From Gammaproteobacteria bacterium TMED112 (GTDB lineage: Bacteria > Pseudomonadota > Gammaproteobacteria > Magnimaribacterales > TMED112): a stretch of DNA of 64,000 nt. The stretch covers positions 153,461 through 217,460 of the forward strand of contig NHFN02000017.1 of assembly GCA_002170245.2 (NCBI GenBank). The letters are read 5' to 3'. Of the stretch, positions 1 to 64,000 are shown piece after piece. A program made the position numbers and the translations under genes. The notes beneath the pieces are model-generated. The model did not search any database and was not told the origin of the DNA. It saw only the letters and a program-made list of their open reading frames with translations. Numbering within the stretch: position 1 is the first letter of the stretch; each line of letters starts with the position of its first letter.

Positions 1-224
1 TCCAATGATTCCTCTTTCAAAGTATCATCGTCGTAATCAAATAGAACAGTAATGTAAGCTGCGCCTAGCCCTACATCACTCATAATTACTTTGTTGTCCA
101 TTTGTTGACTGTTTTCAGTTAAATCAACTGTCTTAGTTTCTTGTACGTCAACTTTTTCAATAGGCGTTGATGAACAAGCAAAAATTATAAAAATCGAAAA
201 AAGTGAAATTAATATATTTTTCAT
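1..224 (-). CDS. pal: Peptidoglycan-associated lipoprotein Pal (OmpA family), runs off window edge
   Basis: Hand translation from ATG at 224: MKNILISLFSIFIIFACSST...TVLFDYDDDTL; lipobox FAC, start of OmpA-like domain, directly after tolB. Confidence 0.85.
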   Translation of the reverse strand, partial: MKNILISLFSIFIIFACSSTPIEKVDVQETKTVDLTENSQQMDNKVIMSDVGLGAAYITVLFDYDDDTLKEESL

Positions 225-226
225 AA

Positions 227-1480
227 TTACCTTAAAAATGGTGACCAAGCTGGTTCTTTTAATTCTCCATATAAAGCTGGAAGTTTAAAACTTACCTTAC
301 TACTAATATTAACACCAGCAAGATACGATAAATTTCCGTCTTTTGTGGAATAGATTATAACATTGCCATTAGGTGCTATGCATGGACTTTCATCATTTTT
401 AGTTGAAGTGAGAATTTCTAAGTCTCTGGAGCTTAAATGTAATTTAGCAATATTGAAGTCAGTCTTTGACCTGTGCACAAAAATTATTTCATTTTTATCA
501 AGATATGAAGCCCTGGCATTATAATTGCCTTCAGTTGTAAGTCTTCTTTTGAGTTTTGATCTTACATTTATTTCATAAATTTGAGGACTGGCAGATCTAT
601 CTGAGGTAAAAATTATATTTTTTCCATCAGGAGACCAAGCTGGTTCAGTATCAATAGCTAGATTTTCAGTTAATCGCGTAATTTTTTTTGACTCCAAATT
701 TATGGTATAAATCTCTGAATTGCCGTCTTTTGTACTAGTAAAAGCCAAATCTTTGTTATCAGGTGACCATGCTGGTGAGCTTACAGAAGATTTAGAGCTC
801 AAGACTAAATTCCTTTTCCCAGTTGCTAGATTTTGAGTAAAAACTTGTGCTCGATTATTTTCAAATGAAACATAAGCGATTTTTTTTGCATCTGTAGACC
901 ATGCTGGTGATATTATCGAATTGTTTGACTTTAAAAGAACCTGTTCGTTAAAACCATCTGCATCACTAATAATTAGTTTGTGAGTATCTCCGTTTCTAGT
1001 AACATACATGAGCTTTGTTGATGAAATACCTTCAATACCGTAAAAATATTTATATATTCCATCCGAAACATAATGGCTTGACTGCCTTAAACTATCTGGC
1101 AACCCTAAAACTCTTCTTTTATCCTCAGTTTCGTTATAACTAATATCAAAAATTGAGTAAGCGATATCTAGATTATTGTCTTTATTTTGAACTTCTACAA
1201 AAATTATTGAATCTACATCCATCAACAACCAGTCTCTTTGAATAACTTCACTTTCATTTATAGGAATACTTAATAATTCATCCATACCTAAGACTTTAAA
1301 TTCTCCTGTTCTTTTTAGATCATTTGAAATTACATTGATAATTTCTTGGCCAGCAAGAGAATTATCATTTTTTTCTAAAATAGCAATTTTTATTGGCTTG
1401 CTTGCACTTTCAGTTATTTCAAGAACAAGATCAGCCTTGAATTCAAAAGCTAAGAGCAATAAAAAAATTATTCGTTTCAT
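227..1480 (-). CDS. tolB: Tol-Pal beta-propeller protein TolB
   Basis: Signal peptide, repeated SPAWSPD/EPAWSPDG (PD40) motifs, tol operon position. Confidence 0.95.
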   Translation of the reverse strand: MKRIIFLLLLAFEFKADLVLEITESASKPIKIAILEKNDNSLAGQEIINVISNDLKRTGEFKVLGMDELLSIPINESEVIQRDWLLMDVDSIIFVEVQNKDNNLDIAYSIFDISYNETEDKRRVLGLPDSLRQSSHYVSDGIYKYFYGIEGISSTKLMYVTRNGDTHKLIISDADGFNEQVLLKSNNSIISPAWSTDAKKIAYVSFENNRAQVFTQNLATGKRNLVLSSKSSVSSPAWSPDNKDLAFTSTKDGNSEIYTINLESKKITRLTENLAIDTEPAWSPDGKNIIFTSDRSASPQIYEINVRSKLKRRLTTEGNYNARASYLDKNEIIFVHRSKTDFNIAKLHLSSRDLEILTSTKNDESPCIAPNGNVIIYSTKDGNLSYLAGVNISSKVSFKLPALYGELKEPAWSPFLR

Positions 1481-2064
1481 TCTGGTTTAAACCTTACAGT
1501 AAAATTTGAGAAATATGCCTGAAAGGTTTGATCATCCAAATTTCTGACATATTTAATTTGCTTGTACTTTCTAATGGCATTCAGTGCTGCTCGATCGAAT
1601 GCTTTGTCTCCACTTGTTTTTTTCATTTCAATATTTTCAATGATTCCTAATCTATTTATGCTCAGATTAAAATCTGTAAACATATCTGCTTTTGCGCTGT
1701 TTGGCCTAATCCAGAGTGCTTCTATATCTTTGATCACTTTATAACTTATTTGTTCAATAACATCAGCATTATCTGAAACTCTTTTTTCCATCTCTTCTTC
1801 TTTTAAATACTCTTCAAAATTTTCTATTTCGTTAGGTTTATTTGTATTTAGTTCCTTGGAATCTTCTTTCCTCAAACTCTTTTCTTGAAGTTTGCTGCTT
1901 TTTCGAACCTCTTCTTTTGCTTGTTGCTCTTCATCCAGAAAATTTACATTTGTAATCTTTCTTGTTGTGTTTTCAACACTTTCAGTTGTGAAAAAAACGT
2001 AACTTAAAAAGATTAGAGCATGCACAATTATCGAAAAAAATAATGCTGATAACCATTTCATCAT
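1477..2064 (-). CDS. tolA: Short TolA (TonB C-terminal family)
   Basis: N-terminal TM with SxxxH (SIIVH), C-terminal SGDKAFDRAALNAI, between tolR and tolB. Confidence 0.8.
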   Translation of the reverse strand: MMKWLSALFFSIIVHALIFLSYVFFTTESVENTTRKITNVNFLDEEQQAKEEVRKSSKLQEKSLRKEDSKELNTNKPNEIENFEEYLKEEEMEKRVSDNADVIEQISYKVIKDIEALWIRPNSAKADMFTDFNLSINRLGIIENIEMKKTSGDKAFDRAALNAIRKYKQIKYVRNLDDQTFQAYFSNFTVRFKPE

Positions 2065-2480
2065 GGTTGCGTTGCTAGTGAAAAATTATTAGCACCATTC
2101 GATTGTAAAGCGCTTAATAATTCAGCTATTGATTGATAAGAGGTATTTTGATCACCTCTAACAATAATTTCTATATCAGGATTTGTTTGTATTATTCTCG
2201 CAAATCGGTCTTCAATGAATCCCAGAGAAACTTGAACATTACTACCGTCTTCTTCGATAAAATATTGTCCATTTTCATTAACATCAATAATAAATGGCTC
2301 AGTGTTATCAAGCTCAATTTCATCTGCTGGAACACTTGGTAAGTTGATATCTAATCCTTGAACTGCTAGTGGTGCCACAACCATGAAAATTACCAATAAA
2401 ACTAACATAATATCTACGTATGGAACTACATTGATTTCGTTAATTGCTTTTGTTGATTTGCTTCTTTTTTTTAGGAGCAT
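2061..2480 (-). CDS. tolR: TolR (ExbD family)
   Basis: EINVVPYVDIMLVLLVIFMV motif. Confidence 0.93.
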   Translation of the reverse strand: MLLKKRSKSTKAINEINVVPYVDIMLVLLVIFMVVAPLAVQGLDINLPSVPADEIELDNTEPFIIDVNENGQYFIEEDGSNVQVSLGFIEDRFARIIQTNPDIEIIVRGDQNTSYQSIAELLSALQSNGANNFSLATQP

Positions 2481-2484
2481 AGTT

Positions 2485-3132
2485 TTATTTTTTATCTATT
2501 TGGATTATCAATTGTTCCGCAAATGCTAGAGTTCCATTAATTAAGTTATCTAGTTTTTTTGAAAATTGGTTATAGGCAATCAGTGCAGGTATTGCTGCTA
2601 ATAAACCTACTGCTGTGGCAACTAACGCCTCAGAAATTCCTGGAGCAACAGAACTTAATGTGAGTTGTGCAGTGGTTGATAGCCCTTGGAATGCATTTAT
2701 AATTCCAATTACTGTTCCTAATAAACCTATGTAAGGTGAACTCGAACTTATCGTGGCTAGTAGTGAGAGGTTTTTTGATAGCCTTTCCTCTTCTCTGTTT
2801 ACAATTACTCTCAAAAGCCTCTCTGTAGATTCAACTTTATTTAAAGATTCGTTTTTATTCATCAAACTGTCATAAACTGAAACAAGTATCAATTCTGACG
2901 GCTCTAGATCAGTAATATCTTTTTCTTTGAGTGAAAGGTATAAATCCTCAATCTTTTCACCCTCCCAGAACTTGTCCTCTATATCATGTGAAGCATCTGT
3001 TGACCTGGCTAGAGTGAAATATTTTTCAAATATTAGAACCCATGAGGTAATTGAAGCAATTATAAGAATTGCCAGTATTATTTGAACAGGTAGTGAGGCC
3101 TGCAATAAAAGTTCAAGTGCGTCAAAATCCAT
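2485..3132 (-). CDS. tolQ: TolQ (MotA/TolQ/ExbB family)
   Basis: SPYIGLLGTV and VAPGISEALVATAVGL motifs. Confidence 0.95.
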   Translation of the reverse strand: MDFDALELLLQASLPVQIILAILIIASITSWVLIFEKYFTLARSTDASHDIEDKFWEGEKIEDLYLSLKEKDITDLEPSELILVSVYDSLMNKNESLNKVESTERLLRVIVNREEERLSKNLSLLATISSSSPYIGLLGTVIGIINAFQGLSTTAQLTLSSVAPGISEALVATAVGLLAAIPALIAYNQFSKKLDNLINGTLAFAEQLIIQIDKK

Positions 3133-3539
3133 TATTTATGGCCCTCCAAATCGATTTGGTATTTCTTCTTTAGTAAATAAATGAAGCTTTCCCAGTTTAA
3201 ATCTACAAGTTTGCTTGAATCAGATAGTTGCTCATTTAAGTTTTTAAACATGACTCTCACTCTAATAGGTTTATTATCAAATTTATAAACTAAGGCTGGA
3301 AATTCTCCATCACCAATAACACTTAAAACCTGATTCCACCATGCAGCAGCAGGCTCAAAACCTTTTTTATATGCCTTGCACTCAATATTCCATCTTCCTA
3401 ATTTTAAGTCAGGGTGGTTTTTTTCTTGATACTGGTTGAGTATTCTTCTCACTGGTTTAAGAAGATTTAGGTCCTCTTGCAACTTCTTGGCAATTTTTCT
3501 TTCGAAGTCATGCCCTTTTTTTCTTTGATTAATTGTCAT
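3132..3539 (-). CDS. PD-(D/E)xK nuclease, Hjc/phage-type Holliday junction resolvase-like
   Basis: KGHDFERKIAKKL, PDL and IECK motifs; occupies the usual ruvCAB slot between yebC and tolQ. Confidence 0.7.
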   Translation of the reverse strand: MTINQRKKGHDFERKIAKKLQEDLNLLKPVRRILNQYQEKNHPDLKLGRWNIECKAYKKGFEPAAAWWNQVLSVIGDGEFPALVYKFDNKPIRVRVMFKNLNEQLSDSSKLVDLNWESFIYLLKKKYQIDLEGHK

Positions 3540-3541
3540 GT

Positions 3542-4276
3542 TTAAAAAACTGATTCATCTAGATCTGCATTAGTGAAAACATCCTGAACATCATCAAGAT
3601 CTTCAATTGCGTCGGTCAATTTCATATTTTTTTCAGACTGTTCAAAACTTAAAGGAATGTTCGTTTCTGTTTCCATAACTATTTCAGAGGCTTCAACTAT
3701 AAAGTTACCTAACTCTAACTTTTCCTTAAGGTTGGATAATTCTTTCGGCTCACAAACAATTTCGGTCTTACTTCCATTAAGTTCGTTAATATCATTTGCA
3801 CCATTTTCAGCCGCAATATCATAAAGCTTTTCATCAGACATATCTGAATTAACCAATAGCTTTCCTTTTGCTTCAAATAGATATGCGACGCTGCCTGATG
3901 TACCTAGATTTCCACCATATTTTGTGAATGCATGCCTTATTTCTGAAACCGTTCTATTCTTATTATCTGTTAGTGTTTTAATAAAGACCGCTACACCTCC
4001 AGGAGCATACCCCTCATAAATTACTTCCTCTAGATTTTGGCCCTCTTGGCCTCCTGCTCCTCTTTGTATTGCTCTATTGATTGTATCTTTTGTCATATTA
4101 GCAGACAGTGCTTTATCATAAGCAAGTCTTAATCTTGGATTATCTTCTATAATTGGACCACCATCTTTAGCCGCTACAGTAAGTTCTCTAATTATTTTTG
4201 TAAAAACTGCGCCCCTCTTAGCATCTTGTCTTGCTTTTCTATGTTTTATATTTGCCCATTTGGAATGCCCTGCCAT
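3542..4276 (-). CDS. yebC: YebC/PmpR family protein
   Basis: MAGHSKWANIKHRK start, YEGYAPGG, DDVQDVFTN. Confidence 0.97.
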   Translation of the reverse strand: MAGHSKWANIKHRKARQDAKRGAVFTKIIRELTVAAKDGGPIIEDNPRLRLAYDKALSANMTKDTINRAIQRGAGGQEGQNLEEVIYEGYAPGGVAVFIKTLTDNKNRTVSEIRHAFTKYGGNLGTSGSVAYLFEAKGKLLVNSDMSDEKLYDIAAENGANDINELNGSKTEIVCEPKELSNLKEKLELGNFIVEASEIVMETETNIPLSFEQSEKNMKLTDAIEDLDDVQDVFTNADLDESVF

Positions 4277-6036
4277 TAATCCTCCTTTCTAGAAATATGT
4301 AGCTCATCGAGACTTTCATCTGTTACAGATCCAGGTGCTTCAGTTAGCAAGCATAACGCTGATTGAGTCTTAGGAAAGGCTATTACATCTCTTATAGAAT
4401 CTGCTCCCACCATTAACATAGCTAGCCTATCAAGCCCAAATGCGATTCCTCCATGTGGTGGACAACCGGTTGTTAAGGTTTTTAAAAAGAAACCAAATTT
4501 TGTCTGTGCTTCTGCTTCAGATAATCCTAGTAATTGAAAAACTTTTTCCTGAAGAGATTTATTATGAATACGAATAGATCCTCCACCAATTTCCACTCCA
4601 TTTATCACCATGTCATAAGCTTTCGAATTAATTTCTAGAGGGTTTAATTTACCAAGCTTTTCAAGATCTGTTTCGAACGGACATGTGAATGGATGATGCA
4701 AAGAAGTTAAAGATCCATCCGAAGCTTCCTCAAACATTGGAAATTCAGTAATCCAACAAGCTGCAAAATCGCCCTCCAAAAGATCTAAATCATCACCAAG
4801 CTTAGTTATGAGTCTACTCATATAGTCATTCACAATTTTCTCTTTGCCAGCTCCAAAAAATATTAAGTCACCTTTTTTAACATTTAAAGTAGTCATGATA
4901 TTTGTTAAGCATTCTTCAGAAAGATATTTAAGAATCGGCGATGCAAGGTCTGAAACATTATCACCTTCAACTCTTATATAAGCTAAACCTTTAGCTCCAA
5001 ATTCTTTGACAAATTCTGTATATCTGTCGATTTGTCCTCTACCAATTTTATGACCTTCAGGTACTATTAGTGCTGCAATTCTTGAGTTATTGTCGTTTGC
5101 CGGGTCTGAAAAAACTTTGAATTCCTCTTTTTTAAAAATGTTAGATAACTCAATAAGTTGCAGAGGGTTTCTTAGATCGGGTTTATCACATCCATACCTC
5201 TCCATAGCATCGTGCCATTTTAATCTTGGTAGCTTATTAAGTTTTTTATTTAGAATTTTCTTGAATGATTCACTGATCATTTCCTCCGCAAAATTCATCA
5301 CGTCTTGTTCCTCTACAAATGATGCCTCAATATCAATCTGTGAAAACTCTGGTTGTCTATCAGCTCTAAGATCCTCATCTCTAAAACATCTAGCAATCTG
5401 GTAATATCTATCAAAACCAGAAATCATCAACATTTGTTTGAATAATTGTGGTGACTGAGGAAGTGCAAAGAAATTACCCGCACTCGTTCTACTTGGAACT
5501 AGATAATCTCTCGCACCTTCTGGTGTAGCTTTTGTTAATATTGGAGTTTCTATATCCACAAAATTGTTATTCTCTAAATAATCTCTAACAGATTTTGTCA
5601 GGTTGGATTTAAGTCTTAAATTATTTTGCATCTCAGGTCTTCTGAGATCTAAAGTTCTGTTTTTTAATCTTACGTCTTCACCAACTTCTGATGATTGATC
5701 AAGTGGAAATGCAGGTGTCTCTGCTTCATTCAATAATTCAATTGAACTGCATTTAATTTCAATGTCACCCGTTGTTAATTGAGCATTTTGAGAATCTTCA
5801 GGCCTCCCTTCAACTTGCCCGAATGCCTTGATAACATATTCAGACCTAATATCTTCTGCTATCTTGAAAGCTTGTTCATTTTCAGGATTTACAACAACTT
5901 GAACAATCCCAGTACTATCTCTTACATCAAGAAAAATCACACCACCATGATCTCTTCTTCTATGGATCCATCCACAAATAGTTACTTCTTCGTTGAGATT
6001 TTTAATATTTAAATTACCACAATGATGACTTCTCAT
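4276..6036 (-). CDS. aspS: Aspartate-tRNA ligase (possibly non-discriminating Asp/Asn)
   Basis: RRRDHGGVIFLD, ALPQSPQLFKQ, FRDEDLRADRQPEF, PPHGGIAFGLDR. Confidence 0.98.
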   Translation of the reverse strand: MRSHHCGNLNIKNLNEEVTICGWIHRRRDHGGVIFLDVRDSTGIVQVVVNPENEQAFKIAEDIRSEYVIKAFGQVEGRPEDSQNAQLTTGDIEIKCSSIELLNEAETPAFPLDQSSEVGEDVRLKNRTLDLRRPEMQNNLRLKSNLTKSVRDYLENNNFVDIETPILTKATPEGARDYLVPSRTSAGNFFALPQSPQLFKQMLMISGFDRYYQIARCFRDEDLRADRQPEFSQIDIEASFVEEQDVMNFAEEMISESFKKILNKKLNKLPRLKWHDAMERYGCDKPDLRNPLQLIELSNIFKKEEFKVFSDPANDNNSRIAALIVPEGHKIGRGQIDRYTEFVKEFGAKGLAYIRVEGDNVSDLASPILKYLSEECLTNIMTTLNVKKGDLIFFGAGKEKIVNDYMSRLITKLGDDLDLLEGDFAACWITEFPMFEEASDGSLTSLHHPFTCPFETDLEKLGKLNPLEINSKAYDMVINGVEIGGGSIRIHNKSLQEKVFQLLGLSEAEAQTKFGFFLKTLTTGCPPHGGIAFGLDRLAMLMVGADSIRDVIAFPKTQSALCLLTEAPGSVTDESLDELHISRKED

Positions 6037-6056
6037 TTTTTTAAGATCCTTTTTTG

Positions 6057-6287
6057 TTATCTTTTTCTCTCATTATTACTGGATTGAAGGTTTTTTTTGC
6101 CTTTAACTTTAAAATCTATCTAATTCCAACAGCTGCCTTATAATTTAAATTTCGAAGCAGATGGTAATTTTAACACTTTAGTGGATTTGTTACATTTAAT
6201 GCATTCTTTAATAGGTATTTCACTTATTTTTTGAAAAACTTCAAAGTTTGAATTACATACTTCGCAATAATACTATTAAATGGGCAT
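6057..6287 (-). pseudogene. FmdB-family zinc-ribbon gene with four in-frame stops
   Basis: Hand translation: MPI**YYCEVCNSNFEVFQKISEIPIKECIKCNKSTKVLKLPSASKFKL*GSCWN*IDF; matches FmdB pattern MPIYEYxCxxC...CxxC...LKGSGWYETDF; typical position upstream of aspS; AAGGA SD. Confidence 0.85.
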
Positions 6288-6329
6288 AATCCTTACTAAA
6301 TTACCATATAATTAATCCAGGAGATTATA

Positions 6330-7601
6330 GTGTATTTCTCAAAATTATTCGTCCCCACAACAAGGCAAGACCCATCAGATGCTGAACTAATTAGCCATAA
6401 ACTAATGATTAGAAGCGGTATGATTAAAAAATCTGCTGCGGGGATTTATAATTGGCTGCCACTTGGATACAAAGTACTAAAAAAAGTCGAGAATATAGTC
6501 AGAAAAAATCTTGATAGTTTTGGAGCGCAAGAAATATTAATGCCTATGGTTCAACCAGCCGAATTATGGAAAGAGTCACTTAGGTATGATCAGTATGGTA
6601 AGGAGCTTCTAAAGTTTAAAGATAGATCAAATAGAGATTTTGTTTTGGGGCCAACACATGAGGAAATAGTCTGTGAAATTTTTAGAAGCTACCCTATGAG
6701 CTACAAAGAACTGCCAATTAATTTATACCAGATTCAAACAAAATTTAGAGATGAAATTCGCCCAAGATTCGGCATTATGCGATGTAGAGAGTTTTTGATG
6801 AAGGATGCATATAGCTTTGATATCGATAAAAAAGGCATGGAGAGCAGTTATGAGAATATGAAAGAAGCTTATATTAGCACCTTTGACGATGTAGGTTTAG
6901 ATTATAGGATTGTAAAAGCAGATGCAGGCAATATTGGCGGCGATGTAAGTGAGGAATTTCATATTATAGCTGACTCTGGTGAAGATTTATTGGCAATTAG
7001 TAATTCAAGTGATTTTGCTGCAAATGTTGAAGTTTTGGAATATGAGAAAGACCCAAGTGAATTGGATGGAAAGCCCTCACCAGATGGTAAAGGAAAGTTA
7101 ATTATTAAAAGAGGTATTGAAGTCGGCCATATCTTTCAACTCGGACAAAAATATAGTGAAAAGATGTCTGTATCAATTAAAGACTCATCTGGACAAGGCA
7201 TAGATGTTTTTATGGGTTGCTATGGAATAGGTGTATCAAGAATAGTTGCTGCAGCCATTGAACAAAATCACGATGATAGAGGAATAATATGGCCCTATGC
7301 AATCGCTCCCTTTCACGTAAATGTAATCTGTCTCGATCCTAAAAAGGATGAAGTACTAAAGGAGTGTGAAAGTGTTTATCAGATACTTAAAGATGCAGGT
7401 CATGATGTTCTTTTAGACGATAGAGACATGCGCGCTGGTCAAAAATTTACCGATAATGAAATATTAGGAATCCCATACTCTATTGTCATCGGACCAAAGA
7501 ATTTTTCAAATAACAATTTTGAATTTGTAATTAGAAATACAAATGAAAAATTAAATTTAAATATTGATGAAATAAAACAAAGAATGGAGGAAGAAAAATG
7601 A
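6330..7601 (+). CDS. proS: Proline-tRNA ligase lacking the INS editing domain
   Basis: LGPTHEE, KFRDEIRPRFG, GIEVGHIFQLG, MGCYGIGVSR; GTG start with AGGAG SD; only 423 aa. Confidence 0.97.
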   Translation: MYFSKLFVPTTRQDPSDAELISHKLMIRSGMIKKSAAGIYNWLPLGYKVLKKVENIVRKNLDSFGAQEILMPMVQPAELWKESLRYDQYGKELLKFKDRSNRDFVLGPTHEEIVCEIFRSYPMSYKELPINLYQIQTKFRDEIRPRFGIMRCREFLMKDAYSFDIDKKGMESSYENMKEAYISTFDDVGLDYRIVKADAGNIGGDVSEEFHIIADSGEDLLAISNSSDFAANVEVLEYEKDPSELDGKPSPDGKGKLIIKRGIEVGHIFQLGQKYSEKMSVSIKDSSGQGIDVFMGCYGIGVSRIVAAAIEQNHDDRGIIWPYAIAPFHVNVICLDPKKDEVLKECESVYQILKDAGHDVLLDDRDMRAGQKFTDNEILGIPYSIVIGPKNFSNNNFEFVIRNTNEKLNLNIDEIKQRMEEEK

Positions 7602-9463
7602 TTAGATTTTTTACATCAATTGGCGGTTTTTTATTAGGGGCACTTTTGTTTGCTTTTTTACTGACAATTTCATTCAATCCAAATTTTTTTGCAAAAGCAA
7701 TGCTTAAAGATTTTGCAAAAACTATTGCTCAACCAGCTACTAATAGTCTTGATAAATTTCTTGATGAGTCGGTCTTGGAGCCTATTCTCGAGAGCCCACA
7801 AACTTTAACTAGCTTAGGACTTCATCAACTAGACTTCCTTACAAATCATAATGAAAAATTAGATGACTATTCAGTTGAAAAATCTGAATCGGATCATGAA
7901 AAATTTCTTATCTATTATGAAAAATTAAATAATTTTGATGAAACAAAGTTACCTAACTCTGCAAAACTTAACTTAGAAGTTGCAAAATTTGCAGCAAATA
8001 TTGAAAAAAGAGGCTTTGAAAATTTTAGGTATTATATGGGTCCTTTTATCCAATTTTACGGAACACATTTAAGTTTCGTGAATTTTATGACAGATACTCA
8101 TAAATTGGTCTCTGAAAAAGATGCTGAAGATTATATAAAACGTATATCTGAAATTCCAAAAGCAATTGAGCAGCTGATGATATTTGAGAAAAGGAGAGCT
8201 GAGGCTGGTATCTACTCCCCTAAGTTTGTGTATGAAAAGACTTTGTTGCAGCTAACTTCTCTTATTGAAACTCCAACTGACCAACACCCTTTATTTGTAA
8301 GTTTTAAAGATGCATCAGAATCGATGAATTTAGATAATGATAAAGAGGAATACATGTTGCTCAATCTCAAAGATAATATTGAAAAATTTAAATCTTCATA
8401 CGCAAGATTAAAAATTCTTGTAGAAGAAAATTCTAAAAATGCTAGACAATTTGATGGCGTATGGAGCTTGCCTAATGGTGATGATTACTATAAACATCGC
8501 TTACAAATCTTTACTACAACAGATCTGACTGCTGATGAAATTCATAATTTAGGTTTGCAGATGGTTGATGAGATTCAATCAGAAATTAAAAGGATATTAT
8601 CAGAGGAAGGTTATGATACAAATCGGCCATTAGCTGACCTTTTTGTTGAATTGAATAATGATCCTCGATTCTTGTTTGAGGACTCAGATAAAGGCAGAGA
8701 AGCAATTCTCGAAGAGTATAGAAGAATAAATGAAGAAACTTATACGATGCTTCCAGATTATTTTAACGAGTTACCCGAAGCAAAAGTCGTAGTTAAAAGG
8801 GTTCCAATTTTTTCTGAAAAAAGTGCTGCGGGAGGGTATTATCAAGGGTCATCATTAGATGGTTCCAGACCAGCTGCATGGTATGCCAATCTATATGATA
8901 TTAATGCAACACAGACTTTCAAAATGCCTGCACTTTCTTTTCACGAAGCTGTCCCTGGCCATCACTTACAGATAGCTTTGAATCAAGAGAATCAAAATCA
9001 AACTCTTTGGAACAAATTTGGATATAGAACTTCAGCTTTTTCAGAAGGATGGGCATTATATGCTGAGAGATTGGCAGTAGAGGCTGGTTTGATTAAGGAT
9101 CCTTATGAAATGATTGGTTCACTACAATCAGAACTATTTAGAGCAGCAAGATTAGTTGTTGATACAGGCCTTCATTCAAAAGAATGGACTAGAGAAGAAG
9201 CTATTGTTTATATGATGGATAATGCTGGTGAGGTTAGAAGTGAATCTGAATCAGAGATTGAAAGATATATTGTCTGGCCTGCTCAAGCTACTTCTTACAT
9301 GATTGGCAGAATTAAGATTATGGAATTAAGAGAAAGAGCTAAAGCAGAATTAGGAAATAGATTCGATATTAAAGATTTTCATTCAGTTGTTCTAATGAAT
9401 GGAATCTTGCCTCTAACAGTATTAGAGGCTCTCGTTGACCAGTACATTCAAGAAAATAGTTAA
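7598..9463 (+). CDS. DUF885 family protein (metallopeptidase-like), N-terminal membrane anchor or signal
   Basis: [37 protein letters not shown]...[10 protein letters not shown]. Confidence 0.9.
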
Positions 9464-10437
9464 TTTGCCAGAACAGAAGCTTCGATTTCTTCAAGAATTT
9501 TTGGGTTTTCCTTTAAGAACTCTGAAGTTTTGGCAATACCTTGGCCAATTTTATCGCCTTTATAACTGTACCAAGCTCCTGCTTTTTCTATAATTCCTTT
9601 TTTCACAGCAAACTCAATTATTTCAGCATTTTTGTTAATACCTTTACCATAAAGAATCTGAAATTCTACGACTTTGAATGGAGGTGCCATCTTATTTTTG
9701 ACGACTTTTACCCTTGTTTCATTCCCTACTACTTCATCTCCATCTTTTATTGCTCCGATTCGTCTTATGTCCAATCTTACACTTGAGTAAAATTTAAGTG
9801 CATTACCACCTGTAGTAGTTTCTGGACTTCCAAACATTACGCCAATTTTCATTCTGATTTGATTAATAAAAATAACCATAGTATTTGATTTTTGAATACT
9901 TCCTGTAATTTTTCTTAGGGCCTGGGACATTAATCTTGCTTGAAGACCAACATGTGAATCACCCATATCACCCTCCAGCTCTGCTCTAGGAACTAATGCT
10001 GCTACACTATCAATAACAATTACATCTAAACTTCCACTTTTGACCAACATATCAGTCACCTCTAGTGCTTGTTCTCCTGTGTCAGGCTGAGATAAAAGTA
10101 GTTCATCAATGTCAACTCCAAGAGCCTTTGCATATTCAGGGTCTAATGCGTGTTCTGCATCAATAAAAGCAGCACTACCGCCGGCTTTCTGACACTCTGC
10201 AATAATTTGAAGTGTTAATGTTGTTTTTCCAGAAGATTCTGGACCATATATCTCAACCACCCTTCCTTTTGGGAGACCACCTATTCCAAGAGCATTATCT
10301 AACCCAAAGGAACCGGTTGGGATAGAGGGAACTTCAACAGTTTCCCTGGTACCTAATTTCATAATTGTTCCTTTACCAAATTGGCTTTCAATTTGTTTTA
10401 GAGCTGTATCGAGCGATTGTTTTTTTGTATCTGCCAT
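9460..10437 (-). CDS. recA: Recombinase RecA
   Basis: [25 protein letters not shown]. Confidence 0.99.
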
Positions 10438-10450
10438 TTTTTTTCCTATG

Positions 10451-10466
10451 GTGTATATATATACAG
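10451..10466 (-). promoter_or_regulatory. LexA (SOS) box-like operator upstream of recA
   Basis: Minus strand CTGTATATATATACAC, 15/16 match to CTGTATATATATACAG, 13 nt upstream of recA ATG. Confidence 0.7.
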
Positions 10467-10550
10467 TATTAGAGCATATATTTTTTCTATAGTCTAGACA
10501 TTTATAAATTTTTTAACTTTTAATAATGAATTGCAGCCTTATTATAGAAG

Positions 10551-10556
10551 TACAAT
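10551..10556 (+). promoter_or_regulatory. Putative -10 box (TACAAT) of leaderless fdxA
   Basis: 6 nt before the ATG at 10563, no SD. Confidence 0.5.
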
Positions 10557-10562
10557 ATTTCT

Positions 10563-10889
10563 ATGGCATTTATAGTTACTGAATCATGCATTGAATGTAA
10601 ACACACAGATTGCGTTGAAGTTTGTCCTGTCGATTGTTTTTATGAGGGGGAGAATTTTCTTGTTATCAATCCTGATGAGTGTATTGACTGTGGTTTATGT
10701 GAACCAGAGTGTCCAGTTAATGCTATTTTTCCTGAGGATGAACTACCACCTGATCAAATTGCTTTTATAGAAATAAACGACAGGCTTTCTCAAGAATGGC
10801 CAAATATTTCAGAAAAAAAAGAAGCGTTGCCAGAAGCTGAAAAGTTTGCTCAAAAAAAAGAAAAATTCAGTTTGCTCAAAGAAGTCTAA
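10563..10889 (+). CDS. fdxA: 7Fe ferredoxin FdxA
   Basis: [18 protein letters not shown] and [12 protein letters not shown]. Confidence 0.95.
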
Positions 10890-11620
10890 AATAAATGTGT
10901 CCAGACTGCGGGAATAGATCCCGATATTAATCCGGAGAAAAATACTTTAGTCTTACGCTCATTATTATTAATTCTCTTCATTATTTCAGCTGGTATTATC
11001 AATAAAGATAAGACCATCCCAATAATAAATGGCGCTAAAAACAATACGTCTATATCTTTAATAGCTGTGGTTATATTTCCGTATACTCCCAGAATTACGA
11101 GAACTAAGGAACCAGAAATGCCTGGTAGAAGAAATGCTGCAAAAGCTAAAATGCCCGCAAAAGGTAACAGGAATATATTATTAAAATCTAACTCCAATAA
11201 AGAAAAAGAAATTATAACTGCCATAACTAAACCAAGAATAAAATCAAAAAAGTATTTCAAAGAATCAAAAAAAGGTTGATCAAAAGCACAATTTTTAATT
11301 ACCGCAATAAGCATCACTGCTGAAAGAAAAATTTTTAGCTCATAAAGAAAATTATTCCTTAAATAATCTACTGCAAAAGCAGATAGATATACTGAGATTG
11401 CCATACCTATAAGCAAGGGAATGATAAAACTGAAATTAATCTCCTGAGAAAAATACTTAAAATTGGGTTTCAGCTTAAATGGGCTAAACACATGTAAAAA
11501 AGTTACAAATTCTTTATAAACATTGAATAAACCTGCGATTGTTGCCCCGGAAACACCTGGTGTAATCTCAGCTATTCCCATGCAAAAACCTGCTAAGAAT
11601 TTATGTGAAATGTTAGACAT
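10886..11620 (-). CDS. DUF368 family membrane protein (undecaprenyl-phosphate translocase family)
   Basis: [16 protein letters not shown] and [11 protein letters not shown] repeats, multiple TMs. Confidence 0.88.
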
Positions 11621-12356
11621 TAGGCAACTTGCCTTTCACTTTTTCAAGGTTAGTCATATCCCAAAAAAGTGGAGTTACAGATATATTTTTATTCATGATA
11701 GCTTCAAAATCTGTTCCAGTTAAGTCACCATCTGGATTTCCTGATTTTCCGATTTTATAACTTACTGTCTGATCATCTCCATCAAATTCAGGAGCTAATG
11801 GTACTCCTCTGTTGCCAAGGCGTGTAAATGTAAAGCCGTTGAGTTCATTGAAAGGTAAGTTTGGGATGTTTACATTGAAGACTAACCCAGTATGCCCATT
11901 TTCATCGTAATTATCTGAAACATAATTAAGCATAAGATCAGTTGCCAAGACTGCTGCTTCGAAATGCTCGAAAGATTTACCAGAAATTGAGGTTGCTATG
12001 GGAGGATATTTCAACTTCCTTCCTGTAAATGCTGCTCCCAAAGTTCCGGAGTGAATGACATCATCACCCATGTTAGCTCCTTTATTAATACCTGAAATAA
12101 TGATGTCTGGGATGTCTTTCATTATTGCCATTAATCCCATGAAAACGCAATCTGCCGGAGTGCCATCAACTGCATAAATATCATTTTCTTGCTTTTCAAT
12201 TTGAACTGAAGTTCTCAGAGTAATTGCTGCACCCTGCCCACTTTTATCCTTCTTTGGTGCAATTAAAGTAACATCGTGATTTTCTTGCAGCTTTTCAAAT
12301 AATGCCCTTGTAATCTTCGACTCAATTCCGTCGTCATTTGTTAGTAAAATTTTCAT
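11613..12356 (-). CDS. surE: 5'/3'-nucleotidase SurE
   Basis: ILLTNDDG, GTPADCV, SGINKGANMG. Confidence 0.97.
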   Translation of the reverse strand: MKILLTNDDGIESKITRALFEKLQENHDVTLIAPKKDKSGQGAAITLRTSVQIEKQENDIYAVDGTPADCVFMGLMAIMKDIPDIIISGINKGANMGDDVIHSGTLGAAFTGRKLKYPPIATSISGKSFEHFEAAVLATDLMLNYVSDNYDENGHTGLVFNVNIPNLPFNELNGFTFTRLGNRGVPLAPEFDGDDQTVSYKIGKSGNPDGDLTGTDFEAIMNKNISVTPLFWDMTNLEKVKGKLPNV

Positions 12357-13489
12357 TTATTTAATTTAGCCATTACAAAGCAAGCAGCTCCTTCACTTTT
12401 TCCAATGAAGCCCATCTTTTCAGAAGTCTTTGCTTTAAAACCTATATTTGACTCTTTTAGACCTGTTATCCTTTTTAAGCTAGTTATAATTTTTTCTCTA
12501 AAAGTATTTAATCTAGGCTCTTCCAATACTACGATTATATCAATCTGACTTAGTGAATACCCTTTTTCTTTAATCATTTCATTGGTTAATTTATATAAAT
12601 ATTCACCTTCACTATCTTTCCATTCCTCTGTATTTGGGAAATGTGTGCCTATATCACCAATACCAAGTGAACCAAGCATAGAGTCAATTAAGGCATGTAA
12701 AACAATATCACCATCGGAATGAGCATCAAATTTATATTGACAAGGGATTTTGCATCCACCAATCATTAGTCCATCTCCAGGGAGAAATCTATGGCTATCA
12801 AACCCATTTCCTATTTTTTCATTTAGTAAATCTTCCTGCACGGTAATCTTTATGTTTGACCTACTACCAGGAAGAAATCTTACTTTTCCTCCTATTTTTT
12901 CAATTGCTTCTGATTCGTCACCAGGATAAAACTTATCATTCAGACAAAAATTAATCGACTCCTTTAAAACATTTGAAAGGCAAATCTGAGGTGTTTGAGC
13001 TAAATAATATTTGTTTCTATCAACACTTTTTTTAATTGATAAAGTATCAGGATCAATTTTTTTTAATGCTTCATAAATTGGAATTCCATAGACAAGAGCA
13101 TCATCTTTTTCTTCATCAAAATTTACAATAAGATTTTTAATCATCTCAGTCTGAATAAATGGCCTGACTGCATCGTGCACAATTACCATACTGTTTTCTT
13201 TGATGGTTTTTAGAGCATTTAAAACAGATTCAGCTCTAGTGTCGCCTCCCGACACAATCTGAATTTTTTCATTTTTTGCAATGTCTAAATTTGAGAAAAT
13301 TTTATCTTGTTCTCCAAGAGGAATAATTAACTTTATAATCTCATCAATATTTAGGAAATGATTAATTGTTTTTTCAATAATCAACTCTTCATTTATGTTG
13401 AAATATTGTTTTGGAATTGCTGCGTTAAATCTTGTTCCAGACCCTGCAGATGGAATTATTGCATAAACTTTTTTAATCTGGTTCTTCAT
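12353..13489 (-). CDS. ispDF: Bifunctional IspD/IspF (MEP pathway)
   Basis: IspD AGSGTRF..PKQY, VHDAVRP, QTPQ, NIKIT fused to IspF IGNGFDSH, HSDGDIVLHA, KAKTSEKMG. Confidence 0.93.
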   Translation of the reverse strand: MKNQIKKVYAIIPSAGSGTRFNAAIPKQYFNINEELIIEKTINHFLNIDEIIKLIIPLGEQDKIFSNLDIAKNEKIQIVSGGDTRAESVLNALKTIKENSMVIVHDAVRPFIQTEMIKNLIVNFDEEKDDALVYGIPIYEALKKIDPDTLSIKKSVDRNKYYLAQTPQICLSNVLKESINFCLNDKFYPGDESEAIEKIGGKVRFLPGSRSNIKITVQEDLLNEKIGNGFDSHRFLPGDGLMIGGCKIPCQYKFDAHSDGDIVLHALIDSMLGSLGIGDIGTHFPNTEEWKDSEGEYLYKLTNEMIKEKGYSLSQIDIIVVLEEPRLNTFREKIITSLKRITGLKESNIGFKAKTSEKMGFIGKSEGAACFVMAKLNK

Positions 13490-13769
13490 CTATGTATTCT
13501 TCACCTTCCCTTATTAGCCCTAAATTTTCCCTAGCTATATGCTCTACATATTCTTCATTATTTTTGAGCAATCTAATTTCATCTTTGAGCATCTCATTTT
13601 TCTCTGAAATATTTATTAGTTCATCTTCCTTTTTTTCAATTAATGTTTCTAATTTTTTGTTTTCTTGGAGGCTAAATTGACCAAATAAAATGTCTCTTAA
13701 TAAGCTTGCTAAAATAATAATGAATAATATCAATGCTAAAAATCTAAAAATCTTTTTGACGGCACTCAT
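13473..13769 (-). CDS. ftsB: Septum formation protein FtsB
   Basis: TM, coiled coil, EHIARENLGLIREGE; position eno-ftsB-ispD. Confidence 0.88.
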   Translation of the reverse strand: MSAVKKIFRFLALILFIIILASLLRDILFGQFSLQENKKLETLIEKKEDELINISEKNEMLKDEIRLLKNNEEYVEHIARENLGLIREGEEYIDEEPD

Positions 13770-15019
13770 GGGTATAACTCGTCTTCAATAAGAAGTAGAC
13801 GATTATATTTAGCAGTTCTATCCGATCTAGCAGGTGCACCAGTTTTTATTTGACCAGCATCTACAGCCACAGCTAGGTCGGCAATAAAACTATCCTCAGT
13901 CTCTCCAGACCTGTGGGATATTATGGTCTTATAGCCATTTTTTTTTGCAAGACAAATTGTTTGTAACGTTTCTGATAACGTGCCCACTTGATTAAGTTTT
14001 ATTAAAATAGAGTTAGCAACTTTGTTTTTTATTCCCTTTTTAAGAAGCTTTTCTTTAGTAACAAATATATCATCTCCTACTATCTGAAAATCATTGTTGT
14101 TTGTAAAAGTTTTCCATGCATCCCAGTCCGTCTCATCAAACGGATCTTCAACTGACTTAATTTCATATTTATTAATTAGCGATTCTAAGTAATAAATCAT
14201 TTGCTCAGACGAAAAGTTTTTATTTTCTCCTATCAATCTATAGGAATTTTCAGTGAAAAGTTCAGATGCTGCGCAATCTAGTGCAATTGAAATATCATCT
14301 AGATAAGTTAAGCCTGCTCGTTCTATTGATTCAATAATTAAATCTAGAACTTCTTCAGATTTTTTCAAACTTGGGGCAAAGCCCCCTTCATCTCCTACAG
14401 ATACGCTGAGCCCTTTCTCTTTTAAAAGATTTTTTAGATGATTATAGACTTCCACAGATTTCATTAACCCATCTTTGAAATTAAATTTTTTTGATGGAAT
14501 GATCATAAACTCTTGAATGTCAACGCTATTGTTTGCGTGACACCCACCATTCATTATATTGAGCATAGGAACTGGAATTGACATAGCAGAATCTTTATTT
14601 GTCATCCCTTTATACATAATATTTAAATATTCGTATAAAGAAGTGTTCATTGACTTTGATGCTGCTCTTGCACAAGCCAGGGAAACAGATAAGATTGCAT
14701 TTGCTCCAAGTTTGGATTTATTTTCTGTGGCATCAAATTCAATAAGTTTGTTATCTATTTCGAGTTGATCCTCTGGAGAAACCTCTCTTAAAATTTTCAA
14801 TGTTTCCTCAGAGTTTTTCACCGCACCTTGAACTCCTAAACCACCATATCTTTGTTTATCCCCGTCCCTCAATTCATATGCCTCAAGCTGGCCTGTAGAT
14901 GCTCCACTCGGAACCATTGCTTGGCCAATACTGCCATCGTCAAGATATACACTTGTACATAACGTTGGTCTAGCTCTTGAGTCTAAGACTTCAATTGATT
15001 TAATTCTTGATATTTTCAT
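13766..15019 (-). CDS. eno: Enolase
   Basis: VPSGASTG, GDEGGFAP, SHRSGETED, GQIKTG. Confidence 0.98.
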   Translation of the reverse strand: MKISRIKSIEVLDSRARPTLCTSVYLDDGSIGQAMVPSGASTGQLEAYELRDGDKQRYGGLGVQGAVKNSEETLKILREVSPEDQLEIDNKLIEFDATENKSKLGANAILSVSLACARAASKSMNTSLYEYLNIMYKGMTNKDSAMSIPVPMLNIMNGGCHANNSVDIQEFMIIPSKKFNFKDGLMKSVEVYNHLKNLLKEKGLSVSVGDEGGFAPSLKKSEEVLDLIIESIERAGLTYLDDISIALDCAASELFTENSYRLIGENKNFSSEQMIYYLESLINKYEIKSVEDPFDETDWDAWKTFTNNNDFQIVGDDIFVTKEKLLKKGIKNKVANSILIKLNQVGTLSETLQTICLAKKNGYKTIISHRSGETEDSFIADLAVAVDAGQIKTGAPARSDRTAKYNRLLLIEDELYP

Positions 15020-15831
15020 TAGTTACTTTTCACAAATTCATCTAAAGAAATAATTTTTTCCATGAATATGTCTAAGTCAGCTAATTTCAGTGCACATGGA
15101 CCATCACATTTTGCTTGGCTTGGATCAGGATGAGTTTCAAGAAAAATACCCGCTATATTTTGAGAAATACCAGCTTTAGCTAGCTCAAGAACATATTGGC
15201 CTCGACCCCCAGTGCTTTTTTCTAACAATCCTGGTTGTTGTAAGGAATGAGTGACATCAAAAAATACAGGATTACCTTGCTCTTTTAAAATTTGAAAATT
15301 TAAGGTATCCACAACTAAATTGTTGTAACCGAAAATATTTCCTCTTTCACAAAGTATTACATCATTGTTTCCAGCCGTACTACATTTCTTTACAGCATGA
15401 AACATTTCTTTCGCTGAGGAGAATTGAGGTTTTTTAATGTTGAGAACTTTTTTTGTTTTTGCTGCTGCAACAATTAAATCAGTTTGTCTGCACAAAAATG
15501 CAGGAATCTGTAGCACTTCACAAACTTCAGCAACTGGTGTAGCCTGATTTGGTTCATGAATATCAGTAATTACAGATAAATCAAACTCATTTTTTACTTT
15601 CTCTAAGCTTTTAAGGCCTTCATCTAATCCTGGGCCTCTAAAAGAATCTAATGAAGACCTATTTGCTTTATCAAATGAAGCTTTGAAGACGTAATTAAAA
15701 TCTAATTTTTCAGATAATATTTTAAATTTCTCTGCTACTGAGAGTAGCAAATCATCAGACTCAATGACATTAACACCTCCAAAAACTGTCAATTTAGTTT
15801 CATTAGATACTTCTCTTCCATTTATTTTCAT
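15019..15831 (-). CDS. kdsA: KDO-8-phosphate synthase
   Basis: KASFDKANRSS, QIPAFLCRQTDL, DVTHSLQ. Confidence 0.97.
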   Translation of the reverse strand: MKINGREVSNETKLTVFGGVNVIESDDLLLSVAEKFKILSEKLDFNYVFKASFDKANRSSLDSFRGPGLDEGLKSLEKVKNEFDLSVITDIHEPNQATPVAEVCEVLQIPAFLCRQTDLIVAAAKTKKVLNIKKPQFSSAKEMFHAVKKCSTAGNNDVILCERGNIFGYNNLVVDTLNFQILKEQGNPVFFDVTHSLQQPGLLEKSTGGRGQYVLELAKAGISQNIAGIFLETHPDPSQAKCDGPCALKLADLDIFMEKIISLDEFVKSN

Positions 15832-17468
15832 TTTTTGCTCCTTTTTACCTCTGCAGCTTTAATAAAATCATTAAAAAGAGGGTGGCCTTTTTTTGGCTTT
15901 GATGTAAATTCAGGATGAAATTGGCATGCAACAAACCATGGATGATTTTCAAGCTCTATCATTTCAACAAGGTCATGCATTTCTGATCTTGCTGATACAA
16001 TAAGACCATGTTTTTCTAAGTCTGGAAGATAACTTGGATTCACTTCATACCTATGTCTATGTCTTTCAAAAATTGAACTTTTTTTGTATAGCCTTTTTGC
16101 TAAGGTTCCATTTTTTAGGAAAGCTACTTGAGCTCCAAGCCTCATAGTTCCACCTTTATCTGATTTATGATTTCTTTTCTCAATAGTTCCATCCTCATTT
16201 TTCCATTCTGTTACTAGAGAGATAACCTTATTTTTAACTCCTTTTTTGAATTCCGTACTATTAGCATCTTTTAGTTTTAACAAGTTTCTTGTCATCTCTA
16301 TGATTGCAATTTGTAAGCCTAAACAAATCCCAAAATAAGGAGTATTTGATTCTCTTGCATATTTTGCAGCCAAAACCATACCTTCTATTCCTCTATCTCC
16401 AAACCCTCCTGGAACTAAAATTGCATCTGAATTTTTTAGAGTTTTTTTGTAGTTTTTTGTATCAAGTTTTTCAGAGTTAATAAAATTGATTGTTACTTTT
16501 GTATCATTATGTATTCCGGCATGATCTAAAGACTCAATTAAGGAAAAATATGCATCTTTTAAATCCACATATTTTCCAACAAAAGAAATATTTACTTCTT
16601 TAGTTGGTTGAAGCTTTCTCTTGACAACTTTTTTCCATTCTTTCAGGTTGGGAGGAGTATTTTCTAGCTGTAATTTGTCAGTGAGTATTTCGTCTAAACC
16701 TTCTTTTGCTAGAAAAACAGGTACCTCATAGATAGTCTTCATATTAGGCAGTGATATGACTGTTCCTTTTGGCATCGAGCAGAATAAACCAATTTTATCT
16801 TTGCTCTCCGATGTTAGTTCAAATTCAGACCTACAAATAAGAATATCTGGCTGAACACCAAGACTTCTAAATTCTTTTACAGAGTGTTGTGTAGGTTTTG
16901 TTTTTAATTCTCCTGCATTGGAAAGATATGGAACAAGTGTCAAGTGAAGGTACGCTGTCTGATAATTCTTTAATTCAAGGCCTAACTGTCGTATTGCCTC
17001 AATAAATGATTGACTTTCAATGTCACCAACTGTTCCCCCAATCTCAATTATTGCAATATCACAATCTTTTGATGCTTCAATTATTCTTCTTTTAATTTCA
17101 TCGGTAATATGTGGGATGATTTGAACGGTTTTACCTAGATAATCACCTTTTCTTTCTTTCTTTAATACTGAGTAATAAATTTTTCCTGCAGTAAAATTAT
17201 TTTTTTTGGTACAGGTATTGTTAATAAATCTCTCGTAATGGCCAAGATCTAAATCCGTCTCAGTACCATCTTCAAGAACAAATACCTCTCCATGTTGAAA
17301 AGGGCTCATAGTACCTGGATCAACATTAAAATAAGGGTCAAGTTTTATTACTGAGACTTTGTATCCTTTTGATTCAAGAATTGAACCTATTGAGGCTGAA
17401 GTGATTCCTTTCCCTAGAGATGAAACAACACCTCCTGTGACAAAAATATATCTAGTGTCTTTGAGCAA
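15828..17468 (-). CDS. pyrG: CTP synthase
   Basis: GGVVSSLGKG, GICLG, QFHPEF. Confidence 0.98.
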   Translation of the reverse strand: MLKDTRYIFVTGGVVSSLGKGITSASIGSILESKGYKVSVIKLDPYFNVDPGTMSPFQHGEVFVLEDGTETDLDLGHYERFINNTCTKKNNFTAGKIYYSVLKKERKGDYLGKTVQIIPHITDEIKRRIIEASKDCDIAIIEIGGTVGDIESQSFIEAIRQLGLELKNYQTAYLHLTLVPYLSNAGELKTKPTQHSVKEFRSLGVQPDILICRSEFELTSESKDKIGLFCSMPKGTVISLPNMKTIYEVPVFLAKEGLDEILTDKLQLENTPPNLKEWKKVVKRKLQPTKEVNISFVGKYVDLKDAYFSLIESLDHAGIHNDTKVTINFINSEKLDTKNYKKTLKNSDAILVPGGFGDRGIEGMVLAAKYARESNTPYFGICLGLQIAIIEMTRNLLKLKDANSTEFKKGVKNKVISLVTEWKNEDGTIEKRNHKSDKGGTMRLGAQVAFLKNGTLAKRLYKKSSIFERHRHRYEVNPSYLPDLEKHGLIVSARSEMHDLVEMIELENHPWFVACQFHPEFTSKPKKGHPLFNDFIKAAEVKRSKK

Positions 17469-17483
17469 AATAAAATCCTTAAG

Positions 17484-18527
17484 CTATTCTAAATAATTTT
17501 TATCAACTCTACCCGAGATATTTGTTAATAAACGATATGAAATGTTCTTAAATTCAGATGAAAAACTTGTTAAGTCTGTATTAAATCCCCAAAGCTCTAC
17601 CCAATCTCCAATTTTAATTGATTCATCACGATCAAGATCTATTGTTATTGCATCCATATTTATTCTTCCTGCTGTTTTAAATACCTTGCCATTTATACGA
17701 ACATCTATTGGATCAGAAAAGTATGGAAATCCGTCTGCATAGCCAATGCCTATAACTGCTATTTTTGTATCATGTACTGATGTCCATGACATATCATAGC
17801 CAACACTATCTCCTTTCCTTATATCCTTGATCGAAATGATTTTTGATCTCAGTTTAGTGGTAGGTTTAATGCCAAGTTCGAGATATTTGCCTCCATACAA
17901 TCCAATGCCAGGTCTCACGATATCGAAATGTGCTTCTGGAAAATTAAAAACAGCCCCTGTATTGCAAAGACTTTTTCTTTCAGGCATATTTTTTGTAATT
18001 TTTTTAAAAACTTCTATTTGTTTTTTATTCATAGCATTATTCTTCTGGCTTGAACAAGCTAAGTGTGACATTAGAATTACTTCGGCAAATCTCTCCTTAT
18101 TCATTGTCTTATAAATATCAACAAAATCTTCCTCTTTTAGCCCAAACCTATTCATGCCTGTTTCTATCTTTAGCCAAATTCGCGAATTAGATAAATTATG
18201 TTGGTCAATCCCATCTAGCTGCCATCTTGAATGCACTACAAAATCAAGGTTCAAATCTTCAATATTAGAATAATCCTTAGTTTCATGTACGCCTTGGAGC
18301 AATAAGATAGGTTTATCTGTCAATTGTCTAAGTGCTCTTGCTTCATCAATGGTGATAACTGCAAAGGACTCAACATCCTTTGATAGTTCATGATATACCT
18401 CATTTATAGCTAAACCGTATGCGCCAGCCTTCACAACAGCTTGAATATCTGAGGATGTATATTTTTTTATGAGAGAAAGGTTGTCCTTAATGGACTTAAG
18501 GTTAATCTGCAGTTCTGTCTTGCGCAT
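17484..18527 (-). CDS. alr: Alanine racemase
   Basis: AVVKAGAYG, TGMNRFG, GYADG; follows dnaB. Confidence 0.93.
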   Translation of the reverse strand: MRKTELQINLKSIKDNLSLIKKYTSSDIQAVVKAGAYGLAINEVYHELSKDVESFAVITIDEARALRQLTDKPILLLQGVHETKDYSNIEDLNLDFVVHSRWQLDGIDQHNLSNSRIWLKIETGMNRFGLKEEDFVDIYKTMNKERFAEVILMSHLACSSQKNNAMNKKQIEVFKKITKNMPERKSLCNTGAVFNFPEAHFDIVRPGIGLYGGKYLELGIKPTTKLRSKIISIKDIRKGDSVGYDMSWTSVHDTKIAVIGIGYADGFPYFSDPIDVRINGKVFKTAGRINMDAITIDLDRDESIKIGDWVELWGFNTDLTSFSSEFKNISYRLLTNISGRVDKNYLE

Positions 18528-19860
18528 AATTATTCATTATTTCTGGAGCAAGATCACCAAATCTAGTAAGTTCGTCCCTAAATGACAGAAGGACTCTCTT
18601 TGTTGGACCGTTTCTATGCTTAACTAAATTTAGTTCAGCAACATTTTTCCATTCCTCATTTTTGTTATAAACAAAATCTCTGTATAACATGAAAATTAAG
18701 TCTGCATCTTGCTCAATGGCACCAGAATCTCTTAGATCTGACATCTGAGGTCTTTTATTTGGTCTCTGTTCAACTCCTCTATTTAGCTGAGAAAGAACAA
18801 GAACAGGGGCTTCAACTTCTTTTGCTAAGTATTTCAATGATCTTGAAATATCTGATAATTCATTGACCCTATTTTCATTTCGTCCTGGCATCTGCATCAA
18901 CTGAATATAATCTATAACCACAAGATTTACACCTCCAGTATCTCTAAACTTTTTAGCTAACCTTCTGCACTTCGCTCTAATTTCAACTGGTGAAATATTA
19001 GGTTTGTCATCAACAAAAAGGTTTAACTCTTTCATTCTGGCTGACTGTTTTGCAATTTTTTCCCATTGTCTATCCGTTAAATTTGCAGATTTAACATTTG
19101 ATTGTGAAATTCCAGCCATCGAAGCCATCATCCTGGAGGTTAATGACTGAGAGGACATCTCTAAACTAAAGACTGCAACACAACCGTCATCATTTTTTGC
19201 TACATTTTCAGCAATATTCATGGCAAGTGAAGTTTTTCCCATACTCGGTCTTCCTGCTATTACAATTAAATCCTCTTTTTGAAGACCTTGTGTTAGGCCA
19301 TCAACAGCTTTAAATCCAGATGAAAGACCTATCAGTTCACCTTGTTTTTTTGCTAGCTCTCCTAACCTATCGAGAGTTTGCCCTACATATTCATCAATTT
19401 TTTTCAGCGAATCTGTTTTTGAACGGTTTTCTGAAAGTTCAAAAATTTTACTTTCGGCTTCATTTAGTAAATCATCACTAGTTTTGCCTTTCGGATCCTT
19501 AGCAAGCCTCATTAACTCATCTAAAACCTTTCGTAAATTTCTATCTATAGATTGATCTTTAACAGTATTGGCGTAACTATCAGCGTTTAATGCTGAGATT
19601 GGAATAGTTTGCAGTTCTTTTAGATAGTCTACTCCCCCGATCCTTTTTAAAGAATTTTTTCTATCTAAGAGCTTAGATACTGTAATGTGATCAATGGCTT
19701 TGTCTTGGTCTGCGAGTTCTTTAATACATTCATAGATTTCTTTATGAACATCAGATTCAAAGTCAACAGAACTTATTAAGGCGTCTACCTCAGGATATTT
19801 TTCTCTTGATAATAATAAGGCGCCTAAAACTGCTTGTTCTACTTCTATACTACTTGGCAT
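18502..19860 (-). CDS. dnaB: Replicative helicase DnaB
   Basis: AGRPSMGKT, IDYIQLM, SDLRDSGAIEQDAD. Confidence 0.98.
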   Translation of the reverse strand: MPSSIEVEQAVLGALLLSREKYPEVDALISSVDFESDVHKEIYECIKELADQDKAIDHITVSKLLDRKNSLKRIGGVDYLKELQTIPISALNADSYANTVKDQSIDRNLRKVLDELMRLAKDPKGKTSDDLLNEAESKIFELSENRSKTDSLKKIDEYVGQTLDRLGELAKKQGELIGLSSGFKAVDGLTQGLQKEDLIVIAGRPSMGKTSLAMNIAENVAKNDDGCVAVFSLEMSSQSLTSRMMASMAGISQSNVKSANLTDRQWEKIAKQSARMKELNLFVDDKPNISPVEIRAKCRRLAKKFRDTGGVNLVVIDYIQLMQMPGRNENRVNELSDISRSLKYLAKEVEAPVLVLSQLNRGVEQRPNKRPQMSDLRDSGAIEQDADLIFMLYRDFVYNKNEEWKNVAELNLVKHRNGPTKRVLLSFRDELTRFGDLAPEIMNNYAQDRTAD

Positions 19861-20309
19861 TACGTTGCTTTTACTTCTATAGATATAGATTTAACTATTT
19901 CTGGATGAAGTTCAACGTTTACAGTGAATTCTCCGACCTCTTTTATTGGTCCGGTCAATAAAATAATTGATGATTTACGTACAAAATCACGGCCTTCAGC
20001 ATGTAATGCATCTAAAATTTCTGAAACACCAACAGAACCAAACAAAGCACCACTTTCTTGAGCATTAGCTGATATTACTAATTTAAAGTCTTCAAGATGG
20101 AGTGCATTTGCTTCAGCTAAAGATAATTCATCTTTTGCTTTTTTAAGGTATTCTTCTTTTTTTTCTTCAAAATCGTTGATGTACTGATCTGTTGCTGGCA
20201 ATGCTTTGTGATAAGGCAATAAAAAATTACGAGCAAAACCAGATTTTACATCTACAATATCGCCAATATTCCCTAAGTTTTTTATCTTAGTAACTAAGAC
20301 TACTTTCAT
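19860..20309 (-). CDS. rplI: 50S ribosomal protein L9
   Basis: [17 protein letters not shown]. Confidence 0.96.
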
Positions 20310-20512
20310 TTATCTTCTTCAATTTTATGTTTTTCTGTGAAAGGCAATAAGCCCAACAAACGTGCTTTTTTAATAGCCTTAGTAAGTTTTCTTTGTTCTT
20401 TCGCGTTCAGTCTAGTATATCTGGATGAGAGAATTTTCCCATTTTCTGAAATAAATCCTTTAAGAGTATTTGCATCTCTGTAATCAATATTTAATTTTTT
20501 TTCTTCAGTCAT
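20306..20512 (-). CDS. rpsR: 30S ribosomal protein S18 (short N-terminus, no cysteines)
   Basis: [26 protein letters not shown]. Confidence 0.95.
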
Positions 20513-20799
20513 TATGAGGTAAGTTTTACAGTTAAGTGACGAAAAACATTTTGATCATATCTAAATTTTTCTTCTAATAAATTAAGTGTTTCTGGTTCAA
20601 CGCTCACATCCAAATGGATGTAGTTAGCATAGTTCATATTATTAATTGGATATGCTAATTGTCTTTTTCCCAAAAGCTTTGTATCTATTAAGTCGCCTTT
20701 ATTGTCAGAAATAAGTTTCTTTAGACTGCCTATAAAATCGTCAACTTCATCCATAGTATTTGGATTTAATAGAAGCATTAATTCATATTTTTGCATCAC
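20512..20799 (-). CDS. rpsF: 30S ribosomal protein S6
   Basis: [17 protein letters not shown]; precedes rpsR. Confidence 0.92.
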
Positions 20800-21989
20800 A
20801 ATTCAGTTCTTATCCATTCAAGCACTCGGGCTATGATACCCTTGGATTGATTAAAGGTAAACTCTTTATCTTGTTCTAAAGCATAAAATTTTGTCATACC
20901 CAGAATTGCACTATTTTCTGGCTTTAATAGATTGTCAGATTTTTGCGGAAGATTATATTTTGGGGTGCCAATTTTAAAGTTAAGATTGGTTAATTTCTCT
21001 CCAAGCTTAACCATTCCTTCCATATTTGCTGAACCACCAGTAATTACTATTCCGGCAGGAATACAATTTAGAAGATTATTTTCTTCTAAATTGTTTATAC
21101 AGTGTCTAAAGATTTTTGACATTGAGTTTTCGATTAATTCAGATAGGGCTTTTCGGGAAATTGATTTTTTTCCATTTTTCAGGGAAATTTTTAACATTTC
21201 ATCATTTATATAATCGGAAAAAGCACATCCATACTTCTTTTTTATTACCTCGGCCTCGCTAGATTGAATTTCTAACGCAGAAGCAATTGTCTCGGTAATA
21301 TAATCTCCTGAGTAAGGCAAAACTTTAGAAAAAGTAACTGATCCGTTCTGATAAACAGAAATGTCAGTAGTCCCTGCCCCAATATCTAGCAAACAAACAC
21401 CTAGTTTTTTTTGATTTTCAGTTAAGACGCTATGAGCTACTCCTAATTGACTGTAGAAATATCTCCTTATTCCAATACCAGATGAGCCATCATCTATACA
21501 TTTTTTTATATTATCTTTTGTATTTTTGGAGCAATGTATCAAATGAGATCTGGCTTCTAATTTGATTCCATTCATTCCAAGGGGATCACTTATATCTCCT
21601 TGACCATCTATCAAGTAACTATTTGGCATTGCATACAGTAAGGTTTTATCGTTAGGAATCTTCATCGTTGAAGACATATTCAATGCATTCTCAATATCTC
21701 TTGCAGAAACCTCTTTTTCAGATATTGCTGCTTGACCTATTGAATTTGTGCTTGAGACTTCTTCTCCTGAGATGGAGACAAGTACTTCTTTTATCTTTAA
21801 ACCAGACTGTTTCTCAATATCTGTTAAACATTCTGAAATTGAACAAGCTGTAGCTGCGATATTTATTATTGAGCCTTTTTTAACTCCTGAAGTCTCAACA
21901 CTTGAAAAAGCATTAATTGTAAAATTTGATAAATTATCAATCAATAGCCCGCTAACTTTAGAGGTGCCAAGGTCCAAAAAACATATCAT
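20796..21989 (-). CDS. ftsA: Cell division protein FtsA
   Basis: [26 protein letters not shown]. Confidence 0.95.
   Translation of the reverse strand: MICFLDLGTSKVSGLLIDNLSNFTINAFSSVETSGVKKGSIINIAATACSISECLTDIEKQSGLKIKEVLVSISGEEVSSTNSIGQAAISEKEVSARDIENALNMSSTMKIPNDKTLLYAMPNSYLIDGQGDISDPLGMNGIKLEARSHLIHCSKNTKDNIKKCIDDGSSGIGIRRYFYSQLGVAHSVLTENQKKLGVCLLDIGAGTTDISVYQNGSVTFSKVLPYSGDYITETIASALEIQSSEAEVIKKKYGCAFSDYINDEMLKISLKNGKKSISRKALSELIENSMSKIFRHCINNLEENNLLNCIPAGIVITGGSANMEGMVKLGEKLTNLNFKIGTPKYNLPQKSDNLLKPENSAILGMTKFYALEQDKEFTFNQSKGIIARVLEWIRTEL
20833..20861 (-). promoter_or_regulatory. Candidate internal sigma70 promoter for rpsF inside the ftsA 3' end
   Basis: TTTACC-17 nt-TATCAT on the minus strand, about 35 nt upstream of rpsF. 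Confidence 0.35.
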
Positions 21990-22610
21990 TTAATTAATTT
22001 TTAATACATATCCCTGTTGGTATCTTAAGTCTAGATTGATTAGGTTTGAATTACTTTGCCTTAAATTATTGGTAATTTTTTTAAGTAATTTTAATCTTTC
22101 ATCTATTTCGGTTTTACCTATTTTTACAATCGCCTTATCAGTGATAATTTTCCAGCCTGAAAGATTTGAATAATTAAGACTTTTTAGATTTTTAATATTT
22201 TTTTCAATAAATTTCGCTTGCTTTATTACCTCACCTCTTAAATTATCCTCTTCAATAAACAATATTGGCAGATTTAATTTTTGAGGCATAAAAAATTTTT
22301 TAAAATCCTCATCGTAATAAATATTATTTTTAATTTTGAAAATAGGTTCTTTTAGAGAAATTGTATATGTTATTTTTTGTTTAGTTTTAGTTTGAAAAAA
22401 ATTTTTTACCCAATCTTTATTTTTAACATAAGTTTCAAAATACTTATCTTTGAAAAGACTCCTCTTTAAATCATTTTCACAAAATTCACAGTTCAGGGAG
22501 AGCAGTAGATTTACTTCAATTTTTTTTTGATTATTATTAGCAACCTTTACTACTGTAATCAGGGAAAAAACTAATATTATTAATAAAAAAATTTTATATT
22601 GAATCTTCAA
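21990..22610 (-). CDS. ftsQ: Cell division protein FtsQ (reduced)
   Basis: TM plus C-terminal LDLRYQQG; position ddl-ftsQ-ftsA. Confidence 0.8.
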   Translation of the reverse strand: MKIQYKIFLLIILVFSLITVVKVANNNQKKIEVNLLLSLNCEFCENDLKRSLFKDKYFETYVKNKDWVKNFFQTKTKQKITYTISLKEPIFKIKNNIYYDEDFKKFFMPQKLNLPILFIEEDNLRGEVIKQAKFIEKNIKNLKSLNYSNLSGWKIITDKAIVKIGKTEIDERLKLLKKITNNLRQSNSNLINLDLRYQQGYVLKIN

Positions 22611-23487
22611 TTATATTTGTAATTAACTCCTGGTAATTTATTCCAGACAATTTAGCAGCAAGTGGGAATAAGCTTTTTTCTGTAAATCCTGGAACGGTAT
22701 TTATTTCCAAAACTCCTAAATTTTCTCCATCATAGACAAAGTCTACTCTTCCCCATGTCTGGCAGCCGTGTTTATAAAAAGCTTTTAAAGCAATATTTTT
22801 TAATTCCTCTTTTATTTTTTTATCAACTACTTCAACTTTTTTTGTTCCCTTGCTTAAATACTTTGCCTCATAGTTATAAAACCCCTTATTATCCTCCGCG
22901 ATTATTTCAAGTGGTTGAAGAGCCTCGCCTTTTAATATTCCAACAGTATACTCAGCAGAATTATAGGCCTTTTCAATTATTACATCTTTAGAGTATTTTC
23001 TTGCCTCTGCAATTGCTTCATTAAGATTTTTTTTATGATCAACCTTTGAGACACCAAAACTTGAGCCGTTATTGTTGGGTTTAACAAAAAAATTTTTTGT
23101 TTTTAAAAAGAATTCATCTTTTAGATCTAATTTTTGCTTTTTGGTAATAACTTTAAATTCTGGAGTGGGTATTTCATTTTCAACCATCAAGATTTTCGAG
23201 GAAATTTTATCCCAACATTTCTTTGTTGAGATTTCATCTGAACCTGTAAATCTAATATTATTTCTACTTAATAATTTTTGGGTGTTGCCATCTTCACCAT
23301 CCTTACCGTGAACAGCAATGAATATTAAAGCTTCTTTATTTGTAACCTCAACATCAAATTCTTTAATGTTTTGCATTGTTGCAGAAAATTTTGTTTGATC
23401 AATATTTTTTATGATTCCTTGTGCACTTTGTTGAGATATCTCATTCTCAACAGAATCACCTCCGTATAAAATAATTACATCTCTCAT
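22594..23487 (-). CDS. ddl: D-alanine-D-alanine ligase
   Basis: HGKDGEDG, KPNNNGSSFG, LEINTVPGFT. Confidence 0.96.
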   Translation of the reverse strand: MRDVIILYGGDSVENEISQQSAQGIIKNIDQTKFSATMQNIKEFDVEVTNKEALIFIAVHGKDGEDGNTQKLLSRNNIRFTGSDEISTKKCWDKISSKILMVENEIPTPEFKVITKKQKLDLKDEFFLKTKNFFVKPNNNGSSFGVSKVDHKKNLNEAIAEARKYSKDVIIEKAYNSAEYTVGILKGEALQPLEIIAEDNKGFYNYEAKYLSKGTKKVEVVDKKIKEELKNIALKAFYKHGCQTWGRVDFVYDGENLGVLEINTVPGFTEKSLFPLAAKLSGINYQELITNIIEDSI

Positions 23488-24872
23488 TTGTATATTGCTT
23501 TTATGGAGTTTGATATGTCTACAATATTACCTGCACCTTGTGTAACTATAATTTCATTTCCCTTAATCTCAGATTCTAAAATTTTACATATTTCTTTTAG
23601 ATTCTTTGCAAAGAAGGCATTTTTCTTTTTACCAATGAGAGCATTTACAAAGTCATATGAACTTATTTTTTGTAAATTTTGCTCTCCTGCTGAATAGATA
23701 TCAAGAATTATTGACGTATCAACATCTCTTAAACACTCAATAAAATCTTCAAATAATAACGTAGAACGAGTGTATCTATGTGGTTGAAATATCATACAGA
23801 TTTTTTTGTTTGGGCTAGTCGATCTTAATGCCTCAATTGTTGCTTTTAATTCAGTTGGATGATGCCCATAATCATCAATTAGAGTTGCTGATTTACCTTC
23901 AATATTTAAATTAGCTTTAAACTCTAACCTTCTTGAGACTCCACCAAATTTTTTAAAAGAATCTTTAATGACTTTTATATTTATTCCTGCCTTCTGAGCA
24001 ACTATGAAAGCTGCTGTAGCGTTAAGTGCATTATGTTTTCCAGGCAGGGTTAATTCTAAAGATATTTCCTTGCCTGTAGAACTACGGACTATTTTAAATT
24101 TTTGAAGCATTGCATTTTGTTTCAGGTCTTTAATAAAATAATCAGCTTTTTTGTCAAATCCATAGGATATTTTTGGTCTGGATAATAATCTAAATACCTC
24201 TTTAGAATTATCGGAATCTATGCAAATTATTGCACATCCGAAAAAAGGTAGATTTTCAAGAAATTGTAGAAAAGTTGAATCCAATTTTTCAATACTATTC
24301 TCATAATAATCAAGGTGATCATTATCAATGTTTGTAACAACGCTAATTTCTGGATTTAGATGCAAAAAAGATGCATCACTTTCATCAGCCTCAACTATTA
24401 AAAATTCGCCTGTTCCTAAAATACTTTTGTTTTCTTGGCCTAAAATTTTACCGCCGATAATAAATGTGGGATCAAGCTTTGCTCTAACAAAAATATCTGC
24501 AATTAAGCTTGTAGTAGTAGTTTTTCCGTGAGAACCAGCTACCGCAATACTTTGAAACCCTCTCATTAAGCTCGATAACATTTCTGCTCTTGGTATTAAA
24601 GTAATATTTAGAGACTTAGCAGCTTTCATTTCAGGATTTGAAGCGTTTACTGCAGAGGAATATACAACTACATCTGAACTTCTTACATTCTTCTGATTAT
24701 GGCCAATAAAAATTTTTGCGCCTAAAGAAGATAATCTAGAAGTATTTTTATTTTTAACAAGATCGCTACCACTTACACTAAAGCCTTGCTTAATAAGCAT
24801 TTCTGCAATGCCAACCATTCCCACACCTCCAATACCAATGAAGTGTATTTTTCTGATATTACTTAATTTCAT
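23484..24872 (-). CDS. murC: UDP-MurNAc-L-Ala ligase
   Basis: HFIGIGGVGM, GSHGKTTT, EADESD, DDYGHHPTE. Confidence 0.97.
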   Translation of the reverse strand: MKLSNIRKIHFIGIGGVGMVGIAEMLIKQGFSVSGSDLVKNKNTSRLSSLGAKIFIGHNQKNVRSSDVVVYSSAVNASNPEMKAAKSLNITLIPRAEMLSSLMRGFQSIAVAGSHGKTTTTSLIADIFVRAKLDPTFIIGGKILGQENKSILGTGEFLIVEADESDASFLHLNPEISVVTNIDNDHLDYYENSIEKLDSTFLQFLENLPFFGCAIICIDSDNSKEVFRLLSRPKISYGFDKKADYFIKDLKQNAMLQKFKIVRSSTGKEISLELTLPGKHNALNATAAFIVAQKAGINIKVIKDSFKKFGGVSRRLEFKANLNIEGKSATLIDDYGHHPTELKATIEALRSTSPNKKICMIFQPHRYTRSTLLFEDFIECLRDVDTSIILDIYSAGEQNLQKISSYDFVNALIGKKKNAFFAKNLKEICKILESEIKGNEIIVTQGAGNIVDISNSIKAIYK

Positions 24873-25854
24873 GAACTATTTTTTCTGCCGAATTCAAGTG
24901 TATACTTTTGCCCATTTTTTTACTTAATTCTTGAAAATTTTGTAAGCTGAATTCATAAATTTTTTGAGAAAAATCCTCAACTTCAAATTTTTTTTCGTTT
25001 AACACAATTCCCCCACCTTCATCGCATGCTAATTTAGCATTCTTCATTTGATGGTCATCTATTGAGTTTGACAATGGAATAAATACTGCTGGCAAACCCA
25101 TGCTTTGCACTTCGGCAACAGTTGATGCGCCAGCTCTACAAATTATAAATTTTGATCTAGCCATTACTTCTGGCATATTTTCAATGAACTTTATGTATTC
25201 AATTTTTTCTGTTGATGTTTTTTTATCATGCTCACCAGTCTGAAATAGTATTTTTTCATTTAAATCTAAGTTATCTAATATTTCACTTAGTTGATTGTTA
25301 AAAAAAAGGGCTCCCTGACTGCCTCCTAGGACAAGAATATGTTCTTTTTTAGAGTGTGAAGCATAGCTTAGCGTATTAAACGCAGATCTTATTGGTTGGC
25401 CAAAATTATGTTCTTTTTTTTCGTTTAGAGGAAATGTTGTGAACAGTTTTTTTGCAAATAATAAACTTAATTTATTGGCTGAGCCTAAAATTGAATTTTG
25501 CTCATGTATGTAGATATCTTTAAACAGAATAATTGATGAAATTAAACCAATTACAGAAATATAATTACCCATTAGAAGAACATTCTGGGGCCTATATTTC
25601 AATAGCAGAAAAATTGAAATCAAAACACAATTCATGATACTAAAAGGCCATAATATTTTTTCAAAAAAATTTTTTCCCCTGAACCCTGAAATATTTAAAT
25701 GTCTTACTTTAAAACCTGAATTTTTATAAATTTTTCTCTCTATCTCCCTATTTGAGGCAATAAAAATTACATTTTCTTTACCAAACTTTTCAGCTATAGA
25801 TAATGCAGGATAAATGTGGCCTCCTGTTCCAGCTGCAAAAATTGCAATTTTCAT
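24859..25854 (-). CDS. murG: MurG glycosyltransferase
   Basis: GTGGHIYP, HEQN, GGSQGA, RAGAST. Confidence 0.96.
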   Translation of the reverse strand: MKIAIFAAGTGGHIYPALSIAEKFGKENVIFIASNREIERKIYKNSGFKVRHLNISGFRGKNFFEKILWPFSIMNCVLISIFLLLKYRPQNVLLMGNYISVIGLISSIILFKDIYIHEQNSILGSANKLSLLFAKKLFTTFPLNEKKEHNFGQPIRSAFNTLSYASHSKKEHILVLGGSQGALFFNNQLSEILDNLDLNEKILFQTGEHDKKTSTEKIEYIKFIENMPEVMARSKFIICRAGASTVAEVQSMGLPAVFIPLSNSIDDHQMKNAKLACDEGGGIVLNEKKFEVEDFSQKIYEFSLQNFQELSKKMGKSIHLNSAEKIVHEIK

Positions 25855-26972
25855 TTTATTTTATTTCTGAACTCCCAACTTGCTCGTAAAGTGATAGCTA
25901 AAGCAATAAAATTCATGATAACACTACTTCTTCCATAACTAATGAATGGTAAGGTCAGACCTTTTGTTGGAATGACACCAAGGTTTACGAAAATATTTAG
26001 AGAAGTTTGAATAAAAAATAATAAAGCGAATGATGTAATAATTAAGCTATTAAAAAAATAATTTTGATTTTTTGCATTTTCAGCTAGTTTAAATAGCCTC
26101 CACAAAATTACAAGATAACAAGATAACAAGATAAGAAAGCCAATTGCTCCAGTTTCTTCCAAATAAATTGAAAAAATAAAATCAGTGTGGGCTTCAGGAA
26201 GAAAAAAATATTTTTGTGTGCTCTCACCAATTCCAAGACCAAAAATACCACCTTGAACAGATGCAATAAGTGCATTTATAAGCTGATAGTCTGAGCCGGT
26301 CATATCATCCCAAGGATTTGCAAAAGATAAAACTCTATCCAGTCTTTCAGGATTAAAATAAATTGCAACAGTAAGAAATATAAAGAAAATTATAGTCAAA
26401 ATAGCAAGCTGTGAGATCTTTGCGCCTCCAATGAAAAGAATACATATTGCTATTGAAAATAATATTGCAGTATTTCCATAATCAGGTTCAAGAAATAAAA
26501 GCAAGGCAATTAATGTTGTAACAGCTATTGGCTTGATGAAGCCCCTCCAACTAGTCTCAAGCTGCTCTTTTCTTCTTAAACAATAACTACATAAATACAA
26601 AGGAAGAAATATCTTAATAATTTCTGAGGGTTGAATATTTATTGGGCCAATGGCTAACCATCTTCGAGCTCCATTTATCTCTTGACCTAAGCCTGGGATC
26701 AAAACAAAGCCCAAAAGCATTGAACTTAATACAAGCAAAATAAGTCCATTTTCCTTATAAAAAGATATAGGAATAAAAAGAAATATTGAACATGCAACTA
26801 GTGATATTGATAAAGCAATTATTTGTCTTTCTAGGAAAAAGAATGGATTACCAAAGTCTGCATTTGCAATTACATTTGAAGATGAATAAATAAAAATAAG
26901 ACTTATACCAGTAATAATTATGAATGGAACTAGTAAAGTTAAGTCGAATAAATTTTCTTTTCTATTAATCAA
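25851..26972 (-). CDS. ftsW: Peptidoglycan polymerase FtsW
   Basis: GARRW, QPSE, LPEAHTDF, GLTLPFISYG. Confidence 0.96.
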   Translation of the reverse strand: MINRKENLFDLTLLVPFIIITGISLIFIYSSSNVIANADFGNPFFFLERQIIALSISLVACSIFLFIPISFYKENGLILLVLSSMLLGFVLIPGLGQEINGARRWLAIGPINIQPSEIIKIFLPLYLCSYCLRRKEQLETSWRGFIKPIAVTTLIALLLFLEPDYGNTAILFSIAICILFIGGAKISQLAILTIIFFIFLTVAIYFNPERLDRVLSFANPWDDMTGSDYQLINALIASVQGGIFGLGIGESTQKYFFLPEAHTDFIFSIYLEETGAIGFLILLSCYLVILWRLFKLAENAKNQNYFFNSLIITSFALLFFIQTSLNIFVNLGVIPTKGLTLPFISYGRSSVIMNFIALAITLRASWEFRNKIK

Positions 26973-28035
26973 AATACGTTTCTTTTAAATTATTAAAATG
27001 TTGCCCTCTTTCGATAAAATTTGAATAATCATTGCCGCTTGGATTGCCAGGACTAAATAAAATATCTTTGTATTTGTCTTTTTTTAAAATATTAAAAATT
27101 TCACCTAGATTTTCAAAAGTTGAGATATTTTCATGTTTTAAAATGTTTAGCAATTCATTTCGATGCTTTCCATAAATAAAAACTCTTCTAGGGCCTTTTA
27201 TACATAATTCTTTGCAATCTTCTTTATTTGGATTACCGCAAATAATTAAGTCTCCCTTAAAATTTAATTTATTTATAGCGTACAGAAGTGACGCTGAATT
27301 TGTAGATTTAGAATCATTAATAATTCCCGCTGAAATCTCTTGCAATCTAAATGGCAGAGTAGATAAATTTAGATCTGCAACATTCAATTTCGGCTCAATT
27401 CCTGATACAAAAGCTATTGCAAATTCTAGGTAATCATCTGTTGTGCAAAACATTGTTTTTCCTTTTTCAGAGCAGATTTTCAATTTTGTATTTTTATAAT
27501 CCTCGTAGTTTCCATGATGATCAATATGGTCGTTTTGAATATTTGTAATAATTGAAAAATCGAAATGATTTTTTTTCATTTTCTCTAACTGAAAACTTGA
27601 TGCTTCAATAACCGTATATTTATTTGTGTGATTTATATTATCTAAAAGTGGATTGCCAATATTTCCAAGTGCAACTGAAGAACTCACTTTATTCAAAATT
27701 TGATTAAGATAATTAACCAATGTGCTTTTACCATTTGTTCCAGTAACTCCAATTTTTATAGATTTATTGTTTTGAAAAAAAAGGTCTAAATCAGAAACAT
27801 AATTCAGCTTCCCAATACTTATATTAGAAAAATATTTTTTTAATTGTATCCCAGGAGAAACATATAAATTCACGTAATCAGAAATACTTTCATCATTTAA
27901 ACAATCTAATGTATTTTTTTTATTTTCTAATTTTGTCTTATCTTCATCAAAAATATCAAAAGGAATAGAATTTGTAGCGAGGAATTTTTCGAAAGATTTT
28001 CCAGTTACTCCATAGCCAATAATAAGTGATTTCAT
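26965..28035 (-). CDS. murD: UDP-MurNAc-L-Ala:D-Glu ligase (shortened)
   Basis: GYGVTG, TGTNGKST, EASSFQL, NDSKSTN. Confidence 0.92.
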   Translation of the reverse strand: MKSLIIGYGVTGKSFEKFLATNSIPFDIFDEDKTKLENKKNTLDCLNDESISDYVNLYVSPGIQLKKYFSNISIGKLNYVSDLDLFFQNNKSIKIGVTGTNGKSTLVNYLNQILNKVSSSVALGNIGNPLLDNINHTNKYTVIEASSFQLEKMKKNHFDFSIITNIQNDHIDHHGNYEDYKNTKLKICSEKGKTMFCTTDDYLEFAIAFVSGIEPKLNVADLNLSTLPFRLQEISAGIINDSKSTNSASLLYAINKLNFKGDLIICGNPNKEDCKELCIKGPRRVFIYGKHRNELLNILKHENISTFENLGEIFNILKKDKYKDILFSPGNPSGNDYSNFIERGQHFNNLKETYFD

Positions 28036-29117
28036 TATCTAATTTTTAAGAGAGATAGACCAACCAAAACAAATATAAAAGTTAAGATCCAAAATCTCAC
28101 AATTATTTTTGGTTCTTTCCAGCCTAATAACTCAAAATGATGATGAATAGGAGCCATTTTAAAGATTCTTTTTTTTCTTATTTTGAAAGATGAAACTTGT
28201 AGAATTACACTCAAAGCCTCCATTATAAAAACCATCGACATTACGGCAAAGACTATTTCGTGTCTTACAATTATTGCTACGAGTGCAATAAATGCCCCCA
28301 TTGAAAGTGAACCAACATCACCCATGAAAATTTGTGCAGGATAAGCATTGAACCACAAAAAACCAATTCCAGCTCCAATTAAAGCTCCACAAATAACTAA
28401 TAATTCTCCTGTACCTTCTACGTAAGGTATATACAAATAATCGGAGACAATTGTATTTCCTGCAGACCAAGCAATTAAGCCAAGTGCTGAAGTAATAAGA
28501 ATTACTGGAAGAATTGCCAAACCATCAAGACCATCAGTTAAATTTACTGCATTTGAACTTCCAACAATTATAAATATTGATACCGGTATAAATAATATTC
28601 CTATCGAAATTGAGACATCTTTAAAGAAAGGCACTATGTAATTCAGCTCTTTTGGTTCAAAAACATAAAAATAAAGAACTACGGAAATAATTAAAGAGAA
28701 TAAAAATTGAAAAGAAATTTTAGTCCATGAAGAAATACCTTTTGAATTTTTTTCGGTTACTTTTTTGAAGTCATCAGCAAAACCTAATATTGCAAAGAGG
28801 AATAAGCATAATAGAGATACTGATAAGAACCTATTTGAAAAATCACCCCAAAGAATACTTGAAAATATCACACTTCCGATAATTAGTAGACCTCCCATTG
28901 TTGGAGTTCCGTCTTTTACTTTATGCGAGTCTGGCCCTCTATCCCCAATTGTTTGTTGAAATTGAAATGATCTTATTTTTTTAATAAAAAATTCTCCAAA
29001 TAAAAGAACAATCAATAGGCCTGATAATGTGGATAAGAATGTTCTTGTGCTTAAATACGAAAAAAGGTTAAGAAATGGGCTTTTTTCTAAAAAAAAATTA
29101 AGAAGAAATTCAATCAT
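28035..29117 (-). CDS. mraY: Phospho-MurNAc-pentapeptide transferase
   Basis: GTPTMGG, NLTDGLDGL, FMGDVGS, APIHHHFE. Confidence 0.98.
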   Translation of the reverse strand: MIEFLLNFFLEKSPFLNLFSYLSTRTFLSTLSGLLIVLLFGEFFIKKIRSFQFQQTIGDRGPDSHKVKDGTPTMGGLLIIGSVIFSSILWGDFSNRFLSVSLLCLFLFAILGFADDFKKVTEKNSKGISSWTKISFQFLFSLIISVVLYFYVFEPKELNYIVPFFKDVSISIGILFIPVSIFIIVGSSNAVNLTDGLDGLAILPVILITSALGLIAWSAGNTIVSDYLYIPYVEGTGELLVICGALIGAGIGFLWFNAYPAQIFMGDVGSLSMGAFIALVAIIVRHEIVFAVMSMVFIMEALSVILQVSSFKIRKKRIFKMAPIHHHFELLGWKEPKIIVRFWILTFIFVLVGLSLLKIR

Positions 29118-30267
29118 TTATCAACAACTCAAGATAGGATTCCATTTTACTAGACCTGGAGCCTTTAAAATAGACTTTTTTCCCTCCCTTAAGCTGTTTT
29201 ATCAGATAATTTTTTGGGAAATCTTGTTTATTTTCAAAAAAATTAATATTTTTGCAAGATATTTTTTTGATAGCTTCTTTAAAAATTTTTCCTGTTAAAA
29301 ATATCTGAAAATCTGAAAGCTGTCTTAACAAATTTTCATGTTTTTTATTTTCATCTTCACCTAATTCCGCCATATCACCCAAAACTAAAATAGTATTACT
29401 TGAATCTTCTTCCATAGCAGTTGCTATGACAGTGTCTGGGTGAGCATTATAGGTTTGATCTATAATTTCACTGCCGTGCAATTTAATTATGTTGCCTCTT
29501 CCAGCAGAAGGTGTGAAAGTGATTTTTTTTAGATCTTTATCGATAGATAGTAAATTTAATATTCTTTGAATAATTTCTTTGTTCTTCTCTAAGATATTTT
29601 TATTTTTAATACCTCTTCCATCGACAAAATTATCTATATTCTTAAGACATTCTTTTAGTTTTAATTTTGTTTTGGATATATTTTCTATATTTTTAAATGT
29701 GCTTAGGTGGTTTGAAGCTATAGCTGTTAGGATAAAGACATCACAAGAAAGTTTTTTAGAAATTAAATCAAAATCCCCAACATTTCTTGCACCACATTCA
29801 ACAACAAGATATTCAGTATCTTTTGGCATGCTCAGTATAGTAAAGGGTATACCAAATTCGTTATTTTCATTATCTTTGCTTGCATGACATTTATCTCCTA
29901 ACAAGCTTTTCAACATATCTTTAAGAGTTGTTTTACCATAGCTCCCAGTAATAAAAATCACTTTAGCTTTACTTTCAATTAGTTTAAAAGAGCATATATC
30001 TAGCAAAGAGCTGTAAACATCATCAACTACAATCGAAGTACCAAAAATTTTTTGTTTAGTTATTACAGATGCGCCTTTTTGCAATACTTCTTCAATAAAA
30101 ACTTCAGCATCATGATTATTTCCTTTTAATGGAATAAATAGATCACCCTCTCTGGCCATTTTTGAATCAAAAATAATTCTTTCAATTTTTGCATCAGTTT
30201 GAACATTCTCAAACCCAAGAATTTGAGATAATTCTTTTAAAGATTTATTTTCACTCATAATATGCAC
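29110..30267 (-). CDS. murF: MurF ligase (shortened; start may be 30258)
   Basis: TGSYGKTT, NNEFGIP, YNAHP, LGDMAELG, KGSRS. Confidence 0.92.
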   Translation of the reverse strand: MHIMSENKSLKELSQILGFENVQTDAKIERIIFDSKMAREGDLFIPLKGNNHDAEVFIEEVLQKGASVITKQKIFGTSIVVDDVYSSLLDICSFKLIESKAKVIFITGSYGKTTLKDMLKSLLGDKCHASKDNENNEFGIPFTILSMPKDTEYLVVECGARNVGDFDLISKKLSCDVFILTAIASNHLSTFKNIENISKTKLKLKECLKNIDNFVDGRGIKNKNILEKNKEIIQRILNLLSIDKDLKKITFTPSAGRGNIIKLHGSEIIDQTYNAHPDTVIATAMEEDSSNTILVLGDMAELGEDENKKHENLLRQLSDFQIFLTGKIFKEAIKKISCKNINFFENKQDFPKNYLIKQLKGGKKVYFKGSRSSKMESYLELLIND

Positions 30268-31649
30268 TTTTTTACCTCCTCATAATCAGAAAAATCTAAA
30301 CATGCATCACCAATAATTTGTTTATTTTCATGACCCTTGCCAGCTATTAGAAGTATGTCTCCTTCGCTAAGCTCATTTATAGCATTTTTAATTGCACGAG
30401 ATCTATCAAGCTCCATACAGATCTTATCCGACCCTTCTATTCCTTCCACTATCATATTTGATATTTGCTGAGGGTCCTCATTTCTTGGATTATCAGAAGT
30501 TATATAAATTTTCTCACAATATCTATCTGCGACTTCTCCCATTAGAGCCCTTTTACCTTTATCCCTTTCACCTCCAGCTCCGAAAACAATTATTAATTTA
30601 TTTTTTTTCTTTTTAGATAGACATTTACATACAGATTCTAAAGCTTTGGGCGTATGAGCATAATCAATATACACATTCTCTTTTTCAGTTTTACTTAATC
30701 TGCCAAATGGCAATGACAGGTTCTGAACTTTAGCAAAAAAATCTTCGCAATCATCATTGATAAATTGATAATAAGGCAGAGTTAAAAATAAATTATATAG
30801 ATTAAATTTAGATTCAATTTTAGAAGCAGCTTGAAATTTACCCCATGGTGTTTCTACTAAAAATTCAATATTTCCATCCTCAAAGGACTTTAGAACTTTA
30901 AAAAAGATATCTGATTTATTATCTCTAGACGAAATCTTAAATGTTTTCATTGAGCATATCTTTTTAAGTTGACTAGATATTATTTCATCGTCAAAATTTA
31001 CAGCTACTGTCTTAACTTTTGCGTTGCTAACTAACTTAAACTTAGCATTAATATAATTCTGCAACGAGCCATGATAATCAAGATGATCTCTGGAAATATT
31101 TGTGAATATAGCATGATTAATCTTTAAGCCCTGCAATCTATTTTTATCAACTCCGATAGATGAAGCTTCAAAAATAATATTCTTAATGCCCGTTCGAAAA
31201 CATTTTGACATAAGATTTCTGATGAAAACAGGCTCTTCTGTAGTGAGCTCGTTATTAAAAATTTTTTGCTCATTTATGAAAGTTCCTAAAGTGCCAGATG
31301 AAGCATGTTTAATGCCATTATTTTCCAAAATTTGGCTTAAAAAGCTGAGAGTTGTTGTTTTACCATTTGTTCCTGTAATAAAGAGATTATTGAAATATGA
31401 ATGATCAATCTGAAAGTATTCATCTATCCATTTTAAATACGAACTATTAAGATCTTTTATTTTGGAAGCTTTTGGTAGATCTATATTTTCACTGCTATCT
31501 AGAAAGACATGTTTTGCAAGATCTGCTTGATCATTAGTCAAATATTTTGCTCCGCCTCTGAGAGATAAAAAAATATCATTTTTTCTTAAATATTTTGAAT
31601 TTGTAACTAGGTTTTCATTTGAACTGAGATTTAAAAAAGGATTTTTCAT
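30255..31649 (-). CDS. murE: MurE ligase (meso-DAP type)
   Basis: TGTNGKTT, DHLDYH, DYAHTP, DNPR, AGKGHE. Confidence 0.96.
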   Translation of the reverse strand: MKNPFLNLSSNENLVTNSKYLRKNDIFLSLRGGAKYLTNDQADLAKHVFLDSSENIDLPKASKIKDLNSSYLKWIDEYFQIDHSYFNNLFITGTNGKTTTLSFLSQILENNGIKHASSGTLGTFINEQKIFNNELTTEEPVFIRNLMSKCFRTGIKNIIFEASSIGVDKNRLQGLKINHAIFTNISRDHLDYHGSLQNYINAKFKLVSNAKVKTVAVNFDDEIISSQLKKICSMKTFKISSRDNKSDIFFKVLKSFEDGNIEFLVETPWGKFQAASKIESKFNLYNLFLTLPYYQFINDDCEDFFAKVQNLSLPFGRLSKTEKENVYIDYAHTPKALESVCKCLSKKKKNKLIIVFGAGGERDKGKRALMGEVADRYCEKIYITSDNPRNEDPQQISNMIVEGIEGSDKICMELDRSRAIKNAINELSEGDILLIAGKGHENKQIIGDACLDFSDYEEVKKCIL

Positions 31650-33232
31650 AGGTATTTTAACCTCATCATAAATTTAGATAGCTTCCCTACAACAGGTGCG
31701 GACACATCTCCTCCAAAATATTTATTAGGATCAGGCTCATCAATTGAGACAATCATAATAAATTTTGGGTTGTTATAAGGAAAAATAGAAGCAAAACTTG
31801 AGATGTATTTTTCAGACGCATAACCAACACCTTCAATATACTTTTCCGATGTTCCTGTTTTCCCTGCTATTTCTATTCTCTCATTCTTAAGGTTTGATGC
31901 TGTACCATCTAAAACTGTCATTCTCAACGAGTCCAAAATAAATGAAGCAGTAGATTTACTAAGAACTCTCACTCTTTCAGATTTAATATCTGGTAAGATC
32001 CTTGGCTCTATCATTACCCCCTCATTAGCGAAAACGCTATAAGCTCTTGCTATTTGTAGTGAGTTAGAGGTCAAACTATATCCATAACCTAATGATGCTT
32101 TGTCAATATCATAGAGTTTAGGATTATCAATAATTTTTCCAGGAGAATTAGTTATCCATTGCATTTCTAGTTCTTTTCCAAAACCAAATTGACTAAGATT
32201 GTCTCGCATCTCAGCTGACGAAAATTTAATAGCAATCTTTGCTATTGCAACTTGAGATGATTTTGAAATAGTTTCTGAGGGATTGATTCTGCCAAAATTT
32301 TTGCCTCCTGCCTCACTTCTCTTAAAACCAGAAAGTGTAACAAAGCCAGGGTTTGTATTGATAACACTATCTTTTTGAATATGTCCAAGTTTAAGTGCTC
32401 CAGCAACAGTTACAGGTTTAATTAATGATCCAGGCTCAAAAAAATCGTGAACTACTTTATTTCTCTCAATTACTCGATCAGGGTTATTTGGGTTAAATGT
32501 TGGATAACTTACCATTGCCAGTATTTCTCCTGACTTAGCATTCATTATTAATGCAGAGCCCCCCTTAGCTTTTGAAGTTGAAATTGCTTCTTTCAACTCA
32601 TTAAAAAGTTTAAATTGTAAGTTTGTATCTAATGTAAGAGATAAGCTCTCACTAGTTCCAAGGTTTATAAAATCCTCTAATTGACCATATAGTTTTTCAC
32701 CTCTTCCGCTTTGCCTAAATGTTGATTTTCTTTCATCAATAACTAGGTCTTTATCCATTACTTTTTCTACACCTTCAAGACCTCCATCAGTCCCAGAGAA
32801 ACCTATTACAGGACCATAAATACTACCGAATGGATAATACCTTTTGAATGTATCTTCCCTTATTGGCACGCAACTACATGCTTTTTGAATGTCGGACAGC
32901 ATTGATTTTGAAATATTATTTTCTAAATAAATTCTTCTTTTAGTATTCAAAAAAATTTCTTGAGATTGTTTGAATAAGATATCTTTTGCAATATTTTTAT
33001 CATTCTCATTTTTAAACAATAAAGTTGGCCGCATAATATCAGTTGCAAGCTCTATTCCATTTCTATCTAATATTTTTTTTCTAGGTTGCAGATTAATTTC
33101 AGAGGCAGTATTCCTAATTTCCGCGGCTTCAAGAAATCGATCTCGCTCTTGGTTTAGTTGGTAGTATCTGTAGCCAGGTATTGATAAAAGAATCAAAAAA
33201 ATAAAGAAAAGAAATCTTAACTTACTCATCAT
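31646..33232 (-). CDS. ftsI: Penicillin-binding protein 3
   Basis: EPGSLIK (SxxK), KTGT, RYYPFG; dcw position. Confidence 0.93.
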   Translation of the reverse strand: MMSKLRFLFFIFLILLSIPGYRYYQLNQERDRFLEAAEIRNTASEINLQPRKKILDRNGIELATDIMRPTLLFKNENDKNIAKDILFKQSQEIFLNTKRRIYLENNISKSMLSDIQKACSCVPIREDTFKRYYPFGSIYGPVIGFSGTDGGLEGVEKVMDKDLVIDERKSTFRQSGRGEKLYGQLEDFINLGTSESLSLTLDTNLQFKLFNELKEAISTSKAKGGSALIMNAKSGEILAMVSYPTFNPNNPDRVIERNKVVHDFFEPGSLIKPVTVAGALKLGHIQKDSVINTNPGFVTLSGFKRSEAGGKNFGRINPSETISKSSQVAIAKIAIKFSSAEMRDNLSQFGFGKELEMQWITNSPGKIIDNPKLYDIDKASLGYGYSLTSNSLQIARAYSVFANEGVMIEPRILPDIKSERVRVLSKSTASFILDSLRMTVLDGTASNLKNERIEIAGKTGTSEKYIEGVGYASEKYISSFASIFPYNNPKFIMIVSIDEPDPNKYFGGDVSAPVVGKLSKFMMRLKYL

Positions 33233-33473
33233 CGATATCAGGATCGGTCATTCCAAGAGCTATAGCTTTATCATAAATATATGGTGATGATTTCAAGAGA
33301 GCTATTTCAACATTTAACTTTGAATTTTGATTTTGTAACTTAAAGATTTTGTCTTGCACATTATCAAGATGCATGAAGTTTCTTTTATATTCAAAAACAA
33401 GAAAGACCTTTAAGAAAGAAAGACCCAGAAAAGCTAAAAAAAATATTGCTAGCAAGTAATCTAAAATTTTCAT
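33222..33473 (-). CDS. ftsL: Cell division protein FtsL
   Basis: TM plus leucine heptads, AIALGM; between rsmH and ftsI. Confidence 0.8.
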   Translation of the reverse strand: MKILDYLLAIFFLAFLGLSFLKVFLVFEYKRNFMHLDNVQDKIFKLQNQNSKLNVEIALLKSSPYIYDKAIALGMTDPDIDDE

Positions 33474-34360
33474 AATTTTTCAATAATTCTCATTTTAGCG
33501 CTTCTAGCTCTTGGGTTCAGGGAAATTTCTTCAGGAGGAGGATAAATTATTTTACTTATCTTAAATTTATCAGGAACATCTTTATGTATCAAAGGGATAT
33601 CTTTTTCATGAAAATTGATTTTTGGTTTAAATGTTTGTTTTGCAATCCTATCTTCAAGAGAATGAAATGTAATTATCACTAATTTACCTGATTTAATTAA
33701 TTTTTCTTTAATTTTTTCTAGGCAAACTGAGAGATTTTCAATTTCTGAATTTACAGCCATCCTCAGGGCTTGAAATGACTTTGTTGCCGGATGTTTTTTT
33801 GTTTTGATTGCTTTAGCTGCTTTAATGATTTCTGCTAGTTCTAGAGTATTTTTAATTGAATTTTTTTCTCTATGTTTAATGATAAATTTTGCTATTTTTC
33901 TAGATTCCTTTTCCTCACCAAATTTCCAAAGAATTGTGGAAATCTCTTTTTCACTAAATTCTTCAATTATATCTTTGCATGTAAATTCCTGTTTTTGATT
34001 GAATCTCATATCCAACGGTCCTTTTGCTTGAAAACTAAATCCTCTTTCAGGATCATCAAGCTGTGGTGATGAAACCCCACAATCAAGCAAAACTCCTGTT
34101 AAAGAATTGTCTTTAATAAAATCGTCAATCTTTGAAAAATTTGTTTTGATGAATCTAAAATTTTGATGTTTAATATTCTCAGCAACTTCCACGGCTGAAT
34201 CATCTAAATCAAATGAAACTAGTTGCCCTTTTGATGAAAGTCTCTCTAAGATTTTTTTTGTATGTCCTCCTCTTCCAAATGTACAATCCAGATACAAGCC
34301 ATCTGTATCTGAAATTAGGTTATTTACAGATTCTTCCAGAAGTATTGGTGTATGTTTAAT
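33470..34360 (-). CDS. rsmH: 16S rRNA m4C1402 methyltransferase RsmH, likely ATT start at 34360
   Basis: DCTFGRGGH, GVSSPQLD, FHSLEDR, NPRARSAK; the frame extends upstream of the track start (34297) through KHTPILLEE to ATT at 34360, with an in-frame TAG two codons further up. Confidence 0.93.
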   Translation of the reverse strand: MKHTPILLEESVNNLISDTDGLYLDCTFGRGGHTKKILERLSSKGQLVSFDLDDSAVEVAENIKHQNFRFIKTNFSKIDDFIKDNSLTGVLLDCGVSSPQLDDPERGFSFQAKGPLDMRFNQKQEFTCKDIIEEFSEKEISTILWKFGEEKESRKIAKFIIKHREKNSIKNTLELAEIIKAAKAIKTKKHPATKSFQALRMAVNSEIENLSVCLEKIKEKLIKSGKLVIITFHSLEDRIAKQTFKPKINFHEKDIPLIHKDVPDKFKISKIIYPPPEEISLNPRARSAKMRIIEKL

Positions 34361-35456
34361 CCTCTAAACTCCGTATTACATCATTTATATCAATTAAGTT
34401 AAGTTTTTCAGGATCCACATACCCTTTTAATTCTTTTCTTACTGTATTCATATCTCGCACAGGTCTTATATAAGAATTTGAAAATTCATCTAGATTAAAT
34501 CTTCTCAAGCCTGTTGCAATAATAGTTACTACTATTTCATCTCCAAATGATTCATCTATTGTAAGCCCTGGAATTGCCTCAACACCCTCTTGACTTATGC
34601 TTTGTGCTTGTCTCATGATCTCATTTATTTCTTGCATCTCCATTCCCGATGCTCCACAAATATTTACTAATAATCCTTTAGCATTTTTGACTTCTGCTTT
34701 ATTAAAAAATGGATTATTCAAGGCATCATTGACAGCATCAATGGCACGATTTAATCCTTTTGCTTTGCCTATACACATAATTGCCATCCCTTTTTGAGAC
34801 ATAGCAGCCTGCACATCAGCAAAATCAACATTCATTGTCGCAGGGTTCAAAATTACGTTAGAAACACCTCTAACAGCATTTGTGATTACTTCATTCACTG
34901 CATTAAAGCCTTCATTAAACTGTGCATTTGCTGGGAAAACTTCAAAGATTTTTTCATTGTCTATCTCAATACATGAATCTACATTCTGCATTAATTTTGA
35001 TATTCCAGCTCTAGCCTGTTCAGCTCTTTTTTCTTGTTCATATTTAAATGGTGTTGTAACAATAGCGACAGTAAGAATGCCTAATTCTTTTGCAACTTTT
35101 GCAATTACTGGAGAACCACCAGTACCTGTTCCTCCACCCATGCCTGCGATAATAAAAAGCATTTCGGTATGTTCCAATGCGTCTCTTATTTCTGGAATAC
35201 TCAATTCTGTAGCGACTCTGCCTCTCTCAGGATCATTCCCAGCCCCTAGACCTTTAGTAAATTGCTCACCTAATTTAATTTTTTTTGCTTTGTGAATCTT
35301 TGTTAAGTCTTGCGAGTCAGTATTTGCACAAATAAATTCAACTCCTTGAATATCTGACTTGATCATGTGGTGAATACTATTACCTCCACCTCCACCTATA
35401 CCAATAACAGTTATTTTTGCCTGTTCATAGTTTGAATCTAGAATTTGCCAAGTCAT
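34356..35456 (-). CDS. ftsZ: Cell division protein FtsZ, at the head of the dcw cluster
   Basis: GIGGGGGN, GLGAG, AGMGGGTGTG, NVDFADV, VTIIATG. Confidence 0.97.
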   Translation of the reverse strand: MTWQILDSNYEQAKITVIGIGGGGGNSIHHMIKSDIQGVEFICANTDSQDLTKIHKAKKIKLGEQFTKGLGAGNDPERGRVATELSIPEIRDALEHTEMLFIIAGMGGGTGTGGSPVIAKVAKELGILTVAIVTTPFKYEQEKRAEQARAGISKLMQNVDSCIEIDNEKIFEVFPANAQFNEGFNAVNEVITNAVRGVSNVILNPATMNVDFADVQAAMSQKGMAIMCIGKAKGLNRAIDAVNDALNNPFFNKAEVKNAKGLLVNICGASGMEMQEINEIMRQAQSISQEGVEAIPGLTIDESFGDEIVVTIIATGLRRFNLDEFSNSYIRPVRDMNTVRKELKGYVDPEKLNLIDINDVIRSLED

Positions 35457-35462
35457 ATTATG

Positions 35463-35468
35463 ATTTTA
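35463..35468 (-). promoter_or_regulatory. Putative -10 box (TAAAAT) for leaderless ftsZ
   Basis: 6 nt upstream of ftsZ ATG, no SD. Confidence 0.45.
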
Positions 35469-35480
35469 AATGAGTGGAGT

Positions 35481-35802
35481 GAGTTGGTCTATAAGCCGGA
35501 TTCTGTTATAGCCATCATTTATCTAGATGCTTTGTCACCAAAACATTCATGCTGCCTACCCTGATCTTACGCGAGCAACGTATTTAGATCTCTATTTGGC
35601 ATTGCTTCAAGTGGGGTTTGCCATGCCCTAATTTTACTTAGGCGGTAAGCTCTTACCTTACCTTTTCACCCTTACCATAAAATGGCGGTTTGTTTTCTGT
35701 TGCACTAGCCGTAGACTCACGTCCCCCAGCAATTAACTGGCACTTTGCTCTTTGAAGTCCGGACTTTCCTCTTATAAAAATAAGCGATAGCTCGACCAAC
35801 TC
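35481..35802 (-). ncRNA. rnpB: RNase P RNA (type A)
   Basis: GAGGAAAGTCCGG, AGTGCAACAGAAA and ACAGAATCCGGCTTA conserved blocks; P1 pairing GAGTTGGTC/GACCAACTC; follows rsmI. Confidence 0.97.
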
Positions 35803-35816
35803 AGGAAGATATGATA

Positions 35817-36647
35817 TCAGGACTTTTGTGAAAAGGATAAAAATCTTTTATAAAGTAAATTTTTATTAATTCCTGTTAGATCTGAAGCTAATTTTGATAT
35901 CTCTTTAATTGAGATTTTTGATTGTAAATTATCAAATATCTTATCTGCTTTTGAATAATCGTAAGCTTTTTCATTAAAATTTAACAATAAAACGAACTCT
36001 CCTTTAACAAGCTCTGTTTTTGCATTAAATATTTGTAAAACCTCTCTTGGCGAACCTCTAAAAAAGTTTTCGTGTAGTTTAGTTAATTCTTTTGCCACAC
36101 AAAGGCATACCTCAGAACCAAAAATTTGATCGATGAGTTCTAAAGAAGTTATTAACCTATGTGTTGTTTCATAGAAAATTGATGTGCCCGAAAAATTACA
36201 GCATTCGTTAAGTGCAGCAAACAATTCTTTTTTCTTTTTTGGAAGGAACCCATTAAATTGAAATTTATCAGTAGGCAAACCACTTCCAACTAAAGCTGTT
36301 ATAACTGCAGTAGGCCCTGGCAAAGAAATTATATTAATATTGTTTAATATTAGTTCTGAAATAAGCTTGTAGCCTGGATCTGATATTAACGGAGTCCCAG
36401 CATCTGAAATTATTCCACCATTAAGGCCGCCCTTCAATTGCTTGAGTATATTTTCTCTATCAGCCTTATTGGAGTGGTCGTTATAAGTAAATATTTTTTT
36501 TGTTCTGATTTTAAGCTTCTTCAATAAATTCATGGTTGCTACTCTATTTTCAACTAATAAAAAATCTACTTCTTTAATCACATTGATTGCACGAATAGTA
36601 ATATCATCAAGATTGCCGATTGGAGAAGGTATAATATAGAAAGCCAT
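35817..36647 (-). CDS. rsmI: 16S rRNA Cm1402 methyltransferase RsmI
   Basis: PIGNLDDIT.RA, SDAGTPLISDPG, KELTKLHE. Confidence 0.96.
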   Translation of the reverse strand: MAFYIIPSPIGNLDDITIRAINVIKEVDFLLVENRVATMNLLKKLKIRTKKIFTYNDHSNKADRENILKQLKGGLNGGIISDAGTPLISDPGYKLISELILNNINIISLPGPTAVITALVGSGLPTDKFQFNGFLPKKKKELFAALNECCNFSGTSIFYETTHRLITSLELIDQIFGSEVCLCVAKELTKLHENFFRGSPREVLQIFNAKTELVKGEFVLLLNFNEKAYDYSKADKIFDNLQSKISIKEISKLASDLTGINKNLLYKRFLSFSQKS

Positions 36648-37713
36648 GTTTATAAAAAAATTTTATCTATTATTGATAATTATTATTATAACTAGTTGCT
36701 CCAGTGCTCCTAAAAAAAATATTACAAAAACTCAGTTTGTCCCGGATATTGCAGGGAATAAATTCATTGGAGTCACTGATATTGAAGATTATCTTGATGT
36801 GAATAATTATCAGAATAAATTTATCGTGGCGGCGCCTGATCACAAAAGATTTTCAGAATTCAATAATTTTTTCCAGTTGGGTATTCTGACAGCTAAAAAT
36901 CAGTTAAAAATTTCTAATGAAGTTAAATTTATTGATCAAGAAAATTTAAATTTGTTAGAAGCAAACAAAAATTTCTTAATTGGTCCCTTGAGTAATGAAA
37001 TTGTGATTAACATTGATGGTTTGCTTTTGAAAGATAAAGCTCTACTTCTAAATGATGCAGTCGACAATTATTCGATTTCACTCAGTCAAGAATCCCAAAT
37101 CTCAACACTTGAAACTTATTTGTTAAATAATAGCATTGAAAGGCTAGGAATTATTGAGGATGAAAATAATCCTACTGAGCAGACAAAAGACTTCAAAAAA
37201 AAGTGGTTAAATGAAAACAGAGATGCCGTAACTATAGCAGTTGATAATGATCCATCTACTAGAATTGAAAATTTTTTGAACGTAACAGATAGTAAATTTA
37301 GGTTTCAAATTATTGATGAAGCAAGTTTCTCTGACGTCGAGTTTATCCCAAGGACCAGAAAAGATTTTTCACAAGTAGTAGTTTTTACAAATGATCTAAG
37401 CAGATTATATGAAATAGCTTCATTAGTAAGGTTTAATTACGGTCTGGAATATGAGATATTTTCCCTAACCTCAAATTTTGATCAAAAAATAGATAAAAAT
37501 GAAATTTCATTACATGACATAACGCTTATTGATCATACGTATGAGAATAGATTTACAAGCGATCTTCCTAAAAGTCGCAGTTTCTGCTTAGGATTTGATG
37601 CGCTTCTCGTAAGTTATGCTATTGCCAATAATGTTAAAGGAGAAATAAGAGGTCTCCTTGGAATCTATAAAATTACTAATGAATCTTTAGTTTCTAAATC
37701 TTATATTAATTAA
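36646..37713 (+). CDS. lpoA: Lipoprotein, probable truncated LpoA (PBP1A activator, C-terminal domain)
   Basis: Lipobox ITSC, IGPL, FIPRTRKD, CLGFDA; divergent from rsmI as lpoA usually is. Confidence 0.7.
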   Translation: MFIKKFYLLLIIIIITSCSSAPKKNITKTQFVPDIAGNKFIGVTDIEDYLDVNNYQNKFIVAAPDHKRFSEFNNFFQLGILTAKNQLKISNEVKFIDQENLNLLEANKNFLIGPLSNEIVINIDGLLLKDKALLLNDAVDNYSISLSQESQISTLETYLLNNSIERLGIIEDENNPTEQTKDFKKKWLNENRDAVTIAVDNDPSTRIENFLNVTDSKFRFQIIDEASFSDVEFIPRTRKDFSQVVVFTNDLSRLYEIASLVRFNYGLEYEIFSLTSNFDQKIDKNEISLHDITLIDHTYENRFTSDLPKSRSFCLGFDALLVSYAIANNVKGEIRGLLGIYKITNESLVSKSYIN

Positions 37714-38326
37714 AAGAATATTTTAAATCTCTTTCTGAGTCGGTTAGAGATAATTCAAAACTTGGTCTTGAAAAAAGTTTTTCTTGATATGCGCTCAAGC
37801 TTGCAAAAGATTTTGTATTTGGCAGGCTCACTCCTAGATATGGAAGCCTATATAAAATTGCAGCCATGTAGCAATCAACCAATGTAAATTCATCACTCAT
37901 GAAGTATGGTTTTTCTTTTAAAACTAATACTATCCCTGAAACTAATCCAACAAGTTCTTTTTTCAATGAATCAAATTCTTTTTGACTAATTTTAGGCCTC
38001 ATCATTCTATCGACAACTGGCAACCAGTCCCTTTCAATTCTGTGAATTAATAATCGACATTCTGCTTTATCATTTGGATAAATTGGCAATAACGGGGGAT
38101 GAGGAAATCGTTCATCAAGATATTCAAGAATTACTCTTGGCTCATATATAGTAACTTCTCGCTCAACTAATACAGGTAATTTGTTGTAAGGGTTGATCGT
38201 TGGCAATTCCTCAGGCATTTTTCCCTCAGGGTCAAATTCCTTTATATCACAAGCAATATCTTTTTCTGCTAATACAATTCTAATCATATGACTATGGTGT
38301 CCCTTTTCTTCAGAATAAAAAATCAT
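37706..38326 (-). CDS. sspA: Stringent starvation protein A
   Basis: RIVLAEK, NPY..P.L.ER, EYLDERFPHPPL; follows petC. Confidence 0.93.
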   Translation of the reverse strand: MIFYSEEKGHHSHMIRIVLAEKDIACDIKEFDPEGKMPEELPTINPYNKLPVLVEREVTIYEPRVILEYLDERFPHPPLLPIYPNDKAECRLLIHRIERDWLPVVDRMMRPKISQKEFDSLKKELVGLVSGIVLVLKEKPYFMSDEFTLVDCYMAAILYRLPYLGVSLPNTKSFASLSAYQEKLFSRPSFELSLTDSERDLKYSFN

Positions 38327-39021
38327 TTAAGCTCCTTTGCATATTCTCTATAAAGAAGATTCATCACAGCAGTAAAAACAATAAAAAATAGAATTACAAA
38401 AACACCATTTTTTTCTCTTGTTATTCGTGCTGGCTCTGCTGCATAAGCTAAAAAGTTAACTAAATCTTTCATTGAATCATCAAATTCTTCAGCAGTCATT
38501 GAACCTTCAGAGATAGAAACTAGTGTACCACCCGTGTCAAGTGCCTGATTGCCTTGTAAGCCAGCAAGCACATTAGGCATAGCAGTTCCCACATAAACAA
38601 GGTTATTTGATCCGGATGTTTGAGAAGGATCTTCATAGAATGTTCTTAAGTAAGTATATATCCATTCATCGCCCCTTACTCTTGTTCTCAAAGTAAGATC
38701 TGGGGCACCAATAGGAGATACATCTGGCATACCAAAAGTCATATGGTCAGCTATTTTTGTATCAGGCGTTCTGATTAATTCTTCTGTAATAATGTTTTCA
38801 GGAATTACTAAATCTTTTTGCAATCTATTCCATCTCAAAAGTTTTAGCGTGTGGCAGCTTGCACAATAATTCATATAGATACCAAGACCTCTTTGAAGAG
38901 AATAGAGATCATGTACATTGGAGGAAAATGCATCACATTTTTCTAAAGAACCGCAATTATTTTCTCCAGCAGAGAAACCGTATGAACTCAAAATTAAAAG
39001 TATTAGTAATAGTTTTTTCAT
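38323..39021 (-). CDS. petC: Cytochrome c1
   Basis: CASCH heme motif, APDL, AMPNVL, C-terminal TM. Confidence 0.95.
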   Translation of the reverse strand: MKKLLLILLILSSYGFSAGENNCGSLEKCDAFSSNVHDLYSLQRGLGIYMNYCASCHTLKLLRWNRLQKDLVIPENIITEELIRTPDTKIADHMTFGMPDVSPIGAPDLTLRTRVRGDEWIYTYLRTFYEDPSQTSGSNNLVYVGTAMPNVLAGLQGNQALDTGGTLVSISEGSMTAEEFDDSMKDLVNFLAYAAEPARITREKNGVFVILFFIVFTAVMNLLYREYAKELK

Positions 39022-40262
39022 AATCTATCTGGAACTTCTAATGTTTTTTCATATTTTGTGTAAATTGGCATAAGTATAAATGGTGCAAAGTAAAAAACAG
39101 TGCATATTTGAGCTATTATGGTTCTCAGTTCATTTACTGGCTTTGTACCGAGGTAACCTAGTGTTATAAAAGATGCTGCGAAAAGAATCATTGCAATTTT
39201 GCTATACATCCCCTTATATCTGATACTTTGTACATTTGATCTATCCAGCCATGGAACTACGAAAAGAATCGCTATACTTGCAGCAAAAATTATAAATCCT
39301 AAGAATTTACTTGTTATACCTAAAAAGGGTATGCCAAAAGTAACTGCCCTCAATATAGAGTAAAAAGGAGCATAGTACCAAACTGGTGCTATATGTTCTG
39401 GTGTTTTAAGGAAATTTGCTTCTTCAAAGTTTGGCTTCTCTATAAAATAACCACCACCTGTTGGAGCAAAGAATACAATGGCAAAAAATACAATAAAGAA
39501 AATCCCAATAGCAGGCAATGCACCAAAAGTTTTGTATGGGTGAAATGGAGCTCCATCTAATGGCATACCTTTTTTGTCTCTGTACTTTTCAATATCCACT
39601 CCCTCTGGATTTCCTGCTCCAACCTCATGAAGTGCAAAAATATGAAAAACTACCAGTGCAATCATTAATAGTGGAACAACTACTACATGTAGTGCGAAAA
39701 ATCTCGAAAGCGTAATACCTGAAAGGACAAAATCACCTTGAATCCAAACCTGCAAATCAGGCCCTATGAAAGGAATTGCTCCAAATAGCGACAAAATAAC
39801 ATTTGCTGCCCAATATGACATTTGACCCCATGGAAGCACGTAACCTAAGAACCCTTCTGCCATTAGCAAAAACAGAAGAAAACAACCAAATAGCCAGACA
39901 AGTTCCTTTGGTTTTTGATAAGAGCCATATAAAAGACCCCTAAACATATGAAAATACATTAAGAAGAAAAATGCACTGGCGCCTGTACTATGCATATATC
40001 TCATCAACCATCCATATTCAACGTCTCTCATAATATATTCAACGCTTGCGAATGCTCCTTCTTCAGTATTTGTATAAAACATCATTAACCATATGCCTGT
40101 AACAACCTGGATCATGAAAACTACCATTAATAAAGCCCCAAACAGATAAAAGAAATTTACTTTTTTTGGAACAGGGTGTTTTGTTAAGTGTCTTTCTAGA
40201 TTTTCAGTGACAGGTAGTCGTCTGTCTACCCAGCCCATTATTGTATTTTTTTCGCTAGCCAT
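39018..40262 (-). CDS. petB: Cytochrome b
   Basis: RYMHSTGAS, LPWGQMSYW, HIAPVWY. Confidence 0.98.
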   Translation of the reverse strand: MASEKNTIMGWVDRRLPVTENLERHLTKHPVPKKVNFFYLFGALLMVVFMIQVVTGIWLMMFYTNTEEGAFASVEYIMRDVEYGWLMRYMHSTGASAFFFLMYFHMFRGLLYGSYQKPKELVWLFGCFLLFLLMAEGFLGYVLPWGQMSYWAANVILSLFGAIPFIGPDLQVWIQGDFVLSGITLSRFFALHVVVVPLLMIALVVFHIFALHEVGAGNPEGVDIEKYRDKKGMPLDGAPFHPYKTFGALPAIGIFFIVFFAIVFFAPTGGGYFIEKPNFEEANFLKTPEHIAPVWYYAPFYSILRAVTFGIPFLGITSKFLGFIIFAASIAILFVVPWLDRSNVQSIRYKGMYSKIAMILFAASFITLGYLGTKPVNELRTIIAQICTVFYFAPFILMPIYTKYEKTLEVPDRL

Positions 40263-41065
40263 TATGTTAGTTCTCCTATAATTAATGTGTCTCCTTCGAA
40301 TGTGTGTGGTGGCACTTCTAAGTTTGTTGGTGCAGGTACCCCTTTGTAAACCCTCCCGGCAAGATCAAATTTAGATCCGTGACAAGGACAAAAAAAGCCA
40401 CCCAACCATTGCTCATCCCAAGCTTTCGGTTCAATTTCAGGATGATATTTGGGTGCACATGACAAATGAGTGCAAACCCCTTTTAAAACCGTGAATTTTT
40501 CATTAGTTGATCTTGCAACCCCTTCTGAAAGAACAGGGTCTGTTACTCTATTATTCAGTTTCGGAAGGTTTTCTAACGCTTTCGGGGTTTGATGTACTAC
40601 AAAAATTGGAGTCCTTCTCCATTCTACAACTGCCATTGCACCTGGCTCTAATTTAGATAAATCAAATTTGACAGAAGCGCCAAGAGCCTTAGCTCTTTCA
40701 CTTGGATTCCATGCACTCAAGAAAGGAACGGCAAAACCAGCTACTGTCACTGCTCCCATCAAGCTTGAAGTGATCATTAAAGCCTTTCTTCTCGTATTAT
40801 TTACTACTGGGTTTTTTAGCACATCCATTTCTAGGTTTCCATTTAGCTTGTTAAGAGATTTATCTAGAAGTAATTTACTTTTCCATTCAAACAAAAACTT
40901 TTCTGCTTCTCTTTTATCTCTTGTTTTAAGGCTCTTTTTATAAATTTCACCCCCAACATTTAAATAACCCCAATAAAAAGGTGATTTATCCCGTTTGTAC
41001 AGAGACATTCCATCTAATATGTGAATATGTTTTTTTCCTTGCTTGTTTTTGGACATTTTGAACAT
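40262..41065 (-). CDS. petA: Rieske Fe-S protein with about 79-aa N-terminal extension resembling an integrase arm-binding domain (conventional start would be 40828)
   Basis: TRRKAL Tat motif plus TM, CTHLSC and CPCHGS; extension MSLYKRDKSPFYWGYLNVGGEIYKKSLKTRDKREAEK. Confidence 0.92.
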   Translation of the reverse strand: MFKMSKNKQGKKHIHILDGMSLYKRDKSPFYWGYLNVGGEIYKKSLKTRDKREAEKFLFEWKSKLLLDKSLNKLNGNLEMDVLKNPVVNNTRRKALMITSSLMGAVTVAGFAVPFLSAWNPSERAKALGASVKFDLSKLEPGAMAVVEWRRTPIFVVHQTPKALENLPKLNNRVTDPVLSEGVARSTNEKFTVLKGVCTHLSCAPKYHPEIEPKAWDEQWLGGFFCPCHGSKFDLAGRVYKGVPAPTNLEVPPHTFEGDTLIIGELT

Positions 41066-41131
41066 TTAATTCAGTGTTCAAAATTAGGTGAAACCGAATT
41101 AGTTAATTCCTCTTAAATCTTTATGAGCAGT

Positions 41132-41137
41132 ATTATA
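41132..41137 (-). promoter_or_regulatory. Putative -10 (TATAAT) of the petABC-sspA promoter
   Basis: Perfect TATAAT on the minus strand between the two inverted pairs; -35 weak. Confidence 0.5.
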
Positions 41138-41180
41138 TACAGAATTTTTTTAAAATAAAAATTTTTTTCTAAATTATCTT

Positions 41181-41229
41181 AAAAAAAAAGGTTTTGAACA
41201 TAAATTCGTAAAATTTATTAGTGTTCAAA
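41181..41229 (-). terminator. Possible intrinsic terminator after rpsI
   Basis: AT-rich interrupted hairpin TTTGAACA...TGTTCAAA followed by ACC and T9 on the minus strand. Confidence 0.4.
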
Positions 41230-41239
41230 GGTTAGGAAA

Positions 41240-41620
41240 TTATCTTTTTGAAAACTGTGGGCTTTTTCTAGCTTTTTTAAGGCCAACTTTCTTTCTTTCT
41301 TTAACTCTTGAATCTCGAGTTAAGTACCCTGCTTTTTTAAGATCAGATCTTAGTTCTGGGTTTTCCTCTAAAAGTGCCTTGGATATTGCTAACCTTATTG
41401 CTCCTGCTTGACCAAAAGACCCTCCACCTTGAACTTTTGCATTTACATCAAAAGAACCATCATTTTTCGTTAGAACTAGTGGTTGCCTTACTATCATTTT
41501 GGCTACATCTCTGCCGAAGTATTCATCTATACTTTTTTTGTTAATAGTGACAATGCCTGTTCCTTTTGTGAGCTTAACTACTGCTGTTGCTTCTTTTCTT
41601 CTTCCTGAAATAGTACTCAT
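41240..41620 (-). CDS. rpsI: 30S ribosomal protein S9
   Basis: [30 protein letters not shown]. Confidence 0.98.
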
Positions 41621-42045
41621 TATTTCAACACCTCAGGATTTTGTGCTTCATGAGGATGATTTTCATCATTATAAACTTTTAATTTTGTAATAATTTGTCT
41701 ATTAAGTTTGTTTTTAGGCAACATTCCCTTAACTGCACCTCTTATAACTTTTTCAGGATCCTTCTCCATTTGATCTTGAAAAGATATTTGTTTAATGCCA
41801 CCTGGAAATCCAGAGTGTCTATAATAGATTTTATCTGTTGCTTTTTTTCCTGTAACTTCAATTTTTTTGGCATTTATAAGGATAACATAATCACCTATAT
41901 CTGAATTAGGTGTATATTCAGGTTTATTTTTTCCTCTAAGTATATTAGCAACTTGTACAGATAATCTGCCTAAAGTTTTCCCAGTACAGTCGAAAATGTA
42001 CCATTTTTGCTCAATATCTTGAGTTCTTAATGCTGTTGTTTTCAT
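41620..42045 (-). CDS. rplM: 50S ribosomal protein L13
   Basis: [25 protein letters not shown]. Confidence 0.98.
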
Positions 42046-42100
42046 GTAATGCTCAAAGTTGACCCGCTATATATTAATATATTGATAAAGGATTTGAAAC

Positions 42101-43069
42101 ATGAAGAACCTGTTTTTATTGATATTATTTTTTGGACTGTTTTTTGGTGCTCAGTTTGTTTTTTTTGAAAATAGATATGCTGAGCAAAAAAATATTGATT
42201 TTGAAAATATTTCTTCCTCAATTGTCACCATTGAGACATTAAATAATAGGGGAAAGACATTTGGTTCAGGAGTTATTATTTCCTCTGATGGATATATTAT
42301 TACTGCATTCCATAATTTATCAGGAAATTTAAGTAGTGTTAAAATTTCTGGAAAATCCTACTTAGCAAACTTAATAGGCTTTGATGAGTATGCGGATTTA
42401 GCAGTTTTAAAAATAAACGAAGAAAACCTTAACCATATCAAATTTTCTGATAACGATAATTTAAAAATTGGTCAGACAGTTTATGCTATCGGCAACCCAT
42501 TTAACTTAGGTATCTCAATTTCCAGGGGCATTTTAAGCGCTACAGGAAGAAACTTTGGAAACCCATATTTAGATATCATTCAAACAGATGCTGCAATAAA
42601 TAAAGGAAATTCTGGAGGAGCGCTTATAAATAATAAAGGAGAATTCATAGGTTTGAGCACACTGATTGCATCAACCTCTGGAGGTTCTGACGGAATTGGT
42701 TTCGCTCTGCCATCCGATAAAGTATTGTCAATCACAAATCAAATAATTAAATATGGAAAAGTTAGTAGAGCCTGGATTGGGGAGTTTAGATTTAGAAGAG
42801 GTATGTATACTAGCCCAAAAACTAAATTGAGAATACCCGCACTTTACACTGTTGCTTTAAATAATAATTCAAGTTTTGAAAACGGTTTAAGAGATGGAGA
42901 TGTGATAATTGCTATAAAAAATACAGAAGCCAGGTGGAATACATTATTGGCTTCAGTAAATAGTATTTCCCCTGGAGAAAATCTGGAGCTAAAAATTATT
43001 AGAGCTGGCGAAGAAATGAATCTAAATTTAGTAACTAAAGAAAGACCTAATCGACCACAGGCTCTCTGA
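42101..43069 (+). CDS. HtrA/DegS-family serine protease with PDZ
   Basis: GSGVII, TAFH, DLAVLK, QTDAAINKGNSGG; degS/algW position next to murA. Confidence 0.9.
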   Translation: MKNLFLLILFFGLFFGAQFVFFENRYAEQKNIDFENISSSIVTIETLNNRGKTFGSGVIISSDGYIITAFHNLSGNLSSVKISGKSYLANLIGFDEYADLAVLKINEENLNHIKFSDNDNLKIGQTVYAIGNPFNLGISISRGILSATGRNFGNPYLDIIQTDAAINKGNSGGALINNKGEFIGLSTLIASTSGGSDGIGFALPSDKVLSITNQIIKYGKVSRAWIGEFRFRRGMYTSPKTKLRIPALYTVALNNNSSFENGLRDGDVIIAIKNTEARWNTLLASVNSISPGENLELKIIRAGEEMNLNLVTKERPNRPQAL

Positions 43070-44312
43070 TTATTTCTGCACCCAACTTATTTAGTTTCTC
43101 TTCTATACACTCATAGCCTCTATCAATATGATAAATGTCATTGATATGAGTTTTATTTTTTCCAACTAGTCCTGCAAGCACTAAGCTAGCAGACGCTCTC
43201 AAATCTGACGCGCTTACAGTTGCTCCAACTAAATTAGAGACACCGGAAACAAAGGCTTTATTTTCATTTAATGAAATATTTGCTCCCATTTTTCTTAGTT
43301 CACTTACATGTTGAAACCTATTCTCAAAAACAGTTTCTTCAACTGTACAGTCTCCTTGAGCAATTGTATTAAGTGTCATAAATTGAGCTTGCATATCTGT
43401 AGGGAAGCCAGGAAAAGGCTCTGTAAATATGTCTTGAGCTTTGAGATCTGAAGAAGTTGCATCAACTTCTACAGAATTTTTAAAGATATTTACCTTCACA
43501 CCCATTTCAATTAATTTTTTACTAACAATATCAATAGTTTCTGGGTTAATTTTATTAACTTTCACATGTCCATTTGTTATTGCTCCTGCAATAAGATAAG
43601 TACCTGCTTCAATTCTATCGAATAAAACATTCCATCTAGTCGCATTTAGGCTTTCAACACCATTTACGATAATTTCAGATTCACCTGCACCTTGAATTTG
43701 CGCCCCACAACTATTTAGATAATTTGCAAGTTCTAAAACTTCTGGTTCTTTTGCACAGTTCTTCAATCTTGTTTCCCCCTTAATAAGAGTTGCAGCCATC
43801 ATTAAGTTCTCAGTACCTGTTACTGATACTCTTGGAAAAGTGAAAGAAATAGGCTTTAATTCCTTTGCTTTTAAATAGATATATTTTGAGTCAGAAGTAA
43901 TTTCAGCACCCATTTGCTCAAGTCCTGATAAATGAAAATCAATGGGTCTTGAACCAATATCACACCCTCCAGGTTGAGATATTTTTGCCTTACCATATTT
44001 TGCTACTAATGGTCCCATCACTAAAATTGATGCCCTCATTGTTTTTACAAGCTCATATCTAGCCTCTGGTAGCAGAATATTTGAAGAATTTATTTCGATA
44101 AAACCATCTTCATGAAAGTTTATTGAAGAACCCATTGAGTTTAATAGTTCAAGCTTGGTTGTTATGTCTTGGAGGTGGGGTAAATTGCCTATAAAAGCTG
44201 AGCCCTCAAGTAAAATTGTAGAGGCCAAAATTGGCAAACCAGCATTTTTTGCACCTGAACAATCAACTTCACCTTGTAAATGGTTACCGCCTTTAATTAT
44301 CAGTCTTTCCAT
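43047..44312 (-). CDS. murA: UDP-GlcNAc enolpyruvyl transferase
   Basis: GAKNA, MRASIL, PGGCDIGSRP, FPTDMQ. Confidence 0.98.
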   Translation of the reverse strand: MERLIIKGGNHLQGEVDCSGAKNAGLPILASTILLEGSAFIGNLPHLQDITTKLELLNSMGSSINFHEDGFIEINSSNILLPEARYELVKTMRASILVMGPLVAKYGKAKISQPGGCDIGSRPIDFHLSGLEQMGAEITSDSKYIYLKAKELKPISFTFPRVSVTGTENLMMAATLIKGETRLKNCAKEPEVLELANYLNSCGAQIQGAGESEIIVNGVESLNATRWNVLFDRIEAGTYLIAGAITNGHVKVNKINPETIDIVSKKLIEMGVKVNIFKNSVEVDATSSDLKAQDIFTEPFPGFPTDMQAQFMTLNTIAQGDCTVEETVFENRFQHVSELRKMGANISLNENKAFVSGVSNLVGATVSASDLRASASLVLAGLVGKNKTHINDIYHIDRGYECIEEKLNKLGAEIIREPVVD

Positions 44313-44315
44313 TTG

Positions 44316-44924
44316 CTAAAGAGTGGTTGGTTTCCATGATTCAATAGCAATATCGAGGTTGGAGTTATTTTCAAGATATGTATCTTGAAATTGATTTCTG
44401 AAAGTTAATCCTAAATTAATGCCGTCAATAATGATATTTATTATTCTGTATTCACCAAAGCTGTTTTTATAAACTGTAAGCTTAGTAACAAATGCGCTTG
44501 AGTCCGAATAGAAGTTCACTAAAACCTCATACGTCCTATTTTTGTTAATTTTAATATCTTCATCAGTTTTTATTTGATAGTTATCAAATTCTAGTAAAGT
44601 TGTTACATAAGTATCTAACAGCAATTTTTTTGTTCTCTCTTCAAACAGGTCTTTTTGAGCTTCAGTTGCACTCGAATAAATTTTTGATGAAAGTATTAAC
44701 CTAGATACAACTTTTACATCTACCATAGGCTCCCAGATATTTTTTAACATATCTTTAAACTCTTCAGGATTCTCATCAAATTTTGAACCTTCTTCTTTTA
44801 TAACAGTCAGAAAATATTGAGCATTTGAATCAATGTATTCATGAAGATCAGGAATTTTATCTGCATATAAACTTTGTGATAAAAGAAAAACAAATAATAT
44901 TTTTGATGAAAAAAATCGTAACAT
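44316..44924 (-). CDS. mlaC: MlaC/Ttg2D phospholipid-binding periplasmic protein
   Basis: Signal peptide, C-terminal INIIIDGINLGLTFRNQF; upstream of murA. Confidence 0.85.
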   Translation of the reverse strand: MLRFFSSKILFVFLLSQSLYADKIPDLHEYIDSNAQYFLTVIKEEGSKFDENPEEFKDMLKNIWEPMVDVKVVSRLILSSKIYSSATEAQKDLFEERTKKLLLDTYVTTLLEFDNYQIKTDEDIKINKNRTYEVLVNFYSDSSAFVTKLTVYKNSFGEYRIINIIIDGINLGLTFRNQFQDTYLENNSNLDIAIESWKPTTL

Positions 44925-44930
44925 GTATAA

Positions 44931-44938
44931 ATTATAGT
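44931..44938. promoter_or_regulatory. Overlapping bidirectional -10 elements between mlaC and kdsD
   Basis: ATTATAGT reads TATAAT on minus (6 nt to mlaC ATG) and TATAGT on plus (5 nt to kdsD ATG) in a 19-nt gap. Confidence 0.55.
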
Positions 44939-44943
44939 TTGAA

Positions 44944-45909
44944 ATGAAAAAAAATATTTTCCAAAAAGAGGCAAAAAAAGCTTTTTTAATAGAATTAGAG
45001 GAATTAAAGGCTTTTTATGGGTCAAAAAACTTCAATGTAGAGGAGTTGTGTACAAATATTTCAAATTGTAAAGGAAAAATATTTATAACTGGTGTTGGTA
45101 AATCTGGGCATATTGCAAACAAGTTTGCTGCAACTTTATCAAGTACTGGCACACCATCATTCTTCATTCATCCTGCAGAAGCACTTCATGGTGATCTAGG
45201 GATGATAGAAAAAGACGACGCAATTATAGCAATTTCAAAATCTGGTGAAAGCTCAGAGATTTGTGACTTGATTCCAGCAATAAACTTGAAAAAAATTGAT
45301 CTTTTCTCCATTACTGAAAATATCAACTCCACAATCGCACAAGCCTCAAAAAATCATATTCTTGTAAAAGTTAAAAGAGAAGCATGTCCCAACGATCTAG
45401 CACCTACTTCAAGCACTACCGTGACACTTGCACTTTTAGATGCCATTGCAGTTGCTTTACTAAAGTCTAAGGGCTTTACTTCTGAAGATTTTGCAAAGTC
45501 ACACCCAGGAGGAAAGCTTGGAAAAAAATTAACTTTACGAACAAAAGATTTGATGATACCAATTAAAAAAGCTGCTGTAGTGAAGGATTCAGACACTCTA
45601 AAAGATTTAATTTTCGAAGTTTCTGAAAAAAAACAAGGAATTGCATTGGTAAAAAAGGGGGCAGATATAGTTGGTGTATTCTCAGATGGTGATTTAAGGA
45701 GACAGCTTAAAAAAAATATCCAAATTGATAAAATTAAACTCTCTTCAGTATTAACAAAGGAATTTAAGACTATTAAATCCGATGAATTGGTGGTCAAAGC
45801 AGCTGAAAAAATGAAGTCTTTCAAAGTTTACACACTTGTTGTTAAGGAAAATAAAAAAGTTGCGGGTATATTGACAATGCATGATATTTTGGAAGCAAAT
45901 GTTATATAG
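44944..45909 (+). CDS. kdsD: Arabinose-5-phosphate isomerase (SIS plus CBS)
   Basis: GVGKSGH, EALHGDLG, APTSST, HPGG. Confidence 0.95.
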   Translation: MKKNIFQKEAKKAFLIELEELKAFYGSKNFNVEELCTNISNCKGKIFITGVGKSGHIANKFAATLSSTGTPSFFIHPAEALHGDLGMIEKDDAIIAISKSGESSEICDLIPAINLKKIDLFSITENINSTIAQASKNHILVKVKREACPNDLAPTSSTTVTLALLDAIAVALLKSKGFTSEDFAKSHPGGKLGKKLTLRTKDLMIPIKKAAVVKDSDTLKDLIFEVSEKKQGIALVKKGADIVGVFSDGDLRRQLKKNIQIDKIKLSSVLTKEFKTIKSDELVVKAAEKMKSFKVYTLVVKENKKVAGILTMHDILEANVI

Positions 45910-46270
45910 GTTCATCACAATATTACTTTCTTTTAATCTGGCAGCACAAGAATATGAGATTACATCAGAAAATATTGAGATCAACACACAATTAAACACA
46001 ATTAATTATGAATATAATGTTGTTTTTAAATCTGAAGAAATTTTTTTTACTGCTGATGAGCTAAAACTCAATCAAGAAAATGAGTCATTTGTAGCATTCG
46101 GAAATCCCATAAAAATTAAATTTTATGATGGTATAGAATTTATAGAAGGTGAAGCTGAAAAAATTGAAATAGACTCTCAGTTTTTAAGAATGTCAAAAAA
46201 CGTTTCAATTATTAAATCTGGCAATAAGATAAATTCTGAAAATATGACTATTAAACTCTCTAATGATTAA
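45899..46270 (+). CDS. lptA: LptA/OstA-like LPS transport protein (short)
   Basis: Signal peptide from ATG 45899, beta-jellyroll-like AFGNPIK...GEAEKI; directly before lptB. Confidence 0.7.
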   Translation: MLYRFITILLSFNLAAQEYEITSENIEINTQLNTINYEYNVVFKSEEIFFTADELKLNQENESFVAFGNPIKIKFYDGIEFIEGEAEKIEIDSQFLRMSKNVSIIKSGNKINSENMTIKLSND

Positions 46271-46973
46271 AGTTGAAAGTATAAACAAATCCATAAAGTC
46301 AAAAATACTTTTTAAAAATATTACATTTGATTTATGCAGTAATAAAATTGTTGGATTGTTAGGAGCTAATGGAGCAGGTAAAACTAGCTTATTCAAAGCT
46401 ATTTCTGGTCTTTCAAAAATTGATTCAGGAAAAATAAGTTTTAATAAAAAAGACTTGCACCTAATGAGTCTCGAAGAAAGGTCAGCTGCTGGGTTGAACT
46501 ATGTCCCACAAGAGAATTCTCTGTTTGATGACTTAAGTTTAGAAGAAAACCTAGAAGCAGTTGTTGAATTGAGGTTTAAAGGAGTTTCAACAGAAAAATC
46601 TACTCAAATTAAAAATCTTTTAGATGTGATGAAACTTACAGACAAAGCTAAGATAAAATCTAAATTTCTATCCGGAGGAGAAAAAAGAAAGACTGAAATA
46701 TTGAGAACTATTTTACTTGATTCAAAATTTATTCTTCTTGATGAGCCCTTCGCAGGGGTTGACCCAATATCAGTGGAAGAAATTATAAAAATACTTAAGA
46801 GTTTTAAGAAAAATTTAGGAATTTTTATTAGTGATCATAATTTTAGAGATGTAATGAATGTGTGTGACGAAGTAATTCTTCTTAATCAGGGAGAGTTATT
46901 ATTACAAGGCACTCCAAATCAAGTAAAAAATAACCCAATAGCTAAAAAATTATATTTTGGCGAACTGAATTAA
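46263..46973 (+). CDS. lptB: LPS export ABC ATPase
   Basis: GANGAGKT, LSGGE, LLDEPFAGVDP, SDHN. Confidence 0.93.
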   Translation: MIKVESINKSIKSKILFKNITFDLCSNKIVGLLGANGAGKTSLFKAISGLSKIDSGKISFNKKDLHLMSLEERSAAGLNYVPQENSLFDDLSLEENLEAVVELRFKGVSTEKSTQIKNLLDVMKLTDKAKIKSKFLSGGEKRKTEILRTILLDSKFILLDEPFAGVDPISVEEIIKILKSFKKNLGIFISDHNFRDVMNVCDEVILLNQGELLLQGTPNQVKNNPIAKKLYFGELN

Positions 46974-46984
46974 ACGTTTTCTTG

Positions 46985-46990
46985 TAGAAT
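46985..46990 (+). promoter_or_regulatory. Putative -10 (TAGAAT) of leaderless mgtE
   Basis: 6 nt before the ATG at 46997, no SD. Confidence 0.5.
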
Positions 46991-46996
46991 AGCCAA

Positions 46997-48340
46997 ATGG
47001 CTTCAGAAAATTTAGATAAAAGATTTGAGCTCATTCAAGAAACCTTTTCAAATCCAGAATTTAAAACAAAGCTTGGTCGGATCCTAAGTGAAATGAGTCC
47101 AAGTGAATTAGCTTATGTAATCGAATCATCACCTCCACACGAAAGGAAAATTATTTGGGACTTAATTCAGCTTGATACAGAAGGAGAAGTGCTTGGAGAG
47201 CTTGATGAAAACCTTCGAGAAGACTTACTTGCAGGTATGAATCCCGAAGAAATTTCAATAGCAATTAGCGATCTAGAGGTTGATGACTTAGCTGACATTC
47301 TACAGACTCTTCCTGAAAAAATGACGAATGATGTTTTATCTTTGATGAATTCTCGTGACAGGGGAAGGGTCGAAAAGATTCTTGATTATCCAGAAGAGTC
47401 TGCTGGGGGCTTAATGAATACTGATGTCATAACTGTTCGAGCAGAGAATTCAATTGAATTAGTAATGCGTTATTTAAGATTCCTAAAAGAACTTCCACAT
47501 AATACTGATGATATATACGTTGTAAGCAAAAATGATGAATATTTGGGTATACTGCCAATCACAAAAATATTAACCTCTGACCCAAACCTTACAGTCAGAG
47601 AAGTAATGGATACAGAATTTAAACCCTTAAACATTGAGAGCAATCAAATAGATGTTTACAACCAATTTAAAACAAAAGATCTGTTTTCTGCGCCTGTTGT
47701 TGATAGTAAAAATCATCTTTTAGGAAGAATTACTGTTGATGACATAATTGAAGTTGCAGTAGATGAGGTAGAGCAAGATTTCATTGGATTTGCCCAAATT
47801 GAGGAAGATATTTTTGCTTCCCCTAAAAAATCTATAAAAAACAGAGTTTTATGGCTTTCGATCAATTTACTTACTGCTGTTCTAGCAGCAGCTTCAATCA
47901 GTTTTTTTGAAGATGTCATACAAAAAGTAGTTTATGCAGCAATTTTAATGCCAATTGTTGCAAGCATGGGAGGTATTGCGGCAACGCAAACACTTGGTAT
48001 CTATATTAGAGCAGAAGCTATGAGACAATTAAATCGTAAAAACTTTAGATATTTATTTCGAAGAGAATTTATAGTTGCGCTTGCAAATTGCATTGTATTT
48101 TCGGTTCTAATATATGGAATAACCTCTTTCTGGTTTGCTGATACAGCTCTGTCACTTGCTATAGCATTAGCAATGGTTTTTAACTTATTAGCAGCAGCTA
48201 TTTTTGGATTCATGTTTCCACATTTTCTTAGAAAATTTGGTTATGACCCAGCAATAGCTGGAGGAGTTGTTATTACGACATTCACAGATATTATCGGCTT
48301 TGTCAGCTTTTTAGGCATTGTGAGCTTTCTTATTGGATAA
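46997..48340 (+). CDS. mgtE: Magnesium transporter MgtE
   Basis: YPEESAGGLM, CBS pair, MPIVASMGG, DPAIAGG...TDIIG. Confidence 0.95.
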   Translation: MASENLDKRFELIQETFSNPEFKTKLGRILSEMSPSELAYVIESSPPHERKIIWDLIQLDTEGEVLGELDENLREDLLAGMNPEEISIAISDLEVDDLADILQTLPEKMTNDVLSLMNSRDRGRVEKILDYPEESAGGLMNTDVITVRAENSIELVMRYLRFLKELPHNTDDIYVVSKNDEYLGILPITKILTSDPNLTVREVMDTEFKPLNIESNQIDVYNQFKTKDLFSAPVVDSKNHLLGRITVDDIIEVAVDEVEQDFIGFAQIEEDIFASPKKSIKNRVLWLSINLLTAVLAAASISFFEDVIQKVVYAAILMPIVASMGGIAATQTLGIYIRAEAMRQLNRKNFRYLFRREFIVALANCIVFSVLIYGITSFWFADTALSLAIALAMVFNLLAAAIFGFMFPHFLRKFGYDPAIAGGVVITTFTDIIGFVSFLGIVSFLIG

Positions 48341-50348
48341 CCTCGATATCGAGATTGTCGACATTTCCAGATATAGAATACTTTGTACTGGTAATATCAC
48401 TAAATTCATCTTCAAGAACTTCAGTAACTACTGCAGCGCTTGCTGCTGCGGGCAAGCCACCAAGGATTGCAACATACCATGGAATGTTTTCTGACAAAGT
48501 TGAATTAAAAACCATCTCCAAATTAAAATTGTCAAAAGATTCTTTAACAGATGAAATGGTCCCTGAGAGCTCAGCATTTCCTGCATCAAAATCCATATTA
48601 AATTCATTTAAATTTGCATAACCAGAACTATCAATAAAGAACTCTCCATCTAATGAATTGATGAAAAAATTATCTTGGTCAAGCTTTTCAAAATCTGCAT
48701 TTAGAATGTTAAGTAACCTTGATCTTATATCAATAAGAGATAAAACTCTTAAAGCATCAATAGTAAATGTTGTATTGGAATATGAAATATCTTTTCCAGA
48801 AATATCTATGAGCCCTCCAAAATCTAAATTTTTGTTCTCAATATTTAAATAACTATTTTTGAGACCTAGTTCTAATTTACTAAAACTGAGGTTCGAGCTC
48901 CTTAAAGGATTTTGATCTTTATTTCTTATCGATAACTGAGCATTAATATTTTTTAATGAGAAATTACTTAAATCGAAATCAAAAGAATTTAATTTATTTT
49001 CATTTAAACTGAAAAAATTAGATTTAAAGTTTTTTGGATAAATTTTGAGAATGTTGTCTTTAAATTTATAGGAATCAAGATAATCAAATTCAATAAAAAT
49101 ATCTTTATAATTAAACAAAAGATTCTTATCATTTAAAGTAAGTTTAATTTCTTTATTTTCAGTAATTGATGCGTCCCCATTTATGCTTTTAAATCTTCCT
49201 TTATTGTCAAATTTTATTGATATTCCTCTATCATCTAATAAAAGTTCATAAATATTTTCTAATTTAAAATTGTTCATTAAGTATAAATCTCCTACAGAGT
49301 ATTCTGAAATATGAAAATTATCTCCAAATATTTTTATTGAAGCATTATCAATGTAGGCTTTTAAAGAGTTGGCTTTTAATTCAGCTCCTTCAATCACAAT
49401 TTGACTTGCTTCGGATAATAATATTGAAGAGAAATTTATCTTATCTTTATACGAGGATATGGAGAATAAAATATCTAGTTGTTTTGCTTCTAAATTCGAT
49501 TCCTTAAGAAATTTTTTTATATCTCCCTGAGATGTTGGTAGATAAGTAGATAAAATTTCTTCATTTCCTCTAGAAGCCATTTGTAATTGAAATTCATTCT
49601 CATATTTAAATGTTAATTTGAGATCTGTTTCATTAGTAAATGCGGATATATTTGCATATGGAATTTTGAATTTTTTATTAAAGTCTAAATAAATATTGCC
49701 TGTCATATTTTCAAGTACCTGGGGAACATCAAAAAAATTAAAATACAATAAGCCCATTTTTGTGTTCAGATCGCCATATAATTTCCCGTCATAAAAATAC
49801 CCCTTACCATTTAATCCTTTAATAGTACTCAGGTTTCCAGGAAGGTCTAAATTTAAATCTTGGAAATTAAATCCAAAAGCATTCTTATGAGTTAAGAAAT
49901 TAGATAATTTCAATTCTTGAAAAACTGTGCCTCCCACTTTTAAATTTATTATGGATAGCTCATCAATAAAAATTTCAAGTTGATTAATTTGCTCACTTTT
50001 ATTTGCTTCACTTAATTTTACTTCGGCATTTGTTAATGAAAACTTAGAAACATGAATCTTGTTCCCTACCACTGAGTTAAGAAAATTAATTTGTAAATTA
50101 ATTTCTTCACCAGAAAATTCTGCTGCTCCCATATATTGAAAATTTCCTATATCAACTTTCATTCCTAGCAAACTTGGTTGAATAAATATATCTTGAAATT
50201 GAAGGTTATCCTCAAATAAGTAACTAGTGATTAACTTTGACCCATAATTAGAAGAAATAATTAGACAAAAAAAATAAAAACTCAAAATAAAAATAGCTAT
50301 AAGGTATAGAAAAAGCCTTATAGGCCATATTAGATATTTCTTAACCAT
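48330..50348 (-). CDS. YhdP/AsmA-like lipid-bridge protein (about half length)
   Basis: N-terminal TM, beta-rich, AsmA-like C-terminus (KYSISGNVDNL); yhdP position after mreD. Confidence 0.65.
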   Translation of the reverse strand: MVKKYLIWPIRLFLYLIAIFILSFYFFCLIISSNYGSKLITSYLFEDNLQFQDIFIQPSLLGMKVDIGNFQYMGAAEFSGEEINLQINFLNSVVGNKIHVSKFSLTNAEVKLSEANKSEQINQLEIFIDELSIINLKVGGTVFQELKLSNFLTHKNAFGFNFQDLNLDLPGNLSTIKGLNGKGYFYDGKLYGDLNTKMGLLYFNFFDVPQVLENMTGNIYLDFNKKFKIPYANISAFTNETDLKLTFKYENEFQLQMASRGNEEILSTYLPTSQGDIKKFLKESNLEAKQLDILFSISSYKDKINFSSILLSEASQIVIEGAELKANSLKAYIDNASIKIFGDNFHISEYSVGDLYLMNNFKLENIYELLLDDRGISIKFDNKGRFKSINGDASITENKEIKLTLNDKNLLFNYKDIFIEFDYLDSYKFKDNILKIYPKNFKSNFFSLNENKLNSFDFDLSNFSLKNINAQLSIRNKDQNPLRSSNLSFSKLELGLKNSYLNIENKNLDFGGLIDISGKDISYSNTTFTIDALRVLSLIDIRSRLLNILNADFEKLDQDNFFINSLDGEFFIDSSGYANLNEFNMDFDAGNAELSGTISSVKESFDNFNLEMVFNSTLSENIPWYVAILGGLPAAASAAVVTEVLEDEFSDITSTKYSISGNVDNLDIEVIQ

Positions 50349-50794
50349 TTTTGCCTTTGATTAATGAAAATGATTGACCAAATGATTGAATTTAATAACG
50401 GATTTATAAAAATTCTTATTTCCATATCATCAGAAAAGTTATTTGTGGAAAACAAGAGTATATTTAAAAACAAACTCACTAAAATTATTAATATTAGTTG
50501 CTCCAAAAGCGATCTTTGTATCCATTTTAAATTTGAAAAATTTAAATAAAGTCCAATCATTGTATAAATTAATGTATAAGGCATGGAGATATTGCTAAAA
50601 AAAAGATCAATTAAGAAGCCCATTAGAATAAAAAAATAAATATTTGGAATTTTTCGTACAAATGTAGTGAAAAGTAGTGTGTGCACAAAAAATATATCAG
50701 GAGATACAGCCCACAAATTTGTGCCTAACAAAATTTGATTAAAAATTATCAATAAACCAAAGCTTAAGTATCGAAGAACTTCATTCATGTACAA
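50330..50794 (-). CDS. mreD: Rod shape protein MreD
   Basis: Hydrophobic, PD and GFLIDL motifs; after mreC. Confidence 0.8.
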   Translation of the reverse strand: MYMNEVLRYLSFGLLIIFNQILLGTNLWAVSPDIFFVHTLLFTTFVRKIPNIYFFILMGFLIDLFFSNISMPYTLIYTMIGLYLNFSNLKWIQRSLLEQLILIILVSLFLNILLFSTNNFSDDMEIRIFINPLLNSIIWSIIFINQRQKWLRNI

Positions 50795-51578
50795 TCACCT
50801 TTTTGTTAATAGACTGGTAAGGATCAAAAAAAAGCTCTATCTCTAAACTGTGTTGAAATACGTTTGATTGGCTAGTTGATATACCTACTATTCTGCCAAC
50901 AATTAAATCTGGAGGATAAATTCCATCAAAGCCAGTGGTAAAAAAAGTATCTCCTAATTCATAGCTAACTGCTTTTGATTCATTTAAGCAATTTATAAAT
51001 CTGCCTTTTCCCATTCCTTTAGCTATGCAAAAAAATCCACTGGTAGTTTTAATGGATATGTACTCATCTGGATCACTTAGTAATCTTACTTCCATTTCAT
51101 CTTCCGAAATACTCTTTGTTTTACCTACAGCAAAACTTCCTTGGGATATTGCAAAAATTCCATCTTCAACTTCGTTAGGATTATTAATGTAAACTCTATG
51201 TTTATTGCAACATGTAAAGTTCATTTGATCGAATGAACTGATGTAAGTTTCTGAGTTATCACTTACGAAAAAATTAAAATCATTATATGAACGTAAATTT
51301 TCTAGTGATCTAATTTCAAGCTGATTTTCATAAACTTGATTTTGTAAATTCAGAATTTCTTCTTCAAGTTGGGCTATTTTTTCATTCTCAAATTCTTGAT
51401 ATTCATTTAAAACTTGAGAAATAAATTGCTGAGGAACACTTAAAAACTTTACTAAAAGTCTTTGTGATTTTTCATTAAGGTCTAAGCTCTGTGATAAGTA
51501 AATTAAAAAGCCGGATAAAATAAATGAAAAAAAAGTGAGCCTTAATTTCTTCTGGAATGGAAGAATGTTTGTAGACAT
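50781..51578 (-). CDS. mreC: Rod shape protein MreC
   Basis: TM, coiled coil, GDTFFTTGFDGIYPP...VG. Confidence 0.85.
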   Translation of the reverse strand: MSTNILPFQKKLRLTFFSFILSGFLIYLSQSLDLNEKSQRLLVKFLSVPQQFISQVLNEYQEFENEKIAQLEEEILNLQNQVYENQLEIRSLENLRSYNDFNFFVSDNSETYISSFDQMNFTCCNKHRVYINNPNEVEDGIFAISQGSFAVGKTKSISEDEMEVRLLSDPDEYISIKTTSGFFCIAKGMGKGRFINCLNESKAVSYELGDTFFTTGFDGIYPPDLIVGRIVGISTSQSNVFQHSLEIELFFDPYQSINKKVIVHE

Positions 51579-52618
51579 TAATCTTCAGCGAATAAATCGA
51601 AATCTTTGTCCATTAGGCCAAGAGCAATACCACCGCCTCTGGCTACACATGTTAATGGGTCTTCAGCAATTCTTGTTGGAATGCCTGTAGATTGCTCTAT
51701 AAGAGTATCAAGACAGTGGAGTAATGCACCTCCACCTGTGATAACAATTCCATCCTGAGAAATATCTGCAGCAAGTTCAGGAGGTGAAAGTTCTAGGGCT
51801 GTCCTCACAGACCTTACTATAGCCGATGTTTGGTTTTCCAATGCTTTAAATCCATCCTCTTTTTGAAAAATAACAAGTTCTGGTATTCCCTCAGCAAGAT
51901 TTCTGCCTCTAAATTCATATGGTTCAAACTCTTTTTTGCAGTTTAGTGTTGCACAACCAACTTGAAGCTTGATTAATTCAGCAGTTGATTCACCAATAAC
52001 AACACCAAACTTTCGTCTGACATAAGTTTGAATAGCCTCGTCAAATTTATCACCACCTACTTTCAAAGATTCAGAGTAGACAATGCCATTTAAGGATAAA
52101 ATGGCAACTTCAGATGTGCCGCCTCCTATATCAATAACCATACTTCCTCTAGGTTTATCAATAGCCACCCCTGCCCCTAATGCTGCTGCAATTGGTTCTT
52201 CAATAAGTTTTACGACACTTGCACCAGCTGATAATGCTGATTCACGTATAGCTCTTTTTTCTACCTGTGTAGCTTTTGAGGGGACACAAACAAGAACTCT
52301 CGGACTTGGCGATAGAATTGAGTTATTAGATACCTTTTTAATGAAATGCTGTAACATTTTTTCCGTAACATTAAAATCAGCAATTACACCATCTCTCAAT
52401 GGTCTGATTGCTTCCATTTGTCCTGGAGTTCTACCTAACATCTTTTTAGCATCATGACCTACCGCAACAACAGTTTTCTGACCACTTCGTTCTTGTATTG
52501 CAACTACTGAAGGCTCATCTAAGACTACTCCATCTTCTTTAGTGTAAATTAATGTATTTGCAGTACCCAAATCAATGGATATGTCATTTGAAAAAAGACC
52601 ACGTAAAAACTTAAACAT
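51578..52618 (-). CDS. mreB: Rod shape actin MreB
   Basis: [23 protein letters not shown]. Confidence 0.98.
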
Positions 52619-52667
52619 TCTTAATATATCTCTATAATATTTAGAATCTTATAGAATAAGGCTTTTA

Positions 52668-52949
52668 ATGGATAAAATCGAGTTAAAAAATCTTTTATTT
52701 CTTGCACGTATTAATGCAAAAGAAGAAGAATACCCTGAAATCATTGAAAAACTAGAAAATACTTTTGAACTAATAGATGAAATGCAAGAATTAGACTTAT
52801 CGGATCTAAAGCCATTAAATAATCCTTTAGAATTAAGCAACGTTTCCAGAGAAGACAAAGGCAATAATCGTAATAATAAGAAAAAGTTTTTAGACAATTC
52901 ATCAGAGTCTGATGAAGATTATTTCAATGTGCCTAAAATTATAGAATGA
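52668..52949 (+). CDS. gatC: Asp/Glu-tRNA amidotransferase subunit C
   Basis: LARI, REDK, YFNVPKIIE; precedes gatA. Confidence 0.9.
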   Translation: MDKIELKNLLFLARINAKEEEYPEIIEKLENTFELIDEMQELDLSDLKPLNNPLELSNVSREDKGNNRNNKKKFLDNSSESDEDYFNVPKIIE

Positions 52950-54373
52950 ATTTTAAAGAGCAAAGAGAAAATTATAGGTTAAAAAAGATATCAGCCAAGG
53001 AGGCAGTGCAAGAATCATTGGTAAAAATAAAAAACGATAAATTAAATATCTTCATAAATCACTTTGAAAAACAAGCCCTAGCTAATGCTGAACATATAGA
53101 TAACAACTTTAATGATTTTAAAGATAAGCCTTTATCTGGAATCCCAATTGCACACAAAGATATTTTTTGCACTGAAGGTTTACCAACAACTTGTGGTTCG
53201 AAGATGCTTGAAAACTTTATAGCTCCCTATGATTCGACAGTGGTCAAAAATTGTTTGGATGCTGGATCAATAATGGTAGCTAAAACGAATATGGACGAGT
53301 TTGCAATGGGCTCTTCAAATGAAACAAGTTACTTTGGTGCTGTTGCCAATCCATGGAATCATGATTTAGTACCAGGTGGTAGCTCTGGTGGAGCGGCAGC
53401 ATGTGTGTCAGCAAATATAACGACTATTTCAACTGGTACAGATACTGGTGGATCAATAAGGCAGCCCGCTGCTTTGTGTGGGATAACCGGTTTGAAACCA
53501 ACCTATGGCTTGGTGTCAAGGTGGGGTATGATCGCATTCTGTTCAAGCATGGATCAGGCAGGACCTTTTGCAAAAGATGCTTTTGGATGTGCTGCTCTAC
53601 TAGATGCAATGGCTAGCTTTGACGAAAAAGATTCTACAAGCACAAAAAGAGAGGATATTAATTTTGAGAAATCTTTATCAAAAGATTTTGGTACATTGAA
53701 AATTGGTGTTATTAAAAATATTCAGAAACTTGGTATAAGTGAAGATGTAATAAATGCTTACGAAAACTCCAAGACGGTACTATCAGGTTTAGGTCACAAG
53801 CTAGTCGAGGTTGATTTTTCTGAGTTATCGTCAGGAATTTGTTCATATTACGTAATAGCTCCAGCAGAGTGCTCTTCAAATTTGTCTCGATTTGACGGAG
53901 TAAAATACGGCTATAGATCAAAAGGTGAAAAAGATATTGCTAATTTATACATGAATACAAGATCTGATGGTTTTGGTGCCGAAGTTAAGAAAAGAATTCT
54001 TATCGGTACACATGTTCTTTCAGCTGGCTTCTATGATGCATATTACTTGCAAGCTCAAAAGGTGAGAAGAATGATAAAAGTTAAATTTGAAAATTTCTTT
54101 AAAGATGTTGACTTAATTTTCATGCCAACTACCTTAGATCAAGCCTTTGAGAAAAATAGAAAATCAGATGACCCAAATAGAATGTATAAAGAGGATCTTC
54201 TGACTATACCTGCTAACCTTGCAGGATTGCCTGCAATTTCGTTCCCCAATGGCTTCAAAAATAATCTACCTATAGCTGGTCAATTGATAGGAAAATATTT
54301 CGGGGAAGATTTACTGTTAAATACTACTAATAAAATACAGGGGGTGACAGATTGGCACAAAATGACACCCTAA
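52946..54373 (+). CDS. gatA: Amidotransferase subunit A
   Basis: KTNMDEFAMGSS, GGSSGG, GTDTGGSIRQPA. Confidence 0.98.
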   Translation: MNFKEQRENYRLKKISAKEAVQESLVKIKNDKLNIFINHFEKQALANAEHIDNNFNDFKDKPLSGIPIAHKDIFCTEGLPTTCGSKMLENFIAPYDSTVVKNCLDAGSIMVAKTNMDEFAMGSSNETSYFGAVANPWNHDLVPGGSSGGAAACVSANITTISTGTDTGGSIRQPAALCGITGLKPTYGLVSRWGMIAFCSSMDQAGPFAKDAFGCAALLDAMASFDEKDSTSTKREDINFEKSLSKDFGTLKIGVIKNIQKLGISEDVINAYENSKTVLSGLGHKLVEVDFSELSSGICSYYVIAPAECSSNLSRFDGVKYGYRSKGEKDIANLYMNTRSDGFGAEVKKRILIGTHVLSAGFYDAYYLQAQKVRRMIKVKFENFFKDVDLIFMPTTLDQAFEKNRKSDDPNRMYKEDLLTIPANLAGLPAISFPNGFKNNLPIAGQLIGKYFGEDLLLNTTNKIQGVTDWHKMTP

Positions 54374-55788
54374 TTAAAGGTTGGCAACCTGTGATTGGAT
54401 TAGAAGTCCATGTTCAGTTAATGACCAACACAAAGTTATTTTCACCTGCAAAAAATCAATTTGGAGAAGATGCGAATACATTAGTAGATTTAATTGATCT
54501 AGGTCTGCCAGGTGTTTTGCCTGTTTTAAATGAAGGGGCAATGAAACAAGGCATCAAATTTGGTTTAGCTACAAATGCGAAGATCGCTGAAACCATGATT
54601 TTTGACAGAAAAAATTATTTTTATCCAGATCTGCCGAAAGGTTACCAAATAACACAATTACATTATCCAATTGTTCGAGATGGAGTTGTTGAAGTAAACG
54701 GCAAAAAAATAAGAATACATCAAGCTCACCTAGAAGAGGATGCAGGCAAATCAATTCATGACAAATATGATGATAAATCAGTAATTGATCTAAATAGATC
54801 AGGGGTTCCTCTGTTAGAAATTGTTTCTGAACCAGATATTAGATCAGCTTCTGAAGCTGTTGAATATCTGAAAAAAATACACCAAATAATCACCTATCTT
54901 GATATATCGGATGGAAATATGTCCCAAGGGTCAATGAGATGTGATGCAAATGTTTCCATTATGAAACCAGAGGATAAAGAGTTTGGGACACGAGCTGAAA
55001 TTAAAAATATAAATTCATTCAAATTTGTCGAGAAAGCAATTAATTTTGAAATAAGGAGGCAAATTAAAATTTTAGAGGCTAACGGAGCTGTTGAGCAAGA
55101 AACTCGTCTGTATGATTCCATAAAAGATGAAACAAGATCAATGAGAACAAAAGAATTTGCTAATGATTATAGATATTTTCCATGTCCAGATTTAGTGCCA
55201 ACCAATATATCAGAAGAATTTATTGAGAGTGTCAGAAAAGATATGGATGAATTACCTGAGGAAAAACAAGAAAGATTCATGAGTACTTATAATTTGAATG
55301 AATATGATGCTGGAGTTATTTGTGCTGATAAACAAATAGCAAACTTTTTTGAAGAAGTTGTCAAAGATGCAGATATTCAGCTTGCTGCAAAATGGATTAT
55401 TGGTGATCTTAATGCATTATTAAATAAACATGATATTTGTCTTGATGAAAGTAAAATTGATGCAGCGAATTTTTCTGAACTTATTCAAAAGATCACCGAC
55501 AACACTATATCAGGCAAAATAGCTAAAGAGGTTCTTGAAGAAATATGGATAACAGGAACTAAAGTGACTGAGGTGATAGACAGCAAAGGTATGCAGCAAA
55601 TTTCAGATGAAGGGGAGTTAGAAAACATAATTGAAACTATTCTTAATGAAAATAATAACCAAGTAATTGCCTATAAATCTGGCAAAGATAAGTTATTTGG
55701 TTTTTTTGTTGGGCAAGTTATGAAAGCAACACAAGGGAAAGCTAATCCCGGCTTGGTTAATGAATTATTAAAGAAGAGGCTTTCTTAA
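54352..55788 (+). CDS. gatB: Amidotransferase subunit B
   Basis: IGLEVH, YFYPDLPKGYQI, HLEEDAGK, DYRYFP. Confidence 0.98.
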   Translation: MAQNDTLIKGWQPVIGLEVHVQLMTNTKLFSPAKNQFGEDANTLVDLIDLGLPGVLPVLNEGAMKQGIKFGLATNAKIAETMIFDRKNYFYPDLPKGYQITQLHYPIVRDGVVEVNGKKIRIHQAHLEEDAGKSIHDKYDDKSVIDLNRSGVPLLEIVSEPDIRSASEAVEYLKKIHQIITYLDISDGNMSQGSMRCDANVSIMKPEDKEFGTRAEIKNINSFKFVEKAINFEIRRQIKILEANGAVEQETRLYDSIKDETRSMRTKEFANDYRYFPCPDLVPTNISEEFIESVRKDMDELPEEKQERFMSTYNLNEYDAGVICADKQIANFFEEVVKDADIQLAAKWIIGDLNALLNKHDICLDESKIDAANFSELIQKITDNTISGKIAKEVLEEIWITGTKVTEVIDSKGMQQISDEGELENIIETILNENNNQVIAYKSGKDKLFGFFVGQVMKATQGKANPGLVNELLKKRLS

Positions 55789-55790
55789 GT

Positions 55791-56684
55791 TTAATCAAAG
55801 ACCATTCCATCCTCTGCAATAATTACTGTACCAGAGTAAAAAGTTTTAACTTCATCTAGCATTTCTTGCTCTGAGCTCCCCCAAAATAAAATATGTGAGA
55901 GTATTAAATTTTTAGGTTTTAATGAATTTGCAATCTCGGCTACATCTTTAGGTCCAGTATGATGTGCTTTATGGTATTTCTGCCAGTCTGGGGTTTTATT
56001 ATTGAAACCTTTTTGAGAATAAATCTCATGAATCAAATAATCCAAATCTTCTCCGTAGGAGATTAAATTTTTTGATTTGGCTGTATCACCAGAAATAAGA
56101 ATCTTTTTGTCTGCCGTCTCAATTAAAAATCCATATGATTCTTGAAGATCTCCATGATCATTTAGGAATGCTGTAATTTTTATGTTTTTATCTTCAAATA
56201 TAAATCTATCTATCAGTTCAGTAAAAATTACATTGTATCCTGTATTATTTTGCGGCTGTGTACCATTGATTCGATAATCAATATCTGGTTGGTATGCTTC
56301 AATTATATTGGTATGCATTTTTTTAGCACCTTTAGGACCATAAATTTTTAAAGGGTCTGATCTACCCATAATCCAAGGCGTAATTATTAAGTCTGCTAAT
56401 CCAAGAGTGTGATCTGAATGGATATGAGTTAAAAAAGCGTGTTTAATATTTTCAACTTCCAATGCTTTGTAATCCCCTCCCCAACTTGGAGAAAATGCGG
56501 CTATTCTTCTTATTACTCCAGTTCCAAAATCGAAAAGATAAGGCTCATCATTTGCTAGAACCAAATAAGATGATCCCATTCTTTCAGGATTAGGATTAGG
56601 AGTTCCTGTTCCCAATACAAACAGTTTTGTTGAAGCTGTTGCTGCCGATACAATGAAAAACAATAAAATTATTCTTATATTCAT
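55791..56684 (-). CDS. Secreted metallo-beta-lactamase-fold hydrolase (RNase Z/AtsA arylsulfatase-like)
   Basis: Signal peptide, LGTGTP, THIHSDH, SGDT, HE, HHT. Confidence 0.82.
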   Translation of the reverse strand: MNIRIILLFFIVSAATASTKLFVLGTGTPNPNPERMGSSYLVLANDEPYLFDFGTGVIRRIAAFSPSWGGDYKALEVENIKHAFLTHIHSDHTLGLADLIITPWIMGRSDPLKIYGPKGAKKMHTNIIEAYQPDIDYRINGTQPQNNTGYNVIFTELIDRFIFEDKNIKITAFLNDHGDLQESYGFLIETADKKILISGDTAKSKNLISYGEDLDYLIHEIYSQKGFNNKTPDWQKYHKAHHTGPKDVAEIANSLKPKNLILSHILFWGSSEQEMLDEVKTFYSGTVIIAEDGMVFD

Positions 56685-57802
56685 CTTTTAAAAATTGCTA
56701 TTCTGTCGGATTTATAGGCTCCTATGAAAATTTGATCTTCAAATGGATATGCAACTGATGCTCCTCCATATGCAACGTCTCTAAAATTGTATTCTTCTAA
56801 AATATTTAAGTCCCTATCAGCTCTTATGATAAAAAAAGGCATTGAGCATTGAATAACTTCTTCAGGAATGCAATTTAAGCCACCAAGGTCAGTATTTTGT
56901 CCGCCTATCCATAATTCATCACGAACAGCAATCACATTATCTGGACCACCATTAAGATATGTTCTGAGAATTAAATCTTTACTAGTATTTGAACTAAATT
57001 TTGTTATTTTTCCGTTCCCTCTATAGTTCACATATAAATCATCATCAATCATATCAATACCATTGGGCCAAGTTCCTTGGGAATTTGGAACAATAGAATA
57101 ACCATCCTTTGAATTCCATTTATACACATGGCCAGTATTTAATTTAAAAATATTCAGAAAAAATAAACGATAAAAGCCTAAGTCCTTATCGTATTGATGA
57201 GTTGCGTAAAATGATCCATTTTTATCACTAATAACAACGTCATTAAAATAGGTAGTTACTTTTGGAGCTTCGGCACATCCTACCCAAAACAAAGTTGGTT
57301 CATCTTGATTTGAGAAATTTACAAAATCTGGAAAAATTAGAAAAAATTCAATACTGCTTCTTTTTTGATGATTAACTACAGCTAATAATGAAGCTTCCTC
57401 TAAAAAGGGGCTTAGATTATTTCCTTTTATCTTTAAATCTTTATAAATATCAATGCCATGCGGATAAAATTCTTTATATGGTTCGCACGTTTGATCACCT
57501 ATACCGAGATCATTGTTGTTTAAGAATTCAATCTGATAATCTGTAATTTCTTGTGTTTCCAAATTTAGCTTTGAAAGCTTGCCTACAAGCACTCTTCCCT
57601 CATTTAACTCTGGTAAACCAGCAAATTGGGAAACAACAACTGAATTTGAATGAGGAACTTTGGCAAAATCTTCAGGATTTTGAAGACCACAGATTAATTC
57701 AAGGGTGCCTAAGCTTTTGCATTCGTTAATATTTTTATACTCACTAGAGCAGCTAGTGAATAATATTAATACTAAAATTAAATATGAAAATTTATTAAAC
57801 AA
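56681..57802 (-). CDS. Paraoxonase/arylesterase (lactonase)-like beta-propeller lipoprotein
   Basis: Lipobox FTSC; PED, PHGI, NDV, PNGI and PDN motifs of the PON/SGL family. Confidence 0.78.
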   Translation of the reverse strand: MFNKFSYLILVLILFTSCSSEYKNINECKSLGTLELICGLQNPEDFAKVPHSNSVVVSQFAGLPELNEGRVLVGKLSKLNLETQEITDYQIEFLNNNDLGIGDQTCEPYKEFYPHGIDIYKDLKIKGNNLSPFLEEASLLAVVNHQKRSSIEFFLIFPDFVNFSNQDEPTLFWVGCAEAPKVTTYFNDVVISDKNGSFYATHQYDKDLGFYRLFFLNIFKLNTGHVYKWNSKDGYSIVPNSQGTWPNGIDMIDDDLYVNYRGNGKITKFSSNTSKDLILRTYLNGGPDNVIAVRDELWIGGQNTDLGGLNCIPEEVIQCSMPFFIIRADRDLNILEEYNFRDVAYGGASVAYPFEDQIFIGAYKSDRIAIFKR

Positions 57803-58244
57803 AAATCATCGCTAAGTTTTCAGCAACAAAACCTGGTTTCTCTTGGCCTTCAATTTCCAGCTCAATGCCAAATTTTAATAGCCACCTGTTACCAGGCTTT
57901 TCAGTAACTTCTACCAAAGTACTGTTATAGCGACATTTTGAGTCTACAGGTACAGGGCTAATAAATCTGATCTTATCGTATCCATAGTTCATTGCCATCT
58001 TAGTTCCCTCTACAGGTATTGCTGTTTCATATCCTTTTCCAACAGACAGAGATAGCATTAAGGCTCCGTGCGCTATCGTGCTCCCAAAAATAGGCTTTGC
58101 TCGTTCTGGATCGACATGAATAAACTGCGGATCATCGGTCACATCAGCAAATGTGTTGATCATTTCCTGATTGACATCAAACCATGAAGTGCTTTGTGTC
58201 TTTCCAATTTCTTTATGTAAATCTTGTGGTTTAATAGCTTCCAT
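57795..58244 (-). CDS. MaoC/NodN-family (R)-hydratase
   Basis: [29 protein letters not shown]. Confidence 0.92.
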
Positions 58245-58253
58245 TTTTCCTCC

Positions 58254-59867
58254 TTATTTCATTAAATGGTCTTTAAATTGTTCTCTCAACTTAATCTTAA
58301 GAACTTTACCGGTTGCTCCAATTGGCAACTCCTCTACAAAAAGGATATCATCCGGCTTCCACCATTTGGCAATTTTATCTTCCAGAAAAGCATAAATTGA
58401 ATCTTTATCTTTCTTTTCATTAGCTGGCACTACCAATAATACTGGTCTCTCGTCCCACTTAGGATGAGCAACCCCTATTACGCATGCTTGCGTTACATCA
58501 GGGTGACTTTGTGCAGCATTTTCTAGATCAACTGAGCTAATCCATTCACCTCCTGATTTAATGACATCCTTCGCTCTATCAACAATCGTCATATAACCAT
58601 CTGGATCAATTGAAGAAATATCACCAGTATCGAACCAACCATCTTTATCAACTGCATCAGAATCATGTTTGTAGTATCTTTTATTAATCCATGGTCCTCT
58701 TATCATTAATTTGCCGTAAGCTTCACCGTCTTCAGGTAGTTTCTTACCATCATCATCGATTATCTTAAGCTCTACGCCAAAAACAGGTTTACCTTGTTTA
58801 GTTTGCAACTTGTAAAGTTCTTCTTTTGATAATGCTTCCATGTCTTTAGTTTTTATATTAGCTGTAGCTAATGGGCTTGTTTCTGTCATCCCCCAACCTT
58901 GGACAACATTCACTCCATGTTCTTCGTCGAATTGTTTTATCATCGCATATGGCACTGCTGAACCCCCAATTACAGTTTGTTTGACTGTATTTAAAGTAAT
59001 AGCATTCTCTTTACAATAATTCAAAAGCCCCAGCCAAATCGTAGGCACGCCGAAAGCAAGAGTAACTTTTTCTTTTTCAATAAGCTCGACAAGAGCTGCG
59101 CCGTCCATGCCCATGCCAGGCAAGACTAACTTAATACCGTTCATAGCACCAATGTAAGGTAAGCCCCAACCCATTACGTGGAACATTGGCACGACCATAA
59201 GTATCGAATCATCTTTGTCTAATCCGAGCCCGTTAGCAGATGAACCTGCCCATGCATGCAGTAAAGTAGATTTATGAGAATATAAAACACCTTTTGGATT
59301 GCCTGTAGTTCCTGATGTATAACATAATCCACAAGGGGCATCTTCCTCAAGTTCTGGCCACTCATATGATTCGTCTCCATTTTCAATAAATTCTTCATAC
59401 GAAATTGCATTTTTTAGCTTCGTCTCAGGCATCTCCTCTTTTGAACATAGCAGAACATATTTCTCTACAGTTGGGCAATTTTCTTGAATTGCTTCAAGCA
59501 ATGGAGCAAAGACTGTTTCTAGAAAAATTATTCTGTTTTCCGCATGATTAATGATATAAACAACTTGCTCAGGGTGTAATCTAAAATTTATTGTATGCAT
59601 AACAGCACCCATACCTGAGATACCATAATACATTTCCATATTTCTATATGTGTTTAAGGCAAGCGACCCAACATTTTGTCCATGTTTGATTCCGTATGCC
59701 TCAAGAGCTGATCCTAATTTTTTAGCTCTTTTGGCAACTTGCCCATAATTTGATTTGACTATTTCTCCAGATAAAGCTCTCGAGACGATCTCTACTTCTG
59801 GAAAAATTCTTTCTGCATAATTAATTATGCTTCCTACATTTTGTTTCCAAGATTGCATATTGCTCAT
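58254..59867 (-). CDS. Acyl-CoA ligase (AlkK/DmdB-like)
   Basis: [35 protein letters not shown]. Confidence 0.9.
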
Positions 59868-60850
59868 TAATTTTCCCCTTTTTTTAAATTATGTAGATAA
59901 GGATACCATTCATTTTTGAGTGGGTGAAACCATGAAAACATAATTTCATGAATTTTATGTCTATCCTTTTCATTTATTTTTTTCTTGGAATTGGGATTAA
60001 GCAGATGTATTAAGTCTAAAAATCTTTCATCAACTCCATGCCTTAGAAGTATTGTATTGAAAGAATCTTTCTTTCCATCCTTAAAAGCACCAAATAATTC
60101 GACCAACAATTTATCTGTTCTCGGCATTCCAGTTAAATTTATTAAATAACAATTTTTTGAAGTAAAAAATTTATAGCTTAAATGATCACAAAAAGATAAG
60201 TTGATATTTTTTGGACATGAGTCAACTGTAAAGTAGTTATCCCATATATAAATATTTTTATTTTCGAAATCAGATAAAGAGGATTGACAGTTTTCGTTCA
60301 TTTCTAAACTAATTACTTTGTCTCCTGTCCAAAAGAAATTATTCGATTTTGGGAAATACTTAATAAAGTCATTGAAATATTCATTATGCTTTTTATTTTT
60401 ATCAATTAATTCAGTGGCATACACAGTAGGGCAAAAGTCAAAAGAAAGCTCAGAGAAACTAGTTGTGACATCATTAAACATCTGTAATTGTTTTTGAAGA
60501 CAAAAGCCTTCTTCAATATCATCAAAAAGTATAGAAAAAGACTCGACTCCATGTTCTGAAAAAATTTTAATTTTTTCTTTTAGGTCAGTTAGGTGCCCTG
60601 TTTTTACGGGTGCAAGCCCAACACCAATATCTACTGAAAGATCATTTGAAAAATTAACAAAACTTTGAAAATCTGAAAGCCACTCCTTTGTATATTCTAT
60701 ATCTAGATGAGAGCGTAAAAACGGGTCTTCTTTTGGTGCATAAAGATAAAAATTAAAATTATTTTTATTTAAGCTTTCAATAATTTTTTTTCTGTCATCA
60801 AATTTTGATATTTCCCCATAGTAACCCTCAACAACACCAATTCTTTTCAT
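59867..60850 (-). CDS. GH84 beta-N-acetylglucosaminidase (O-GlcNAcase-like) catalytic domain, no signal peptide
   Basis: GVVEGYYG, YLYAPKEDP, LFDDI (catalytic DD), FCPTVY, WTG..V, WDNY. Confidence 0.82.
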   Translation of the reverse strand: MKRIGVVEGYYGEISKFDDRKKIIESLNKNNFNFYLYAPKEDPFLRSHLDIEYTKEWLSDFQSFVNFSNDLSVDIGVGLAPVKTGHLTDLKEKIKIFSEHGVESFSILFDDIEEGFCLQKQLQMFNDVTTSFSELSFDFCPTVYATELIDKNKKHNEYFNDFIKYFPKSNNFFWTGDKVISLEMNENCQSSLSDFENKNIYIWDNYFTVDSCPKNINLSFCDHLSYKFFTSKNCYLINLTGMPRTDKLLVELFGAFKDGKKDSFNTILLRHGVDERFLDLIHLLNPNSKKKINEKDRHKIHEIMFSWFHPLKNEWYPYLHNLKKGEN

Positions 60851-60853
60851 ATT

Positions 60854-61645
60854 TTATCTATGTCCAATAATGAATCTATTTATATCTTTTAAGTCTTTTA
60901 TTAATTCTATCTTTTTAAAACCTTCTTTGATCATTTTTTCTTGTAAATAATTTTCTTGGCCAATTCCATGCTCCAGCATTAATACACCATTCATTTGCAA
61001 ATAATTTATCGAATAAGTGATAATTTTTGATAAATCAGCTAAACCTTGATTTTCTGAATACAAAGCGATCAGTGGTTCAAAACTAACGCTTTCATCCAAG
61101 TTTAAACTTTTTGCTATGTAGGGAGGGTTTGAAACAATTAAATCATACTTCTGATTTACATTAGAGAACCAGTTTGAGGTGAAGAAATTAACATGATTTT
61201 CCGTCTGAGAATTATTCTTTTTGGCTAATTCTATAGCTTTTGCAGATATATCTACGCCAGTTATCTTAGCTGTTTGTAATTTTTTTGAAAGCTCAACTGC
61301 AATACAACCTGAACCCGTACCGAGATCTAGGATATTCTTTTTATCTTTAAATTTACTAGTTACGTAATCTACAAGTATTTCAGTTTCAGGCCTTGGAATT
61401 AAAACGTTTTCATTTATGAAATATTCACCTTCATAGAAAGACCACTTTTTGAGTATGTATTGGATTGGAATTTTTTTTTCTATCTTATCCAGTACATCAC
61501 CAATATTATGTATAGGTAAATTAAGACCTTTTATTAAAAACTTGAGGCCCTCTGCATAAGAGTTTTGATAAACCGAGTGCCAGGTATTTTGAAGAAGTCT
61601 TATTTGTTCATTATCCGTCTTGAATTTCAAGTAGTTTCTCTGCAT
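60854..61645 (-). CDS. prmC: Release factor glutamine methyltransferase
   Basis: [21 protein letters not shown]. Confidence 0.95.
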
Positions 61646-62690
61646 TGCTCTGTGCTTTTAACGAATCTAACATTTCATCAATATCACCATCAAGGAAATT
61701 TTCGATATTATGAATAGTTAACTTTAGTCTGTGATCAGTTACTCTTCCTTGAGGAAAATTATAAGTTCTTATTTTTTCACTTCTATCGCCAGTGCCTACT
61801 AAAGATTTTCTCTCAGTTGCCTCTTTCTGTTCAATTTTTTGTTTTTCTACGTCATAAATTTTTGCAGATAATAGTGCCATAGCTTTTGCTTTATTTTTAT
61901 GTTGGCTTCTATCTTCTTGGCATTCGACAACTATTCCACTAGGTTCATGAGTTAATCGAACAGCTGAGTCTGTTTTATTAACATGTTGGCCACCAGCTCC
62001 TGAAGCTCTATAAGTGTCTACTCTTATCTCAGACATATCAAGATCTTTCTCTTCTATATCATCTAGTTCTGGCATAATTGCAACAGTTGCTGTTGATGTA
62101 TGTATTCTGCCCTGAGATTCAGTTAATGGAACTCTTTGCACCCGATGAACGCCTGATTCAAATTTTAATTTTCCATATGAATCATTACCTATAATTTTCA
62201 ATACAACTTCTTTGAAGCCTCCAGGCCCTGACATAACTTCTTTAATTTTTTCAGTTCTCCAATTATTTCTCTCAGCATATCTGCTAAACATTCGATATAA
62301 ATCTCCAACAAATATAGCAGCTTCATCTCCTCCAGCTCCCGCTCTTAATTCAAGAAAAGAGTTTCTTGAATCGTCTTTATCCTTAGGTAATAACTGAACC
62401 ATTATTTCGGATTCAAGCACATGAAGTTTTTTTTCACATTCTAATTTCTCTTCTTGAGCTATATCTTTCATTTCTTCATCTTTTAATAGATTTTCTAAAT
62501 CTGAAATAGTTAACTCAATCTTTTGATAGTTAGTCCAGTTTTCAACTACATCTTTAATTTCTGAAAACTCTTTATTTAAAGTAGTTAATTTAGATATATC
62601 GGAAGTAATAGATGGATCAGATAATTTTTGGCTTAGCTCAAGAGCTTTTTTTTGCAAGCTTAATAATGATTTTCTAATGGTATCTTTCAT
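61611..62690 (-). CDS. prfA: Peptide chain release factor 1
   Basis: PLT (PxT) motif, GAGGQHVN. Confidence 0.98.
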
Positions 62691-62696
62691 AGATAA

Positions 62697-63863
62697 TTAG
62701 CTTCCCCTCTTTTTGCCACCCAACGATTCATCCAGTATTTTTGAAACATGAAATGCATTTTTTGATGCTATCTCATTGGCTAGATCTTTTATTACCTTTT
62801 CTACATTGTTTCCTTCAGCCAGCATTTTGAGTGCATTATCTAGTGCTTTTTGTTTAATGATTGATTGTTCTTCATGAAATCTTTTTTGAACATTATTAAT
62901 ATTTTTTCTATTTCTTAGTTTTGCAAACTCTTGATCACAGTTAATAGAAATAAATTCTTCAGCTTCCTTAACTGCAATTTCTCTTCCTTTTAAATTTTCA
63001 TTAACCATTCCACTAAGCTCATCTAACGTTAAAACATTTAAGTTTAGGGAATGTTTTAATTCTTGAGGTAGATTTCTTGGAATTGCGAGGTCAAAGATCA
63101 GTGAATCATTTTTTGATAAGTGATTTTCATTAAAAAAGGGGGTTTCTGAAGCTGCTGCTACAACTATTATTTCATATTTATTTATATCTTCCTTGACATG
63201 CTCTAATGATTTGGATTGTATACCCTCCAGTATGATATCTGATCTGTTGTAAAGGCTTATTTCATAACCTTTGTTTTTTAATCTTTTAATTAGAGCTTTT
63301 CCAACATCGCCAGCACCAATAACTAAAACTGGCTTCTTCTTGATTTCAAGTATTTTGTTTTCAACTAGCGAGGCTATTGAAAGTGGATTTCTTGATAACT
63401 GAGTTTCTGAGCGTATCTCCTTTGTTAAGTTTATTGCTCTTGAAAATATTACTTCTAATTCAGAATCAAGATAGTTGAATATTTTTGAATTTTTGAACGC
63501 TTTTTTTACTTGTCCAAAAATATCAGGCTCTCCCACTATCATTGAATCAATCCCCGTCATAACTCTCAGCAAATGTTTAAAGGCGTCATTATTTGAAAAT
63601 AAATATTGATCATTTTTTCTTAGATTGATATCTCTACCCGTTAATCTTTCAAGAAATGTGTCAAAATTTTTGATCTCTGTTCTTTTGCAGAATGAATAAA
63701 ATTCAGTTCTGTTGCATGTTGAAAGAAATACACCATTATCAAATGGTGTAATCAACATAAGATTCGCAATAATTTCATCAATCTTTTCTTTATTAAAAGC
63801 AAATTTTTCTCTAACCTCTAGAGAGGTAGATTTATGACTTATGCCCCAACAATGAAATTCCAT
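62697..63863 (-). CDS. hemA: Glutamyl-tRNA reductase
   Basis: STCNRTE, GIDSMIVGE...GQVK, IGAG, DLAIPR. Confidence 0.95.
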   Translation of the reverse strand: MEFHCWGISHKSTSLEVREKFAFNKEKIDEIIANLMLITPFDNGVFLSTCNRTEFYSFCKRTEIKNFDTFLERLTGRDINLRKNDQYLFSNNDAFKHLLRVMTGIDSMIVGEPDIFGQVKKAFKNSKIFNYLDSELEVIFSRAINLTKEIRSETQLSRNPLSIASLVENKILEIKKKPVLVIGAGDVGKALIKRLKNKGYEISLYNRSDIILEGIQSKSLEHVKEDINKYEIIVVAAASETPFFNENHLSKNDSLIFDLAIPRNLPQELKHSLNLNVLTLDELSGMVNENLKGREIAVKEAEEFISINCDQEFAKLRNRKNINNVQKRFHEEQSIIKQKALDNALKMLAEGNNVEKVIKDLANEIASKNAFHVSKILDESLGGKKRGS

Positions 63864-64000
63864 AATTATTTTCCTAAAAATATTCTTTCTTCTATTTTTT
63901 TAATATACATTTTATCTAGCTGTGCAAGTTTAAATACATCTAATCAAACATACAATCTTGAGGGAAAGTTTTCGTATCTTTCAAAGGATTATTCAGCAAT
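63852..64000 (+). CDS. lolB: Lipoprotein, probably LolB, runs off window edge
   Basis: Hand translation from ATG 63852: MKFHNYFPKNILSSIFLIYILSSCASL...LEGKFSY; lipobox LSSC; divergent from hemA as lolB usually is. Confidence 0.6.
   Translation, partial: MKFHNYFPKNILSSIFLIYILSSCASLNTSNQTYNLEGKFSYLSKDYSA

Follow-up and report, generated by a model that had tools for sequence, protein, structure and literature searches.

Gene organisation around the nuclease ORF

On the minus strand of the stretch of DNA analysed here (the window, 64,000 nt at its full length), a short ORF of 135 aa (3132..3539) lies in a run of genes with the order aspS-like, yebC, nuclease, tolQ, tolR, tolA-like and tolB-like. 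This ORF, taken from the ORF list and matched by Pfam family PF24608 (PDDEXK_15), is referred to below as the nuclease. Upstream of it lies yebC (3542..4276; TACO1/YebC family, PF01709 with E 3.6e-51, and PF20772), preceded by a 586-aa ORF from the ORF list (4276..6036) that was named aspS-like from its position and from the initial annotation; an aspS-like gene upstream of yebC is kept in the SAR86 loci and in six of the ten outgroup loci described below. Downstream follow tolQ (2485..3132; MotA_ExbB, E 1.8e-35), tolR (2061..2480; ExbD, E 7.4e-28) and a tolA-like gene (1477..2064) with a TonB_C-type C-terminal domain (TonB_2, E 1.8e-7, and TonB_C). The last gene of the run, a tolB-like ORF of 417 aa (227..1480), was recognised from the ORF list and a translated search of the outgroup loci, in which its translation shares 36-39% identity with the genes in the tolB position after tolQ-tolR. 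Also on the minus strand, recA was located with the TIGR02012 model (553.4 bits, cut-off 325.3; G000:C12:162932-163885), the HMM match range corresponding to 9472..10425 when converted via the window offset.

The nuclease is tightly packed between its neighbours, with a gap of 2 nt between the yebC stop codon and its ATG and an overlap of 1 nt between its own stop codon and the tolQ ATG. It is a single-copy gene in the genome of the window, and its GC content (33.3%) is close to that of the genome (33.8%). The initial annotation had placed a 135-aa ORF between yebC and tolQ, had seen no other phage genes beside it and had quoted three motifs from its translation. All of this is borne out: the coordinates agree, the flanks consist of aspS, yebC and tolQRAB around an ORF of host-like GC, and the translation contains K8-G9-x-x-F12-E13-R14-x-x-A17-x-x-L20, P43-D44-L45 and I52-E53-C54-K55.

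Family assignment, conserved residues and selection

The nuclease passes the Pfam gathering cut-off of PF24608 (31.1 bits against 27, E 2.7e-7, residues 4-122), the PDDEXK_15 family, which is described in Pfam as 'phage putative PDDEXK endonuclease'. It also matches PHROG 244, a group assigned to DNA metabolism (E 5e-12), whose name 'RusA-like' is to be read as a label only, the RusA model giving no match. A Pfam scan at E<=1 listed nothing besides PDDEXK_15 and an L25 match below threshold, with the models of Hjc (presumably PF01870) and RecU (which we take to be PF03838) both absent from the results. No match in the nuclease was obtained with RuvC (PF02075) or with RusA (PF05866), and the latter was not found in five genomes searched with the same model. 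No NCBIfam family was matched, and a single-sequence search of the PDB gave nothing at E<=10.

At E<=1e-3, 143 of 153 candidates qualified as homologues of the nuclease; for the 120 listed, identity to it is 73-98%. Their source names are those of the SAR86 cluster or of Gammaproteobacteria MAGs, and the label 'SAR86' as used in this work rests on these names. A HMMER search, run all-against-all over 1.84 billion cluster representatives, yielded 211 relatives at E<=1e-3, of which only two reached E<=1e-30; judged by these searches, the family is a small one.

In an alignment of 118 sequences, which takes in phage members of the family too, thirteen positions are at least 90% conserved (R6, K8, G9, E13, R32, Q36, D44, E53, K55, W67, W68, Q70 and P81). 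Twelve of them, that is, all but R6, are invariant in 21/21 same-genus orthologues. Among these residues E13, D44 and E53-x-K55 correspond to the classic PD-(D/E)xK set and are the candidate catalytic residues. Their order, E...D...E-x-K on a predicted alpha/beta core, is that of the PD-(D/E)xK superfamily, to which sequence and model together assign the protein.

Comparison of the 21 same-genus orthologues (one further sequence of the 22, containing N, was excluded) gave a median dN/dS of 0.063, with a range of 0.026-0.176, from the 20 usable pairs among 210, the other 190 having been dropped as saturated or too close. The nuclease is under purifying selection. With its Pfam match, its homologues and this low dN/dS, it is, to judge from the sequences, more than a chance ORF.

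Predicted fold and homodimer

Structural modelling with AlphaFold2 from the 118-sequence alignment gave a model with a pLDDT of 89 and a pTM of 0.85, in which a helix (residues 3-23) is followed by strands at 45-47, 50-57, 80-87 and 93-97. In a Foldseek search against the PDB, ranks 1-19 among the matches listed are all archaeal Hjc or Hje, headed by the entries 2wcw, 2wcz, 2wiw, 2wiz, 1ob8/1ob9, 2wj0, 1gef and 2eo0 and originating from A. fulgidus (Hjc), S. solfataricus (Hje), P. furiosus (Hjc) and S. tokodaii (Hjc). Their lowest E-value is 3.7e-4, with a probability of 1.00; TM scores of 0.44-0.59 and rmsd values of 5-6.5 A make the predicted likeness to Hjc/Hje a moderate one. Further down the ranking come restriction enzymes and SPARDA nucleases. 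When the family profile was compared with PDB sequences, the best match was again P. furiosus Hjc, at an E-value (0.13) that is not significant alone, in an alignment that pairs the KGxxxER, D-L, IExK and IPVL..KF stretches of the two proteins. Among the predicted viral structures of BFVD, the best matches are uncharacterised phage proteins with a TM score of 0.80, and several of the lower matches are named Holliday junction resolvase.

Structure prediction supports a symmetric homodimer, with a score of 0.75 against 0.23 for the best control, contacts that agree to at least 96% and pLDDT values of at least 87. Of 30 proteins solved as pairs, 20 reach the mark used for this judgement, as does one of 23 solved as single chains; the score may partly reflect a resemblance to Hjc dimers that have been solved.

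The initial annotation had described the ORF as an Hjc/phage-type resolvase. The phage part of this description agrees with the PDDEXK_15 family and the Hjc part with the fold, for which Hjc/Hje structures are the top matches; the protein is not an Hjc proper, and we assign it to PDDEXK_15 because the Pfam Hjc model gave no match.

RuvABC is not detected in 61 genomes of the order

The genome of the window (1.02 Mb in 20 contigs, 91.7% complete) gave no match to RuvC or RuvA_N, and RuvB_N found only AAA+ matches of ~20 bits in frames of 636 and 528 aa. The searches were extended to 61 genomes of the order, covering four families and 15 genera; 37 of the 61 are of high quality, many are 60-90% complete, and several consist of a single contig (G007, G016, G032, G034, G036, G039 and G052). 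The 61 are a mutually related sample and are not to be counted as independent cases. RuvC was found in 0/61. For RuvB, 0/61 exceeded the 299-bit cut-off, the best match (29 bits) falling in frames about as long as ClpX, FtsH or Lon; for RuvA, 0/61 exceeded the 85-bit cut-off, and the best match (22.6 bits) belonged to helix-hairpin-helix stretches.

As a class-wide baseline, RuvC was present in 296/301 genomes, including ones of 0.3-0.4 Mb (four of the 296 positive genomes are flagged as unpublished and were used in this tally only). The five class genomes without RuvC are three of the SAR86 order and two assemblies split into 180 and 310 contigs. SAR86 genomes themselves are small, at 0.6-1.8 Mb.

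Above its cut-off, PF24608 was matched in 59/61 genomes of the order and in all 37 high-quality ones, and the two genomes without a match are 66% and 79% complete. Two outcomes that would have spoken against the initial annotation, a ruvABC set elsewhere and a sporadic occurrence of the nuclease, were thus not observed: profile searches gave no such genes in the genome of the window and none above cut-off in 61/61 genomes, and the nuclease is present in nearly all genomes sampled from the order and adjacent to yebC in 21/21 same-genus loci.

The nuclease occupies the position of ruvCAB

In the loci of ten outgroup RuvC genes, yebC lies directly upstream in 10/10 and tolQ within ~3 kb downstream in 6/10. 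Pfam annotation of one of them (L026) reads yebC-RuvC-RuvA-RuvB-4HBT thioesterase (ybgC)-tolQ, and RuvC, RuvA and RuvB are also present in a second (L020). The ancestral order aspS-yebC-ruvC-ruvA-ruvB-ybgC-tolQ, which the initial annotation had given for Pseudomonas-like gammaproteobacteria, is confirmed by outgroup loci.

The other three SAR86 families show the arrangement aspS-yebC-nuclease-(~430 bp)-tolQ-tolR in 11/12 loci. The ~430-bp interval was inspected in one of them (L003), where it encodes a 138-aa 4HBT thioesterase (ybgC), giving yebC-nuclease-4HBT-tolQ. Within the genus of the window, yebC and the nuclease are adjacent in 21/21 loci, and the nuclease and tolQ in 17/21; the fetched flanks of the remaining four hold no tolQ, and in one of these (L119) a transporter-like membrane gene stands there. 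In this genus ybgC is absent from the locus, and the best tblastn match in the genome reached only E 2.9. Synteny thus holds across the order, in all four families, as expected of the 'in situ' replacement that had been proposed. No second lineage with the yebC-nuclease arrangement was seen in the Proteobacteria samples.

Phage relatives and origin of the gene

In IMG/VR, 307 stretches encode relatives of the nuclease, the best 80 of the 307 at 34-44% identity, as found with an alignment narrower than the 118-sequence one. Only four records of cultured phages match, at 27-32% identity, and three of these are Roseobacter phages. On one viral contig (L030), the gene follows genes for a primase-helicase and an exonuclease VIII-like protein. 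One SAR86 genome (G049) carries, in addition, a second and divergent copy (L005) beside a RecE-like exonuclease gene, so that both phage-type contexts inspected (2/2, L030 and L005) lie next to a RecE/exonuclease VIII-like exonuclease gene. Outside SAR86, PF24608 occurs in 2/297 genomes of the class and in 8/400 genomes of the phylum besides the window's own; within ~1.5 kb of these ten loci and of L005, no yebC, tolQ or aspS was found.

A tree was built by a quick search from 189 rows and 133 columns. All 19 SAR86-labelled rows, ten unnamed catalogue proteins and two viral sequences (L030 and L031) form a clade with an SH-aLRT of 99. Within this clade, the split of the two viral sequences from the rest has a support of 0, for which reason no donor is claimed: the tree does not distinguish whether these viruses gave or received the gene, nor the direction of transfer. 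The data are compatible with the gene having been acquired once, close to the root of the order, out of a phage recombination module.

Partner proteins of the pathway

Proteins of the recombination pathway were searched for in five genomes, the window's own and four single-contig ones, which together represent all four families. RecA, RecO and RuvX/YqgF are each present in 5/5, whereas searches for RadA, RusA, RecQ and RecB gave no match above cut-off in 5/5. Full-length RecG is encoded in 4/5, the genome of the window included; there it scores 650.8 bits over model positions 1-627, just below the 659-bit cut-off. Of the two partners that had been suggested for the nuclease, RecG is thus at hand in the genome of the window, and RadA was found in none of the five.

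Across the order, the RecG wedge domain was detected in 51/61 genomes, with just 2/10 in family f3. The eight f3 genomes without it belong to five genera, are 92-96% complete, include a single-contig one and are also without RuvAB. In the f3 genome G034, RadA and RecQ were not found either.

Proposed role of the nuclease

Combining the gene order, the profile searches and the structural modelling, we consider it likely that this phage-family nuclease with an Hjc fold is the Holliday-junction resolvase of the cell, captured by an ancestor of SAR86 and replacing ruvCAB. The displacement of the three-gene RuvABC system by one nuclease, as the initial annotation had put it, is supported by the absence of the former, the slot and the fold. 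In the course of events that we infer, the ancestor of the order would have captured the gene from a phage recombination module, the gene would have taken the place of ruvC-ruvA-ruvB between yebC and ybgC/tolQ, and all three ruv genes would have been lost. The product would be a homodimeric, metal-dependent PD-(D/E)xK endonuclease. In the present-day pathway, RecA, loaded via RecO-type mediators, would form junctions, and RecG, as the putative partner of the nuclease, would move them where it is present; the nuclease dimer, which presumably cleaves junctions specifically, would then nick two opposite strands and release duplexes for ligation.

The genomes of f3 lead to a bolder reading, which we regard as possible, if doubtful: that in SAR86 a free-living bacterium completes homologous recombination with RecA and a single phage-derived, Hjc-like resolvase, most of f3 being without a known branch-migration motor. 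In RecG-less genera, the junctions cut by the resolvase might be moved by RecA alone or migrate spontaneously, and such a pathway, if real, would be the smallest natural one for late recombination known in cellular life.

The most serious alternative to a junction resolvase is a phage gene that was domesticated for a different task, for example to cut forks that have stalled or reversed, flaps, or foreign DNA; Ruv would then have been lost independently by genome streamlining, and junctions would be handled by RuvX/YqgF or avoided. RuvX/YqgF has sometimes been proposed as a resolvase, and it is present in all five genomes searched; the small SAR86 genomes have also parted with other repair genes, as RadA, RecQ, RecB and RusA were not found in these five. 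The PD-(D/E)xK fold serves restriction enzymes and other nucleases as well, so the possible substrates are many, and restriction enzymes and SPARDA nucleases do figure lower in the Foldseek list. However, the nuclease fills the exact ruvCAB slot in all four families, its best matches among solved structures are exclusively junction resolvases, and the phage copies lie within recombination and replication modules. Junctions should still form, because RecA, RecO and RecG are retained, and the presence of RuvX explains nothing that is specific to SAR86, because RuvX coexists with RuvC in most bacteria. We consider another job unlikely on these grounds.

It is even less probable, and in our view very improbable, that the ORF is a catalytically dead or structural remnant, such as a regulator that binds DNA and is translated together with yebC and tolQ. 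The tight packing of the three genes into an apparent operon would suit a regulator, and YebC has been proposed as a regulator of ruvABC in a 2012 comparative study (PMC3403352). Against this, the four catalytic positions are invariant in the same-genus orthologues (21/21) and conserved to at least 90% in the 118 family members, and the median dN/dS of 0.063 is low. That RuvABC is present and was missed, through incomplete assemblies (20 contigs and 91.7% completeness for the window, 60-90% for many relatives) or extreme divergence, the small ORF being merely an extra gene, is hardly credible, given that nothing above cut-off was found for three families in 61/61 genomes, single-contig ones included, that the same searches find RuvC in 296/301 class genomes down to 0.3-0.4 Mb, and that the ancestral slot is filled, with 2 nt to yebC and 1 nt in common with tolQ.

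RuvABC is close to universal in bacteria. If the nuclease is indeed the resolvase, an entire order of bacteria that are very abundant in the ocean has exchanged ruvCAB, at the same locus, for a single phage nuclease of archaeal-type fold, and SAR86 would provide a natural test of the minimal machinery for late recombination. It would also be the first cellular role for the uncharacterised phage family PDDEXK_15 and would make the nuclease a compact candidate resolvase for biochemistry. In a literature search, which left supplementary gene tables outside its scope, we found no paper that connects SAR86 with the loss of Ruv or with Holliday junctions, no paper naming PF24608/PDDEXK_15 and no biochemical record of a member. 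The homologues of the nuclease are annotated as 'hypothetical protein' in their source names, and annotation pipelines would score SAR86 as lacking junction resolution.

Comparison with known resolvases

The closest solved structures are those of archaeal Hjc/Hje (2wcw, 1gef, 1ob8/1ob9, 2eo0 and 4tkd), with which the nuclease shares its size (135 aa against 113-130 residues in the chains listed) and the catalytic order E...D...E-x-K, as aligned with P. furiosus Hjc. Hjc is homodimeric, and a homodimer is predicted for the nuclease; like Hjc, the nuclease stands alone, with no RuvAB-type partner gene beside it. Unlike Hjc/Hje, it is not matched by the Pfam Hjc model at E<=1, its family profile reaches P. 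furiosus Hjc only at E 0.13 and the TM scores stay at 0.44-0.59. A further difference is its occurrence in bacteria and their phages, whereas Hjc/Hje are archaeal, and the residues invariant in its family (R32, Q36, W67-W68, Q70 and P81) may be another.

RusA offers a functional analogy. According to two reports (PMC10956419, PMC3403352), prophage RusA can stand in for the missing Ruv proteins in ruv mutants of E. coli, provided that RecG is present, so that it would resemble the nuclease as a small, phage-derived, dimeric resolvase that replaces RuvABC without RuvAB and alongside RecG. The fold of RusA is different, however, with no Pfam RusA match in the nuclease or in the five genomes. Furthermore, RusA in E. 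coli is a laboratory suppressor, whereas the replacement in SAR86 is fixed across the whole order, and RusA works with RecG, whereas most of one SAR86 family is without it.

RecU is another PD-(D/E)xK resolvase. According to one of these reports (PMC3403352), it replaces RuvC in Firmicutes/Mollicutes with RuvAB kept, and its genes are situated far away from ruvAB. In contrast to the RecU lineages described there, SAR86 is without all three Ruv genes, and its nuclease gene is located in the ruv slot itself. The RecU structure 1rzn is only 37th in the Foldseek list (E 0.27, TM 0.29-0.32).

The nearest kin remain the phage PDDEXK_15 proteins (PF24608, PHROG 244), the nuclease's own family, with TM scores of 0.80 for the best BFVD matches. 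The phage genes reside in replication and recombination modules, whereas the SAR86 gene is chromosomal and single-copy, with order-wide inheritance and host-like GC.

Transcript traces

Small parts of the stretch are contained in 15 sequencing runs. Four metatranscriptome runs from two studies gave short contigs that lie within the ORF or span its boundary with yebC; with DNA carry-over possible, they are limited evidence of expression and do not prove that the gene is transcribed or belongs to an operon. One of these RNA-library contigs lies within the nuclease ORF (3340-3488, one difference in 149), and two span the ORF-yebC boundary (3454-3646 and 3405-3646, 93% and 90.5% alike, respectively).

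Recombination genes in SAR86 and RecG in family f3

The recombination toolkit of SAR86 is very reduced in the five genomes searched, namely that of the window itself (G000) and the single-contig genomes G016, G032, G034 and G036, which together cover all four families. Searches of these whole genomes gave no match above the cut-off for RadA/Sms, RecQ, RecB or RusA in any of the five, and RecA, RecO and RuvX were each found in 5/5. The RecG wedge domain was not found in eight of ten genomes of the SAR86 family f3 (five genera), these being G031, G034, G037, G040, G043, G046, G049 and G055, and RuvAB is likewise missing from the same eight. The full RecG model matched only one frame in the single-contig G034, and this frame is of Mfd length.

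Gene content on the tolQ side of the nuclease

In the remaining three SAR86 families, the nuclease gene and tolQ are separated by a gene for a ybgC-type 4HBT thioesterase (for example L003:1931-2347). It is gone from the nuclease-tolQ interval (window 2485..3539) in the genus of the window, and tblastn found no copy elsewhere in the window's genome (best E 2.9). Within this genus, tolQ itself is absent after the nuclease in 4 of 21 genomes, as judged within the fetched flank, at loci L115 (G016), L119 (G029), L122 (G005) and L126 (G019), among which L115 is the less certain case owing to withheld bases in G016. The yebC-nuclease pair is intact at all four loci. At L119, the single one of the four that was read, a membrane transporter-like ORF of at least 433 aa stands in place of tolQ.

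Other PDDEXK_15 genes and phage-type contexts

A second nuclease copy is carried on contig C4 of the SAR86 genome G049 (L005:1492-1911; 38% identity across 97 aligned residues), where it adjoins a gene for a RecE-like recombination exonuclease; this copy may belong to a prophage or to a phage contig put into the G049 bin. In both phage-type contexts examined, the viral contig locus L030 (4928-6159) and L005 (3-1911), the PDDEXK_15 gene lies directly downstream of a RecE/exonuclease VIII-like gene, and the two genes may represent a recurring phage recombination module. Outside SAR86, the streamlined gammaproteobacterium G218 (1.1 Mb, 99% complete), which retains RuvC, encodes a 111-aa ORF (L019:1483-1818) that matches PDDEXK_15 below the threshold, at 22.7 bits, and has no yebC nearby. 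Among close homologues, the protein P0002, 93% identical to the nuclease of the window, falls in a cluster named 'Euryarchaeota archaeon' in one source, a label that probably derives from a mis-binned MAG; other clusters bear SAR86 or Gammaproteobacteria names.
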